A stretch of DNA of 64,000 bases from Pseudomonadota bacterium. GTDB taxonomy: Bacteria > Pseudomonadota > Alphaproteobacteria > Rickettsiales > UBA6187. Shown here piece by piece: positions 1 to 64,000 of this stretch; position 1 is the first letter of the stretch, and each line of letters starts with the position of its first letter. The position numbers and the translations under genes are program-made. Under the pieces are notes generated by a model. The model did no database searches. It was not told the origin of the DNA and saw only the letters and a list, made by a program, of their open reading frames with translations. Location of the stretch: assembly GCA_027620075.1 (NCBI GenBank), contig JAQCEY010000007.1, forward strand, positions 43,764-107,763, written 5' to 3'.

Positions 1-257
1 CGTGCAAATTTGAACATGCTGTTTTACGCTATATAAATGTGCCGCTAGATGATGGTCAGTTCGATGCCCTTGTATCTTTTACCTATAATTTAGGGCCGGC
101 AGCGTTGCAGAGATCTACTCTCCGTAGAAAGGTGAACCGTGAAGAGCATTCAGACGTTCCACATGAATTTAGAAAATGGGTATTTGCCGGAGGACGCAAA
201 CTTAAAGGATTAATCAGGCGTAGAAATGAAGAGGCGGAGGTGTATGCAAATGGCTAG
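1..257 (+). CDS. phage-type lysozyme (GH24-like), 5' end cut by the window edge
   Basis: Frame is open from base 3 to the stop at 255-257. DGQFDALVSFTYNLG...LKGLIRRRNEE resembles the C-terminal half of lambda/P21-type endolysins. Confidence 0.7.
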   Translation, partial: CKFEHAVLRYINVPLDDGQFDALVSFTYNLGPAALQRSTLRRKVNREEHSDVPHEFRKWVFAGGRKLKGLIRRRNEEAEVYANG

Positions 258-266
258 TTTTGATAA

Positions 267-638
267 TCAGCGTTTGTGGGGCGGAGTATATTTGCCTGAT
301 GCTACCATTTCATCATAAATTTTCTGCTTTTCTTCCTTTGAAAGATTATCGTCATATGCACTGAAATGCGATAAACATATTCTTTTGCCATTTTCATCTT
401 CACCATAAATATCATCAAGTAGCATATATGGTTCAATTTCAAGGCCGTATGATACCTTTAGCACTGCATTTAGCATTTGATCTTCTTTCCCACCTTCAAG
501 AGTTATAATTTCTGCCGTTGTAAGATAACTGGCTTTTGCCAGTGCCTCTTGAGTCAGGCCGTTATCTTCACGGTGAATACGGATATTATTACCGATATAT
601 TGTTTAAATTCACTGTATCGTTTAGTGGAGTAAAGCAT
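267..638 (-). CDS. XRE-family HTH transcriptional regulator
   Basis: HTH_3-like segment IRIHREDNGLTQEALAKASYLTTAEIITLEGG. Start abuts the stop of the upstream gene at 638. Confidence 0.7.
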   Translation of the reverse strand: MLYSTKRYSEFKQYIGNNIRIHREDNGLTQEALAKASYLTTAEIITLEGGKEDQMLNAVLKVSYGLEIEPYMLLDDIYGEDENGKRICLSHFSAYDDNLSKEEKQKIYDEMVASGKYTPPHKR

Positions 639-907
639 TATTGGTGCTCCTTTTGGTTGGTAAAAAATTGTGCAATAGGGGTTGTAACAAGTAAGTATTT
701 TTCTTCGTTTTGATAGCTCTTTTCCAATAATAGCTTTAATTCAGATAATTCCTTTTTTATCGATCTAGGTTTTAGAGTTTCACTAGTATAAGGCAATCCC
801 ATATCCCCTCGCATTTGCATTGCTAATTTTCTAAAATCATGTGAGGCGCGTTCTTTTTGCCATAAGCGTAAATCGATAACATTGTTGCTATGTGCTAGAT
901 CTTTCAT
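638..907 (-). CDS. hypothetical protein
   Basis: 89-aa ORF that overlaps both neighbours by a few nt (operon-like). No recognisable domain. Confidence 0.45.
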   Translation of the reverse strand: MKDLAHSNNVIDLRLWQKERASHDFRKLAMQMRGDMGLPYTSETLKPRSIKKELSELKLLLEKSYQNEEKYLLVTTPIAQFFTNQKEHQ

Positions 908-1557
908 TGATTTACTCCTGTTACCTGATGCGCTGCCTCAATAAGCTCAGGATCAAATTTAAGTCCGGATTTCGCAGCTTTCCCTGAGCTGACTTTCATA
1001 ACGATATAGTTATTTTTTTCACGCAAACTCACCATTCCTCCGTCATGAAAAAAGTATTTGTCGTCCCCTATGGTTAATATTGGTTTGCCCGATGCGCGGT
1101 TTAGAAAGCCATCAAGCTCCCGGCGGCTATACATATAGCTGATAAAAAGTACGTCACAGTATTTTACGTCAGATTCCCCAACTCCTCTCTTTATCTCCCA
1201 TTGATGCCCTTCTTCTTGCTGCACAAGATTAGCCATTTTGTCTAATTTTCCATGAAAGTCATCATCCCCCACCAGACATATTCTTAGTTTTTCCTTTTTG
1301 CCGTCAGGCCACGTTGTAGCGGTAATAATATCTTTGATAAGAAATGCCTTATAAACATATTGGTCATGGATTTTTGAGCCGTCTTGCTCTGTATAAGTGG
1401 CGTTTTTCCAGTATTCATCCAGTGTTTTGCTTTGCTGCAATACTGATGGCGTTGATGTGCACCCTGCTATAGTTATTAGCGACAAAACTATTACAGTTCT
1501 TCTGATATTTTTAGCACTATAATCAACTATTTTTGGTATTCGTGATTCATCAGACAT
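904..1557 (-). CDS. YfiR/DUF4154-like lipoprotein
   Basis: Lipobox-like LITIAGC after a hydrophobic N-terminus. LRICLVGDD..CDVLFIS..KPILTIGD..GGMVSL..KVSSGKAAKSGLKFDPELIEAA fits the DUF4154 pattern. GGAGGG RBS lies upstream. Confidence 0.55.
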   Translation of the reverse strand: MSDESRIPKIVDYSAKNIRRTVIVLSLITIAGCTSTPSVLQQSKTLDEYWKNATYTEQDGSKIHDQYVYKAFLIKDIITATTWPDGKKEKLRICLVGDDDFHGKLDKMANLVQQEEGHQWEIKRGVGESDVKYCDVLFISYMYSRRELDGFLNRASGKPILTIGDDKYFFHDGGMVSLREKNNYIVMKVSSGKAAKSGLKFDPELIEAAHQVTGVNQ

Positions 1558-1587
1558 TTTACCCTCCTTTGTACAATTGTTATTACA

Positions 1588-1710
1588 TGTCCAATGAAGC
1601 CATACAAAGCAAGAGACATCAAGTTAATGATGAGTAATTATAGTTATATTTCAATATGTTAGATCAGGAGTTGACTTGTGCTAACTTGTATGGATGTCAG
1701 ATTTGAATTT
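1588..1710 (-). promoter_or_regulatory. conserved leader/upstream element, copy A
   Basis: Blocks tccaatgaagccata (1590), acatcaagtt (1616), gttatatttcaat (1643) and ttgacttg (1671) recur with identical spacing at 31453-31541. The proximal block lies 33 nt from the start codon in both copies. Confidence 0.5.
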
Positions 1711-1955
1711 GTCAGGAATATAAGCTTCTGCGCCTGTAGCACCTAATAATCGAGACAAGTGTTGGTATCATTATACAACGCTTCTAGTAAGACGAAATCC
1801 CAGCTTTAATAAAATACGCTACTGATAGCTATAAAGTAGGCGTAATAAAGCCCTGCAAATCAATACTGAGCATGACATTAAGCACTCTAATTCTGGCTAT
1901 TTAGCACAAAATGCTCTATGTTTGGGAGCCTTAAAAGATAAATGACGATTATAAT

Positions 1956-3725
1956 ATGCAAAACGATACTACATTACCAAAAACCCTGCCGGCATTCTTC
2001 TGGCATTTTGTAAGACCATATTGTTGGTATTTTATAGTATTACTTACAACCGGTGTTTTATGGGGCTTTTTAACTTCAGCCACACCATATACGCTTAAGT
2101 TATTAATAGATAAGTTAGCCGGAGTATCTAACTTACCTTTAGATGCTATGCAATTATTTGCTATTTATATGGCTCTGTGGATATGGCAGGCGTGTAATCA
2201 CCGTTTAGTAGATTGGATATGGCTCAGAATGCTACCTAATATACGCCGAGATATAATTAATAGTATGTATGGCTATTTGAGTGGACATTCTTACAACTTT
2301 TTTCAAAATAATTTTGCAGGCAGTTTACAAAATAAAATTAGTGACATAACCGGCGGCTCGGTATCAATTTTACGAAAGATTGATGATGGGTTTGCTCAAG
2401 TGGTTGGTTTGATAATAGCCTTCTCTGCAATGCTATTTGTGCATCCTAGTTTCGCTTTTTTGTTGTTTGGTTGGGCAGTTGCATTTTTAAGTGTAGGCTT
2501 TTTCTTTAGTAAAAAAATACACAAACTGTCACATGATTTTTCTTCTTCTAGAACTTCTATGATTGGCAAGATAGTTGATGGCATAAGTAATATGATTATA
2601 GTTCGTAGTTTTGCACGCAGGTCATTTGAGCATAAATATCTAGATAAAGCCGTAAACGATACGGTGGAAAAAGATAGGAAGGTGCAACGCTCCATTTTAT
2701 TCATGCATATTGGTTTTGATATTACCATCCTTACTATGATTGGGTTGATGGTATGGAATCTGATTTACTTACATGGAACAGGTGATGTTACCATTGGTGA
2801 TTTTGCTTTTATAATGATGTTGGTTGTAAATATTTTTATGGCTTTATGGTGGCTGGTAAGTCAGCTTGTTGAATTTGCTGAGGAACTTGGAAAATGTTCC
2901 CAGGCACTTACGATTATCACAACAGCGCATGAAATTGTAGACGTATCAGATGCAAAACAACTTAGCGTAACCGAGGGACAAATTAAATTCGACAACGTAA
3001 CCTTCCATTACAATAAAGACACAAATGTTTTTGAAAATAAAGATGTGGCTATTGAAGCAGGTCAAAAGGTTGGTTTGATAGGCTTTTCAGGCAGCGGTAA
3101 AACTACGTTTGTAAATTTGATATTACGCTTCTTTGATGTTGAGTCGGGGAAAATAATGATTGACGGACAAAATATCACCGAAGTCACACAGGATTCTTTG
3201 CGTGAGAACATCTCTATGATTCCGCAGGATACTTCGCTTTTTCATCGTTCATTAATGGATAATATCCGTTATGGCAAAATTGATGCTAGTGATGAAGAAG
3301 TGATTGAAGCCTCCAAACAGGCGCATTGCCATGAGTTTATTGAGAAGCTACCAGAAAGATATGAAGCATTAGTTGGTGAGCGCGGCATTAAGCTTTCTGG
3401 CGGGCAGCGGCAGAGGATAGCTATTGCCCGTGCAATGCTAAAAGACGCACCTATTTTGATATTGGACGAGGCAACTTCTGCGTTAGATTCTGTTACCGAA
3501 AAACATATTCAAGAGAGCCTACATAGCTTAATGAAAGGCCGAACAACAATTGTTATCGCCCATCGCCTTTCTACCCTATCAGAAATGGATAGAATCCTGG
3601 TATTTGATAAAGGGCATATAATAGAAGATGGCAGCCACGAAAAACTGCTAAAAAACAAAGGCCATTATGCCCGTATGTGGAAGATGCAAGCTGGTGGGTT
3701 CTTGCCGGAGGTAGAAGATGAATAA
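1956..3725 (+). CDS. ABC exporter, fused permease/ATPase (MsbA-like half transporter)
   Basis: Six-TM N-terminal half. Walker A GFSGSGKTT, signature LSGGQRQR, Walker B ILILDEATSALD. Confidence 0.9.
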   Translation: MQNDTTLPKTLPAFFWHFVRPYCWYFIVLLTTGVLWGFLTSATPYTLKLLIDKLAGVSNLPLDAMQLFAIYMALWIWQACNHRLVDWIWLRMLPNIRRDIINSMYGYLSGHSYNFFQNNFAGSLQNKISDITGGSVSILRKIDDGFAQVVGLIIAFSAMLFVHPSFAFLLFGWAVAFLSVGFFFSKKIHKLSHDFSSSRTSMIGKIVDGISNMIIVRSFARRSFEHKYLDKAVNDTVEKDRKVQRSILFMHIGFDITILTMIGLMVWNLIYLHGTGDVTIGDFAFIMMLVVNIFMALWWLVSQLVEFAEELGKCSQALTIITTAHEIVDVSDAKQLSVTEGQIKFDNVTFHYNKDTNVFENKDVAIEAGQKVGLIGFSGSGKTTFVNLILRFFDVESGKIMIDGQNITEVTQDSLRENISMIPQDTSLFHRSLMDNIRYGKIDASDEEVIEASKQAHCHEFIEKLPERYEALVGERGIKLSGGQRQRIAIARAMLKDAPILILDEATSALDSVTEKHIQESLHSLMKGRTTIVIAHRLSTLSEMDRILVFDKGHIIEDGSHEKLLKNKGHYARMWKMQAGGFLPEVEDE

Positions 3726-4419
3726 ATTAGAGGCAGTGATTTTTGATATGGATGGGCTAATGCTGGATACAGAGCGGTTGGCAATTCCTTCAATCAAGAG
3801 GGCTGGTACGGTTCTTGGCATTAATCTTACTGATGATATTCTAATAGAAATGAATGGCCTTAATGAAGATGATTCCCATGTAGCTATGGAAAAAAAGTTA
3901 GGAATATCTATACCAAAAAAGGAATTTGCAGATGCTTTTCATGATGATTATGAAAAAGCAATAGCCGAAAATGGAGTCCCTATCAAAGAAGGTCTAATTG
4001 AATTAATTGATTTATTAGAAAAAAACAACATAAGACGAGCAGTTGCTACGTCTACCAAACATAGCTTGGCATTAAAGAAACTTAAATTGGCTGGAATTAT
4101 AGATCGTTTTGAAGTGATAATTGGCGGAGATCAAGTAGAAAAAGGTAAGCCTGCACCAGATCCATATTTAAAAGCTGCAGATAAACTAGGTGTTCATGTT
4201 GATAATTGTTTAGCACTTGAGGATTCTGATAATGGCGCTATGTCAGCATATATCGCTGGTATTAAAGTGATTGTAATACCAGATATTAAACAGCCCTCTC
4301 CTAAGACAGCCAGTATTGCGCTAAATATTTATGATTCATTATCTGAGGTGAATAAATATTTGCAAACAAGTGGAGTTTTATCGGAGAATAAAAATGGAGA
4401 AAAAAGTGGAAAAAACTAA
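3718..4419 (+). CDS. HAD-IA family hydrolase (beta-phosphoglucomutase-like phosphatase)
   Basis: Motif I FDMDGLMLDT, GKPAPDPYL, motif IV EDSDNG. Start overlaps the ABC gene stop. Confidence 0.85.
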   Translation: MNKLEAVIFDMDGLMLDTERLAIPSIKRAGTVLGINLTDDILIEMNGLNEDDSHVAMEKKLGISIPKKEFADAFHDDYEKAIAENGVPIKEGLIELIDLLEKNNIRRAVATSTKHSLALKKLKLAGIIDRFEVIIGGDQVEKGKPAPDPYLKAADKLGVHVDNCLALEDSDNGAMSAYIAGIKVIVIPDIKQPSPKTASIALNIYDSLSEVNKYLQTSGVLSENKNGEKSGKN

Positions 4420-5179
4420 TTTAGGCCTTCCCCTCGAATACCAGCAAATGCCGGAATATTTCGATGCGCATAATGTAAGCGAAGAGACGGATGCAAAGAA
4501 TGCTGTCATCGAACGACTGCTTAAAGAGCAGAGTGTTAAAACTGTATTGGATATGACCTGTGGTACAGGTTCTCAGGTGTTTTATCTACAGCAGCGAGGT
4601 TATGAAGTTACAGGCAGTGATTTTAGCCCTGCTTTAATAGAACAGGCAAAAAATAAAGCCAAAGCACAAGGAAAAGAAATTGCTTTTATCGATGGTGATA
4701 TGCGTGATCTAAAAGTCGGCCAGTTTGATGCAGTAATCACCATGTTTAACGCCATCGGCCATGTATCAAAATCAGATTTTGAAAAAACCATGCAGAACAT
4801 TCATGGCAACCTTCAAGATGGCGGCATCTATATTTTTGATATCTTCAATCTCCAAGCTATCACTGACGAGGTGATCCATGGTTTTAATATGAATATCCAG
4901 ACCACACAAAATGGCACTAAAATCCGAAATCAGCAGTATTCCGAAGTTGATAGAGCAAACAGACTGCTAACCTCCCATGACCATTATACCATCACTAAAG
5001 AAGAGCGTGAGCCAGAAATTTATACTAACAGCTTTAGCTTGCAAATTTATACAGCAAAGGAATTAAAAGAAATGCTGGCGCAAAATGGCTTTGCAACACT
5101 CCATCAGTATGATTTGGAAGGTAATGATTTTATAGCAGATAAAAGCCTGAATATCCTGACAGTTGCGAGGAAAATATGA
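4394..5179 (+). CDS. class I SAM-dependent methyltransferase
   Basis: VLDMTCGTGSQ motif I, DAVITMFNAIGH. ATG at 4394 is preferred over the track start 4370 because GGAGA lies 6 nt upstream. Confidence 0.8.
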   Translation: MEKKVEKTNLGLPLEYQQMPEYFDAHNVSEETDAKNAVIERLLKEQSVKTVLDMTCGTGSQVFYLQQRGYEVTGSDFSPALIEQAKNKAKAQGKEIAFIDGDMRDLKVGQFDAVITMFNAIGHVSKSDFEKTMQNIHGNLQDGGIYIFDIFNLQAITDEVIHGFNMNIQTTQNGTKIRNQQYSEVDRANRLLTSHDHYTITKEEREPEIYTNSFSLQIYTAKELKEMLAQNGFATLHQYDLEGNDFIADKSLNILTVARKI

Positions 5180-5484
5180 TACTTGAAACGGCAACATTAG
5201 ACGTAATACCAACAAAAACAGCCGAATTTGAACAAGCCTTTGCCAAAGCACAAAAAATAATCAGCTCTATGGATGGCTATATTTCTCATGAATTGCAAAA
5301 ATGTATTGAGCAAAAAAATCGCTATATCCTTCTAGTAAAATGGCAAACTCTTGAGAATCATACTGTTGGCTTCAGACAGTCTGAAGAATACCAGGAATGG
5401 AAAAAATCATTGCATCATTTTTATGATCCATTTCCGACTGTTGAGCATTATGAGATGGTTGAGTTTGAAGAGGAGGTTATATAA
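5176..5484 (+). CDS. antibiotic-biosynthesis-monooxygenase (ABM) domain protein
   Basis: About 100-aa ferredoxin-like protein. F..AF.KA..I.S..GY.SHEL...IE....Y.LLV.W..LE.H resembles the ABM fold. Confidence 0.6.
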   Translation: MILETATLDVIPTKTAEFEQAFAKAQKIISSMDGYISHELQKCIEQKNRYILLVKWQTLENHTVGFRQSEEYQEWKKSLHHFYDPFPTVEHYEMVEFEEEVI

Positions 5485-6384
5485 ATGTTATGGGTAGCAT
5501 TAACTATATTCGGTGCATTAATGAATGCAATACGGCTAGGATTGCAGAAGCATCTTAATAATGACCTTTCTACCGCAGTCGTAACATGGGTTAGGTATAG
5601 CTTTGGGCTACCATTTGTTTTGTTATATTTATTATTTGTGAGTCAGATTCACTCTGACATCCCTGAAATAAACAATGGATTTTTGCTATACTGCACGTTG
5701 GGAGGCATCACCCAGATTTTAGGAACAATGTTACTGGTAACACTTTTTAAGCATCGTAACTTTGCTATCGGGGTAACCTATTCAAAAACAGAAGCCGTAC
5801 AAACTGCGCTTATCGGCCTGATTCTATTTCAAGAAACAATAAGCCTGATAGGAATGGTAGCTATAATATTAGGTGTTGTTGGGATTGTAATAATTTCCGT
5901 AGGCGAAAAACAAATTGATTTAAGTCAGATTACTTCAAGCGCGTCTAAAAAGTCAGCATTAATAGGGATAGGAGCTGGATTTAGCTTTGCATTGTCAGGG
6001 CTGTTTATTCGTAACGCAAGTTTGGCACTTGATGGGACAAGCCCTATGATGCAAGCCGCAATGACGTTAACGGTGACCATTATCATTCAAGTTGCTATAT
6101 TGGGGGCGTGGATCTCCTATAAAAAACAACAGGATTTTTTTGCTATTATAGCAAACATAAAAATCTCCGCCTTGATCGGCTTCACAAGCGTTTTAGGTTC
6201 TATAGGATTATTTACAGCATTAGCAATGGCCGAGGCAGCCTATGTAAAAACAGTGACTCAAGTGGGTGTTGTGTTTTCAATTATGATTACACACAAGTGC
6301 TTTAAGGAAAAAGTGAATAAACAAGAAATGATAGGAATCATAGTGTTAATAGGCAGTATTGGGCTATTGTCGTTTTATAAATAA
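5485..6384 (+). CDS. EamA/DMT-superfamily membrane transporter
   Basis: About 10 predicted TM segments. Clear paralogue of 18369..19271 (shared GLQKHL, WVRY.FGLPF, PEIN..FLLYC, SLF.HRNFA.G.TY.KTEA.QTAL). Confidence 0.75.
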   Translation: MLWVALTIFGALMNAIRLGLQKHLNNDLSTAVVTWVRYSFGLPFVLLYLLFVSQIHSDIPEINNGFLLYCTLGGITQILGTMLLVTLFKHRNFAIGVTYSKTEAVQTALIGLILFQETISLIGMVAIILGVVGIVIISVGEKQIDLSQITSSASKKSALIGIGAGFSFALSGLFIRNASLALDGTSPMMQAAMTLTVTIIIQVAILGAWISYKKQQDFFAIIANIKISALIGFTSVLGSIGLFTALAMAEAAYVKTVTQVGVVFSIMITHKCFKEKVNKQEMIGIIVLIGSIGLLSFYK

Positions 6385-6398
6385 AAAGGCTTACAGAA

Positions 6399-6872
6399 GT
6401 GAAAATTAAGATTAGACAATATAAACCAGATGATGCGAAAAGCTTAGCCTTAATATATTATCATACCATCCATAATATCAATATTCAGGATTATACAGAG
6501 GAGCAAGTAAACGCCTGGGCTCCTTATGACTCAGTGGAAGATTATAGTGGTTGGCAGAGAAAATTAGCAAAGGTTAAGCCGTTTGTTGCAGTGATTGATG
6601 AGCTGCCTGTAGGTTTCGCTGAATTTGAAGAATATGGCCATATTGATTGTTTTTATGTGCATCATGAATGGAATGGCAAAGGCATTGGCTCAAAGTTGAT
6701 GGCGGCTATTTTTGAGAAAGCAGCGGTGCAAAATATATCTCGTATTTTTTCTGAGGTTAGCATTACCGCTAAGCCGTTCTTTGAGGCAAAGGGATTTAAA
6801 ACCGTAAAAGAACAAACAGTGACATTGCGTGGCGTAGAAATGACTAACTTCGTTATGGAGAAAATGCTATGA
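6399..6872 (+). CDS. GNAT family N-acetyltransferase
   Basis: HHEWNGKGIGSKLM acetyl-CoA (Q/RxxGxG/A) motif. GTG start. Confidence 0.8.
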   Translation: MKIKIRQYKPDDAKSLALIYYHTIHNINIQDYTEEQVNAWAPYDSVEDYSGWQRKLAKVKPFVAVIDELPVGFAEFEEYGHIDCFYVHHEWNGKGIGSKLMAAIFEKAAVQNISRIFSEVSITAKPFFEAKGFKTVKEQTVTLRGVEMTNFVMEKML

Positions 6873-7297
6873 AGCAAAAAATAATAGCATCCTCACCTGA
6901 GGATAAAGAGTGGGTAATGGAGCAACTTATTGCTTTTAACAGAAAGTTTTTGCCCTCTACCCCAGAGAAAAAAGATCTCATTCCTCTCAACTTTCACATT
7001 CTAAGTCAGGATAAAATGATTATTGCCGGGATCAATTCCATTATGCTGTACAAATCGACAGTCAAGATCGATATTTTATGGGTTGAAGAGGAGCATAGAG
7101 GGCATGATTACGGTTCACAGCTTTTAGGACATGTGGAAACAGAGGCTAAAAAATCAGGTGCCGCCTTGATACATCTTGATACATTTGATTTTCAGGCAAG
7201 AGAGTTTTATGCGAAATGTGGCTATGAAGAGTTTGCAGTATTGGAAAACTCTCCAGCAATGGGTAATAAGCGGTTTTATATGAGAAAAATATTATGA
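6869..7297 (+). CDS. GNAT family N-acetyltransferase
   Basis: VEEEHRGHDYGSQLL motif. 4-nt start/stop overlaps on both sides. Confidence 0.75.
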   Translation: MKQKIIASSPEDKEWVMEQLIAFNRKFLPSTPEKKDLIPLNFHILSQDKMIIAGINSIMLYKSTVKIDILWVEEEHRGHDYGSQLLGHVETEAKKSGAALIHLDTFDFQAREFYAKCGYEEFAVLENSPAMGNKRFYMRKIL

Positions 7298-7872
7298 CTG
7301 ATCAAAATTTTCCATTGATACAAACAATGCGCTGCATATTACGCCTTCCTGAACTGGCAGAAGCTGGTTTAATGTATGATTTTGTTGCCAGCAACAAGCA
7401 ACATCTATCAAAATGGGAACCACTGCAAGAAGGTAGCTATTACACAGAAGAATACTGGCAGAATAAAACCACCCAAATCCACGATGATTTTCTTTCCGAC
7501 AAATCATGCTGCCTGAATATCTACACAAAAGAAGATAACCGGTTAATCGGTATTGTCAACTACAGCAATTTTGTCCGTGGCTGTTTTCACTCCTGTTTTT
7601 TAGGCTTCAAAATATCCGAAGATATGCAGAGAAAAGGAATTATCACAGAGTGCCTGCAAGTCTCTATCGCTTATGTGTTTGATGAACTGAACTTGCACCG
7701 CATCAGCGCCAACTATATGCCAAGTAATAAGGCAAGTGCCAGAGTTTTAGAAAAATGTGAGTTTAAGAAAGAAGGCGTTGCCGAGGATTATTTATATATC
7801 AATGGTAAATGGGAAGGGCATGTACTAACAAGCTTGATTAATAAAAAATGGGTAAAACAAAATGACAAATAA
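7294..7872 (+). CDS. GNAT acetyltransferase, RimJ/RimL-like (Acetyltransf_3 type)
   Basis: LRLPELAEA...W..... NRLIG.V...N........LGFKI.EDMQRKG...E....... L.LHRI.A......N.AS.RVLEKCEFKKEG pattern of RimL/MccE-CTD relatives. Confidence 0.75.
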   Translation: MTDQNFPLIQTMRCILRLPELAEAGLMYDFVASNKQHLSKWEPLQEGSYYTEEYWQNKTTQIHDDFLSDKSCCLNIYTKEDNRLIGIVNYSNFVRGCFHSCFLGFKISEDMQRKGIITECLQVSIAYVFDELNLHRISANYMPSNKASARVLEKCEFKKEGVAEDYLYINGKWEGHVLTSLINKKWVKQNDK

Positions 7873-8380
7873 CATCACATTCAAAAAGGCAGTAGCCTCA
7901 GATAAACCGTTAATCAAAGAATGGTGGAATAAACCACATGTTATGGAGTTCTGGGATAACAGCCCCGAAATGTGGCAAAATGTGGAGAATTACCTGGATA
8001 AAGGCATTATTGATCTTTTTGATTACTGGATTGGATATAAGAGTGATGTTCCTTTTTCCTTAGTTATGAGTTCGTTTATAGACCCTACACAAAAAGATAT
8101 CTATGGCAGAAATTGCATCCAGGACGGTGATAGCTGGTCTATGGATTTTATGATTGGCTGTGATAAGCACTTGAGGCAAGGTTTGGCAGCCCCTACGCTC
8201 AAAGCTTTTATGGATTTTGCACCAGCAAAAGTGAAACGATTTCTTATTGACCCTGCAAGTCATAATAAACGCGCAGTGCATGTTTACACACAAGCAGGAT
8301 TTAAAGAAGTTGAACGATTCACCCCTGAGACGGGAAGTTTTGCAGGCCAAGAGCATATAATGATGAGGTGTAACAAATGA
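7862..8380 (+). CDS. GNAT acetyltransferase, Acetyltransf_8 / AAC(6')-like
   Basis: IKEWWNKPHVMEFWD N-terminal signature and ...DP...N.RA...Y..AGF. Paralogue of 29736..30269. Confidence 0.65.
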   Translation: MTNNITFKKAVASDKPLIKEWWNKPHVMEFWDNSPEMWQNVENYLDKGIIDLFDYWIGYKSDVPFSLVMSSFIDPTQKDIYGRNCIQDGDSWSMDFMIGCDKHLRQGLAAPTLKAFMDFAPAKVKRFLIDPASHNKRAVHVYTQAGFKEVERFTPETGSFAGQEHIMMRCNK

Positions 8381-9288
8381 AATATAAAAGAATTACCAAA
8401 GGCTCAACAATAGGCTTAATCTCGCCTTCAAGCCCTCCTGACTTGGGGGCAATTGAAATAGTTACAGGATTCCTCAAGCAGCAAGGGTTTAAAGTAAAAT
8501 TAGGCCGACATATTACGAAAGAAGGTCTATTCTCAGCAGGTTCAGATCAAGAAAGAGCTGAAGATGTTATGAGGTTCTTTTTAGATACGGAAGTGGATGC
8601 GTTAATGGTAACCCGTGGAGGCGTTGGTTCCATCACAATCTTACCATTACTAGACTTTGATGCTATCTATCATAACCCAAAACCAATTATCGGCTTTAGT
8701 GACACCACAGCTTTACAATTGGGGATACATGCAAAAACGCAATCGGTATCTATTACAGGATTTGGTGGTAGCGATATCCAAAAAGAAGAGCCTTTTGTCG
8801 ATGCATTTCTTAGTGAAACACTTAATAAATGTTTGAATCAGGAAAATTATACAATATTACAAGGAAGTACTGTTAATCCAGGTACTGTCACTGCTCCGTT
8901 AATTGGTGGTAATCTGATGAGTTTTGTTAATTTAATGGGAACGCCATTTCAACCAAAATTTCGAGATACAATCCTTCTTTTTGAAGAAGTCTTGATTGAG
9001 CCCTATATTATTGAGGGCATGCTATCACAATTGTATGTATCCGGTGTATTTGAACAAGTGTCCGGCATCATCATCGGCAGTTTTACGGGTTGTGAGTCAA
9101 AGCTTTTTCCTGAAGATAGTGGAACAATTGATGATATCATAAATGACTGGAGTCATAAGATTAAGGTTCCTTGCATCAGAGATTTTCCTTATGGACATAC
9201 GGATAGTCGTTGCGTCTTACCTTTGGGGCATAAAGTCACACTGGATGCTACAAATTGTACAGTGAACATATCATTTGATGGTGAGTAA
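8377..9288 (+). CDS. S66 LD-carboxypeptidase / MccF-like serine peptidase
   Basis: GSTIGLISPSS N-terminus, nucleophile motif IGFSDTTAL, C-terminal FPYGHT. Confidence 0.8.
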   Translation: MKYKRITKGSTIGLISPSSPPDLGAIEIVTGFLKQQGFKVKLGRHITKEGLFSAGSDQERAEDVMRFFLDTEVDALMVTRGGVGSITILPLLDFDAIYHNPKPIIGFSDTTALQLGIHAKTQSVSITGFGGSDIQKEEPFVDAFLSETLNKCLNQENYTILQGSTVNPGTVTAPLIGGNLMSFVNLMGTPFQPKFRDTILLFEEVLIEPYIIEGMLSQLYVSGVFEQVSGIIIGSFTGCESKLFPEDSGTIDDIINDWSHKIKVPCIRDFPYGHTDSRCVLPLGHKVTLDATNCTVNISFDGE

Positions 9289-9290
9289 CT

Positions 9291-9452
9291 ATGACCTTAA
9301 CTAACCGTATTTATGAACTGGAATTATCACTACTCACCTATGAAACTAGGCAATCTGTCAATGCCTTGGACGGCCTATTGCATGATGATTTTATAGAGTT
9401 TGGTGCTTCAGGAAAAACTTATAATAAAAGTATGGTAATTGAGGAGGAAAGT
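9291..9452 (+). pseudogene. DUF4440/SnoaL-like gene, 5' fragment disrupted by an IS
   Basis: LLHDDFIEFGASGKTYNKSMVIEEE is followed by IS terminal sequence. The remaining track ORF residues (VPQKLDHLQESNLS) are read-through into the IS inverted repeat. Confidence 0.7.
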
Positions 9453-9522
9453 GTACCCCAAAAACTGGACCATTTACAAGAGTCCAATTTGAGTTAAAAT
9501 GAGGTTAACATTTTGAATTAGA

Positions 9523-9810
9523 TTGGAGACAGTTATGAAGAAGAACTACAGTAATGATTTTAAGGCGAAGGTTACACTTGCTGCACTAAAAGGCGACAAA
9601 ACAATTTCTGAATTAGCGTCTGAGTTTGAGGTTCATCCGACACAAATAAAGGACTGGAAAAAGCTAGCTAAAGAATCTATGTCTTCCCTTTTTTCATCAG
9701 CAAAAATACGCAGAAAGAAGAAAGACGAAGTAGCGGAAGCTGACCTTTACGAAACAATAGGTCGGCTAAAAATAGAAAATTCTTTTCTTAAAAAAAAATT
9801 AAATCAGTAG
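9523..9810 (+). CDS. IS3-family transposase OrfA (HTH)
   Basis: YSNDFKAKVTLAALKGDKTISELASEFEVHPTQIKDWKK is a typical IS3 OrfA HTH, followed by a leucine-zipper-like C-terminus. Confidence 0.9.
   Translation: METVMKKNYSNDFKAKVTLAALKGDKTISELASEFEVHPTQIKDWKKLAKESMSSLFSSAKIRRKKKDEVAEADLYETIGRLKIENSFLKKKLNQ
9790..9798 (+). promoter_or_regulatory. programmed -1 ribosomal frameshift site (A-run)
   Basis: CTT AAA AAA AAA TTA in the orfA frame contains A_AAA_AAA. The -1 frame is open from here (KIKSVGRSER) into orfB at 9825. Confidence 0.7.
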
Positions 9811-9824
9811 GCAGGAGTGAACGC

Positions 9825-10655
9825 ATGTCCATGATAGAGACTGATCATCCAGATTTAAGCGTTAGATATCAGGCGGATTTACTGGGTATATCTCGCTCAA
9901 CTTTCTATTATCAGCCAGTTGATATATCCGAAAGTGAACATAATATTATGTGCCGTATTGATGAAATTTATACCCAATCCCCTTTCTACGGACATAGACG
10001 CATTACTGATACTTTGAAAAAAGATGATAAATTGTCTATCAATCGCAAGAAGGTAAGGCGTTTAATGCAAAAAATGGGGCTAGTTGCTATTTATCCAAAG
10101 CCTAAAACTAGTATAGCAAATACTGAACATAAAGTGTATCCGTATCTTTTAAGAGGCATAAAAATTACCCATCCCAATCATGTTTGGGCAACCGATATTA
10201 CCTATATTCGTATGGAGAAAGGCTTTTTATATTTGGTCGCAGTAATAGATTGGTATAGTCGCTATATTTTATCATGGCAACTTTCTAATACAATGGATGT
10301 AACATTCTGTCTGGAGGCATTAAATCAAGCTTTAGAAACTGCAACACCAACTATTTTTAATACTGATCAAGGGGCGCAGTTTACTTCCTGTGCTTTTACC
10401 AATATATTGAAAAATAAACAGATCAACATTAGTATGAATGGTAAAGGCAGGTGCATAGACAATATGGTTATTGAACGATTTTGGCGTTCCTTAAAATACG
10501 AAGATGTTTATTTGAAAGATTACAATACAGTTAAAACGGCATATGATAACATTGCAGCTTATATTAATTTTTATAATAATAAGCGGCCTCATCAGGCTTT
10601 ACAATCTAGTACCCCTATTAATTGCTATAATAAAATAATTAAGGAGGCGGAATAA
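9825..10655 (+). CDS. IS3-family transposase OrfB (DDE integrase core)
   Basis: WATDITYI (D), NTDQGAQFTS (D), ERFWRSLKYE (E). rve-type catalytic core. Confidence 0.9.
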   Translation: MSMIETDHPDLSVRYQADLLGISRSTFYYQPVDISESEHNIMCRIDEIYTQSPFYGHRRITDTLKKDDKLSINRKKVRRLMQKMGLVAIYPKPKTSIANTEHKVYPYLLRGIKITHPNHVWATDITYIRMEKGFLYLVAVIDWYSRYILSWQLSNTMDVTFCLEALNQALETATPTIFNTDQGAQFTSCAFTNILKNKQINISMNGKGRCIDNMVIERFWRSLKYEDVYLKDYNTVKTAYDNIAAYINFYNNKRPHQALQSSTPINCYNKIIKEAE

Positions 10656-10928
10656 TGTTGTGACAATAAAACAATGGATAATATAGCTCCAAAACTCCAG
10701 GTCATAGAGACTTTTCATGGATTAATAGGTATTTAAAAAAACAAAGAAAAAACAAAAGTATTCTTGCAAGTTTAGGAGATTTTATATATAATTTGTGATG
10801 CAGTACAGGGAGAGGTCCCGATGATTGTAAAACGAAGAAAAATAAAAAAACAGAGAGTTTCTTTTGCTCTTTTACAGCTCAAAATTGGACTTTAAAAGTT
10901 CAGTATTTTGGTTCAAACAATGGGGTAC

Positions 10929-11123
10929 ACTTCAGAGTTGCCTAACGAGCCAAGACAAGAATGTGCAATAGAAGATTTTAAAGTGACTAATTTGTCTGAA
11001 GAAGCTGGGCTTGCTACCTACAAACTAAATCGTGATGGCAAGCATATTTCGCTTAGGTCATCAATATGGAAAAAAGAAGGTGATAGTTGGCAAATGATTT
11101 TCCACCAAGGGACTAAAATTTAG
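10929..11123 (+). pseudogene. DUF4440/SnoaL-like gene, 3' fragment
   Basis: TSELPNEPRQECAIEDFKVTNLSEEAGLATYKL...SSIWKKEGDSWQMIFHQGTKI matches the C-terminal half of DUF4440. Same codon phase (mod 3) as the 5' fragment. Confidence 0.7.
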
Positions 11124-11131
11124 GGCATAAT

Positions 11132-12112
11132 ATGGTACTTAAAAGTAATTGGGAAAAAACAAATGAATATACGGATGTAGATGAAAAAATCATCAAGCAG
11201 GCTATCCAAAATGCATGCCCTGAAAAAACGCTTGCCTCATACAGTATCATATCTGGTGGTTGTGCCAATTTGAACGTTAAAATCAGATTTAAAGATAGCA
11301 ACGATCCTTTTCTTTTGCGCCTGTATCTACGTGATAAGGAAGCCGCATTAAAGGAGCAAAATATCTATAAAATGGTTGGTGATAAAATTCCTGTGCCGGA
11401 GGTTTTATGCGTTGGTAATACAGGAAGTTATCGATATGCGCTTACTAATTTTGTATCTGGAATAACATTGCGTGATACCATCTTGCATGAAAATGCAGAA
11501 GAACTATCCGATGCTATTTATGAAACTGGTTCACTCTTAGCCAAACTCCAAAATTATACCTTCCCTTGTTCTGGATTTTTTGACCAGAATCTCAAGGTAC
11601 AAGATAGGTTAGAGCAAAATTTTTGTGTAGATTTTTTACATGAATGCTTAGAAAGCTCAACAGTTTCTAGTGAGTTAGGAAGCAATCTTGTAAAGCATAT
11701 AGCTGAAATTGCGGATCAATATGCATCCTACTTTCCTAATAACTCAGAACATACACTTGTCCATGCGGATTACGACCCGTCTAATATTTTGGTAAACAAG
11801 CAAAACGGTAAATGGAAAGTGACGGCCATTCTGGATTGGGAGTTTGCCTTTTCTGGTTCTTATTTATGTGACGTAGCAAATATGCTGCGTTATGCACACC
11901 AGTTGCCGGATTCATACGAGCAGTCATTTTTACAAGGTTTGCAAGATGCTGGCATAAAATTACCGAATAATTGGCGTATCACAATTCACTTGCTGAATTT
12001 ACTATCTTTGCTCGACTGTCTGGTACGATCCGATCCTAAAAATAGACCAAACCAATGTAAGGATATAAAGGAGTTGATTGGACATATTGTAGATCAATTG
12101 GAGGTATCATGA
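11132..12112 (+). CDS. aminoglycoside-phosphotransferase-fold (APH/choline-kinase family) kinase
   Basis: Catalytic loop LVHADYDPSNILV and metal-binding ILDWEFAFSG. Confidence 0.8.
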   Translation: MVLKSNWEKTNEYTDVDEKIIKQAIQNACPEKTLASYSIISGGCANLNVKIRFKDSNDPFLLRLYLRDKEAALKEQNIYKMVGDKIPVPEVLCVGNTGSYRYALTNFVSGITLRDTILHENAEELSDAIYETGSLLAKLQNYTFPCSGFFDQNLKVQDRLEQNFCVDFLHECLESSTVSSELGSNLVKHIAEIADQYASYFPNNSEHTLVHADYDPSNILVNKQNGKWKVTAILDWEFAFSGSYLCDVANMLRYAHQLPDSYEQSFLQGLQDAGIKLPNNWRITIHLLNLLSLLDCLVRSDPKNRPNQCKDIKELIGHIVDQLEVS

Positions 12113-12615
12113 AAATAAGGTTACTTAATGAGCAAGACATCACTGCATGGAAAAAATTAAGATTGTTAGCTTTAAAAGATTCGCCAGAATCTTTTGGATC
12201 CTCTTACGAAGAAGAAGCTATCTATTCAGACGATGATTGGAGGTCTTCTCTTAATAAAAGCCAAATTTTTGGTGCTTTTATAGATACTGCATTAGTAGGG
12301 TCGGCTGGATTTTTTGCCTTAAATACACCCAAAACAAGGCATCGAGGAGTTTTATTTACAGTATATACAGAGCCTGATTATCGAAAGCAGGGTGTGGCAA
12401 GAGCTTCGATTCAAGCTGTTGTTGACCATGCTAAATCAAATGTTGAGCAACTTCATGTGACATGTGTTACCAGTAATTTAAGTGCTCTTAAAATGTACAA
12501 AGAATTCGGTTTTTCAATTTATGGCACTGAACCAAGCGCTCTTAAAATCGGAAATAATTTTTTTGATGAGCATTTGATGGTTTTGAATTTAGAGGGGAAT
12601 AAAAATAATGAATAA
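12109..12615 (+). CDS. GNAT family N-acetyltransferase
   Basis: YTEPDYRKQGVARASI motif. Confidence 0.8.
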   Translation: MKIRLLNEQDITAWKKLRLLALKDSPESFGSSYEEEAIYSDDDWRSSLNKSQIFGAFIDTALVGSAGFFALNTPKTRHRGVLFTVYTEPDYRKQGVARASIQAVVDHAKSNVEQLHVTCVTSNLSALKMYKEFGFSIYGTEPSALKIGNNFFDEHLMVLNLEGNKNNE

Positions 12616-13813
12616 ACTTGACCCAAACATTAAACAAGAAGTACTGGGTATTCTGGCCAAGAGTTTTTCCCATGATATTCAAATAAAGTCCGTTATTCGC
12701 TTAAGCAAGCCAGAAAGACGTAATTTAATTCTCAGAATTATATTACAATCTCCATCTGGCAAAACGCCTCAAAGTTTAATTTTCAAACAATCTTTCCACG
12801 AAAAAGATTCCGATGATGAAAAAGAATTGCTGGGAAGATTTGCCAGAGACTGGGCTGGGCTTGAATTTTTAAGTGGGTTAAACATAGAGCCATCCATTGC
12901 GCCACAATTTTATGGTGGCAGCGAAAAACATCGCTTTATACTACTGGAAGATTTAGGTGATGTGCATTTTAGCTTGGTGGATTCTTTAACTGGCAAGGAT
13001 AGAAAGGCAGCAATTGCAGCACTCACAAGATATATGCAGCGCATGGGACAATATCATGCCAGTGCTTACGGAAAAACAGACGAGTATAATAAAATTTTGC
13101 AGAAGCTAAACCCTGGTGCAAAGGTTTGGAAGGATGATTTTGATGATCTACCCAAAGCCAATACTATGCTGGAGAAACTTGGTATAAAATCCACATCGGA
13201 ATTAGATGAAGAGATTTTCCGTGTCTTTAATACTATGAAAAAATCTATGGATTTTACTACATATATTCATGGAGATATTTGCCCGGATAATGTATTTGAT
13301 GATCCAAAAAATGATATAATGCATGTTATTGATTTTGAATGGGGGTATGTGGGAAATGCGCTATTGGATGCAACTTATTTGCGTATGAGTATGCCTACAT
13401 GTTGGTGTGTGAAAGCACTCCCTAAGGATGTCATAGAGCCTCTTGAAATAATTTATCTACAAGAGCTTGCAAAAAACATTCCGGCAGCTTTGGATGATAA
13501 TTTATATAATGAATCCTATGTTTGCGCTTGTGCTTATTGGGTTGTTATTTTATTCGCATATGGCATTGACGGTGTTTTGGATAAAGAGCTCGATATATTA
13601 AACACTGAGTTTAAAGATCCTCATCCTAATTGGAAATCAGAATATAATATGGCCCGACCACGTTATTTGCATCGCCTTCAAGCATTTATTGATATTTCAG
13701 AAAAGCATGGCAAATTACCGCACCTGAAATTAGCATCCGAGCAGGCTTTGAAAGAACTAAAAATTCGTTGGCCTGACACTAAACCGCTGGAATTATTTCC
13801 AGCTTTTATATGA
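12608..13813 (+). CDS. APH-fold phosphotransferase family protein
   Basis: IHGDICPDNVF and VIDFEWGYVGNALLD motifs. Confidence 0.75.
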   Translation: MNKLDPNIKQEVLGILAKSFSHDIQIKSVIRLSKPERRNLILRIILQSPSGKTPQSLIFKQSFHEKDSDDEKELLGRFARDWAGLEFLSGLNIEPSIAPQFYGGSEKHRFILLEDLGDVHFSLVDSLTGKDRKAAIAALTRYMQRMGQYHASAYGKTDEYNKILQKLNPGAKVWKDDFDDLPKANTMLEKLGIKSTSELDEEIFRVFNTMKKSMDFTTYIHGDICPDNVFDDPKNDIMHVIDFEWGYVGNALLDATYLRMSMPTCWCVKALPKDVIEPLEIIYLQELAKNIPAALDDNLYNESYVCACAYWVVILFAYGIDGVLDKELDILNTEFKDPHPNWKSEYNMARPRYLHRLQAFIDISEKHGKLPHLKLASEQALKELKIRWPDTKPLELFPAFI

Positions 13814-14268
13814 GTGTAACTATGGCAAAAATAATATCAGCAGCGAGAGCTTGTGTTATAAATGAAAATAAACTGTTGCTAGTCAGTAATAACGGTAGCT
13901 ATTGGTATCTACCGGGTGGACATATGGAGCCACGTGAAAATTTGGCGGCATGTGCTAAACGTGAGGTATATGAAGAAACTGGCTATGAGGTTACTATCGG
14001 TGAAATTATTTATGTTTTTGAATTTTATGACAAAGAATTCGATAGCCATAAAGTCGAATGCGTATTCCGCGCTTCTATAGATATCCACCCTGAAAAACAT
14101 GAATGGGAAGATTTAGGGCATGACAAGTCGGTAACCATGAAGCAGTGGTTTACCTTGGAAGAAATTCAAGCGCGTGACGATGTGCAGCCAAGTTTTATAA
14201 AGGAAGGAAAGTGGCTGCAGGATACAGAAAATAATGAGGTATACAGAGGGTATGAAGAATCAAAATAA
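13810..14268 (+). CDS. NUDIX hydrolase
   Basis: Nudix box GGHMEPRENLAACAKREVYEETGYEV. Confidence 0.9.
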   Translation: MSVTMAKIISAARACVINENKLLLVSNNGSYWYLPGGHMEPRENLAACAKREVYEETGYEVTIGEIIYVFEFYDKEFDSHKVECVFRASIDIHPEKHEWEDLGHDKSVTMKQWFTLEEIQARDDVQPSFIKEGKWLQDTENNEVYRGYEESK

Positions 14269-16000
14269 CAGTTTAAATTCCTATATCGTAACCTTATGCA
14301 ATCAGTATAAAGTATATCTGATATCCCTTTGCATAATAGCTGTGTTAGCGGCTATTTTTAACATTTCCGTTAACTACAAAATCAAGGAAATGATTGATAC
14401 AATAGCAAGTGATAGAGGCGCAGGACTTGGGTGGTTGATTGCAATGTTCGCATTTTATAAGCTAATGCATCATGGCATGTATTTTATAAATCGTTTACTG
14501 GATATTCGTTATAAACCGATGATGCTGGAGCAGACGGTAACTGATCTTTACAGCAAGATTATTGGTCATAGCCTGCATTGGTTTGATTCGCATCTATCTG
14601 GCGAAATATCCAGTAAAATAACAGATTTTCAGCATGGCATAACCCACCTGGTTACGTTTATTTTCAGAGCATTTATTAATGTACTGACTGTGATAATCAG
14701 CTTGTTATTTTTAACACAAGTTCACTCCCAGCCAACAATTGTACTGACCATTTTTGTGCTGATTTACTCGCCGATTATTTTCCTACTCCTTCGCAAGCAA
14801 ATGCAGCTACAGGGCAAGTATGTAGAAGCAAGGCAGAAAGCCACAGGCATTATCAACGATAATATTAGCAATATTTTTGGTATAAAAATTATAGGCAATA
14901 GTGATAGAGAATTTAAATCAAACTTATTGCCTGCGCTACTAAACTGGAAATCGTGGGATAAAAAAACACGCATTTTTGATGCATGGTGGGTTGATAATGC
15001 CGACACCATAATGATTGCAGCAATGAGTGCCGTGCAGATTTACCTGCTAGCTCATTTATATCAGGATAACCATATAACCGCTGGAGGATTTGCCTTTGCA
15101 GGGATGATCACATTAAACATACATGCTGATCTTGATAATTTTATGGATAGCTTATTATTCAACATCAATCCTTCCATAGCCCAAGTGAAGTCATCATATA
15201 AATTTATCAATGAAAAATATGATGTGAAGGATAAGGAGGGTGCTGAAATCCTCGGTCTAGTCAAAGGTGAGATCGAATATAAAAATGTCCATTTTGCCTA
15301 TGGAGATAGCGACAAGTCGATATTGAAGGGTTTTGATCTTCATATAAAGCCCGGCGAGCGGCTTGGAATTGTTGGTATGTCAGGAGCTGGCAAAACTACT
15401 ATGACCAAGTGCCTGCTACGCTATTTTGATGTTGTGAGCGGCGAGGTTTGTATTGATGGGAATAATATTGCAGATGTTACTCAGGAAAGCCTGCGTGCAA
15501 ATATTTCCATAATTCCTCAAGATATAACAATGTTTCACCGTACTATTCGTGAGAATTTGCTGCTGGCAAAATATGATGCAAGCGATGAGGAGATAATATC
15601 TGCCTGTAAAAAAGCCAAAATCCATGAGGATATTATGGCGATGGAAAAGGGCTATGATTCGGTTGTGGGTGAGCGTGGTGTTAAGGTAAGCGGTGGTCAA
15701 CGTCAACGTATTGCTATCGCACGGGCAATCTTAAAAAACGCACCGATATTGATTTTGGATGAGGCAACCAGCAGCCTCGATACGCCAACTGAAACGCTCA
15801 TTCAAGAGTCAATAAATGAGGTGTTGGAAACAAGTAATGCTACAGTTATAGCAATTGCTCACCGTCTTTCCACACTCAAGCACATGGATAGAATTATTGT
15901 GCTTGATAAAGGAAAAATTGTTGAAGAAGGTAAGCATGACGGGCTTATCCGGAAGAAGAACGGAGTATATAAGAAGCTATGGGAGATGCAGGTAATATGA
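14234..16000 (+). CDS. ABC exporter, fused permease/ATPase (paralogue of 1956..3725)
   Basis: GMSGAGKTT, VSGGQRQR, ILILDEATSSLD. TM domain is N-terminal. Confidence 0.9.
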   Translation: MRYTEGMKNQNNSLNSYIVTLCNQYKVYLISLCIIAVLAAIFNISVNYKIKEMIDTIASDRGAGLGWLIAMFAFYKLMHHGMYFINRLLDIRYKPMMLEQTVTDLYSKIIGHSLHWFDSHLSGEISSKITDFQHGITHLVTFIFRAFINVLTVIISLLFLTQVHSQPTIVLTIFVLIYSPIIFLLLRKQMQLQGKYVEARQKATGIINDNISNIFGIKIIGNSDREFKSNLLPALLNWKSWDKKTRIFDAWWVDNADTIMIAAMSAVQIYLLAHLYQDNHITAGGFAFAGMITLNIHADLDNFMDSLLFNINPSIAQVKSSYKFINEKYDVKDKEGAEILGLVKGEIEYKNVHFAYGDSDKSILKGFDLHIKPGERLGIVGMSGAGKTTMTKCLLRYFDVVSGEVCIDGNNIADVTQESLRANISIIPQDITMFHRTIRENLLLAKYDASDEEIISACKKAKIHEDIMAMEKGYDSVVGERGVKVSGGQRQRIAIARAILKNAPILILDEATSSLDTPTETLIQESINEVLETSNATVIAIAHRLSTLKHMDRIIVLDKGKIVEEGKHDGLIRKKNGVYKKLWEMQVI

Positions 16001-16605
16001 GCGAAATTAACAAACAGAACGTCTATGAAGTTTATGATAAAATCTTTGAGTGGTATGATAATGCTCGCACTAAAACACTAATGGAGAAGGAATATCTTGA
16101 TCTTGTATTAGATCATATTGGTTCTGGCTCAAATATTTTGGATTTAGGCTGTGGAACGGCAGAACCTATTGCCAAATTTTTCATTGAAAAAGGTCATAAT
16201 ATTACGGGAATAGACGGTGCAGACAATATGATTGCTATATGTAAAGAGCGTTTTCCTAAGCAGGAATGGATCTTGGGTGACATGAGAGAATGTAACTTAA
16301 AGAAAAAATTCTCAGCAATTATTGCATGGGGTAGTTTTTTTCATCTTCCACATGATGATCAGCGCCATATGTTTTCTATCTTTAAAGGTCATGCAGAAAA
16401 TGGGGCTATTCTTGTGTTTACCTCTGGTCCAAAACATGGGGAAATAATAAGTCAAATGGATGGTCATGATTTTTATCATGCAAGTCTTGGAGAAGAAGAA
16501 AATGAGCAGCTACTGAAAGATCATGGGTTTAAAGTTATGCTGTATCGGGCAGAAGATAAAAATTGCGGTGGTCAGACGGTATGGGTAGCAAAATATGACC
16601 AATAA
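15997..16605 (+). CDS. class I SAM-dependent methyltransferase
   Basis: ILDLGCGTAEP motif I. ATG at 15997 forms an ATGA overlap with the ABC gene stop (track start 15979 is less likely). Confidence 0.8.
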   Translation: MSEINKQNVYEVYDKIFEWYDNARTKTLMEKEYLDLVLDHIGSGSNILDLGCGTAEPIAKFFIEKGHNITGIDGADNMIAICKERFPKQEWILGDMRECNLKKKFSAIIAWGSFFHLPHDDQRHMFSIFKGHAENGAILVFTSGPKHGEIISQMDGHDFYHASLGEEENEQLLKDHGFKVMLYRAEDKNCGGQTVWVAKYDQ

Positions 16606-17494
16606 AACCCAAGCAACAGGCATATCATGGATGATACTCCACTGTTTACTTATCTCAATAATGTCAGCAATGGTGCGTGAGATATCAGACCAATTTCATG
16701 TATTTGAAATAGTTTTCTTTCATAATTTTGTAGCATTTCTGCTGATGATTCCCTTCATATTCACAGGGGGGAGATATAAGCATTTAAAAACAACAAAGCT
16801 GAAATTACACCTATCAAGGGCGATACTTGGCGTTATTTCTCTGGCGATGTATTTTTATGCATTTACGGTAATTCCGCTAACTGAAGCGCGTGCAATAGCT
16901 CTGACAGGGCCGTTAGTTAGCTCATTATTAGCTGTCGTTATATTAAAGGAAAAAACTGGTTGGCATAGAACTTTGGCACTGGTTATCGGTTTTGCAGGTG
17001 CATTAATTATCTTAAAACCTGGCACAACAAGCTTTTCATATTTTTCTATTATGGTTATTGCCGCCGTTGGTATGTGGGCAATAATTGATCTGATAATCAA
17101 GGTTATGAGCCGCACTGAATCTACCGCAACGCAGCTCTTCTATCTTACCGGACTCATGACCGCCTTTTCATTGCCAGGAGCTATATATTATTGGCAAACA
17201 CCCTCATCCTATGAACAATATTTATGGCTCATAGGATTGGGCATTATTTTCCTTGTAAATTGTATGGCTGTTTTTAATGCCTATAAAAATGCTGATATTA
17301 CTGTCGTAATGCCGTTCGATTTTTCTGGTATGGTATTTACCACTATCATTGCATATTTTGCATTCAGCGAGGTGATTGACATTCCAACGGCAATTGGCTC
17401 GGTTATTATTGTGATAAGCAGTGTTTACATTGCAAGACGAGAAGCAAAAAAGGCTAAAGAAATCCACGCCATTCCACCAAGGTCGGAGGTATAG
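16595..17494 (+). CDS. EamA/DMT family transporter
   Basis: 10-TM profile with two EamA-like halves. Confidence 0.8.
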   Translation: MTNKTQATGISWMILHCLLISIMSAMVREISDQFHVFEIVFFHNFVAFLLMIPFIFTGGRYKHLKTTKLKLHLSRAILGVISLAMYFYAFTVIPLTEARAIALTGPLVSSLLAVVILKEKTGWHRTLALVIGFAGALIILKPGTTSFSYFSIMVIAAVGMWAIIDLIIKVMSRTESTATQLFYLTGLMTAFSLPGAIYYWQTPSSYEQYLWLIGLGIIFLVNCMAVFNAYKNADITVVMPFDFSGMVFTTIIAYFAFSEVIDIPTAIGSVIIVISSVYIARREAKKAKEIHAIPPRSEV

Positions 17495-17496
17495 CC

Positions 17497-18372
17497 ATGC
17501 AAATTTATTACATATTACTTGCTATCCTAACTATGGCACTTTGGGGCTTTAATTTTGTTGTCGCCAAAATAGTTTTAGCGGAATTGCCGTTATTTACTAT
17601 GATGACCATCAGATTCATATTGGCGAGTTGTATTCTAATTCCATTTTATAAAAAACCACCAGCGCATATTGGCTATATAGCCTTACTTGCTTTTGTATTT
17701 GCTGTGTTGCATATGGGTGGAAGTTTTGGTGGCATGGCCGTGGGTCTGGATGCAGGCATGGCTACACTTATTGAGCAAACTAATGCTCCATTTTTATTAA
17801 TACTTGGGACTATTTTTCTGAAAGAAAAGATTGGAATAAAAAGTATAACAGGCATTATCTTATCATTTATAGGAACATATATATTATTACAAGCCCCAAC
17901 CAGTGCCAGCAATCCTATTGGTTTTGCTCTGGTGTTGGCGGGGGCATTTTTCTGGGGTGTCTATTGCCTATTACTTAAAAAGCTAAAGGATGTTCCTGCA
18001 CTGGCGCTTGTAGGCTGGATTTCATTATTAGCAGCTCCAATGACAGCAATAATATCCTTATTTACCGAAACCAGACAATTGGAATCTATAGCCAGCGCAA
18101 GTAATACAATATGGCTTTTAATGATATATATGGTTATAGCCGTATCCATAGGGGCGCATGGCTTGTGGTGTTATCTTTTATCTCGTATGTCTATTGGACA
18201 TTTAGCTCCAACAACATTGATGGTTCCTCTGTTTGGTGTTTTAGGTGGTGTAATGTTTTTGGGAGAATTATTCTCACTGCAAATAGCCATAGGAGGTACT
18301 TTGATAATCATTGGTGTTGCAATTATTCTGTTGCGTAGACCCAAAACTGTAGTAGTGGATATCGACGTATGA
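17497..18372 (+). CDS. EamA/DMT family transporter
   Basis: ALWGFNFVVAKI is a typical EamA N-terminus. 10-TM profile. Confidence 0.8.
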   Translation: MQIYYILLAILTMALWGFNFVVAKIVLAELPLFTMMTIRFILASCILIPFYKKPPAHIGYIALLAFVFAVLHMGGSFGGMAVGLDAGMATLIEQTNAPFLLILGTIFLKEKIGIKSITGIILSFIGTYILLQAPTSASNPIGFALVLAGAFFWGVYCLLLKKLKDVPALALVGWISLLAAPMTAIISLFTETRQLESIASASNTIWLLMIYMVIAVSIGAHGLWCYLLSRMSIGHLAPTTLMVPLFGVLGGVMFLGELFSLQIAIGGTLIIIGVAIILLRRPKTVVVDIDV

Positions 18373-19271
18373 CATCTATCTGGATAACCGCCTGTATCTT
18401 CGCTGCCTTTTTCCAAACCATTCGCACAGGTTTGCAAAAACACCTAAAACAACATCTATCAACAGATAGCATAAATTGGGTGAGATATGCTTTTGGATTG
18501 CCATTTGCAGGTTTGTACCTATGGGTCTTGCTGCAATATGGTTATTCCACCCCGGAAATAAATTATACTTTTCTGCTATATTGTATAGGTGGTGGAATTT
18601 CTCAGATTATCGGTACGCACCTGCTTATTTCATTATTCTCACATCGTAATTTTGCCGTTGGCACAACGTATGCCAAAACAGAGGCATTACAAACAGCATT
18701 ACTCGGCATCATATTATTTGGTGAAGTGTTGAGTATTGGCGGTACTATAGCCATTATATTGGGCGTTTTAGGTGTTGTGATAATCAGCTTAAGTGAGTCA
18801 CATACAAAGCCAATCTCAATTTTCAAGAAACTCACGCATAAAACCGCATTGATCGGTATAGGAGCGGGTTTAGGTTTTTCACTATCTGGGCTATTCATTC
18901 GCCAGGCTACATTGATATTGGATGGTTCTGCTATTATCAGTGCGGCTCTGACATTGGTGACAATGATAGCAATTCAGATTGTTATTCTTGGAATATGGAT
19001 AACTTACTCCAATCGACATGCATTCAGGCAAATATTGCAGCATGTAAAGCCATCAATATTGGTAGGATTAACCAGTACACTTGGCTCTATCGGCTGGTTT
19101 ACGGCCTTTGCGCTTACAAATGCAGCTTATGTTAAGACAGTTGGACAAATTGAACTGATATTCGCTCTTCTCATATCACACAAAATATTTAAAGAAGCTA
19201 TCAATAAATCTGAAATTGCAGGTATGGCCTTGGTTGTGGGGAGTATTTTGCTACTGGTTTATTTTCATTAG
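18369..19271 (+). CDS. EamA/DMT-superfamily membrane transporter (paralogue of 5485..6384)
   Basis: Collinear similarity with 5485..6384 over the full length. Confidence 0.75.
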   Translation: MTSIWITACIFAAFFQTIRTGLQKHLKQHLSTDSINWVRYAFGLPFAGLYLWVLLQYGYSTPEINYTFLLYCIGGGISQIIGTHLLISLFSHRNFAVGTTYAKTEALQTALLGIILFGEVLSIGGTIAIILGVLGVVIISLSESHTKPISIFKKLTHKTALIGIGAGLGFSLSGLFIRQATLILDGSAIISAALTLVTMIAIQIVILGIWITYSNRHAFRQILQHVKPSILVGLTSTLGSIGWFTAFALTNAAYVKTVGQIELIFALLISHKIFKEAINKSEIAGMALVVGSILLLVYFH

Positions 19272-20137
19272 CCCTGCTGTATAAACTCCCAAAATGCCAA
19301 TTTAGCAGGTGAATGATATTTATGTTCCTTCATAAATATAGCAGCGTCCACTGTTGGTAAGTCTACCAAGTCTCTCATGACAACCACATCTTCTTCCAAG
19401 TGACTGTTTTCAAGAACAATTTCAGGTAATATAGCATACCCTAAGCCAGCAGCTACCATTGCTAGAGTTGCCTCATTACCGTCAACATAACTATGTATCA
19501 TAGGCTCTACATCATTATCTTTGAATATTTTCTCAATAATTTTAACTATTGCGGGGTATTTTGATACGATAACGGGTAGTTTTTCAAGGTCTTTAAGGGA
19601 TTGAATCTTTGGGAGAGATGGTGAGCCAACAACAACAAGTTTGGAACTTGAGATGATTTTGTGCTTGGTATCTACAGGAGCACCACCAAATATAGGCTGA
19701 ATAACAAAATCAACAGCATTATCAATTAGTCGTTTCATTGACCTTTCAGGGGATGCGGTAGTGATATTCAGAGAAATATTCGGGTATTTTTCTATAAAAG
19801 CTTTTATTATATGCGGCAACACTCCGTATGCTATAGTTACTGTACATTCAATTGTTATACTGCCTTTTAGCGATTCAGAATCGTTGGAATGTAAGTTATG
19901 TTGCAATATTTCGAACTTTGTTAAAGCGTCTTTGGCAAAGCTGTAAAACTCTTCCCCTTGCTTGGTTATAATAACGCTTTTATTGTCTCTAATGAATAAT
20001 TTACACTCTAATTCTTCTTCCAAGCGCTGAATTATACGACTTAAAGTTGATGGTGTCATATGGTGAATCTGGCTTGCTTGCCTGAAATGCAGGCTATCTG
20101 CCAATGTTACAAATATACTTAGTGTTTTATAATCCAT
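19268..20137 (-). CDS. LysR-type transcriptional regulator
   Basis: MDYKTLSIFVTLADSLHFRQASQIHHMTPSTLSRIIQRLEEELECKLF wHTH plus a periplasmic-binding-fold C-terminus. ATG at 20137 is preferred to the track start 20170. Confidence 0.85.
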   Translation of the reverse strand: MDYKTLSIFVTLADSLHFRQASQIHHMTPSTLSRIIQRLEEELECKLFIRDNKSVIITKQGEEFYSFAKDALTKFEILQHNLHSNDSESLKGSITIECTVTIAYGVLPHIIKAFIEKYPNISLNITTASPERSMKRLIDNAVDFVIQPIFGGAPVDTKHKIISSSKLVVVGSPSLPKIQSLKDLEKLPVIVSKYPAIVKIIEKIFKDNDVEPMIHSYVDGNEATLAMVAAGLGYAILPEIVLENSHLEEDVVVMRDLVDLPTVDAAIFMKEHKYHSPAKLAFWEFIQQG

Positions 20138-20176
20138 TATTGAAAGCCTTCTACGTTGCGTATTATGCAATCAAGT

Positions 20177-20193
20177 ATTGCATATAATTCAAT
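20177..20193. promoter_or_regulatory. candidate LysR box (T-N11-A dyad)
   Basis: ATTGCATATAATTCAAT is ATTG-N9-CAAT with T-N11-A. It lies in the divergent lysR / tail-array intergenic region. Confidence 0.3.
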
Positions 20194-20274
20194 TTATTTC
20201 AATAGAAGATGTGTTATAATACTAGTGCATAATATGCGTTGATCTGCGTGCAAGTAACTATATTTTAACACTTA

Positions 20275-20285
20275 TGTGCTATAAT
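20275..20285 (+). promoter_or_regulatory. candidate extended -10 promoter element for the tail-array operon
   Basis: TGTGCTATAAT (TGn-TATAAT) lies about 33 nt upstream of the ATG at 20318. The -35 is weak. Confidence 0.3.
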
Positions 20286-20317
20286 ATTTAATAAGACGAG
20301 CAAGGGTAAAATTATTT

Positions 20318-22252
20318 ATGTCAAAAGAATCAAAAGATCAAATTATTAGGCCATCTAGCACATCGCTTTTTCGTGAAGATAACGGTATTCCTCACAAACT
20401 ATACGATGGCTTATTAGAAGATAATCCGGGCATGAGGATAGAACCCCTTGATAAGCATGGTAACTTCAAACTAGTGGATAAAGTTAACGAAGGAAAATTT
20501 ATAACCTTTGCATCAAAAGAGCAAAATGGTTCACATAATACCGAGAAATACCGTATTAATGTCGAGCAATTTGATGGAGAACTCCAATTAAGAGATTTTG
20601 CTAGTGCAAGCCCTAAAGGATGTTTAATTCCGATGAAAATAACGGTGCAAAAAGGAGAATTAGATTTAGAGGCAAGCTATCGAGATAACACTACGGGTCG
20701 TAGCCCGCCTGTTAGTATAGTTGATAAAAATGATAGGTTTGGTATGGCCATGGGCTTTTTAGCACCTTATACACACCATACTGAATGCAGCATGGAACGT
20801 GGTCATAAAGCTACAACAATGGCAGAAGAAAGTAAGGGAATGGAGCCGACAGGCGAAGCAAAAATGCAGCCCACAGCAAGTATGGGAAAGATGTTTGCTT
20901 CCGCAATGCTTATGAAATCATTCGAGAAGCTAGAAGACAGGCTGGATACAAGATTAGAGGCTATAGGTAGTCATGCAAAACAGGAATTTCTGGCCGCAAA
21001 TGACGCCACCACCTTAATGGATGTACCAATTGCAAAAACAATAGGTTTTTTGGAAGATAGGGGTATGGGGGCTGAGGCCGGAAGATTGCAAAAGGTTAAT
21101 GACTTTATTGGCCAAATGCAGCCTAGTGATGAACTAAAAGATGTTGAGCATAAAGGGGCCATTGAGCGAAGAAATAATATAACTCCAAGAAGTCTGGTTA
21201 ATCAAACAGCAAATCTTTCTGAATCGATGGCATGGAAAAATAAAGACGGAGTTGCTTTTTATGATGAATGGAATAAAGACGAAGCTACTGAATTTTCTAC
21301 TGAAACTATATTAGCACATACTCCGGGAAATCTTTCTCAAAATATCATAGATTTTAATGGCGTTGAGCAAGTACCATACCGCAATGGTAATCTAGTAGTG
21401 GCTGGAGAAGTTGCTAAAGCTATATGGGAAGGTGACTCTCCTTCACTTCAGGAAATACTAACAGAAGTTGCTCCTGGCGCTCATATTATTACAAAAAGAA
21501 GTGATTTGCAGGGGCTTGATTATGCAGAATCTAAATATACCAATGGTAAAAAAGACTTTAATACAGGAATTCCGACTGATGCAGGTGGAGCGGCAGGAAA
21601 TTACATAGCCTCACCAGAAGTTGTTGCTCAATTTTCTCAAGATTATATAGGGGCAGGTTTATCGGATAGCACTCTCTTTCAAAGAGCTGAATATCAGAAT
21701 CTTATGACTAATGTAATCAGTGATGCGGCAAAACATCCTTCGGTTGACCAAACCCCATATGAGTTGGGCTTAATGTGTATTGCTTTAGATAAAAGTGATC
21801 CACGCAGAGAAGACGGTTATACGCATATGGTTGGCCATGATGGTGATACGCCTAATATTTACACTGATGCATTTACACTTGTTGGCATAGATGAAGATGA
21901 CAGAATAAGTAAAGTTGGAGCTACAAAAGTAAATATGTCGGTACGTGACTCTCGATCTTTTGAAGATTTTAATCAGAAAGTGATGGAGCAAAAACAAGTT
22001 AAGCAGCTTGATGCCCTTGATTTGGCCACCATGGCTCCAGTATCAGGCGAGGTTGAGAGTATAGCAGCTAGCTTAGGTGCTGAAATGTCTATGAAACCAC
22101 CTTTAGGGTTAAATGAAGAATCTATGGAAGAATTAAATGAGATTAAAGGCGGACTTCAAAAGCTTATGGAAAAGAATCCTAAAGAAAAAACTCATACCCA
22201 GAAAATGGCCGATATGAATTTGAAATCACCAGGTGGTGCTAGGGAAATTTAA
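20318..22252 (+). CDS. tail-array protein P1: unknown ~560-aa head plus shared C-terminal tail
   Basis: No domain recognised in the head. Last 82 aa are QLDALDLATMA...ESMEELNEIKGG...SPGGAREI, homologous to the tails of P2-P5. Confidence 0.7.
   Translation: MSKESKDQIIRPSSTSLFREDNGIPHKLYDGLLEDNPGMRIEPLDKHGNFKLVDKVNEGKFITFASKEQNGSHNTEKYRINVEQFDGELQLRDFASASPKGCLIPMKITVQKGELDLEASYRDNTTGRSPPVSIVDKNDRFGMAMGFLAPYTHHTECSMERGHKATTMAEESKGMEPTGEAKMQPTASMGKMFASAMLMKSFEKLEDRLDTRLEAIGSHAKQEFLAANDATTLMDVPIAKTIGFLEDRGMGAEAGRLQKVNDFIGQMQPSDELKDVEHKGAIERRNNITPRSLVNQTANLSESMAWKNKDGVAFYDEWNKDEATEFSTETILAHTPGNLSQNIIDFNGVEQVPYRNGNLVVAGEVAKAIWEGDSPSLQEILTEVAPGAHIITKRSDLQGLDYAESKYTNGKKDFNTGIPTDAGGAAGNYIASPEVVAQFSQDYIGAGLSDSTLFQRAEYQNLMTNVISDAAKHPSVDQTPYELGLMCIALDKSDPRREDGYTHMVGHDGDTPNIYTDAFTLVGIDEDDRISKVGATKVNMSVRDSRSFEDFNQKVMEQKQVKQLDALDLATMAPVSGEVESIAASLGAEMSMKPPLGLNEESMEELNEIKGGLQKLMEKNPKEKTHTQKMADMNLKSPGGAREI
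22004..22252 (+). repeat. shared C-terminal tail module, copy 1 (sub-modules A+B)
   Basis: Encodes QLDALDLATMAPVSGEVESIAASLGAEMSMKPPL + ESMEELNEIKGGLQKLMEKNPKEKTHTQKMADMNLKSPGGAREI. Confidence 0.85.
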
Positions 22253-22273
22253 TGCCTAGAGTAGGAGATCTGT

Positions 22274-23920
22274 ATGTTGCATCCAGAGTTAGAAGAAGAA
22301 AAAGAACAAAATTACCCAACAGTCAAAAAAATGCTAGTTGGTAATTATGGCCAAGTGATTGGTGATATTGGAGACGCAACTATTCGGGCAGAAGAAAGTG
22401 GCAACCAAGGTTATGGATTTCATGTTACCTTACCTGGGAGTGAATCTCCTGATTTTTTCTTTAAGATTGAAAAGCAGCTACAAGAACGCCAGCCACAGGA
22501 AGAAAAACGGCTTGGAGAAGTGCGTGAATTTATGGAATCACTGCATAATGCAGCTAGGGAATCTGAAAAGTCTGGTAAACAGCCATCACTAGACTCAGCT
22601 AAATTTATTAGAGATAATTCTAAAGGGCTTATTGGAGCTTTATCTGGAGAAGGCATGCCAGAAGGTTTGGTCGGTCATGAAATAAGCCTACAAACTAATC
22701 TTGGGGCGTCAAAGCTTCCTTTAAGGGAAGACATGTTAGAAAAAAGAGAGAATATATCATACGATGAACAAAAGGAAAATCCCGACCCAAAGTTTGAACG
22801 TAGCACCAGGCAGGCTATTGACGTTAATCCATCTAATTTTCCATCCTATATAGTAGCAGAAATGGCTGGAACTTTGGGTAAATTGCATAATGCTGGCCAA
22901 GATAGGGAATTTACATCTAGCAATGCAGAATTCAACGAATTGGTTGGAGATGGTTCTGTGTTTAGACAAAAATTTGAAGAATTCTCTAGAATATCTAGTC
23001 CAACGAAGAGCCAAAGTAAAGTTATAGAGCTAATGGGTCGTCTGGCAGAAGAAAAAGAAAGCGGGAAGTTAGAGGCATTTACAGATGTGCTTGATGACTT
23101 TGACAAACTTCCTCAGACTAGAGCTGTTCATCATGATGCTCATCCTTTAAATTTTCTTCAGAAAGAAAGTGAACAAAAGGAAATGGCAATACCAGGAGAA
23201 GAACAAATTGTACCGATTGATATGGAAGACTTATCAATTGGACCACGCATTGAAGATTTAGCCTTACTAATTGGACAAACCAAGATTGACCATAATGCAT
23301 TAAGGCCTCATGAAGATATAAATCCAATGGGTAAAAATATAGATCAGGAGACTGCTACAACCATTCTTCGTGGCTATGAAGAAGTGGCATCTCCTCTTAC
23401 AGAGGCTGAAATTAAACATATGTTTAATTTCAATGCTGGTAGCCGTGCCCGTGATCAATTAGCCAAAATAGCTCAAATAACTCCCGAACAATTTGAAGCA
23501 AATAAATTTGATAGTCTTGCGCTTTATAGAGGTGGTACATTTGATAAAGCTGTAAGTTTTTCGCTGGAAAAGCCACTTGCGGTATTTGAGGAATCAAAAG
23601 AAAATGATTTAGTTCCACTTATAACGAAAGCTAGAAAACAGATACGTGATAGCCAACAAAATTTAGATGGCCTCGACCTTGAAATAAAGCCTGGTCAATT
23701 GGGCAGAATAGGTCAGAAAGAAACTTCGTATGGAAAAGCTGCATCCAGTCCCACGTCAAAAGATGGGGTTCCAGGCTTAGATCAAGAATCCATGGGGGAA
23801 TTAAACGAAATAAAAGGAGGACTTCAAGATTTTATGGAAAAAGAACCAAAAGAAAAAAATCATACCCATAAAATGGCAGATCTGAATTTGCGTTCTTCTG
23901 GTGGCTCAAGAGAAATTTAA
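22274..23920 (+). CDS. tail-array protein P2: APH/kinase-fold head plus shared tail
   Basis: HHDAHPLNFL (catalytic loop) and PIDMEDLSIGPRIEDLA (DxD-type). AGGAG RBS. Tail ends SSGGSREI. Confidence 0.7.
   Translation: MLHPELEEEKEQNYPTVKKMLVGNYGQVIGDIGDATIRAEESGNQGYGFHVTLPGSESPDFFFKIEKQLQERQPQEEKRLGEVREFMESLHNAARESEKSGKQPSLDSAKFIRDNSKGLIGALSGEGMPEGLVGHEISLQTNLGASKLPLREDMLEKRENISYDEQKENPDPKFERSTRQAIDVNPSNFPSYIVAEMAGTLGKLHNAGQDREFTSSNAEFNELVGDGSVFRQKFEEFSRISSPTKSQSKVIELMGRLAEEKESGKLEAFTDVLDDFDKLPQTRAVHHDAHPLNFLQKESEQKEMAIPGEEQIVPIDMEDLSIGPRIEDLALLIGQTKIDHNALRPHEDINPMGKNIDQETATTILRGYEEVASPLTEAEIKHMFNFNAGSRARDQLAKIAQITPEQFEANKFDSLALYRGGTFDKAVSFSLEKPLAVFEESKENDLVPLITKARKQIRDSQQNLDGLDLEIKPGQLGRIGQKETSYGKAASSPTSKDGVPGLDQESMGELNEIKGGLQDFMEKEPKEKNHTHKMADLNLRSSGGSREI
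23660..23920 (+). repeat. shared tail module, copy 2 (A'+B)
   Basis: NLDGLDLEIKPGQL...AASSPTSKDGVPGLDQESMGELNEIKGGLQDFMEKEPKEKNHTHKMADLNLRSSGGSREI. Confidence 0.85.
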
Positions 23921-23939
23921 CAGACTAAAGAGGAAAAAC

Positions 23940-25637
23940 ATGCGATATCCACCTTCAGCTAAAAATCTAGATATAGTAGTGCCTGTGCTTCTTGAGTCTT
24001 TAGAGCCTCAAAAAGACAAAGATATAGGCCATTTATTAGATTTAGAGGCAGAACATAAAGATTCAGATAGTGTCTTTAGAGGTGTCGGTGCGCATGTAGT
24101 TGGATGTTCGGCAGCAGTTACTGTTTTTTCTGGACAAGAGTCCAAATCTGAATGTCACACTCAAGGAAAATCAAATTTCCTAGCTGAAGATGAAGTTGCC
24201 CCTGAAACAGTCTTTGCAGTAGCAAGCTGCACAAAAATGATTACTGCTGCTACAATTTTACGAATGACTGAACATGAAGATTATAAAGAGCAATTCCCTG
24301 AAGGAATAAACACTTCTCTATCTCATTTTGTTCCTGCCCTAAAAGAAAAGTATCCAGATAGTACGTTTGTTAAAATGATTGAACAACATCCTCATCATGA
24401 GGATATTACGCTAAGAGACCTGCTGCAACATACGCATGGAATGGGAAAATATAATAATTTAAAAAGTGATTGGGGTGATTTGGATGAGGCAAAAAAATAT
24501 GTGGATGGTCAACACACAGATTCAGAGTATGGAAAACATACTTATAGCGACACAGGACCTGATCTAATAGCTCTTATTGTAGAAACAGTTGCCTCGAAAG
24601 CACCTGTTAATATTGCCAGTCCAGATAAGTCATTTGCTGATGTTGCAAGGGAATTAGTTATAAATCACCCTAAGCTTAAGTTAGAAAACACACTAATGCC
24701 AGATGACATTGAGCAAGCGGTTAGTGATGGTGGTAAGAAAATGGCGCGTGGGTATTGTGACGAGGGAACACCAGCTGAAGATAAAGACTATCAAGGAGCT
24801 TTAGCTGCTTTTGGCGCGCGTTCAACACCAACTGATATGAATAAATTGACAAGGGCATTTTTAACCCAAGATCCGGATGCTTCCCTTTTTGATAGCCCAG
24901 AAACTTTAAAACAAATGCAACGAATGCACGAGCTTTCTGAAAGTGAAAAAAAACCAGGTTTTGCTCATGTAGCTTATGGCCTTGGATATGAAAAGTTCCC
25001 AAATGGTTTAATTGGGCACGATGGACAAAATAGGGCCTTCAAAGCGCGGGTTGAGTACGACCCAACACAGGATAAATGTGCCACGGTTTGTTATGTTGAA
25101 GAACATGCTTCACTGATCATGGCTGATAGCCTTTCTGCTGGGATGTCTGAGGAAGAACTTCTACGTTCACAAGAAAAGATTTTGGCACAATATACTCCCG
25201 AACAATTGATAAATGATTATGAAAGAACTAGGACAGATTTTATAGAAAGACCACTGAAGCAGCAACTAGATGCCCTAGATCTTGAAGTAAAACCTGGTCA
25301 GCTAGAAACACTTGAAAAGCAAGGTGGTTTAGATGTGCCGGTTCATGAAAACAGGCATGGAAGTCCTGACATTCCAAATCCACAAAAACGGTCATTCGAC
25401 ACTCCTCTGCAAACCCGTAAAATAAACCCTGATGCAGTAGAGATATATGGTGAAGCAGCATCCAGTCCCACATCAAAAGATGGGGTTCCTGGCTTAGATA
25501 AAGAATCCATGGAAGAATTAAACGAAATAAAAGGCGGGTTTCAAGATTTTATGGAAAGAGAGCCAAAAGAAAAATCTTATACCCAGAAAATGGCAGATCT
25601 GAATTTGAAATCACCAGGTGGTGCGCGTGAAATTTAG
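23940..25637 (+). CDS. tail-array protein P3: beta-lactamase/DD-peptidase-fold serine hydrolase head plus shared tail
   Basis: SxxK ASCTKM, YSDTG, GHDG. ATG at 23940 with AGAGGA RBS is preferred to the track start 23901. Tail ends SPGGAREI. Confidence 0.75.
   Translation: MRYPPSAKNLDIVVPVLLESLEPQKDKDIGHLLDLEAEHKDSDSVFRGVGAHVVGCSAAVTVFSGQESKSECHTQGKSNFLAEDEVAPETVFAVASCTKMITAATILRMTEHEDYKEQFPEGINTSLSHFVPALKEKYPDSTFVKMIEQHPHHEDITLRDLLQHTHGMGKYNNLKSDWGDLDEAKKYVDGQHTDSEYGKHTYSDTGPDLIALIVETVASKAPVNIASPDKSFADVARELVINHPKLKLENTLMPDDIEQAVSDGGKKMARGYCDEGTPAEDKDYQGALAAFGARSTPTDMNKLTRAFLTQDPDASLFDSPETLKQMQRMHELSESEKKPGFAHVAYGLGYEKFPNGLIGHDGQNRAFKARVEYDPTQDKCATVCYVEEHASLIMADSLSAGMSEEELLRSQEKILAQYTPEQLINDYERTRTDFIERPLKQQLDALDLEVKPGQLETLEKQGGLDVPVHENRHGSPDIPNPQKRSFDTPLQTRKINPDAVEIYGEAASSPTSKDGVPGLDKESMEELNEIKGGFQDFMEREPKEKSYTQKMADLNLKSPGGAREI
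25263..25637 (+). repeat. shared tail module, copy 3 (A' + insert + B)
   Basis: QLDALDLEVKPGQL, then a ~45-aa insert, then AASSPTSKDGVPGLDKESMEELNEIKGGFQDFMEREPKEKSYTQKMADLNLKSPGGAREI. Confidence 0.85.
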
Positions 25638-25651
25638 GGAGATATTAATTT

Positions 25652-25969
25652 ATGACAAAAGAGCTGTTTAGGCATTTAGTAGAAAACAAGAAAATCCCCG
25701 ATGATACGCACTTCCTAGAAAGTGAAGCAAATGAAGTTCTTGGAAGTTATAAAGGGGCTTTAAATGCTCACCTTGTTGTTGTCGATAAAAACGGTAATAT
25801 CATACAACAATTTAAAGATGGGCACGAAATTGAATCAAAAGAAGTAGCCTATTTTCCTTTCCATAAAGCTGGTAGTACAACAAAAACACAGATCAGCTCT
25901 TTTGTTAGAATTAATATGTCAATAACCACTGAGGAGAAAAATATATGGTTAATATTTTTGAAGAGTTAG
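25652..25969 (+). pseudogene. truncated duplicate of a beta-lactamase-fold head (N-terminal ~85 aa only)
   Basis: EANEVLGSYKGALNAHLVVVDKNGNIIQQFKDGHEIE...FHKAGSTTKTQISSFV aligns with residues ~20-100 of P4 (EPGRILGDYSGPVTSGTVVLDEKGNITQNLQNGINVE...FHKTGSIAKTITSYLV). It then diverges and stops. Confidence 0.6.
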
Positions 25970-27393
25970 TAACAGGAGGTATAGTTAGTCCTGAAACATT
26001 AGAAGACGAACCAGGTAGAATTCTTGGGGATTACTCAGGTCCAGTAACCTCCGGCACGGTTGTTTTAGATGAAAAGGGGAACATTACCCAAAACCTTCAA
26101 AATGGAATAAATGTTGAACCTGCAATAGAACAGCCATTTCATAAAACAGGAAGCATTGCCAAAACTATAACATCATATTTAGTACATGAGTTGGAGAGTA
26201 AAGAGAGTAAAGAGAGTAAAGAAGTTGGTCTTCCTTCAATTGTTATAAATCGAAAAATACACGAATATTTTTCACCTGAAGAGCTCGTTGGTTTAATGCC
26301 AAGTTTTAATGGTAAAGCCAAGGAACTTAAAAAATTAGGTAATCATACTCTGGGTGATTTGCTATGTCATCAAACTGGTTTGGGTGATATTGGATCATAT
26401 GAAGATTTAGTTGAAAAAAGAACCAATGGTAGTTATGGACACTATAAAATGCTAGAAGGCATTGAGGGAACTTTAGGAGAGCCGCAATATTCCAACGCCG
26501 GTTTTGAACTATTGGGCGCTATAGTTGAAAAAGCTACTGGCAAAGAAATGTATGAATTGCTTCATGACAATGTTTTTAAGCCTATGGGTTTGACTGCTGC
26601 ATTTCCTGATAAGAATGGTACGTTACAAGAAATTGGTAATTCTGATGGGATCAAAGAATTTAATACGAGAAAATTAAACCCTACTTTCATGGTTATTGGT
26701 GATGAACTGTTAGAAAAAGATAATGTTAGCTATTATGCATCTGGAGGTCTAATTATGCCACCGGATCAACAGGCAAAACTAATGCATAATATAGGCAATT
26801 CTGAACACATAGCAAAAATGACACAAGAGCAACTTGGTGATGACCAAAGTTTTTACGGATATGGTATTGGAGGCGTTAAGGTTGATGGCAGGATTGGTAA
26901 AAATGGCTCTGTTATTTGTGCTAGAACGGAAATGTGGCATAGAGCTCCTGATAATAATGGCAACGGTTATACAGTTATAAGCACAGCAACATATGTTGGT
27001 GAAGTAGGAAATAATGAAAGACATAGCAGACCAGATGTTGCTGAGGCATTGTTGGAGCGTGTTAGAGGCAAAGGGCTTCAGCCATCTCCTGATGTTTTAA
27101 GAGATGTTGCCGGTGAGATGTCCAGAGATGGAACAATAGCTGAGCTAAATGCAATAATTAAAGAAGAAAAAGAAAAGAAACAAGTTAAACAACTGGATGC
27201 CCTAGACCTTGCAACAATGGCCGATTTATCACCTGAAGTTTTGAGGGAGGCAAAAGCATTAGGTGCAGAAATCACAGCTAAGCCTCCATTACATGGAGAA
27301 AGCAAAGATATGGAAGAAAAAAACTCCTGGGTTGATAAGAGCGCGAGGACTAACAAAAACAATCTAACTCCTGGCGGTGCTAGGGATATATAG
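25945..27393 (+). CDS. tail-array protein P4: beta-lactamase-fold serine hydrolase head plus shared tail
   Basis: SxxK GSIAKT, YSNAG, GKNGS. GAGGAG RBS. Tail ends TPGGARDI. Confidence 0.75.
   Translation: MVNIFEELVTGGIVSPETLEDEPGRILGDYSGPVTSGTVVLDEKGNITQNLQNGINVEPAIEQPFHKTGSIAKTITSYLVHELESKESKESKEVGLPSIVINRKIHEYFSPEELVGLMPSFNGKAKELKKLGNHTLGDLLCHQTGLGDIGSYEDLVEKRTNGSYGHYKMLEGIEGTLGEPQYSNAGFELLGAIVEKATGKEMYELLHDNVFKPMGLTAAFPDKNGTLQEIGNSDGIKEFNTRKLNPTFMVIGDELLEKDNVSYYASGGLIMPPDQQAKLMHNIGNSEHIAKMTQEQLGDDQSFYGYGIGGVKVDGRIGKNGSVICARTEMWHRAPDNNGNGYTVISTATYVGEVGNNERHSRPDVAEALLERVRGKGLQPSPDVLRDVAGEMSRDGTIAELNAIIKEEKEKKQVKQLDALDLATMADLSPEVLREAKALGAEITAKPPLHGESKDMEEKNSWVDKSARTNKNNLTPGGARDI
26194..26220 (+). 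repeat. in-frame 9-bp tandem repeat (GAGAGTAAA)x3
   Basis: Direct reading of the DNA. Encodes ESKESKESK inside P4. Confidence 0.9.
27190..27393 (+). repeat. shared tail module, copy 4 (A+C)
   Basis: QLDALDLATMADLSPEVLREAKALGAEITAKPPLHGESKDMEEKNSWVDKSARTNKNNLTPGGARDI. Confidence 0.85.
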
Positions 27394-27406
27394 TAAGGTA
27401 ATATTT

Positions 27407-34847: not shown

Positions 34848-36164
34848 CTACAATTTTGAGTTAGCAACCTCATCAAATGAATCAAATGCATCGTTTAATG
34901 CTTCCTCTCCGGTTAATTTCTGCCAGCGACGAACAATCACATCGCAATATTTAGGATCAAGCTCAATACAGCGAGCAATACGTCCTGTCTTTTCCGCTGC
35001 AATAAGCGTAGAGCCGGAACCGGCAAATGGATCAAGCACGATATGCCCACGTTTTGTGCAGTCTTTTATGGCATCGGCTATCATAGTCACTGGTTTGACC
35101 GTTGGATGGAGCTTTAAATCAGACTGATTTCGACCAAAGCTATTCACGCCTTTGTAATCCCAAACATTAGTGCGGTAGCGGCCATGTTTGCCAAGCTCAA
35201 TATTGTTTATATGAGGCTTTTTGCCGTGCTTAAAAACTGCTACCAATTCATGTTTGGAGCGGTAAAGTGAACCCATGCCGCCATTATCTTTATTCCAAAC
35301 ACAAATGTTTTTCAGGTCGGCATAGAATTCTTTGCCAGCCCTGATAAGCACATCAATGTGCCTCCAATCCATGCAAATATAATGCAGTGAACCATCCCGA
35401 CTGAAACTACTTGCTTTGTCACAGAAATCTTCAAGAAAACTATAAAACTCTGCGTCAGTCATCTCACCGGATGCCATGGCAAATTCTGCATGTTTTATTT
35501 TACCATTGCCGCATACATGCCCATCAATTGGCACATTATATGGCGGGTCGGTAAACACCATATCAGCACGCTCTGTATCCAGCAGCCTGTCATAGGTTTC
35601 ATTCTTTAGGGCATTTCCACATATTAGAATATGCTGCCCAAGCTGCCAGATATCGCCAAGTTTTGTAATAGCAGGCGAGTTATCAATATCCGGAATCTCA
35701 TCTGCCGGATCGGCTTCTTGTGGCTCGTCAGAATCAATTATTAAATCGATTTCTGCCATTTCAAAACCGGTAATCTCAATATCGAAATTAGTTTCGATGG
35801 AAAGCTCCTTAAGCTCAATTGATAGCAGGTTCTTATCCCAGCCTGCATTCGAGGCAATTTTATTATCCGCAATTATATAGGCACGAATTTGGTTTTCTGA
35901 GAGATGGCTTGACGAAATAACCGGCACTTCCTTCATGCCAAGTTTCTTCGCCGCCTCCACACGACCATGCCCTGCCATAATTCGATTATTACTATCAATA
36001 AGGACAGGATTCATAAATCCAAACTGCTTTAGGCTGTTCGCAATTTGTTGAATCTGTTTGTCGGAGTGTGTGCGGGCATTGTTTTTGTAGGGCTTAAGTT
36101 CTTCTGGATTAATATAAGCAATATGCATCTCATGCGATGCAAGTTTTGTTATAGGCATTGTCAA
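34848..36164 (-). CDS. ParB-like nuclease domain fused to an N6A/N4C DNA methyltransferase
   Basis: ParB-N (NPVLIDSNNRIMAGHGRVEAAKKLG), DPPY motif VFTDPPYNV, AdoMet motif VLDPFAGSGSTLIAAEKTGR (beta-class order). Confidence 0.85.
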   Translation of the reverse strand: MTMPITKLASHEMHIAYINPEELKPYKNNARTHSDKQIQQIANSLKQFGFMNPVLIDSNNRIMAGHGRVEAAKKLGMKEVPVISSSHLSENQIRAYIIADNKIASNAGWDKNLLSIELKELSIETNFDIEITGFEMAEIDLIIDSDEPQEADPADEIPDIDNSPAITKLGDIWQLGQHILICGNALKNETYDRLLDTERADMVFTDPPYNVPIDGHVCGNGKIKHAEFAMASGEMTDAEFYSFLEDFCDKASSFSRDGSLHYICMDWRHIDVLIRAGKEFYADLKNICVWNKDNGGMGSLYRSKHELVAVFKHGKKPHINNIELGKHGRYRTNVWDYKGVNSFGRNQSDLKLHPTVKPVTMIADAIKDCTKRGHIVLDPFAGSGSTLIAAEKTGRIARCIELDPKYCDVIVRRWQKLTGEEALNDAFDSFDEVANSKL

Positions 36165-36325
36165 ATCTCCTTGCCTTCAGAACAAACTGCTCGCGTAACT
36201 TATGTTGAACACAACACAAGGTATGCTGAAAACAGCTGTTCGGTTAAGTAAGCTTTGAGATTGATACGCCTAGCATATCAAGAAACCGGTTCGTCTAGCG
36301 AGTGTTGGCCTGACCAACCCGGGAA

Positions 36326-36377
36326 CTTTTCAGCAGAACTGAAAAGGAAAAAGCAATTGCAGATACCTCATCTGCAA
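36326..36377 (-). terminator. twin hairpins, probable intrinsic terminator for 36515..36739
   Basis: Two perfect 8-bp stems: cttttcag/ctgaaaag (36326-36346) and ttgcagat/atctgcaa (36357-36377). On the minus strand the second is followed by ttgctttttcctttt. Confidence 0.5.
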
Positions 36378-36514
36378 CATTGGTATTGTATCAAATACAA
36401 GATTATATGCAATAAGAAAAATAAAATACTGTATTTGAAATAGGTGGAATAAATTATATTTTGCATAGTAACAAGTGCGGTTAAGATGGTGTAATTTATA
36501 TTTTATCTTTACCG

Positions 36515-36739
36515 CTATTCGCCGCGATAATATTTATCCTTCCACTGGGATTTTTCTTTGCTATCTTCATTATTAGCAGCCTTAGAAAATGGTGACATAA
36601 TAACGGCTATAGCTTCTTTGAAAAAATAAGAAATACCCAGAACCATTCCGGCAAAACTCACTCCTATAAACGCTTGCACCCAAGGTGTTAGTTGAGAAAA
36701 CTTGTTCAATAAATCCGCTGAAAAGCTGTATTCGTTCAT
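36515..36739 (-). CDS. small membrane protein, hypothetical
   Basis: 74 aa with one TM segment WVQAFIGVSFAGMVLGISYFF. Confidence 0.4.
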   Translation of the reverse strand: MNEYSFSADLLNKFSQLTPWVQAFIGVSFAGMVLGISYFFKEAIAVIMSPFSKAANNEDSKEKSQWKDKYYRGE

Positions 36740-36973
36740 ATATGACTCCCTTTGTTATTTAACAAAACGGTCACCAGAGTCAACTGGCGACCGGGAGTTA
36801 GTAACGTGGGCTCATAGAGTTCACGCGCGACAATCTTTAGCCGCGAGGCTTGGACATACATTGCCGCCTCCCGGACATAAAGTCGGAAAGCGACATCTTC
36901 GGCACGCTAATGTTGAGAAGCGCACCAATAACGATTGATGCCAATCGCTACAAGCCAGAGGTTACTAAGCCCC

Positions 36974-36993
36974 GGAACTGCACTTGCAGTTCC
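36974..36993. repeat. perfect 9-bp inverted repeat around a 2-nt centre
   Basis: GGAACTGCA-CT-TGCAGTTCC, inside a GC-rich non-coding stretch. Confidence 0.9.
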
Positions 36994-37114
36994 ACGAATT
37001 AAAATAAAGCAGGCAGGCAAGAGGTCAACAAAAAGAGCGTCAAATATTCTTGAAAACTCCAATATTTCCTGTATTTTCTATTTTGGCGCAATTTTACAGG
37101 AGTGAAGTTCCTTT

Positions 37115-37330
37115 ATGGAAGACGAAATTCTAACCATCAAAGAAGTATCCGAATACCTTAAGATTAAGGAAAAAACCACCTATTCCTTGGCCGCTAAAGG
37201 TGAAATTCCTGGCTTTAAGGTGGGTGGTAGCTGGCGTTTTAGAAAGAATGAAATAAGTCGCTGGATTTTAGACCAAGAAAGAAAAAGCATCAGTAATGCG
37301 GATGGCTTATTAAGAGAAGAACACAAATGA
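37115..37330 (+). CDS. excisionase-family (HTH_17/MerR-like) DNA-binding protein
   Basis: ILTIKEVSEYLKIKEKTTYSLAAKGEIPGFKVGGSWRFRKNEISRWI. ATGA overlap with the TIR-APAZ gene. Confidence 0.8.
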   Translation: MEDEILTIKEVSEYLKIKEKTTYSLAAKGEIPGFKVGGSWRFRKNEISRWILDQERKSISNADGLLREEHK

Positions 37331-38712
37331 CAGAACGTAATGTATTATTTATTAGTCACGCAAACCCAGAGGACAATGTGTTCACCACTTGGCTGGGCGC
37401 CAAGTTATCTGCGGCTGGTTATGAAGTATGGGCTGATGTTCTTGAGTTGGTTGGTGGGCAGGATTGGCAACGTAGGCTTGAAGATGCACTTCGCAACCGT
37501 GCCATTAAGGTATTGCTGGTAGGAACTCAACATGGAGTTGATAAACAAGGTGTCCGCAATGAAATTCAAATTGCCTCCAATACATCAAAACAAATTCAAG
37601 ACACTGACTATATAATTCCTTTGAAACTTGAGAATTTCGACGCGCCATTTCTTATTGCACATGCTCAACACATAGATTTCTCGAAAAGCTGGGCAGCAGG
37701 CCTTAAAGAACTTTTAGAAACTCTAGCCACATATGATGTGCCAAAATTGGAAGCCGAAAGCTCTAACCCTTGGTGCGCAGTACAGTTGGCGCATGGAAAA
37801 GAACCTGTGCAGATAGAAGAAAACATCATTTCCAACTGGTTGAAATTTTCATCACTACCTACCGAGGTACATTTTTATGATTTTAATTCGGGGATTTCGA
37901 TTGGCTTAAGGGATCGCATGCTAAGGAATTCTTCAATTCCTCTGGTTGGCAAAAACCGTGGGTTTATCAGCTTTGCTGATTATCCATCTTTGCAGGAAAT
38001 ACTAGGACCAGATTTGCCTATAAATTTGGTGGAAAGCACTAAAATTGAAGATTTTTTAGAAGAGGGATGGCCATCGCTACAGATAGAATTTTGGGATGCT
38101 CGCAAACACGTTAGCAATATGCTTCGACAGGGATTAGATGCGGTTCTTGCTGCAAAACAGCTTTCATCTTATGAAATGTCGAATAAGAAGCTTTCTTGGT
38201 TCGGTCAAAAAGGTGTGGTTCCTGATAGTCAAATCCGCTTTGGGTGGCCAGACTCATTGCCAGGACGCAGAGTTATTAGGGGCTATTCTGAGAAGAGAAG
38301 AATGCACTGGCATTATGGTATTAGCCCTCAAGTTACAATGTGGCCGGAGCCTCATATAAAATTACGTGGAAACTTAGTCTTTTCTGAAAATGGCACTCTT
38401 CCTATAGACGATGCAAAAAAGATGCACCGCCTCAGACGGTCATTTACAAAATCTTGGCGTAATGCGCGCTGGCGGGACATGATGCTTTCATTCCTTTGGT
38501 GGATAACGGATGGAGCTGAATCTTTAGTGATACCTTTTGGAGAAGAAAAGGGTGCTGTTTTGTTTATTCCAACAATTATATTTGTTTCACCTGTCAGCAT
38601 GCCTGTTGAAATTGAGGAATCCAGCCCAGAAGATCAAGATGATCCAGATTACATTGAAGAACCTTTTGCAGATAATAACTTTGATGATGTTGCTGAAGAG
38701 GTGGTAGCATGA
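37327..38712 (+). CDS. SPARTA TIR-APAZ protein
   Basis: N-terminal TIR (VLFISHANPEDNVFTTWLGAKLSAAGYEVWADV, IDFSKSWAAGLKELLETL), then an APAZ-like region and an acidic C-terminus. 461 aa. 4-nt overlap with the short pAgo gene. Confidence 0.9.
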   Translation: MTERNVLFISHANPEDNVFTTWLGAKLSAAGYEVWADVLELVGGQDWQRRLEDALRNRAIKVLLVGTQHGVDKQGVRNEIQIASNTSKQIQDTDYIIPLKLENFDAPFLIAHAQHIDFSKSWAAGLKELLETLATYDVPKLEAESSNPWCAVQLAHGKEPVQIEENIISNWLKFSSLPTEVHFYDFNSGISIGLRDRMLRNSSIPLVGKNRGFISFADYPSLQEILGPDLPINLVESTKIEDFLEEGWPSLQIEFWDARKHVSNMLRQGLDAVLAAKQLSSYEMSNKKLSWFGQKGVVPDSQIRFGWPDSLPGRRVIRGYSEKRRMHWHYGISPQVTMWPEPHIKLRGNLVFSENGTLPIDDAKKMHRLRRSFTKSWRNARWRDMMLSFLWWITDGAESLVIPFGEEKGAVLFIPTIIFVSPVSMPVEIEESSPEDQDDPDYIEEPFADNNFDDVAEEVVA

Positions 38713-40256
38713 CTATTTCCCCGACAGTTTCTTATTTCGAAGAGCCTCTGCTGGAATTCAAATTCGGCCAGAAATTGGTTTATCCTCGTGATGGGCTATT
38801 TCTTTATGGCCCTGTGGATGAAAGTAATGACAATAAGCAAATACGTTATGGCGTAATCTCTACAGCCGGCGGGTTGAAACATTTCAAAGCGTGGGCCAAA
38901 TCCATGAACGGGTTTATTGATATTCCAGCACCAGGACCTCGTTCTCGCAGCAATATGCCGCATCATGTGCCATTTCCAGGCTTTACTGAAGCTTTCGGTG
39001 CGGAATGGCCAACAGAGCCAACGATTGCACTTGGTGATATTGATCCAAAAGAATTATCTCGTGTATTACGGATTGGAAATCGACATGAAGCTGTACAAAA
39101 AGCAGTGGATCTGTTTGTTAGTCCAATGTTAAACGCAGTGAACCGCATGGAGAATCCACCATCTTTTTGGTTTGTGGTGATTCCTGAAGATGTATACCAA
39201 CTAGGACGTCCTTTAAGTCAGGTGCCAAGGGGCGAGCGAGTACTGGGTGCTGTTCATATCACTCAGGCCAAAGCTAAAATGTTGCAAGCACAGCCCACTC
39301 TTTTTGGAACAGATGAGGTGGAAGCTGAAGTTTACAAATATGCAGCACATTTTCGTCGCCAACTTAAGGCACGCCTTCTTAAAGATAAGATTGTCACACA
39401 GCTAGTGCGGGAAACCACACTGGAACCACAGGCGTTTTTAACATCATCGGGTCATCTATTACGACCAGTGGAAGATGCAGCTACAATTGCGTGGAAGCTG
39501 GGTACAGGCTGTTATTACAAAGCAGGTGGACGACCATGGCAATTAGCAGATGTAAGACCTGGTGTTTGCTATGTTGGCCTTGTCTATAAACAAGATGATT
39601 CAGCACAAGATCGCCGCTATTCTGTTTGTGCAGCTCAAATGTTTCTTTCTAATGGTGAAGGTATTGTATTCCGTGGAGCTTTAGGACCATGGTATCACAC
39701 CGAAAAGAAGGAATTCCACCTTGATAGAAAATCTGCAAAGTCTTTAATAAGTACGATAGTATCTGAATATACAGATTCACATGGAGCACCTCCGAAAGAG
39801 TTATTCATTCATGCTCAGGCAGCATTTTCTCACGAAGAATGGACTGGATTTTTTGAAGGGTGCCCTGATACCGTCAATTTAGTTGGCATTCAAATTACGG
39901 ATGCAAAAGATGGTTTAAAATTATTCCGTCCTGGTGAATATCCTGTTATGCGCGGAATGGCTCTGAAGATCAATGAACGTCAAGCATATCTTTGGACAGC
40001 TGGTTATGTTCCCCGTCTAGATACATATATGGGACCAGAAACCCCAAACCCGATTTTTATTAAAGTACAGCGAGGCAAATGCCCGTTAGATCAAGTTTTG
40101 CAAGACATTCTCGGCCTAACAAAGATTAACTTTAATTCCTGCCTTTTGAATGACCGTATGCCCGTGACAATCAAATTTGCCAATGCTGTAGGTGACGTTC
40201 TTACCTCGGCACCCTTAGATAGTGAGCCGAAGCTTCCTTTCAAGTATTATATTTAG
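38709..40256 (+). CDS. short prokaryotic Argonaute (MID-PIWI, catalytically inactive type) of SPARTA
   Basis: 515 aa. YKAGGRPWQLADVRPGVCYVGLVYK, CAAQMFLSNGEGIVFRG, C-terminal LPFKYYI. Size and motifs match short pAgos paired with TIR-APAZ. Confidence 0.9.
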   Translation: MTISPTVSYFEEPLLEFKFGQKLVYPRDGLFLYGPVDESNDNKQIRYGVISTAGGLKHFKAWAKSMNGFIDIPAPGPRSRSNMPHHVPFPGFTEAFGAEWPTEPTIALGDIDPKELSRVLRIGNRHEAVQKAVDLFVSPMLNAVNRMENPPSFWFVVIPEDVYQLGRPLSQVPRGERVLGAVHITQAKAKMLQAQPTLFGTDEVEAEVYKYAAHFRRQLKARLLKDKIVTQLVRETTLEPQAFLTSSGHLLRPVEDAATIAWKLGTGCYYKAGGRPWQLADVRPGVCYVGLVYKQDDSAQDRRYSVCAAQMFLSNGEGIVFRGALGPWYHTEKKEFHLDRKSAKSLISTIVSEYTDSHGAPPKELFIHAQAAFSHEEWTGFFEGCPDTVNLVGIQITDAKDGLKLFRPGEYPVMRGMALKINERQAYLWTAGYVPRLDTYMGPETPNPIFIKVQRGKCPLDQVLQDILGLTKINFNSCLLNDRMPVTIKFANAVGDVLTSAPLDSEPKLPFKYYI

Positions 40257-40269
40257 AGAATAAAAAGCA

Positions 40270-41811
40270 ATGCCTCAATCTGCAGAGAATCAAACAGTAA
40301 ATTTTATAGTGATAGCCGAGCGAGGCTCACTTGGGAATGCCCCAAACACATGCTATTTATGGGTAAATAACTGGGATGACTTCGGCTTCAAAACCACTTT
40401 TGCATTATACTACATTACCAAAGATGGTGAACAAAAAGATTTAGGACGCATCAGTATTGCTAATGAAGGATTAACTGGGGGCTATGTCCAACTACCAGAA
40501 TCACCTTTCATTCAATTGCCTGAAAACTATTGCTCCCTTGGCCATAGCCAAGGCTATTATGAAGAATTAATGGGTTTACCGTCTTTAATTAGAATATCTA
40601 TTCTAAGAGGTCTAAGAGACTGCGCCTACGATCAGGAAATTTTTGAAAGGTTCCAAGATGAGAATGCAGTTTCTACTTCTTTATTGCGCCATGTCAGTGT
40701 CCAAAATGTAAATTATCTATTTCCTAATATACTTAGAGGGCATGCCGTTGCAACTCCATATAAATTTCAATTTCGATTAAATGGAAACGAAACCACAGCT
40801 ATTGATGTAAGTGTTGTACCCGACTCCACTCCTCCAACTAATATACACGTCTTAATTGGTAGAAATGGAGTGGGGAAAACCAGAATCTTATCTGGCCTAG
40901 CAGATCAGATAACTAAAAATCCTTCACCTGCTGATATTAGCCAAAATGGAGAAATAGTATTTTCTCAGAACACCTTAGGTTTCTTGGAGCAGAATGGGCA
41001 AAGCGACCGGTTCACGAATCTTGTTACCGTAGTATTTAGTGCATTTGACCATTTCAAGCCGATAAGGAACAATCAGGACAGAGATAGTATTCCTTGTCAG
41101 TATATTGGTCTAAAAAGTGAAGATGGGAGCTCTTTTAGAACACCGAGTGACTTGAAGCAAGACTTTAACAAATCAGTAGAAATATGTCTCAACAGTCAGA
41201 GAAAGTCTCGCTGGATAGATGCAATCAGAATTCTCTGCTCAGATCCGATATTTAAAGAATATGAACTTGAGAATACTGCTTTAGACGCCGAACATGTTGC
41301 TAAAATTACAGGTATTTTTGATAAGTTAAGTTCAGGTCATAAAATTATCCTTTTAACAGTTACCAAATTAGTGGAGCTCGTAGATGAAAAAACGCTGGTT
41401 CTAATTGACGAGCCTGAGAACCATTTACACCCCCCATTGTTATCTTCATTTATTAGAACCGTGTCAGATCTATTAATCAAAAGAAATGCCGTTGCTATAG
41501 TGGCAACTCATTCGCCCGTGGTACTCCAAGAGGTGCCACAATCTTGTGTAACTAAAATTGATAGAGTTAGATCTGAATATAGTTTGTATAGGCCTGACAT
41601 AGAAACGTATGGAGAGAATGTAGGGACGCTCACGCGCGAAGTATTTCAGTTAGAGGTTATGGATAGCGGTTTTCACAAAACTATTAGCGACCACCTAAAT
41701 TCTGACAAAAATTATGATAATCTTCTTAATTCCTTCGGGGGTAAAATTGGCTCTGAGGGAAAAGCTATTGCTCGCTCTATAATTCTTACTAGCGGAGACA
41801 GCAATGCATAG
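40270..41811 (+). CDS. ptuA: Septu PtuA-like AAA/ABC-type ATPase with a ~190-aa N-terminal extension
   Basis: Walker A GRNGVGKTR at about aa 197, Walker B/D-loop LVLIDEPENHLHP, ATHSP. Confidence 0.6.
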   Translation: MPQSAENQTVNFIVIAERGSLGNAPNTCYLWVNNWDDFGFKTTFALYYITKDGEQKDLGRISIANEGLTGGYVQLPESPFIQLPENYCSLGHSQGYYEELMGLPSLIRISILRGLRDCAYDQEIFERFQDENAVSTSLLRHVSVQNVNYLFPNILRGHAVATPYKFQFRLNGNETTAIDVSVVPDSTPPTNIHVLIGRNGVGKTRILSGLADQITKNPSPADISQNGEIVFSQNTLGFLEQNGQSDRFTNLVTVVFSAFDHFKPIRNNQDRDSIPCQYIGLKSEDGSSFRTPSDLKQDFNKSVEICLNSQRKSRWIDAIRILCSDPIFKEYELENTALDAEHVAKITGIFDKLSSGHKIILLTVTKLVELVDEKTLVLIDEPENHLHPPLLSSFIRTVSDLLIKRNAVAIVATHSPVVLQEVPQSCVTKIDRVRSEYSLYRPDIETYGENVGTLTREVFQLEVMDSGFHKTISDHLNSDKNYDNLLNSFGGKIGSEGKAIARSIILTSGDSNA

Positions 41812-42655
41812 TTTGACTAGGCCCGAGATAACTTTTGATGATTGCTATAATTTGTGTATCTCTAGAAAAAGACCGCCACTTAAAGAAAATCTGGAGCGCA
41901 TACATCCTTCTCTAAGTTCATCCGCAAATTTGTATGATAATAAAGCAACCAATAGCGGACTAAATGAATTATCTCCAATAAGAATTTCGGATTTAACGCC
42001 TATAACCGCAGAAGATTTAAAGAAACTTTATACTCAGCAAATGGTTGGGAGCAATGGACCTGGACGTTCTACGTATGATAAAATTTTAGTCTCCGCAAAA
42101 CAGAAACGGTGCTGTTTCTGTTCGTATGAAGAACCAACAGAGCTGGACCACTTTCTTCCCAAGTCTGTTTTCGCTGAGTTTTCTATACTACCATTAAATC
42201 TAATTCCGAGTTGCCATCGTTGTAACAAACTGAAGTTAGAAGATGTCCCTACAAGCTTAGAAACGACTTATATCCATCCATATTATGAGGAGTATAGAGG
42301 AATAGCTTGGCTAAAAGCATCTCTAAATTTTGATATAGGCAACTCACCTACAATCATTTATTTTGTTGACAGCGAATTAAACCAATCTCATCCAGACTTG
42401 GCTCCTAGAATCAATTTCCAATTTACGAAACTAGACCTTGGTTCGCGATATTCACAGCAATCCGCAGGTGAAGTGTCTGGTATTAGACATAGAATACAGG
42501 GGCTGTTTTCCAGTGGCGGGGTAGAAAGTGTCAGGTCTCATCTAAAAGAAGAGGCAAAATCCCGAGAACAGAATAATAAAAACTCTTGGCAAGCTGCTCT
42601 ATACCATAGCCTCTACCAGAGTAATAAATTTTGTACTATGGATTGGGTGCTGTAA
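41804..42655 (+). CDS. ptuB: Septu PtuB-like HNH endonuclease
   Basis: CCFCSYEEPTELDHFLPKS...NLIPSCHRCNKLK HNH motif. 8-nt overlap with the ATPase gene. Confidence 0.6.
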   Translation: MHSLTRPEITFDDCYNLCISRKRPPLKENLERIHPSLSSSANLYDNKATNSGLNELSPIRISDLTPITAEDLKKLYTQQMVGSNGPGRSTYDKILVSAKQKRCCFCSYEEPTELDHFLPKSVFAEFSILPLNLIPSCHRCNKLKLEDVPTSLETTYIHPYYEEYRGIAWLKASLNFDIGNSPTIIYFVDSELNQSHPDLAPRINFQFTKLDLGSRYSQQSAGEVSGIRHRIQGLFSSGGVESVRSHLKEEAKSREQNNKNSWQAALYHSLYQSNKFCTMDWVL

Positions 42656-42702
42656 TAGCTCAAAGTAGATCTTTCTAATCTAATATCTGCAAAAATTTAC
42701 TC

Positions 42703-43170
42703 CTAAAAACTAGGCTTATAAACCATCAGCCAGAACACTACCATAATTGCTGGAAAGGCTAGTGAGCCAAGGATAATCCACCAGCGATCCATTTTCCAGT
42801 AACGAGCTGGTAACTCCGCCCCGTTATCCAGCGCCTCTTTAGCCATATCACGCATTTTGATTTGCATCCAGACTACAGGCAACCAACAAGCGCCAGCGAA
42901 AAAGTAGAGTATGAGCGCCCACAGTACCCAGCCTTCAAACAATTCATATCCCACAACATGTACAAGCGCGATGCCGGTGAGAAGTTGGACAATCACACTA
43001 GGAGTCGTGAATATCCAATCTGCAATCACAACATGACGAGTGGCAAAATAAATGCCCGCTATATCCTTCCTCCTGTTTGCCATAAACATATAGAAGGCAC
43101 TGCCAATGCCTGTGCCGAATAAGATTGTAGAGCTGATGATATGAATCCATTTGAGCAGGAAGTAGGTCAT
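42703..43170 (-). CDS. DUF2269 family integral membrane protein
   Basis: Four TM segments. LLKWIHIISSTILFGTG N-terminus is typical of the family. Confidence 0.6.
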   Translation of the reverse strand: MTYFLLKWIHIISSTILFGTGIGSAFYMFMANRRKDIAGIYFATRHVVIADWIFTTPSVIVQLLTGIALVHVVGYELFEGWVLWALILYFFAGACWLPVVWMQIKMRDMAKEALDNGAELPARYWKMDRWWIILGSLAFPAIMVVFWLMVYKPSF

Positions 43171-43171
43171 A

Positions 43172-43669
43172 TTACATACCTACCTTTAATATGAAAATTG
43201 CTGAAATATAAAGAAATACAAGCAAAATAGAGTTGGTAATGAAGTGCTGTGTTATAATGTTTGTATATTTATAGTTTCGGTACTTTTGAAACAGTACATA
43301 AATACTAATTAGTACAAGCGCGGTAATTAAAAGAAAATATGGAGCATAAAAGTACTCTCTAATAGAATGTATAACCCCATAATTATTATGCATTTTCCAG
43401 GTGCATGTAGAGTTACCTTTTATATTGGTATTGGCAAAAAGACCTGCAAACCAATATGCTTGCCAGAGTAAAAAGGGAACAGAAGGGATAGATAAGAAGA
43501 AATTTAACTTGTGCTGTTTTGTTTTGCACATGGCTAAAAACATTACAATATAAAATGGGGATGCAATGATAACAGCACCAGCTAATACATCATCAGACGC
43601 CATCGTACATGTTCCAGTAACAATACCAAGAAATGTAAGGAATAGTGCTGGGTATATTAGTATAGCCAT
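43172..43669 (-). CDS. integral membrane protein, hypothetical
   Basis: 165 aa with about 5 TM segments. 1-nt gaps or overlaps with neighbours. Confidence 0.5.
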   Translation of the reverse strand: MAILIYPALFLTFLGIVTGTCTMASDDVLAGAVIIASPFYIVMFLAMCKTKQHKLNFFLSIPSVPFLLWQAYWFAGLFANTNIKGNSTCTWKMHNNYGVIHSIREYFYAPYFLLITALVLISIYVLFQKYRNYKYTNIITQHFITNSILLVFLYISAIFILKVGM

Positions 43670-43983
43670 TATCTATCCTGCCTCTCTTTCGCTTTTTTCT
43701 TACTTTCTTTTTTGATCGGCCTACCTACCGGGCAAATTTCCTGCACAAAACCATGCAGTGTGTTCACCAGATTATCTTTTACGAGGCTATAATGAATATA
43801 TTGCCCCTTCTTTTCTCCAGAAATAAGACCAGCATTTTCAAGTATGCTAAGGTGCTTTGATAGGGATGGCTTACTAATATCGAAACGTTCGGCAATCTCA
43901 CCGGCCGTCATACTAGATGCTGACAGGTAGGCAAGTATCTTGCGACGAACTCCGGATGATAATGCCTGAAAAACTTTTTCCAT
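43669..43983 (-). CDS. ArsR/SmtB (SdpR-like) family transcriptional regulator
   Basis: ALSSGVRRKILAYLSASSMTAGEIAERFDISKPSLSKHLSILENAGLI wHTH. Confidence 0.85.
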   Translation of the reverse strand: MEKVFQALSSGVRRKILAYLSASSMTAGEIAERFDISKPSLSKHLSILENAGLISGEKKGQYIHYSLVKDNLVNTLHGFVQEICPVGRPIKKESKKKAKERQDR

Positions 43984-44144
43984 TATTTTAGTCCTCCGCA
44001 GTATTGCTCATAATATTTGTCAGGAAAATATGTTTTATTAAAACCCATGTTAAACTCCTGCCCTAATGCGCCTATACAGATTACTAATGTTATGCCTACT
44101 ATAAATGAACCTATAACAGACAAAACTACATATTTCTTTTTCAT
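43983..44144 (-). CDS. unlisted small membrane protein (53 aa)
   Basis: My translation: MKKKYVVLSVIGSFIVGITLVICIGALGQEFNMGFNKTYFPDKYYEQYCGGLK. One TM. Its TAA overlaps the arsR-like ATG (TAATG). Below the ORF-track length cut-off. SD is weak. Confidence 0.45.
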   Translation of the reverse strand: MKKKYVVLSVIGSFIVGITLVICIGALGQEFNMGFNKTYFPDKYYEQYCGGLK

Positions 44145-44177
44145 AAAAACAAAACTCAATTTTTTGTAATTAGCCTA

Positions 44178-44225
44178 TTGACTAAATACCTAAACCATGC
44201 AATATTTAGTCTGTTAGCTAAATAT
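44178..44225. promoter_or_regulatory. candidate operator/promoter in the divergent intergenic region
   Basis: Perfect 9-bp inverted repeat GACTAAATA (44180-88) / TATTTAGTC (44203-11), a third CTAAATA at 44219-25, and TTGACT at 44178-83. Confidence 0.3.
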
Positions 44226-44261
44226 AAAATAATACTGTCTGAAATGCAAGAGATTGATCAC

Positions 44262-44663
44262 ATGGCCACCAATACCAACGTTATTTATTTTGTCTATGAT
44301 GGTGAATGTCCAATTTGCCAGATGGGAGCGAGCTTATACAAAGTACGGCAATCTGTGGGAGAGCTTAAAACGATCGATGCAAGAACAGAGAAAGACCATC
44401 CTGTTATGCAGGAAGTCAACCAAGCAGGGCTGAATCTTGATGAAGGGATGGTGATCAAATATAATGACCAGCTTTATCAAGGCGAAGAGGCCCTTCACCT
44501 CATGGCAACGCTTGGTGCGGATAGCGGTTGGTTCAACCACGTAAACAATACGCTTTATAAATCCAAAACCCTTGCCAAACTGAGCTATCCTTTTATGAAG
44601 GGCGCGCGCAATATAGCGTTAAAACTAAAAGGCGTTGGCAAAATAAATAATCTGGAGTCATAG
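44262..44663 (+). CDS. DCC1-like thiol-disulfide oxidoreductase (DUF393)
   Basis: VIYFVYDGECPICQ CxxC motif near the N-terminus. ATG at 44262 is preferred to the track TTG start at 44178. Confidence 0.7.
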   Translation: MATNTNVIYFVYDGECPICQMGASLYKVRQSVGELKTIDARTEKDHPVMQEVNQAGLNLDEGMVIKYNDQLYQGEEALHLMATLGADSGWFNHVNNTLYKSKTLAKLSYPFMKGARNIALKLKGVGKINNLES

Positions 44664-45263
44664 ATGTTATCAACTGATCCCATATTCAAACCCATTTTTG
44701 GCGAAAGCTGGAATGACTTGCCTACAGTGATGCATAAGCATTATGCTAATCGCCCCAATAGTGACGATATTTCAACGGTTGAGGGTACATTAGATGTGAT
44801 GTGCAAATGGTATCTCAAACCCTTTTTTTGGCTATTTGGCACTGTTCCTCCGCATAATGAAACGGACGTCCCTGTTACAGTAGATTTTACGAGTCAGCCA
44901 GATAGCCCCGCGTTCTGTTTTAATCGTGCGTTTCATTTCAAAAACCACAAACTATTTCGTTTCCGCTCACGCATGACACAGGTGATGGATAATGAAGTCA
45001 TGGAGCGTATGAATTACGGCATTTGCTGGCATTCTTATTATAGTTGGGATGGGAAGAAAGTAACGCTACGGCACAAAGGATATTCATTGCGTGTAGCTAA
45101 CATCAATATCCCACTACCGATTACATGGTTGATTGGTCGGGGCGATGCGGATGAATGGCCGATTGATGATGATACGTTCGATATGCGTGCAACGATTATT
45201 CATCCTCTGCTTGGGAAGGTATATGAATATAAGGGCCAATTCAAAGTGGTGAAAGAAGTATGA
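44664..45263 (+). CDS. DUF4166 domain protein
   Basis: FGESWNDLPTVMHKHY N-terminus. Located between the DCC and saccharopine-dehydrogenase-like genes, a commonly seen trio. Confidence 0.5.
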   Translation: MLSTDPIFKPIFGESWNDLPTVMHKHYANRPNSDDISTVEGTLDVMCKWYLKPFFWLFGTVPPHNETDVPVTVDFTSQPDSPAFCFNRAFHFKNHKLFRFRSRMTQVMDNEVMERMNYGICWHSYYSWDGKKVTLRHKGYSLRVANINIPLPITWLIGRGDADEWPIDDDTFDMRATIIHPLLGKVYEYKGQFKVVKEV

Positions 45264-46372
45264 TAACACGGGTTTTAATAATTGGCGGCTATGGTAATTT
45301 TGGCAGCTTCATTGCCAAAATGCTCGCACGCGAAGATAATATTCAACTGATTATTGCAGGGCGCAACGAAGACAAAGCCCAGTCATTTGCGAAAGGTTTA
45401 GAGGCGAAACATAAAGCCGAAACAGCAATAGTCGATATTAACCATATACTCTCCGAATCGCTCAGCACAATTAAACCACATGTCGTAATTCACACCAGCG
45501 GCCCTTACCAAAATCAAAGTTATCATGTAGCGGAGGCTTGTATAGCGCAAGGTTGTCATTATGCGGATCTTGCTGATGCACGTGAATTTGTAGCAGGCAT
45601 TACAGAGTTAGACGCACAGGCAAAAGAAAAAGGTGTGTTGATTTGTAGCGGTGCAAGCTCTGTTCCCTGCCTTACCGCATCTATCATTGATAAATACAAA
45701 GGCGAATTCCATAAGCTGGAGAAAGTGGAATATGCCATTGCCACAGCGCAATTAACAAATAGAGGTTTAGCCACCATACGTGCTGTACTCAGCTATGCTG
45801 GCAAGCCCTTCACCACACTGATTGATGGCAAAATGCAGAATGTGTATGGCTGGATGGACTTAACTTGGCGGCGCTTTTGGAAGCTAAATCTACGTCCACT
45901 TGGTAACTGCGATATTCCGGATTTGGAATTATTCCCCAAACGCTACCCTGATTTAGAAACTATTAGGTTTCGTGCTGGGCTTGAGCTTAAAATACTACAT
46001 CTAATACTGGTTAGCCTTTCGGGGTTGGTGCGCATCAAGTTGCTACCTTCAATACAACCATTGTCGAGATTATTACTGCGGATATCGTTCCTATTTGACT
46101 CCATAGGCAAGGATGATAGTGGGTTTTATATGCTGCTTTCCGGCAAAGATGAATCCGGAAATGACAAGTATATCCAATTTGATCTGGTTGCGCGGCATGG
46201 TGATGGACTTTGCATTCCAAGTGTTCCTGCGATCATTCTGGCTAAGAAATTGGCGAATGGCGAAATTGATAAAACCGGAGCAACACCGTGCATTGACCTT
46301 ATCACCATGGATGAATATCTGGATGTATTAAGTGAATTTGATATTGAATGGCAGACTACTTATCCAAATTAA
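45260..46372 (+). CDS. saccharopine dehydrogenase-like NAD(P)-binding protein
   Basis: Rossmann motif VLIIGGYGNFGSFIAKML. Confidence 0.65.
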   Translation: MITRVLIIGGYGNFGSFIAKMLAREDNIQLIIAGRNEDKAQSFAKGLEAKHKAETAIVDINHILSESLSTIKPHVVIHTSGPYQNQSYHVAEACIAQGCHYADLADAREFVAGITELDAQAKEKGVLICSGASSVPCLTASIIDKYKGEFHKLEKVEYAIATAQLTNRGLATIRAVLSYAGKPFTTLIDGKMQNVYGWMDLTWRRFWKLNLRPLGNCDIPDLELFPKRYPDLETIRFRAGLELKILHLILVSLSGLVRIKLLPSIQPLSRLLLRISFLFDSIGKDDSGFYMLLSGKDESGNDKYIQFDLVARHGDGLCIPSVPAIILAKKLANGEIDKTGATPCIDLITMDEYLDVLSEFDIEWQTTYPN

Positions 46373-48498
46373 TTGCTTTCTACCAACTTCTTAATCCCCA
46401 CATAATCCGTCTTACCCGTTCCAAGTAACGGAACTTTATCAACAATCTTGATATTCTTTGGAACTGATAACTCGCCAATACCATTTTTCTTGGCGTATTT
46501 TGATATATAAGAGCGGTCGGCATCTTGTTTGTCCGTAACTAAAACTAAGGCCTCACCCTTTTTAGCATCGGATATAGTAACTACCGCATGTTGGTTCTCC
46601 GGCCAGAGCTTGGCAAGATATGTTTCAACGGCAGTGAGTGACACCATCTCTCCGGCTATTTTAGCAAAACGTTTGGCGCGGCCTTTTATGGTTATATAAC
46701 CATCATCATCGAAGAAAACTATGTCACCTGTGTCATAATCACCGTTTGCGGGCGGAACAAGTTTGCCAGGGTTATCGCTAAGCAGATATCCTTTCATTAT
46801 ATTTTCTCCGGATACTATTAATTTTCCGCCATCTTCAATACCTGGCACTTCTTCAAGTTTATAGGAAATGCCAGGGAGTAGGCGACCAACCGTTCCAGGC
46901 TTGTTATGCATTGGTGTGTTAGTAGAAAGAGCTGGGGATGTTTCAGTTGCACCATAGCCTTCAAAAATACGTACACCATATTTTTCTGCCCAGAGTTTAC
47001 GAGTTTCTTCTTTTAGCTTTTCTGCACCTGCAAATACATAGCGGATTGAATAGAAATCATAGGCATTGGCAAAACGTGCGTAACCTGAAAGGAAAGTATC
47101 TGTACCGAACATTATGGTGGAATTGGTATCATAAACTAACTCAGGCACTATGCGATAATGCAGCGGCGATGGATAAAAGAAGGTTCTTATGCCAGATAAT
47201 ATTGGTAATAATGTTCCGCCTGTTAAGCCAAATGAATGGAATATAGGCAGGGCATTAAACACAATGTCAGTTGGGCCGAAATCCACCCTGGAACCAAGCT
47301 GGTAACGGTTTGCTTGGATATTTTTGTGTGATAGCACAACTCCTTTTGGTACACCTTCTGAGCCGGAGGTAAACAACACAACCGCTGCGTTATCAGGACT
47401 GGTTTTACAATAAAAAAGCTGCGGTAGATAACTTGTAATAAGTCCCACAATTTTATTCAGGAAATTTATCTGTTTTGCTATATCTTCCAGATAGATAACT
47501 TTTATACCTTCTTTAGTAATGGCTTCTATTAAATCATCTAACTTACCCGTGGTCACAAATTGTTTGGATGTATAAACAGTTTTTATTTCTGCCGTTTTAC
47601 AAGCGGATATAAGGTTCTTGGCGCCAGTTGAAAAATTCAGCATTGCAGGCACTCGCCCCGTGGCCTGGAGCGCAAAGAAAGTCACGATAGAGCTTACCAT
47701 ATTTGGCAGCATTACGCCTACATACTCGCCGCGCTCCGTATCTTTAGCGATTTTGCCGCCAAGGGTGAAACTGCGGGTAATAAGTTCGCCATAATTAATT
47801 GGTTTGCGCATAGCATCTTCAGCGATAACGTGTTTGCGGCCATGAATATGCGACTGATCTATAACTGATTCAAATAATGTTTTTTTATAATCGGAGCTGT
47901 CAAATAACATCTGGCTCATAAGGTCATAGAGTTTTACCCCGGCAGCATGGCGGCGGGTGCGTCCTTTTATTTCTTCGGGAACTTCAAATTGGCGTGGTTC
48001 AAGCATGGTGAGGGTTATCTTTGGGAACATGCGGATACGAACTTTACCCTTGATTCTAGAGAAGGGGCTATACTGCGCACCATCAATTCGGATGGGTAGT
48101 ATCTGTGCTCCGGCCTTATCAGCTATCATCCCCGGGCCTTCATAAACCTTCATTAGTGAGCCAGTCACTGTGATTCGACCTTCAGGAAAAATCACGCATT
48201 TTGCGGTTTTTTTAATTTCATTTATAATGCCTTTTGTTGCCATAGGGTTGGTTGGGTCAAGTGGGAAGGCTTTTACTAAAGCCAGAAATGGCTTGAAATA
48301 CCAGCGTTTAGCGATATTGGTATTTACTGCAAACATAGGTTTTTCAGGCAGAAATAGGGTTATAAGCATCGCATCCAAAAAGGACGTATGATTGGCAACA
48401 ATGAGTACGCGGCTACCAGCTTTTTTATAATTTTCCAGCCCCTTAACTTCGACTTTATAAAGTAGCTTAAATAAACCTTTGAGTAGTGATTTAATCAT
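46369..48498 (-). CDS. aas: bifunctional 2-acyl-GPE acyltransferase / acyl-ACP synthetase
   Basis: N-terminal PlsC-type HxxxxD (ANHTSFLDA) and FPEGR, plus a C-terminal AMP-binding domain (TSGSEGVPKGV, GYGATE, YDTGD). 709 aa. Lies downstream of lplT as in E. coli. Confidence 0.85.
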   Translation of the reverse strand: MIKSLLKGLFKLLYKVEVKGLENYKKAGSRVLIVANHTSFLDAMLITLFLPEKPMFAVNTNIAKRWYFKPFLALVKAFPLDPTNPMATKGIINEIKKTAKCVIFPEGRITVTGSLMKVYEGPGMIADKAGAQILPIRIDGAQYSPFSRIKGKVRIRMFPKITLTMLEPRQFEVPEEIKGRTRRHAAGVKLYDLMSQMLFDSSDYKKTLFESVIDQSHIHGRKHVIAEDAMRKPINYGELITRSFTLGGKIAKDTERGEYVGVMLPNMVSSIVTFFALQATGRVPAMLNFSTGAKNLISACKTAEIKTVYTSKQFVTTGKLDDLIEAITKEGIKVIYLEDIAKQINFLNKIVGLITSYLPQLFYCKTSPDNAAVVLFTSGSEGVPKGVVLSHKNIQANRYQLGSRVDFGPTDIVFNALPIFHSFGLTGGTLLPILSGIRTFFYPSPLHYRIVPELVYDTNSTIMFGTDTFLSGYARFANAYDFYSIRYVFAGAEKLKEETRKLWAEKYGVRIFEGYGATETSPALSTNTPMHNKPGTVGRLLPGISYKLEEVPGIEDGGKLIVSGENIMKGYLLSDNPGKLVPPANGDYDTGDIVFFDDDGYITIKGRAKRFAKIAGEMVSLTAVETYLAKLWPENQHAVVTISDAKKGEALVLVTDKQDADRSYISKYAKKNGIGELSVPKNIKIVDKVPLLGTGKTDYVGIKKLVESN

Positions 48499-49780
48499 TT
48501 TTCAATCTCCTTTTAACAATATCCCTTATTATAAAAAATACCGGGATATTTATAATTCCAACAGCTAACAATAGCTGAATTACGTTAAGCCCTAAGGCAA
48601 AAACTACGACAGCAAATATACTTGCCAGCACCATAAACAGTGCATTCATCACATTATTAGCGGCAATGATACGTGCCAGATATTTTTCGTCACTGCGATG
48701 CTGCATAATGGCGTAAAGCGGCACGATATAGATTCCAGAAAATATGGAGAGCATTAGTAGTCCACCAATGATGAACCAGGCGGCAAATCCAGAATTGACA
48801 AATTGTATAACTCCGATATCAGCATCCTTTACGTACATATTCGATGCAACCACAAACAATACAATTGCCACTGTTATCCCAACCGAACCATAAGGCACTA
48901 ATCTACCGTTAATTTGCCCTTTAAGCAGCTTATTGCAAAGCATTGAACCGATGCCAACGCCTATGGAAAATATGGTAAGAAACAAAGTGACAATATGCTC
49001 ATTGCCACCGATAACTTCCTTGGTATAAACAGGAAATTGAGTGAGAAACGTCGCACCGATCAGCCAGAACCATGAAATCCCGATGATAGATAGCCAAACA
49101 GTACGCTCTTCTTTGGCAAATCCGATTATCTTCCATGTTTGGGCTAAAATATTCCAGCTTACTTTCAATTTAGCATCGCCTATAGGTGCTTTAGGGATTG
49201 ATTTGCTGGCAATCCAGCCGACTACCGCAAATCCGATAACACATAACGACAAAACAGGCAGTCCATATTCAGTGCGGATAATAAGTCCGCCAAAAATAGT
49301 GCCAAGCAATATAGAAAGGAATGTCCCGCCTTCGATAAGTCCATTGCCACTGATAAGTTCATCATCTTTTAGATGCTCTGGCAGCAGGCTGTATTTTATC
49401 GGCCCGAAGAAGGTGGACTGCACACCCATCATAAATAAAACTACTAGCAAACCATTGATGCTTTGCAGATAAAAACAAATAGCACAAAGAACCATTAAAA
49501 CGATTTCTACCTGTTTGATCTTCTGAGTAAGCCATGATTTTTCGTACTTATCAGCAAGTTGTCCGGCAGTTGCTGAAAACAGGAAGAATGGCAAGATAAA
49601 CAATCCGGCAGCAATCGTTACTATCATGCTTGCATCTGTTCCCGTCTTTACCGCAATATCATAAGTAAACCATATCAAAAATGCGTTCTTGAATGCATTA
49701 TCATTAAATGCCCCAAAGAATTGAGTTATGAATAAGGGTAGAAACCTTCTGGTTTTTAATAAATGTGTTTGGTCTGACAT
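48491..49780 (-). CDS. lplT: MFS lysophospholipid transporter
   Basis: 12-TM MFS, RRFLPLFITQFFGAFNDNAFKNA N-terminus. ATG at 49780 (MSDQTH) lies 4 nt after the lipase stop. Confidence 0.8.
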   Translation of the reverse strand: MSDQTHLLKTRRFLPLFITQFFGAFNDNAFKNAFLIWFTYDIAVKTGTDASMIVTIAAGLFILPFFLFSATAGQLADKYEKSWLTQKIKQVEIVLMVLCAICFYLQSINGLLVVLFMMGVQSTFFGPIKYSLLPEHLKDDELISGNGLIEGGTFLSILLGTIFGGLIIRTEYGLPVLSLCVIGFAVVGWIASKSIPKAPIGDAKLKVSWNILAQTWKIIGFAKEERTVWLSIIGISWFWLIGATFLTQFPVYTKEVIGGNEHIVTLFLTIFSIGVGIGSMLCNKLLKGQINGRLVPYGSVGITVAIVLFVVASNMYVKDADIGVIQFVNSGFAAWFIIGGLLMLSIFSGIYIVPLYAIMQHRSDEKYLARIIAANNVMNALFMVLASIFAVVVFALGLNVIQLLLAVGIINIPVFFIIRDIVKRRLKND

Positions 49781-49784
49781 AGTT

Positions 49785-50501
49785 TTATTCTTCCTGCTCT
49801 TTGTTAAATGTTCCATTCTTCAGAAAATATAATGTCTGCTTGTGCACATCCTTATTACTAGGAAAGAATGTATGCGATGCAGAAACTACCACATGGTCTT
49901 TCATACCTTTTACTTTGGTGCTCTTAATAGAAACTTTGCCGTCATCATCACCGCCGATTATATATGATGAGATTGGGTCGATGGTGCTATTGCCGGCAAT
50001 TACGCCAAGTTCATAATCAACTTTGCCCAGCATTTTTTCTGTTGAGTTGTTATTAGTTGTAAGCTGCTGCCCTGCAGGGCCATAAACGGCTTTGTATAAA
50101 AAATTATCTTTCAGGAAATCTGCTACTTCACTGCCATCATTAGGTGAGGCAAGCTGAATAACACGTCCAAGATTTTCTGGTCGATGTTTGCTTAAAATAC
50201 CGCACACCAGCAACCCGCCCATGGAATAACCAATAAAATGCGCCGGTTTATCTTCGGTTAGCTTTTCTGAAATATCTTCGTTAATCAGATCAATCAATTT
50301 CTCTAATTTATGTTTTGTGGACTGATAATCCAGATTTATAACGTCATAGCCCTCGGCCTCCAAACGTGCCGCAAGTGACTCCATATGAGAACTGCTACGA
50401 GCTATACCGTGGAGAAGAACTACATAATCTCCTTTTACATTTTCGGCCTGCGAAGCGTTAGTGAAGAATATTACTGTCAAAAAGGCTATCAAATATTTCA
50501 C
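49785..50501 (-). CDS. secreted alpha/beta hydrolase (lipase/esterase)
   Basis: Signal peptide MKYLIAFLTVIFFTNASQA, LLHG, nucleophile elbow GYSMGG. GTG start overlaps the TetR stop (GTGA). Confidence 0.8.
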   Translation of the reverse strand: MKYLIAFLTVIFFTNASQAENVKGDYVVLLHGIARSSSHMESLAARLEAEGYDVINLDYQSTKHKLEKLIDLINEDISEKLTEDKPAHFIGYSMGGLLVCGILSKHRPENLGRVIQLASPNDGSEVADFLKDNFLYKAVYGPAGQQLTTNNNSTEKMLGKVDYELGVIAGNSTIDPISSYIIGGDDDGKVSIKSTKVKGMKDHVVVSASHTFFPSNKDVHKQTLYFLKNGTFNKEQEE

Positions 50502-51084
50502 GCTTTCAGCCCTTTCAAATAATTATCGATCAATGAATCAGTAAGTTGTTTCATAGATTTTGCGCCAACGGTATCAAGCTTTCCGGTTAGGCTTAGCTGG
50601 CAGATACCATGAATTCCTGCCCATATAGTTTTAGCAGCGATTTCAGCTTCTTTGTTGTTGGGCACTATTTGCTCGAAATGTTTTTCAACAATGTTAAATA
50701 TATTTTTTATCTCAATGTTATACCACTCTGGGGGGGTATTCCCTCTGGCAGCCGATGTTCAAATAAAGCACTCCAGCGATTATAGTTGTTTTTAGCAAAT
50801 TGGGTATAGGCCTCAGCCAATTGTTTTATTGCCGACTCATTTTTACCAATAGCTTTTTCCTCCAGAAAGTAAGCTATATCGCGCAAAGTTACCGCATTAA
50901 TATGTAGAATAAAATTATTATGGCTTTCAAAAATATTATATATAGTGCCGATGGTGTAGCCTATTGCTTTAGCTACTTTGCGAGCACTAAAGCCAGAAAA
51001 ACCCTGCTCGGCAATAATCTTCTGCCCTGCGGCTATTGCCATCTCTACTAGCTCTTCTCTGGTGTAATCACTTCTTCTGGCCAT
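50498..51084 (-). pseudogene. TetR-family regulator with a frameshift in a C7 homopolymer
   Basis: Track ORF 50707..51084 carries the HTH (FSARKVAKAIGYTIGTIYNIF). After the G7 run at 50730-50736 (C7 on the coding strand), a different frame reads EWYNIEIKNIFNIVEKHFEQ...TIWAGIHGICQLSL...NYLKGLKA to the TGA at 50498-50500. Confidence 0.75.
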
Positions 51085-51085
51085 A

Positions 51086-51104
51086 AATTGAACGTTGTTA
51101 AATT
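51086..51104. promoter_or_regulatory. candidate TetR operator (imperfect 19-bp palindrome)
   Basis: AATTGAACGTTGTTAAATT pairs at 7 of 9 positions and lies 2 nt upstream of the tetR start. TTGAAC-17-TAATAT follows, facing the + strand gene. Confidence 0.3.
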
Positions 51105-51172
51105 AATTATTGAACACTGTATAATTATGTGTTAATATGACTACCATGTCAAGCACCAAAAGAGTTAATTAT

Positions 51173-52156
51173 ATGAAAAAAATACTATTCTTCGTTGTAA
51201 TGTGTTGTTTTATCCATGCCAACGCATCGGCTGGCCAAGAGTTATCATGTGATAAAGTAGAGACCTTCTATCAAACACATCAGTTTGACTGCATAGATAA
51301 GTTGCTTAAGGCGCTGGATAAAATGGACAATCCAAAGCTTGATCCAAATCGCATTCAAAACCAGATTGGTTTTCTGGCTGCCATATTCACATCTTATCCG
51401 GATAAAATTGATTCTATATTAGATAAGCAAGTTTCAAAGAATAGCCAGAGTGCACTGATTGGTGCTTTGTATCGCGCCGGCATGTTGGATGAAGCGGCTG
51501 TCTACGCAGACAAAGTTGATATGGCTACATTATTGAATTCTTACAAGAAATCACCTTTACCATTACTTAATAAAACCTATTCACAATATAACCCCGGCGA
51601 TAATGATTTTCTGATAGGCGCTTTTATGGCGACTGGTGATAAGAGCTATATTGAAAACGTCCTTCATCAATATGGAGAGGCAGATGATAAAATTGTGCGT
51701 TATGCATTACGAATAGCTGCAATGCAGGGGAAATTTGGATCTACATTATTACCTGCAAAACGTAAGGAAGAATATATAAAGCAACATAAAGAACTACCTC
51801 TTAAGGCGTTGGTTAATCGTGAAAGATGGAAACAAAATCCCAAAGAGATGTTGCAAACACTTACTATGTCATCGGCCTTCTGGGCGCTAAGTTCACTCAC
51901 TAAAGAACATAAACCTATAGCTGAAACGCTTACCCATTTCTTTGGGGATGATAAAAGACTGAATCTTATAGCCAGAGAAGAAGCAAATAATTTCTCCAAT
52001 TACATAATGCTATCAATCGTTATGCCTGCCATGGCGCAGAGTAAAAGTGAGGAGCAAAAAGAATTTGCCCAGAAGGTGGAAATATTTCTTACCGATTATG
52101 AAAATTTTAAAGTGGTAAAACCATTCGATTTAAAACCAAAAGAGAAAAAACAATAG
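51173..52156 (+). CDS. secreted hypothetical protein
   Basis: Signal peptide MKKILFFVVMCCFIHANASA. ATG at 51173 is preferred to the track start 51137. Confidence 0.55.
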   Translation: MKKILFFVVMCCFIHANASAGQELSCDKVETFYQTHQFDCIDKLLKALDKMDNPKLDPNRIQNQIGFLAAIFTSYPDKIDSILDKQVSKNSQSALIGALYRAGMLDEAAVYADKVDMATLLNSYKKSPLPLLNKTYSQYNPGDNDFLIGAFMATGDKSYIENVLHQYGEADDKIVRYALRIAAMQGKFGSTLLPAKRKEEYIKQHKELPLKALVNRERWKQNPKEMLQTLTMSSAFWALSSLTKEHKPIAETLTHFFGDDKRLNLIAREEANNFSNYIMLSIVMPAMAQSKSEEQKEFAQKVEIFLTDYENFKVVKPFDLKPKEKKQ

Positions 52157-52222
52157 CCATCTATTCATGTACGTATATTATGAAAAAATTGGATGTATGT
52201 CATCACGAAGGGAATAATAAAT

Positions 52223-54433
52223 ATGAGCCAGAATATAATAAACGACATAACAGAACTAAATCCTGTAGCGGTAGACAAAGTTATCACTCCTACCAGTGCA
52301 GAGGAAATAGCTAATGCTGTAAAATCAGCATTAGGGTCTGTTTCCATTGGTGGAGGCAGGTTTAGCATGGGTGGGCAGACGGCTTATGAGAACAGCCTTC
52401 ATATTGACATGCGTCAGTTTAATAAGATTGTAGATTTCTCTACTTCAGATAAAACAATACGTGTACAAACAGGAATTACCTGGCGAGAGATACAAGAGCA
52501 TATCGATAAGCACGACTTATCCGTGAAAATCATGCAAACCTACGCTAATTTTACAGTAGGTGGATCACTTAGCGTTAATGTGCATGGGCGTTATATTGGT
52601 CTTGGCCCACTAATACTTTCAGTAAAATCAATTGCTATGATTCTTGCTGATGGCTCTCTAGTGGAAACTACCCCAGAAGCCAATAAAGAGCTGTTTTATG
52701 CTGCCATCGGCGGATATGGAGGGCTTGGAATAATTGTAGAAGCAACTTTAGAGCTAGAAGACAATATTAAAGTTGAACGTTCATCTGTAAGAATGCCGCG
52801 TAAAGATTATTTGGAATATTTCAAAGCAAATATACGTAAAGATACAAATGTAGCATTTCATAATGGTGACATCTACCCTCCCCACTACAATCGAGTAAAT
52901 GCAGTTACCTGGTCAAAAACAGAAAACGACGTTACTGTTAAACAGAGATTGCAGCCTGTTGGCAAAAATTACCCTTTGCATAGATACTTCTTTTGGGCAT
53001 TTACAGAAACACCTTTTGGAAAATGGCGTAGAGAACACATCATTGACCCAATTATATTTTCTCCTAAAAACGTGCATTGGAGGAATTATGAGGCAAGCTA
53101 TGACGTTGCCGAACTACAGCCTATTTCAAGTAAATCAGGTACTTTTGTGCTGCAAGAGTATTTTGCCCCAATAGATAAGTTTAATGAGTTTGTTGATAAG
53201 GCTTCTGAGATACTGCAAAGACATGATGTGAATGTTGTGAATATTTCTATCCGCCATGCAAAACAGGATTCGGGAGCATATTTAGCTTGGGCAAGAGAAG
53301 AGTCGTTTGCATTTGTGCTATATTACAAACAACGAACAGGTGCTCATGATAAAAATAAAGTTGCTGTATGGACACGAGAACTGGTAGATGCTGCAATATC
53401 TTGTAACGGCGCTCATTACCTTCCATACCAGCCGCATGCCACAGTAGAACTGTTCCATAAAGCTTACCCCAAAGCATCAGATTTCTTTGTGTTAAAGGAT
53501 AAATATGATCCTGATTTTAAATTTAGAAATTCTCTCTGGAATAAATATTATAAGCCAGAGCCTGAAGCTGATGTAATGCAAAGCCCATCAGAATTTATTG
53601 GTATTTGTTCAAATGATGTTTGGGCAGATAAGTTATACCGTTTTTTACAGGTTGTTTTTAACCTAAATCCTGAAGATAAATTTTTTACTTTAATAAAAGA
53701 AGCCTGCAGTAAATACTCTTCTGATGAGGAAATTTATAACCATATATTTAGCAACCTGAAAACTATAAAGCCAAAATCACAGCTAACTAAATATATTCTT
53801 CCTGCTATACGCACCCAAAAAGAAGAATTAACGAAACAAACACTGGAATTATTAGGCGATAGACAATCATTTGATGGTTATCTTGAAATGGGTTCCACAG
53901 GCTTTTATTTGAGTGAGCTACAAAAGCATTTGGATATTAAAGGTAATCAAACCATGATGGACTATATAGTTCCGTCTTATTCTCCAGCAGATATATTAAA
54001 GCGTGGACAGATAAGTAAGTTTGGCAAGTTTGTGGATTTGGATAACTATAACCCTATATCGGCTGAGAATGTACCAGATAACTCGTGTGATCTTGTTACC
54101 TGCTATATAGGTTTACATCATTGCCCACCTAAGAAACTGGATGCATTTATTGCCTCCATTGCACGAATCATGCGTAAAGACGGTTATTTTATCTTGCGCG
54201 ATCATGCAGTTGATTCTCCTGAAATGGATAGATTCGTTTCTCTTATTCACACAGTATTTAATGCTGGAACCGATGAAACATGGGAGACGAATAAACAAGA
54301 ATTACGCTTCTTCAACACGATAGAACACTGGAGCCAGTCAGTTCAAAAGCACGGCTTTGAGGATTTAGGAAAAAGAATTCTGCAGAAAAACGACCCATCA
54401 GATAACGTGCTAATGGCATTTAGGAGAGTTTAG
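52223..54433 (+). CDS. FAD-binding (PCMH/FAD_binding_4) oxidase fused to a C-terminal SAM-methyltransferase-like domain
   Basis: N-terminal VITPTSAEEIANAV...GGGRFSMGGQ...GGYGGLGIIVEATLEL. C-terminal LEMGSTG...DLVTCYIGLHHCPP...MRKDGYFILRDH. Confidence 0.65.
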   Translation: MSQNIINDITELNPVAVDKVITPTSAEEIANAVKSALGSVSIGGGRFSMGGQTAYENSLHIDMRQFNKIVDFSTSDKTIRVQTGITWREIQEHIDKHDLSVKIMQTYANFTVGGSLSVNVHGRYIGLGPLILSVKSIAMILADGSLVETTPEANKELFYAAIGGYGGLGIIVEATLELEDNIKVERSSVRMPRKDYLEYFKANIRKDTNVAFHNGDIYPPHYNRVNAVTWSKTENDVTVKQRLQPVGKNYPLHRYFFWAFTETPFGKWRREHIIDPIIFSPKNVHWRNYEASYDVAELQPISSKSGTFVLQEYFAPIDKFNEFVDKASEILQRHDVNVVNISIRHAKQDSGAYLAWAREESFAFVLYYKQRTGAHDKNKVAVWTRELVDAAISCNGAHYLPYQPHATVELFHKAYPKASDFFVLKDKYDPDFKFRNSLWNKYYKPEPEADVMQSPSEFIGICSNDVWADKLYRFLQVVFNLNPEDKFFTLIKEACSKYSSDEEIYNHIFSNLKTIKPKSQLTKYILPAIRTQKEELTKQTLELLGDRQSFDGYLEMGSTGFYLSELQKHLDIKGNQTMMDYIVPSYSPADILKRGQISKFGKFVDLDNYNPISAENVPDNSCDLVTCYIGLHHCPPKKLDAFIASIARIMRKDGYFILRDHAVDSPEMDRFVSLIHTVFNAGTDETWETNKQELRFFNTIEHWSQSVQKHGFEDLGKRILQKNDPSDNVLMAFRRV

Positions 54434-54434
54434 T

Positions 54435-55058
54435 ATGGAAAACAATATAATTATAAAGCCAGGAAGCTCGTCTTTTAGTAGTGCAGCTGCAAAATTAATT
54501 TATGAAAGCAGCCATGAACTACTAAACTTTATGTTTAAAGATCAAGAAACTGCTGAAAAAGTGCTGGCCAAGCTATATAGGAAAAATAAAGGGCATTTTA
54601 GCAATGTATTTTCTACTGTTGTTGAAATGGAAGGCGAAATAGTCGGGCTAGAACTTGGATATGATAAAGGTCAATTAGCTAAACAGGATCTCATAGGTAG
54701 TATTTCACTCTTACTAAACAGTCCATTTTCAATTTGGTGGCATTTAATTGCTAAAACAGGTCGTATAATTGATGGCTATGTACCAAAGCCAAGCGATCGA
54801 ATATATTACATAAATAATATCGCTGTTTCTGATAGATGCAGAGGAAAAGGCGTTGGAAAGAAGTTGTTGGAATATACTATCGAAAAAGCCAAAAATAATG
54901 GCTATAGCGCGGTTGAACTTGATGTAACTTCAGTGAATGAAAATGCTATAGGCTTTTATAAAAAGCATGGTTTTGTAGAAGTTTCAAAGTCTGGAAGCCA
55001 GGAACTTATGACAAAATACGGACTACCGCCATTGATAAGAATGGTACATAAATTGTAG
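54435..55058 (+). CDS. GNAT family N-acetyltransferase
   Basis: VSDRCRGKGVGKKLL motif. Confidence 0.8.
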   Translation: MENNIIIKPGSSSFSSAAAKLIYESSHELLNFMFKDQETAEKVLAKLYRKNKGHFSNVFSTVVEMEGEIVGLELGYDKGQLAKQDLIGSISLLLNSPFSIWWHLIAKTGRIIDGYVPKPSDRIYYINNIAVSDRCRGKGVGKKLLEYTIEKAKNNGYSAVELDVTSVNENAIGFYKKHGFVEVSKSGSQELMTKYGLPPLIRMVHKL

Positions 55059-55065
55059 GCGCAAA

Positions 55066-56268
55066 ATGAGAAACATCTTACTAATTACGACCTTTATATT
55101 CCTCACCGCATTTTATCCAATAGATAAACTTGGTGGTAATTTTAATGGTACACCGAAGCAAATGAAAGGTAACTTAAGCTCGGGTGCCATGGAGCTTATT
55201 AGAAAGGCCTATGCAGATGTCGATTCAAGTAAATTAGTTGATTATCATACACACATCGTCGGGATTGATGAAACGCAAGGAACATCTGTAAATACTAAAA
55301 TGCTTTCCTGGTGGCACCCGATACACCGTATTAAAACATCAATATATCTTAGCGGGTCAGGAGTAAAAGATTTAGAAAAAGCCAATGAACAATATATTGA
55401 AAGGCTTGTGAAGCTTATAAGATCAAATCCACATCATGGTAAGCACCAGATTCTAGCCTTTGACCATCACTATAATCCAGATGGTACTATCAACCATGAG
55501 AAAAGCGAGTTCTATGTTTCTAATGAACATATATGGAAGCTATCGCAAAAATATCCGGATATTTTCATACCGGTAATATCAGTTCATCCGTATCGCAAAG
55601 ATGCGATTGCAGAGCTTATCAAATGGGCAGAAAAAGGTGTTCGCTGGGTAAAGTGGCTACCTAATGCACATGGTATTGATGCTTCTAATCCAAGGCTGGA
55701 TGAATATTACCAGACTATGAAGAAGTATAATATAACATTACTAACTCACGTTGGCGAGGAGCAAGCAGTTGAGGCAGAAGAAGATCAAAAGCTTGGCAAT
55801 CCTCTTTCATTTAGAAAGCCTCTTGATATGGGTGTTAAAGTTGTCATGGCGCATTGCGCAAGCCTTGGTGAAAATGAGGATTTGGATAATCCAGGGAAAA
55901 AGGCTTCAAGTTTTGATTTATTCATGCGCCTAATGGATAATCCTAAATATGACGGACTGCTTTATGGCGAAATATCAGCCATGACCCAATTCAACCGTTT
56001 GCCAAAACCATTATTAACCCTGCTTGAACGTACCGACCTACATCATCGTCTTATCAATGGTAGTGACTATCCACTTCCTGCTATCAACGTCGTTATCCAT
56101 ACCAGGTCTTTGGTTAGGTATGAGATGATAACTAAACAAGAGCGAGAGTATTTAAATGAAATTTATAAATACAATCCTTTGGTCTTTGACTACGTGCTAA
56201 AGCGCACAATCCGTCACCCAAAATTAGGAACCGGTTTTAATAAGGCTGTGTTTGAGACTATACGATAG
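55066..56268 (+). CDS. secreted or periplasmic metal-dependent amidohydrolase-fold protein
   Basis: Hydrophobic N-terminus, DYHTHIVG metal-binding motif, later HVGEE and AHC. Confidence 0.6.
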   Translation: MRNILLITTFIFLTAFYPIDKLGGNFNGTPKQMKGNLSSGAMELIRKAYADVDSSKLVDYHTHIVGIDETQGTSVNTKMLSWWHPIHRIKTSIYLSGSGVKDLEKANEQYIERLVKLIRSNPHHGKHQILAFDHHYNPDGTINHEKSEFYVSNEHIWKLSQKYPDIFIPVISVHPYRKDAIAELIKWAEKGVRWVKWLPNAHGIDASNPRLDEYYQTMKKYNITLLTHVGEEQAVEAEEDQKLGNPLSFRKPLDMGVKVVMAHCASLGENEDLDNPGKKASSFDLFMRLMDNPKYDGLLYGEISAMTQFNRLPKPLLTLLERTDLHHRLINGSDYPLPAINVVIHTRSLVRYEMITKQEREYLNEIYKYNPLVFDYVLKRTIRHPKLGTGFNKAVFETIR

Positions 56269-56283
56269 TCTTTTATTTTTTAT
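56255..56283 (+). terminator. candidate intrinsic terminator
   Basis: agactat-acg-atagtct is a 7-bp stem overlapping the stop codon, followed by ttttattttttat. The stem is AT-rich and therefore weak. Confidence 0.4.
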
Positions 56284-56310
56284 ACTCCTAAAACTTCCTT
56301 GTATTTCCCA

Positions 56311-56344
56311 TTGACACCTTAATTACATTTGTATACACATGTAA
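56311..56344 (+). promoter_or_regulatory. candidate promoter (TTGACA) overlapping a 22-bp palindromic operator
   Basis: TTGACA at 56311-16. TTACATTTGTATACACATGTAA (56323-44) is palindromic except for one symmetric pair. It lies 50 nt upstream of the RHH-like gene. Confidence 0.45.
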
Positions 56345-56394
56345 TCAGCGGTTCATTTAGAACCATAGTAAATAAACATATAGGAGTCAAAAAT

Positions 56395-56904
56395 ATGACA
56401 TGTCAGGCAATACCATTTAGTGTTCGTCTGCCGCAGGAAGATGCGGAGTTTATTGCAAATATGGAAATTAAAGGAGCTAAAACTCCAAGCGATAAGATAC
56501 GGGCAATTATAGCAAAGGCTCGTGAAGAAGAAAAAGAAGACAAGGATTATAAGAATATTTTACGTAAAGCGCAGGAAATGTTTATTCCAGCACTTGATAA
56601 ATTGCGTGAAGAAGAGTTGAAGAAAGGCGAGCATTCGGAATTGACTGGAATAGTTTCTGAATGTCTCGTCGAAACATGTGCTTTCTTTATTTCTGCTTTG
56701 TCAGAAAATAAAAAGGGTACTAATTTAAATAACCTGGAAAAAGGAGTGGCCGATAGAATTTTCACTCTTTTTGAAAGGGTTATGCGCATGGGCGTAACAG
56801 CCCAGGCACCTTGTTATAACAAGGTGATTATTAAAGAGCATCTAGCTCCTGTGTTGGAGTTAGCTGGTATTATTGTTAACCAAAAAGTTTTAGAGGAGGC
56901 CTAA
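56395..56904 (+). CDS. putative ribbon-helix-helix (CopG/Arc-like) protein with a helical C-terminal domain
   Basis: N-terminal IPFSVRLPQEDAEFIANM resembles an RHH beta-strand plus helix. TAGGAG RBS 8 nt upstream of the ATG at 56395 (track start 56329 unlikely). Confidence 0.45.
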   Translation: MTCQAIPFSVRLPQEDAEFIANMEIKGAKTPSDKIRAIIAKAREEEKEDKDYKNILRKAQEMFIPALDKLREEELKKGEHSELTGIVSECLVETCAFFISALSENKKGTNLNNLEKGVADRIFTLFERVMRMGVTAQAPCYNKVIIKEHLAPVLELAGIIVNQKVLEEA

Positions 56905-56906
56905 AT

Positions 56907-57608
56907 ATGGCAGAGTCAATTATTAATAGAGTAGGAAGAATTATCAGTGGAAGCGCGAATGCGCTGGTTGATGCGGTAGAAAACGCAAGCCCATCTATGA
57001 TTATGGAGCAGGCAGTTAGAGAGATCGATCAGGCGATCGATGATGTACGTGCAGAGCTTGGAAAAGTTATTGCAGGCAAACATCTTGCGAACAAAAGACT
57101 TTCTGAGAAAAACACAGCTCACGAAGAGTTTGCAAGCAAAATTGAACTTGCGGTAAGTGAAGGCAGAGATGATTTAGCAGAAGCTGCGATTAGTGCCCAA
57201 CTTGATATTGAAGCTCAGATTCCGGTATTAGAGCATTCTATTTCATCAGCGGGCGAAAAGGAAGTTGAGCTTGAAGGGTTTATATCTGCTCTACAGGCTA
57301 AGAAGCGTGAAATGAAAGAAGAGCTTAAATTACTTCGTGAGGCTAAAGATGAAGCGGAATCTTCTGGCGGAGCTGCTAGTGACTCTACTGGCACGACTAA
57401 AAATGATGTAAATAAGTCAATTGATAATGCTACATCGGCTTTCGATAGGGTGCTTGAAAAACAAACTGGTTTATCTGGTGTTGGCGGTGCTAGCAATGAA
57501 AATGCTGCAAAGTTGCAGGAGTTAGAGCAATTCACTCGCGATAACAGGGTTAAAGAGCGCTTGGCTGCGATAAAATCAAAAACCCAAAACAGTAAAAAAG
57601 CCTCTTAA
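56907..57608 (+). CDS. pspA: PspA/IM30 family protein
   Basis: IINRVGRIISGSANALVDAVENASPSMIMEQAVREIDQAIDDVRAELGKVIAG is a typical PspA N-terminal coiled coil. Confidence 0.85.
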   Translation: MAESIINRVGRIISGSANALVDAVENASPSMIMEQAVREIDQAIDDVRAELGKVIAGKHLANKRLSEKNTAHEEFASKIELAVSEGRDDLAEAAISAQLDIEAQIPVLEHSISSAGEKEVELEGFISALQAKKREMKEELKLLREAKDEAESSGGAASDSTGTTKNDVNKSIDNATSAFDRVLEKQTGLSGVGGASNENAAKLQELEQFTRDNRVKERLAAIKSKTQNSKKAS

Positions 57609-57623
57609 ATTGGGAACTAATTT

Positions 57624-57749
57624 ATGGCAGAATTGATTATAATAGCTATTCTTGCGTTTATAATTTTTATAGTTTGCAAATATGGTGACCGCACTATTGA
57701 TATCGATATGTCATCAAGTGGTGATTTTCTTGATGGCAGTGATGATTGA
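57624..57749 (+). CDS. unlisted small membrane protein (41 aa)
   Basis: My translation: MAELIIIAILAFIIFIVCKYGDRTIDIDMSSSGDFLDGSDD. One TM plus an acidic tail. It fills the gap between pspA and the yqiJ-like gene. Confidence 0.4.
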   Translation: MAELIIIAILAFIIFIVCKYGDRTIDIDMSSSGDFLDGSDD

Positions 57750-57767
57750 TAATACTTGGAGTAAAAC

Positions 57768-58433
57768 ATGTTAGATTTTTTAGGCGCGTCTGAAAACTTA
57801 CCATTTACTGTAGCGCTAGCCGTTTTCGTTGTTATCGCCATTATGGAAGGTATTGGCACTTTGTTTGGTGCTGGCATTTCTAATGTTTTGGAAAGCCTAT
57901 TTCCAGATACTGATATAGCCTTTGATATCGAAGGCCCTGACATGGACTCGCCAACCGCACTTAGCCGAATTCTATCGTGGCTTAGAATAGGTCAGGTTCC
58001 GGTACTGGTATTAATGGTAATATTTCTTGTGTCATTTGGTCTTTATGGATTAGTGATGCAAAATTTCCTACTAGTATCGTTTGGGTTTATGGTGCCTGCT
58101 GTAATTGCATGGATACCTCCGTTGGCTCTGGCTCTTCCTACAATGCGCTGGTGCGGTGGTGGACTTGCCAAAATTATCCCCAAGGATGAAACATCAGCTG
58201 TATCTCATGATAGCTTCATTGGAAGAGTTGCAACTATTACGCTTGGCAAAGCAAGCAGCGGCAGCCCTGCACAAGGAAAATTAAAGGATACGCACGGCAA
58301 AACACACTATGTAATGCTTGAGCCTGATTTAGATGGCGAATCTTTTGAGCAAGGGACGGAAGTTTTGCTGGTAAAACGTGCCGGAGGGGTATTCTACGCA
58401 ATTGCCAATACTAATAGCAGTTTGGCGGCTTAA
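57768..58433 (+). CDS. yqiJ: YqiJ/NfeD-like inner membrane protein (DUF1449)
   Basis: MLDFLGASENLPFTVALAVFVVIAIMEG N-terminus, several TM segments, C-terminal OB-like GRVATITLGKA...GKLKD.HG..HYVM. Confidence 0.7.
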   Translation: MLDFLGASENLPFTVALAVFVVIAIMEGIGTLFGAGISNVLESLFPDTDIAFDIEGPDMDSPTALSRILSWLRIGQVPVLVLMVIFLVSFGLYGLVMQNFLLVSFGFMVPAVIAWIPPLALALPTMRWCGGGLAKIIPKDETSAVSHDSFIGRVATITLGKASSGSPAQGKLKDTHGKTHYVMLEPDLDGESFEQGTEVLLVKRAGGVFYAIANTNSSLAA

Positions 58434-58455
58434 TAATTAATAAAGGAGGTCGGCT

Positions 58456-58890
58456 ATGAGTGAAATAAATATAAAACCTAGCCACTGGAGTCAGAAAAAC
58501 AACAAAGATGTTTTAAACGCAATAACTTCTGTTTTTGCTCTCATAACATGCTCCGATGGTGAGCTTTCAGGGGATGAGGCAACATCTTTTCTTTATGAAG
58601 TAAATAAGTCTGGATTATCTACTGAGAAAGACAATAACGAACTGCTAAATGAATTATATAATATTCGCGATCTTCTGAAACAAGATTTTAAAAGCGGAAA
58701 GCAGTTTGCGATTAATCAGCTAAAGATTATCAAGTATGATAAAGAAGTAGTAAAAATAGCTCTTCAGTTTGCTCAAATAGCAATAATAGCCAATAAATCT
58801 ATAAAAATGAGCGAAGAATATATAATGAAAGAGATATGCGATATTCTGGAAGTAAACGCAGAAGAATATTGCCTTGCGGAAACAGCTTAA
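58456..58890 (+). CDS. TerB-like (tellurite-resistance TerB fold) protein
   Basis: AITSVFALITCSDGELSGDEATSFL fits the TerB pattern (ADG..s..E). Confidence 0.5.
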   Translation: MSEINIKPSHWSQKNNKDVLNAITSVFALITCSDGELSGDEATSFLYEVNKSGLSTEKDNNELLNELYNIRDLLKQDFKSGKQFAINQLKIIKYDKEVVKIALQFAQIAIIANKSIKMSEEYIMKEICDILEVNAEEYCLAETA

Positions 58891-58907
58891 TAATAAAGGA
58901 ACATATT

Positions 58908-59375
58908 ATGAAGATATTTCTGAATGTTACTTCGTGTTTGTTACTAACAATTTTCTTAGCATTTCCTTCATACGGCAATGATGATAAGTTAATAAGTGAC
59001 CTAATGCAGGTGGCCCGAGAACAGATTACTAGCGCTAAGTTACTCGATGGCTCATTTGTTCCTGCCGAAACTGAAGAAGAGAAAAAAACTCCTATTATTA
59101 AAATTGAAGACGCAAGAAGAATAGTGGGAGTTGGGCAGCAATCTGCTATTGCAGCATGGTGCAATGTAGAGTGGTATAAATCAAGTTTTACGAACTTAAT
59201 GCAGCATGAGCGTAGCAAAGAAATATGGTCGGATAAACAGTTGGCTTATATAGGGTTATTGCATGGAATAACTATGGGCATGACTGAGAAATCTGTAAAA
59301 CAGCGAGGAGAGTGTCCATCCAAGCAGGCATCTCATATTAATAATATAATTAGTAAAAGGCTTTTTAATAATTAA
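58908..59375 (+). CDS. secreted hypothetical protein
   Basis: Signal peptide MKIFLNVTSCLLLTIFLAFPSYG. AAGGA RBS. Track start 58836 is unlikely. Confidence 0.5.
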   Translation: MKIFLNVTSCLLLTIFLAFPSYGNDDKLISDLMQVAREQITSAKLLDGSFVPAETEEEKKTPIIKIEDARRIVGVGQQSAIAAWCNVEWYKSSFTNLMQHERSKEIWSDKQLAYIGLLHGITMGMTEKSVKQRGECPSKQASHINNIISKRLFNN

Positions 59376-59390
59376 AAGAAGGAACTAAAA

Positions 59391-61277
59391 ATGAACAATT
59401 ACAGTAATTACAATAACTATTCTTCAGGAGGAGACACTATGTCAGGATTTATCGATATCGCTGTTGTTGCGGGCGTTATAGTCGCGGCACTTATTACCAT
59501 CGGGCTTATTTTTGCCCGTCTATATACCAGAGCATCAAAAGAGATATCATTCGTAAGAACGGGTTTTGGTGGCGAAAAAGTAATTATGGATGGCGGAGCT
59601 ATTGTCCTTCCTGTATTGCACGAAATTATCTCTGTAAACATGAATACGCTACGTTTAGAAGTAAGGCGTCACAATGATCAAGCTCTTATTACTCGCGACC
59701 GTATGCGTGTTGACGTTGTTGCGGAATTTTATGTGCGCGTGCAACCAACTGCCAATGCTATTGCTAATGCAGCGCAGACCCTTGGTAACCGTACTTTACA
59801 TAGAGAAGAGTTAAAAGAGCTTATTGAAGGTAAGTTTGTTGATGCACTTCGTTCCGTTGCTGCAGAAATGAGCATGGAAGAATTGCATGAAAAAAGAACT
59901 GACTTCGTACAAAAAGTACAGCAGGCAGTTTCTGAAGATTTATTAAAGAACGGTCTTGAGCTTGAGGCTGTATCACTAACTGGCCTTGACCAGACTGGCA
60001 TGGAATTCTTTAATCCTAATAATGCATTCGATGCTGAAGGTTTAACTCGCCTTACTGAGGAAATTGAGCAACGCAAGAAAATCAGAAACGACATTGAACA
60101 AGATACTGCTGTTCAAATTAAAAACAAGAATCTGGAAGCTCAAAAATTAAGCCTTACAATTTCTCGTGATGAGGAATATGCAAAACTAGAGCAGCAACGT
60201 GAAATAGAAATACGTCGTGCTTCACAATTGGCCGAAATTGCTCGTGAACAAGCAGAAAAACAGCGTGATGCCGAGAAAGCACAAATTGTTGCTAAACAAC
60301 AGATTGAGCAATCAAGAATTACGTCTGAGCGCGCTGTAGAAGAAGAAAAAATCACCAAATTGCGCATAATTGAAACGCAGGAAATTGATAAGAAAAAGCA
60401 AGTTGAGCTAGCCGAGCAAGATAAAGCTATTGCTATTGCTGATAGATCAAAGGCTCAATCTGAAGCTAGAGCTGAAGCTGACAAAGCGCTTGCAATAGCG
60501 GTTCAGGCTGAAGAAAAAGTAATCACAGCTCGCCAAACGGAAACGGCGGAACGTGAGAAACAAATTGTTTTGATCGAAGCTGCTAAAAATGCAGAGCGTG
60601 ATGCGATTGGTATTAAAGTTGCAGCAGAAGCAGAGAAATTTGCCGCTAATGATAAGGCTGAGGCTCTAACTATTGAAGCAACAGCAGAAGCCGAAGCTGA
60701 GAAAGTACGCACCGCCGCAGCCAAAATTCGTTACCTTGTTGAGGCAGAAGGCAAAAACGCTATTAATGCTGCCGCTAATATTCTGTCTGATGAGCAAATC
60801 AATATGCAAATCAAACTGGAACTTATTAAAAACCTTGAAGCAATTATCCGTGAAAGCGTTAAACCAATGGAAAATATTGACGGCATTAAGATTATTCAGG
60901 TTGATGGTCTGACAGGTGGATCCGGTAATGCAGGAAGTGCTTCTGCAGCTAATAGTAACAATAGCGGCAATCTTGCCGATCAGGTTGTTAACAGTGCCCT
61001 TCGCTACCGCGCACAAGCTCCTCTTCTTGATTCATTAATGAAAGAAGTGGGTATAAGTGCTGGTGACATAAATGGCCTGACGGCTGTTCTGGATAAGGTT
61101 ATTGAGGATGCGGAGGAAAGCGGGAACACAAGTTCTTCTTCAGGGGGTAATTTTAAGCCCGATTTAGCTGGTAAGACGGAGATCTCTGCTAAAAAATCCG
61201 CTAACAATCCTTCCAGTAATACTACTGGTAAAAATCATGGAAAAACCTTTTTTGAAAATGATAAGAAGAGTGCTTAA
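59391..61277 (+). CDS. yqiK: flotillin / SPFH-domain protein (YqiK-like)
   Basis: N-terminal TM, SPFH core (FVRTGFGGEKVIMDGGAIVLPVLHEI...), long Ala/Glu-rich coiled coil (flotillin repeats). 628 aa. Confidence 0.85.
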   Translation: MNNYSNYNNYSSGGDTMSGFIDIAVVAGVIVAALITIGLIFARLYTRASKEISFVRTGFGGEKVIMDGGAIVLPVLHEIISVNMNTLRLEVRRHNDQALITRDRMRVDVVAEFYVRVQPTANAIANAAQTLGNRTLHREELKELIEGKFVDALRSVAAEMSMEELHEKRTDFVQKVQQAVSEDLLKNGLELEAVSLTGLDQTGMEFFNPNNAFDAEGLTRLTEEIEQRKKIRNDIEQDTAVQIKNKNLEAQKLSLTISRDEEYAKLEQQREIEIRRASQLAEIAREQAEKQRDAEKAQIVAKQQIEQSRITSERAVEEEKITKLRIIETQEIDKKKQVELAEQDKAIAIADRSKAQSEARAEADKALAIAVQAEEKVITARQTETAEREKQIVLIEAAKNAERDAIGIKVAAEAEKFAANDKAEALTIEATAEAEAEKVRTAAAKIRYLVEAEGKNAINAAANILSDEQINMQIKLELIKNLEAIIRESVKPMENIDGIKIIQVDGLTGGSGNAGSASAANSNNSGNLADQVVNSALRYRAQAPLLDSLMKEVGISAGDINGLTAVLDKVIEDAEESGNTSSSSGGNFKPDLAGKTEISAKKSANNPSSNTTGKNHGKTFFENDKKSA

Positions 61278-61303
61278 TTAAAACGACATAGGAGTAAATA
61301 ATT

Positions 61304-61579
61304 ATGGAAAAAGTAGAAGTTACATGGCCGTTGGCTATAAAAATTTGGTGGAGCTATACATGGAGAGTCTTCTTGCTTTCGTTTATTGCTGGCTTTGTAG
61401 CCGCAATTCCAATTGGATTTATTGGCGCACTTGTTAATATTCCTCAAGAAAAAACCCAGGTGATATCCGGAGTTATAGGTCTTATAATAGGGCTGTTTGC
61501 ACAAGCATATGTCATGAAAAAGCTATTGAATAAAAAGTATAAAAAATTCTCAATAGCGTTAATCCGTGAAGAAGCCTAA
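61304..61579 (+). CDS. small membrane protein, hypothetical
   Basis: 91 aa with 2-3 TM segments and an AGGAG RBS. Confidence 0.5.
   Translation: MEKVEVTWPLAIKIWWSYTWRVFLLSFIAGFVAAIPIGFIGALVNIPQEKTQVISGVIGLIIGLFAQAYVMKKLLNKKYKKFSIALIREEA

Positions 61580-64000: not shown

Follow-up and report, generated by a model that had tools for sequence, protein, structure and literature searches.

A probable RK-type SPARTA gene pair carried as cargo of a presumed serine-recombinase integrative element

The locus described here raises two questions, namely whether two adjoining genes whose database annotation is "hypothetical protein" encode an intact member of SPARTA, a known defence against plasmids and phages that pairs an NAD-destroying TIR-APAZ enzyme with a short Argonaute, and what kind of DNA carries them. 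Within the window, the 64,000-nucleotide stretch of DNA that was analysed as a whole, the two genes very probably constitute a canonical, intact SPARTA of short-pAgo clade S2A that forms the cargo of a serine-recombinase integrative element. The two-gene architecture had been proposed by a first-pass annotation made from the sequence alone, and both ORFs were recovered as claimed on the + strand, each with an ATG start: a 461-aa TIR-APAZ protein (37327..38712) and a 515-aa short prokaryotic Argonaute (pAgo; 38709..40256), which overlap by 4 nt. The peptides named at that time (LFISHANPEDNVFTTWL, IDFSKSWAAGLKELL, YKAGGRPWQLADVRPGVCYVGLVYK and LPFKYYI-stop) were all found, and the architecture itself was supported by full-length matches to TIR, APAZ and MID-PIWI profiles, by matches to the PADLOC profiles Aga_TIR-PNTD1-PNTD2 and pAgo_I over nearly their full length, and by alignment of both proteins to the solved Bab, Map and Crt SPARTA structures. 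The TIR-APAZ gene was located immediately 5' of the pAgo gene in essentially all related loci with sufficient upstream sequence, and identical copies were present in three independent assemblies. The segment is also more GC-rich than its surroundings, as had been remarked, with 42.7% GC for the SPARTA genes versus 38.3% elsewhere in the window. This places them at the 99th percentile among 2930-bp segments (the maximum for the window falls at approximately 36700-39630), even though the excess is small in absolute terms at about 4 points.

For the TIR-APAZ protein, residues 8-130 matched Pfam TIR_2 with an E value of 1e-21, the PADLOC profile Aga_TIR-PNTD1-PNTD2 was matched at 4.4e-147 over profile positions 1-435 of 443, and residues 3-429 aligned to PDB chains 8qlo_A (2.8e-55) and 8fex_A (3.6e-52), the TIR-APAZ chains as a whole giving E values of E-55 to E-50. 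The catalytic glutamate predicted for the TIR domain is present as Glu79, which corresponds to E77 of the Map and Crt TIR-APAZ proteins and to E79 of Bab, and it was invariant in 45 of 45 TIR-APAZ orthologues; the E77A mutation eliminates SPARTA NADase activity (PMC10474274, PMC10899771). The APAZ remainder is followed by an acidic C-terminal tail (about aa 426-461), with 15 D/E and no K/R among the final 36 residues, and orthologues carry a median of 18 D/E per 34 residues. An autoinhibitory acidic Ct has been described for BabSPARTA (PMC10899771), and the tail observed here matches it in acidity.

The pAgo protein consists of MID and PIWI only. It matched PADLOC pAgo_I with an E value of 5.6e-203 over profile positions 3-493 of 493, and its residues 8-515 aligned with positions 5-507 of 8qlo_B (1e-128), 8ifk_B (2e-127) and 8fex_B (5e-124). 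The claim that it is a short pAgo was thus borne out, since the 507-aa pAgos of the solved SPARTA complexes and its own 515 residues align end to end, a length and an alignment that leave no N or PAZ domain. A long, catalytic pAgo was considered and rejected, the PADLOC pAgo_II profiles covering just aa 416-494 with E values of 1e-5 to 1e-6. The catalytic tetrad, which occupies positions 284/328/362/484 in Map, Crt and BabAgo (PMC11156904), is represented here by V292/F336/Q370/N492 and is absent as predicted; across 117 pAgo homologues these positions were V, F or Y, one of K, T, R and Q, and N or D, with a complete tetrad in 0 of 117. As all four positions are non-acidic, the PIWI domain is not expected to cut. 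The MID pocket is of the RK type, RK being a canonical motif among short pAgos (PMC6299218): R216, K220 and Q231 were invariant in the 117 homologues, K271 aligns with K263, and the C-terminal Ile515, present in 115 of 117, is the counterpart of Ile507, a ligand of the metal at the guide 5'-phosphate (PMC10474274). These alignments indicate that a predicted 5'-phosphate-binding pocket, (H/R)-K-Q-K together with the C-terminal carboxylate and metal, is conserved. The dimer-interface and guide-contact residues found essential by mutagenesis, Y262, K504/Y505, K395 and D133, correspond here to Y270, K512/Y513, K404 and E148, with only D133 replaced.

In comparison to BabSPARTA, MapSPARTA and CrtSPARTA (8qlo, 8ifk and 8fex; PMC9097488), the locus has the same order of TIR-APAZ followed by short pAgo, overlapping genes and similar protein lengths (461/515 aa in comparison to about 450/507 aa), and it shares with them the TIR catalytic glutamate, the acidic C-terminal tail, the dead PIWI, K-Q in the MID pocket, a C-terminus in ...KYYI, and the residues of the dimer interface and of guide contact. 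Identity to the characterised SPARTAs is moderate, at 42-43% to Crt and Bab for the pAgo and with E values of about E-55 for TIR-APAZ. One difference lies in the first MID residue, which is arginine here and in all 117 nearest homologues but histidine in all structurally characterised SPARTAs, so that the protein could prefer other guides. Of the four MID residues through which BabAgo contacts the Ct, two are also not conserved (R72 to H86, H251 to T259). Other differences are the gene for a HTH_17 protein that precedes the locus, the serine-recombinase element that carries it, and the host, which is a Pseudomonadota MAG of low GC, most of the nearest relatives stemming from Alphaproteobacteria and Acidobacteriota assemblies. 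With the defining residues present and the four tetrad positions non-acidic, the pair is, as judged from its residues, a previously uncharacterised RK-type newcomer within the known SPARTA family.

With regard to the carrier, the first-pass annotation had placed the pair in an island with a serine recombinase, and a large serine recombinase was indeed located 3.4 kb upstream of the SPARTA genes. This 554-aa protein (32280..33944, - strand; Pfam Resolvase 7.1e-38, Recombinase 4.3e-13), presumed to be the integrase, is related to the integrases of phage WO and AcaML1, and at increasing window coordinates it is succeeded on the same strand by genes for a DUF2924 protein (33941..34339; Pfam DUF2924 3.2e-38), which overlaps the recombinase gene, a DUF5681 protein (34414..34836; Pfam DUF5681 4.2e-16) and a fusion of a ParB-N domain with an N6_N4 DNA methyltransferase (34848..36164; N6_N4_Mtase 2.4e-32, ParB_N 1.4e-07, PADLOC MTase_II 7.7e-104). 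Together with a 74-aa protein and an RNA described below, these genes appear to form the backbone of an integrative element of about 10.6 kb on which the cluster sits. Homologous backbones were found in unrelated contigs (L076, L080 and L083-85) with differing cargo after HTH_17; in related elements the recombinase is 45-65% identical, the DUF2924 protein 34-61% and the ParB-methyltransferase 55-59%. The left junction of the element was placed at 32062..32068, with a blastn breakpoint at window position 32068, where contig L058 also ends. Identity with an independent assembly begins at this junction, CCGCCA being shared in the alignment; the other assembly has a complete tRNA-Ser(GCU) (L057:3276-3365) that ends there. 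The left flank in the window differs from L057 and is not a tRNA, and the configuration here may therefore be a rearranged one. Neither a right junction nor att repeats nor an empty integration site were found, and the mobility of the element is a prediction.

Three features of the cluster had been overlooked in the first reading: a 71-aa HTH_17 gene, a Septu-like pair on its downstream side and, upstream, a structured RNA that is conserved. The RNA (about 230-250 nt; 36750..37005, - strand) is part of the element backbone and is transcribed divergently from the HTH/SPARTA operon, with a fold z-score of -7.7 and compensatory changes at 26 of 55 pairs among 13 sequences, and a profile search located it in the matching position in the contigs named above. 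Its core (36781-36876) weakly resembles the Rfam family sRNA-Xcc1 (RF02221) at 24.4 bits, where the gathering score is 53, with 28.7 bits in a second locus (L001); both divergent copies span the whole 87-nt model (positions 1-87 of 87). At 24-29 bits it was not accepted as a member of RF02221. Like the RNA described here, sRNA-Xcc1 is tied to mobile elements, having been reported in integrons, islands and phage APSE, but the present RNA is about 230 nt long and has additional covarying helices on the 5' side of its Xcc1-like core. The RNA is directly followed by the ORF of the 74-aa backbone protein (36515..36739, - strand), which has one hydrophobic, putatively transmembrane stretch and no Pfam match, and which is 54-61% identical and kept in position in those same contigs.

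On the other strand, the 71-aa HTH_17 protein (37115..37330, +; Pfam HTH_17 1.4e-16) is a DNA-binding protein of the excisionase family, MAD1-like in character. A sigma-70-like promoter candidate (37050..37077, +; TTGAAA-16-TATTTT) lies 38 nt 5' of its start, as a consensus match of 9 out of 12 positions in a region that shows no enrichment over shuffles. Homologues of HTH_17 with 71-82% identity head other defence operons, and the cargo of the corresponding slot elsewhere includes a long pAgo with a DpnII-type nuclease, an AAA/S8 protease pair and a type I R-M system; BREX-like and SNF2/MTase systems that lie outside the serine-recombinase backbone have HTH_17 at their head as well. HTH_17 is the leader of the cargo operon of the element, not a SPARTA component, and most likely controls transcription of whichever cargo follows. 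We put forward as a tentative proposal that the SPARTA pair may be one swappable cassette within small serine-recombinase integrative elements that make up an undescribed family. In these, a conserved control module would head a slot open to unrelated defence systems; the covarying, about 230-nt Xcc1-like RNA and the 74-aa membrane protein occupy one strand of the module, and the HTH_17 leader the other. Defence-cargo hotspots are known from P4-like satellites, P2 prophages and SXT ICEs, which likewise combine a conserved mobile backbone with one position where unrelated defence systems interchange. The present backbone differs from these in its large serine recombinase, DUF2924, DUF5681 and ParB-methylase, and its slot in the HTH_17 head, the divergent structured RNA and the 74-aa membrane protein. 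No description of a backbone with an HTH_17-headed slot was found in the literature searched.

The carrier also bears on whom the system serves. That SPARTA serves the mobile element and not the host, by excluding competing plasmids or phages or by stabilising the element, is a reading that we regard as rather unlikely; as cargo with such a role, SPARTA would make the element the unit of selection. This reading accords with the different defence systems held in the cargo slot of related elements, with a pAgo relative of 84% identity that is linked to the same set of recombinase, DUF2924, DUF5681 and ParB-methyltransferase genes, with the occurrence of close relatives on 73 plasmids (44 of 73 conjugative), and with the SPARTA GC content being the most deviant in the window. 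It is also compatible with the molecular mechanism, with which it does not conflict, and the sequence does not separate benefit to the host from benefit to the element; at the sensitivity used, however, no such backbone was seen in the majority of the 55 related SPARTA loci.

The same genes could be divided differently, with HTH_17 as a dedicated third component of a regulated three-gene SPARTA variant. The stop codon of HTH_17 overlaps the TIR-APAZ start (ATGA), so the two are translationally coupled, HTH_17 exceeds its 57-65-aa homologues by about 10-14 aa at a C-terminus that runs into that start, and with 80.0 bits the protein falls at the cut-off of 80 for the NCBIfam defence-system HTH model antiphage_MADS1. 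Against this, HTH_17 was found directly upstream of TIR-APAZ in 0 of 55 related loci and is also absent there in L059 and L060, its close homologues precede long pAgo, type I R-M, SNF2/MTase and BREX-like operons, and Koopal et al. found the APAZ protein to be the sole specific associate of short pAgos (PMC9097488), which makes a three-gene variant improbable. A MADS system was considered separately and rejected, as no further MADS genes (MAD2-8) accompany the HTH. Neither Pfam nor PADLOC gave any MADS gene in the cluster apart from the MAD1-like HTH, and the PtuA-like ATPase described next scored 37.5 against the MAD3 model (cut-off 420). With the HTH only at the cut-off and the remaining MADS genes absent, the protein is MAD1-like and the locus is not MADS.

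Downstream, a PtuA-like AAA/ABC ATPase (PADLOC candidate PDC-M01A; 40270..41811, +; PDC-M01A 7.6e-181, PtuA 2.3e-161; Pfam AAA_21 and AAA_15) is followed, with an 8-nt overlap, by a PtuB-like HNH-family partner (PDC-M01B; 41804..42655, +; PADLOC 5.2e-82; Pfam HNH_4 weak, E 0.0064), so that HTH_17, TIR-APAZ, pAgo, PtuA-like and PtuB-like genes are arranged in this order, co-directional and tightly packed. As in Septu (PtuA/PtuB) and PDC-M01, an ATPase is paired with a putative HNH-type partner in overlapping genes with full-length matches to the PDC-M01A/B and PtuA profiles, but the candidate family PDC-M01 gives the best matches, in contrast to NCBIfam PtuA, against which the ATPase scored 47 bits (cut-off 500). 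It is quite improbable that SPARTA and this pair form one composite four-gene system. Although the PtuA-like gene starts just 13 nt after the pAgo stop on the same strand, with no convincing terminator between the two, full-length PtuA/PtuB homologues flank 0 of 55 related SPARTA loci (weak partial ATPase matches were seen in L005 and L051 only), the GC content differs (38.6% for the Septu-like pair versus 42.7% for SPARTA), and each pair matches its own stand-alone PADLOC system in full length. The Septu-like pair is a system separate from SPARTA.

SPARSA (SIR2-APAZ) and SPARDA (DREN-APAZ) likewise pair a MID-PIWI short pAgo with an APAZ partner and follow a similar logic, in which guide-dependent target sensing switches on a toxic effector, but their effectors differ from the TIR NADase here, and their structures (9om4, 9jsb and 8in8) match only the C-terminal ~300 aa of the pAgo with E values of 1e-45 to 5e-29. 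That the locus is an inactive relic, which we disfavour, or a SPARSA, a SPARDA or a long pAgo is highly improbable, given that neither ORF is disrupted or truncated and every key residue is conserved, that the effector domain is TIR and not SIR2 or a nuclease, that the best PDB match is E-128 for SPARTA and no better than E-45 for other systems with a short pAgo, and that identical copies recur in independent assemblies.

By homology to the solved complexes, the canonical SPARTA proposed here would act as a TIR-APAZ/pAgo heterodimer. The pAgo would take up 5'-phosphorylated small RNAs from the transcriptome via its MID pocket, the guide being held by R216, K220, Q231 and the Ile515 carboxylate with Mg2+, and pairing of the guide with complementary ssDNA of an invader that is highly transcribed or present in many copies would displace the acidic tail. 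Tail displacement would then lead to pAgo-pAgo dimerisation and tetramerisation, whereby composite TIR active sites would form around Glu79 and hydrolyse NAD(P)+, and the invaded cell would stop growing or die. Heterodimer formation, the guide and target preference, the NADase activation and regulation by HTH_17 are predictions.

SPARTA has been well understood since 2022, and as a SPARTA the locus is an extra member that brings no new principle. It does represent a large RK-type subclade that is annotated solely as "hypothetical protein" in genomes and on 73 plasmids, and such a representative is a candidate for different guide preferences or for SPARTA-based nucleic-acid detection. The newer result is the carrier context. 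SPARTA as cargo of a phage-type serine-recombinase element able to sit at a tRNA gene helps to explain the patchy distribution of the system, and the module of RNA and HTH, if it makes expression of the cargo depend on what state the element or the infection is in, would constitute a platform for the regulation of mobile defence genes in general. With its RNA, its small membrane protein, its HTH_17 and a defence slot whose content can be replaced, the carrier provides a concrete case of mobile elements packaging, and possibly regulating, immune genes.

The first-pass annotation had proposed a SPARTA defence system at 37327-40256, and both of its open reading frames exist as described, at 37327-38712 (+) for the TIR-APAZ protein of 461 aa and at 38709-40256 (+) for the short pAgo of 515 aa, together with the 4-nt overlap between them and the peptides that had been quoted. 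The proposed TIR domain was recovered as Pfam TIR_2 at aa 8-130 of the 461-aa protein (E 1e-21), and the APAZ assignment was supported by the PADLOC model Aga_TIR-PNTD1-PNTD2, which was matched over profile positions 1-435 of 443 (E 4.4e-147). The Pfam search of the 515-aa pAgo gave no match; PADLOC pAgo_I covered the protein end to end (E 5.6e-203), as expected for the MID-PIWI short Argonaute that had been suggested. The comparison with solved SPARTA complexes showed that aa 3-429 of TIR-APAZ align to their TIR-APAZ chains (8qlo_A, 2.8e-55; 8fex_A, 3.6e-52; 8ifk_A, 1.4e-50), and that pAgo residues 8-515 align to residues 5-507 of the 507-aa pAgos of BabSPARTA, MapSPARTA and CrtSPARTA at 42-43% identity, with E values of 1e-128, 2e-127 and 5e-124, respectively, in comparison to far lower scores (E 1e-45 or weaker) for short pAgos from other system types. 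This similarity was decisive for the predicted assignment. The remark that the segment is GC-rich also holds, since the GC content of the SPARTA genes is 42.7% in comparison to 38.3% elsewhere in the window, a gap of only about 4 points which nevertheless places them at the 99th percentile of equal-length window segments and near the GC maximum of the window (about 36700-39630).

The residues known to be important for SPARTA function were then compared. The catalytic Glu of the TIR domain is Glu77 in the Map and Crt TIR-APAZ proteins, in which E77A kills activity (PMC10474274, PMC10899771); it is present here as Glu79, and was invariant in all 45 TIR-APAZ orthologues taken from related loci. 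In BabSPARTA, an acidic C-terminal tail blocks the nucleic-acid cleft (PMC10899771), and a tail of this kind is present in our TIR-APAZ, with 15 Asp/Glu and no Lys/Arg in the last 36 residues. The PIWI positions which replace the catalytic tetrad in SPARTA are 284/328/362/484 (PMC11156904), and their equivalents here are V292, F336, Q370 and N492, so that the tetrad is absent; a complete tetrad was found in none of the 117 pAgo homologues. The mapping was based on positions common to Map, Crt and Bab, not on the residue names in PMC11156904. That paper names Arg362 and Asn484 as the CrtSPARTA substitutes, while the Crt chain (PDB 8fex_B) carries Lys362 and Asp484; the named residues fit MapAgo instead, and the positions are unaffected. 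The MID pocket is formed by R216-K220-Q231, invariant in the 117 homologues, with K271 aligned to K263. Characterised SPARTAs differ in having His at the first pocket position, where Arg216 is found here, and both HK and RK were described as canonical short-pAgo motifs by Ryazansky et al. (PMC6299218). The metal at the guide 5'-phosphate is coordinated by the C-terminal Ile507 (PMC10474274), which corresponds to Ile515 here. Mutagenesis had identified Y262, K504/Y505, K395 and D133 as necessary for dimerisation of the pAgo or for its contact with the guide; they correspond here to Y270, K512/Y513, K404 and E148, respectively. Two of the four tail-contacting MID residues of BabAgo differ (R72 to H86 and H251 to T259). 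As far as sequence allows them to be tested, all the defining features of SPARTA are present.

An identical pAgo sequence exists in the databases under the name "hypothetical protein O2970_10465" (a Proteobacteria MAG). Metagenomes supplied the next relatives, at 80-84% identity, followed by hundreds of others at 60-67%. In 55 genome loci encoding a pAgo relative, TIR-APAZ lies directly upstream of the pAgo wherever the upstream sequence suffices. Of the 73 plasmids on which relatives were also found, most are rhizobial and 44 are conjugative; all eight among the plasmid relatives listed are annotated as hypothetical protein. The locus is thus placed in a large branch of the known SPARTA family that has the RK (Arg-Lys) motif, of which it is a new and uncharacterised member.

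Gene architecture, homology and conserved residues were observed directly, and it is very probable that the pair is a functional SPARTA acting by the mechanism of the family. By homology, TIR-APAZ and pAgo would form a heterodimer held inactive by the acidic tail, in which the pAgo would load 5'-phosphorylated small RNAs, with a guide preference that is possibly altered by Arg216. Pairing of the guide with complementary invader ssDNA would displace the tail and allow dimerisation and then tetramerisation, by which the TIR active sites would be assembled around Glu79; NAD(P)+ would then be hydrolysed and growth of the cell would stop. A further reading, compatible with this mechanism, is that SPARTA mainly benefits the element which carries it through competition among mobile elements, which we regard as plausible, if only tentatively so.

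The SPARTA pair lies within five co-directional, tightly packed genes. The first is an ORF of 71 aa at 37115-37330 (+) encoding an excisionase-family DNA-binding protein (Pfam HTH_17, E 1.4e-16), whose end overlaps the TIR-APAZ start as ATGA, and a candidate promoter-like site, a consensus match only, precedes it at 37050-37077 (+). The HTH_17 protein scored 80.0 bits against the NCBIfam MAD1 model, for which the cut-off is 80; MAD1 is the HTH protein of the methylation-associated defence system. Such an arrangement could be read as a three-gene SPARTA including HTH_17, which the comparative data disfavour and which we consider unlikely. The gene was rejected as a SPARTA subunit on the grounds that no HTH_17 gene immediately precedes TIR-APAZ in the 55 related loci or in the contigs that carry the 82-84% relatives, and Koopal et al. 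reported the APAZ protein to be the sole protein with a specific association to short pAgos (PMC9097488). Close homologues of HTH_17 (71-82% identity, usually 57-65 aa) are instead located 6-47 nt upstream of differing defence operons in each of six other contexts sampled. These include a 732-aa long pAgo with a DpnII/MboI-family nuclease (L076), an AAA ATPase and S8 protease followed by type I R-M (L080), type I R-M (L083-85), SNF2 helicase and methyltransferase systems (L078, L086-88), and a BREX-like DUF499/PglZ/methyltransferase system (L089-91). HTH_17 does not belong to SPARTA, and is predicted to control the cargo operon. The window copy, with 71 aa in comparison to mostly 57-65 aa in the homologues P0122-P0240, has extra C-terminal residues which reach the TIR-APAZ start codon, and it looks as though the cargo junction took the place of the original stop.

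Downstream of SPARTA, a PtuA-like ATPase at 40270-41811 (+) starts 13 nt after the pAgo stop, with full-length matches to PADLOC PDC-M01A and PtuA, and is overlapped by an HNH-type partner at 41804-42655 (+), a full-length match to PDC-M01B. A composite SPARTA-Septu system built from these adjoining genes is quite improbable, the comparative data standing against it as they do against the three-gene reading. The Septu-like pair (40270-42655), for which PDC-M01A/B was the best PADLOC match, has a host-like GC content of 38.6% in comparison to 42.7% for SPARTA, which suggests that the two were acquired separately. A relic or another Argonaute type is excluded as far as the sequence tells, and extremely unlikely.

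The island with a serine recombinase that had been noted in the first-pass annotation was borne out, a large serine recombinase related to WO- and AcaML1-type phage integrases being located 3.4 kb upstream of SPARTA on the opposite strand. In three other groups of loci (L076, L080 and L083-85), the genes flanking HTH_17 are homologous to their window counterparts, and the difference lies only in the cargo after the HTH gene. Identity to the window copies is 45-65% for the recombinase, 34-61% for DUF2924, 54-61% for a 74-aa membrane protein and 71-80% for HTH_17 in all of these loci, and 55-59% for a ParB-N/N6_N4 methyltransferase in L076 and L083-85. In L076 (7001-10542), the slot of SPARTA holds the Piwi-domain long pAgo followed by the nuclease gene, so that two different Argonaute systems share one mobile slot. 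Beside the SPARTA genes of an 84% pAgo relative, a recombinase, DUF2924, DUF5681 and a ParB-methylase are also found on the same contig, in a different arrangement. In L001, the contig of an 84% relative in which 742-aa and 165-aa ORFs adjoin SPARTA and the RNA described below (2454-5442), neither HTH_17 nor a serine recombinase was found in the 6.6 kb available upstream, so its carrier may differ. The 74-aa ORF at 36515-36739 (-) has one hydrophobic stretch and no Pfam match. Four related elements carry it at the equivalent position with 54-61% identity, which indicates a real gene; possible roles for its product are those of a toxin, exclusion factor or membrane sensor.

Directly upstream of this ORF, the GC-rich and apparently non-coding segment 36750-37005 (-) folds very stably, at -110 kcal/mol (z = -7.7), and ends at its 3' side in a hairpin followed by a U-run. 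No match was found in Rfam at gathering thresholds over 28-46 kb; the core aligned to Rfam sRNA-Xcc1, known from integrons, genomic islands and phage APSE, at full length and below threshold (24.4 and 28.7 bits in comparison to a gathering score of 53). Profile matches were found at the same position in L076 (6640-6898), L080 (6680-6890) and L083-85 (L083:7251-7448), and copies also in L001 (6334-6548) and L061-L074. L001 and the window share a 72-nt block at 90% identity in the RNA region, in comparison to about 71% DNA identity for the SPARTA genes. In an alignment of 13 distinct copies of about 230 nt, 26 of 55 predicted pairs are maintained by compensatory changes of both partners. Two CCGGG(G/A)G segments further upstream are each able to pair with ACUCCCGG, making alternative folds possible. 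A SPARTA-specific role, such as a dedicated guide source, was rejected: SPARTA occurs at one of 14 metagenome motif loci, which is on the same contig as L001, and related elements pair the RNA with non-Argonaute cargo. The ORFs downstream of the RNA are not conserved in the 14 metagenome loci, the 74-aa ORF being kept within the recombinase-element family, and the viral-contig scan gave no match to the motif. The segment is a real structured RNA, to be assigned to the element and to a broader family and not to SPARTA.

From 32068 to the right, the window is matched at 100% identity by two independent assemblies of the same organism, which diverge from it to the left; a third contig stops precisely at this nucleotide. 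The left flank in the NCBI MAG is a complete tRNA-Ser(GCU) (L057:3276-3365), preceded by PrmC and DUF4167, which ends at the junction, and that in the window is a GNAT/GNAT/APH(6) cluster. The different left flanks at the same nucleotide and the contig break there suggest that the recombinase-proximal end is rearranged or heterogeneous in the population. Only CCGCCA is common to the window left flank and the tRNA-Ser flank. ARAGORN found no tRNA in the window, whose left flank is hence not the site seen in L057; the tRNA-Ser 3' end was not found elsewhere in the window. The repeat search over 31.8-43 kb returned short chance-level repeats and no att-like pair, and the search for an island-free site through the right-flank DUF2269 protein returned island-bearing contigs only. 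Based on the homologous backbone with other cargo and the junction at 32068 with tRNA-Ser, we read 32068 to about 42660 as a presumably mobile integrative element of about 10.6 kb with an approximate right end, consisting of a backbone (32280-37330) and a cargo (37327-42655); it may be larger, or locally rearranged. Two features were also observed further left. At 29206-31093 (-), just to the left of the island junction, the genes for two GNAT acetyltransferases and one APH(6)-family aminoglycoside/hydroxyurea kinase follow one another, and may be a resistance-like cassette. A 207-bp repeat (27188-27394 and 28995-29201; 84.5% identity) at the 3' ends of the adjacent ORFs 25945-27393 and 27377-29200, together with the Peptidase_S66-family contig annotation of the second, indicates that these are probably tandem paralogues.

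The element was not described in any of the literature returned by our search on DUF2924, DUF5681 and defence cargo led by an HTH gene. The SPARTA assignment of the first-pass annotation was correct, and the system is of a known defence family and ordinary in kind. The added value lies in its context rather than in SPARTA itself, namely a conserved serine-recombinase element, apparently new to the literature, which carries a structured RNA and an HTH_17-headed slot for interchangeable defence systems, including two kinds of Argonaute.
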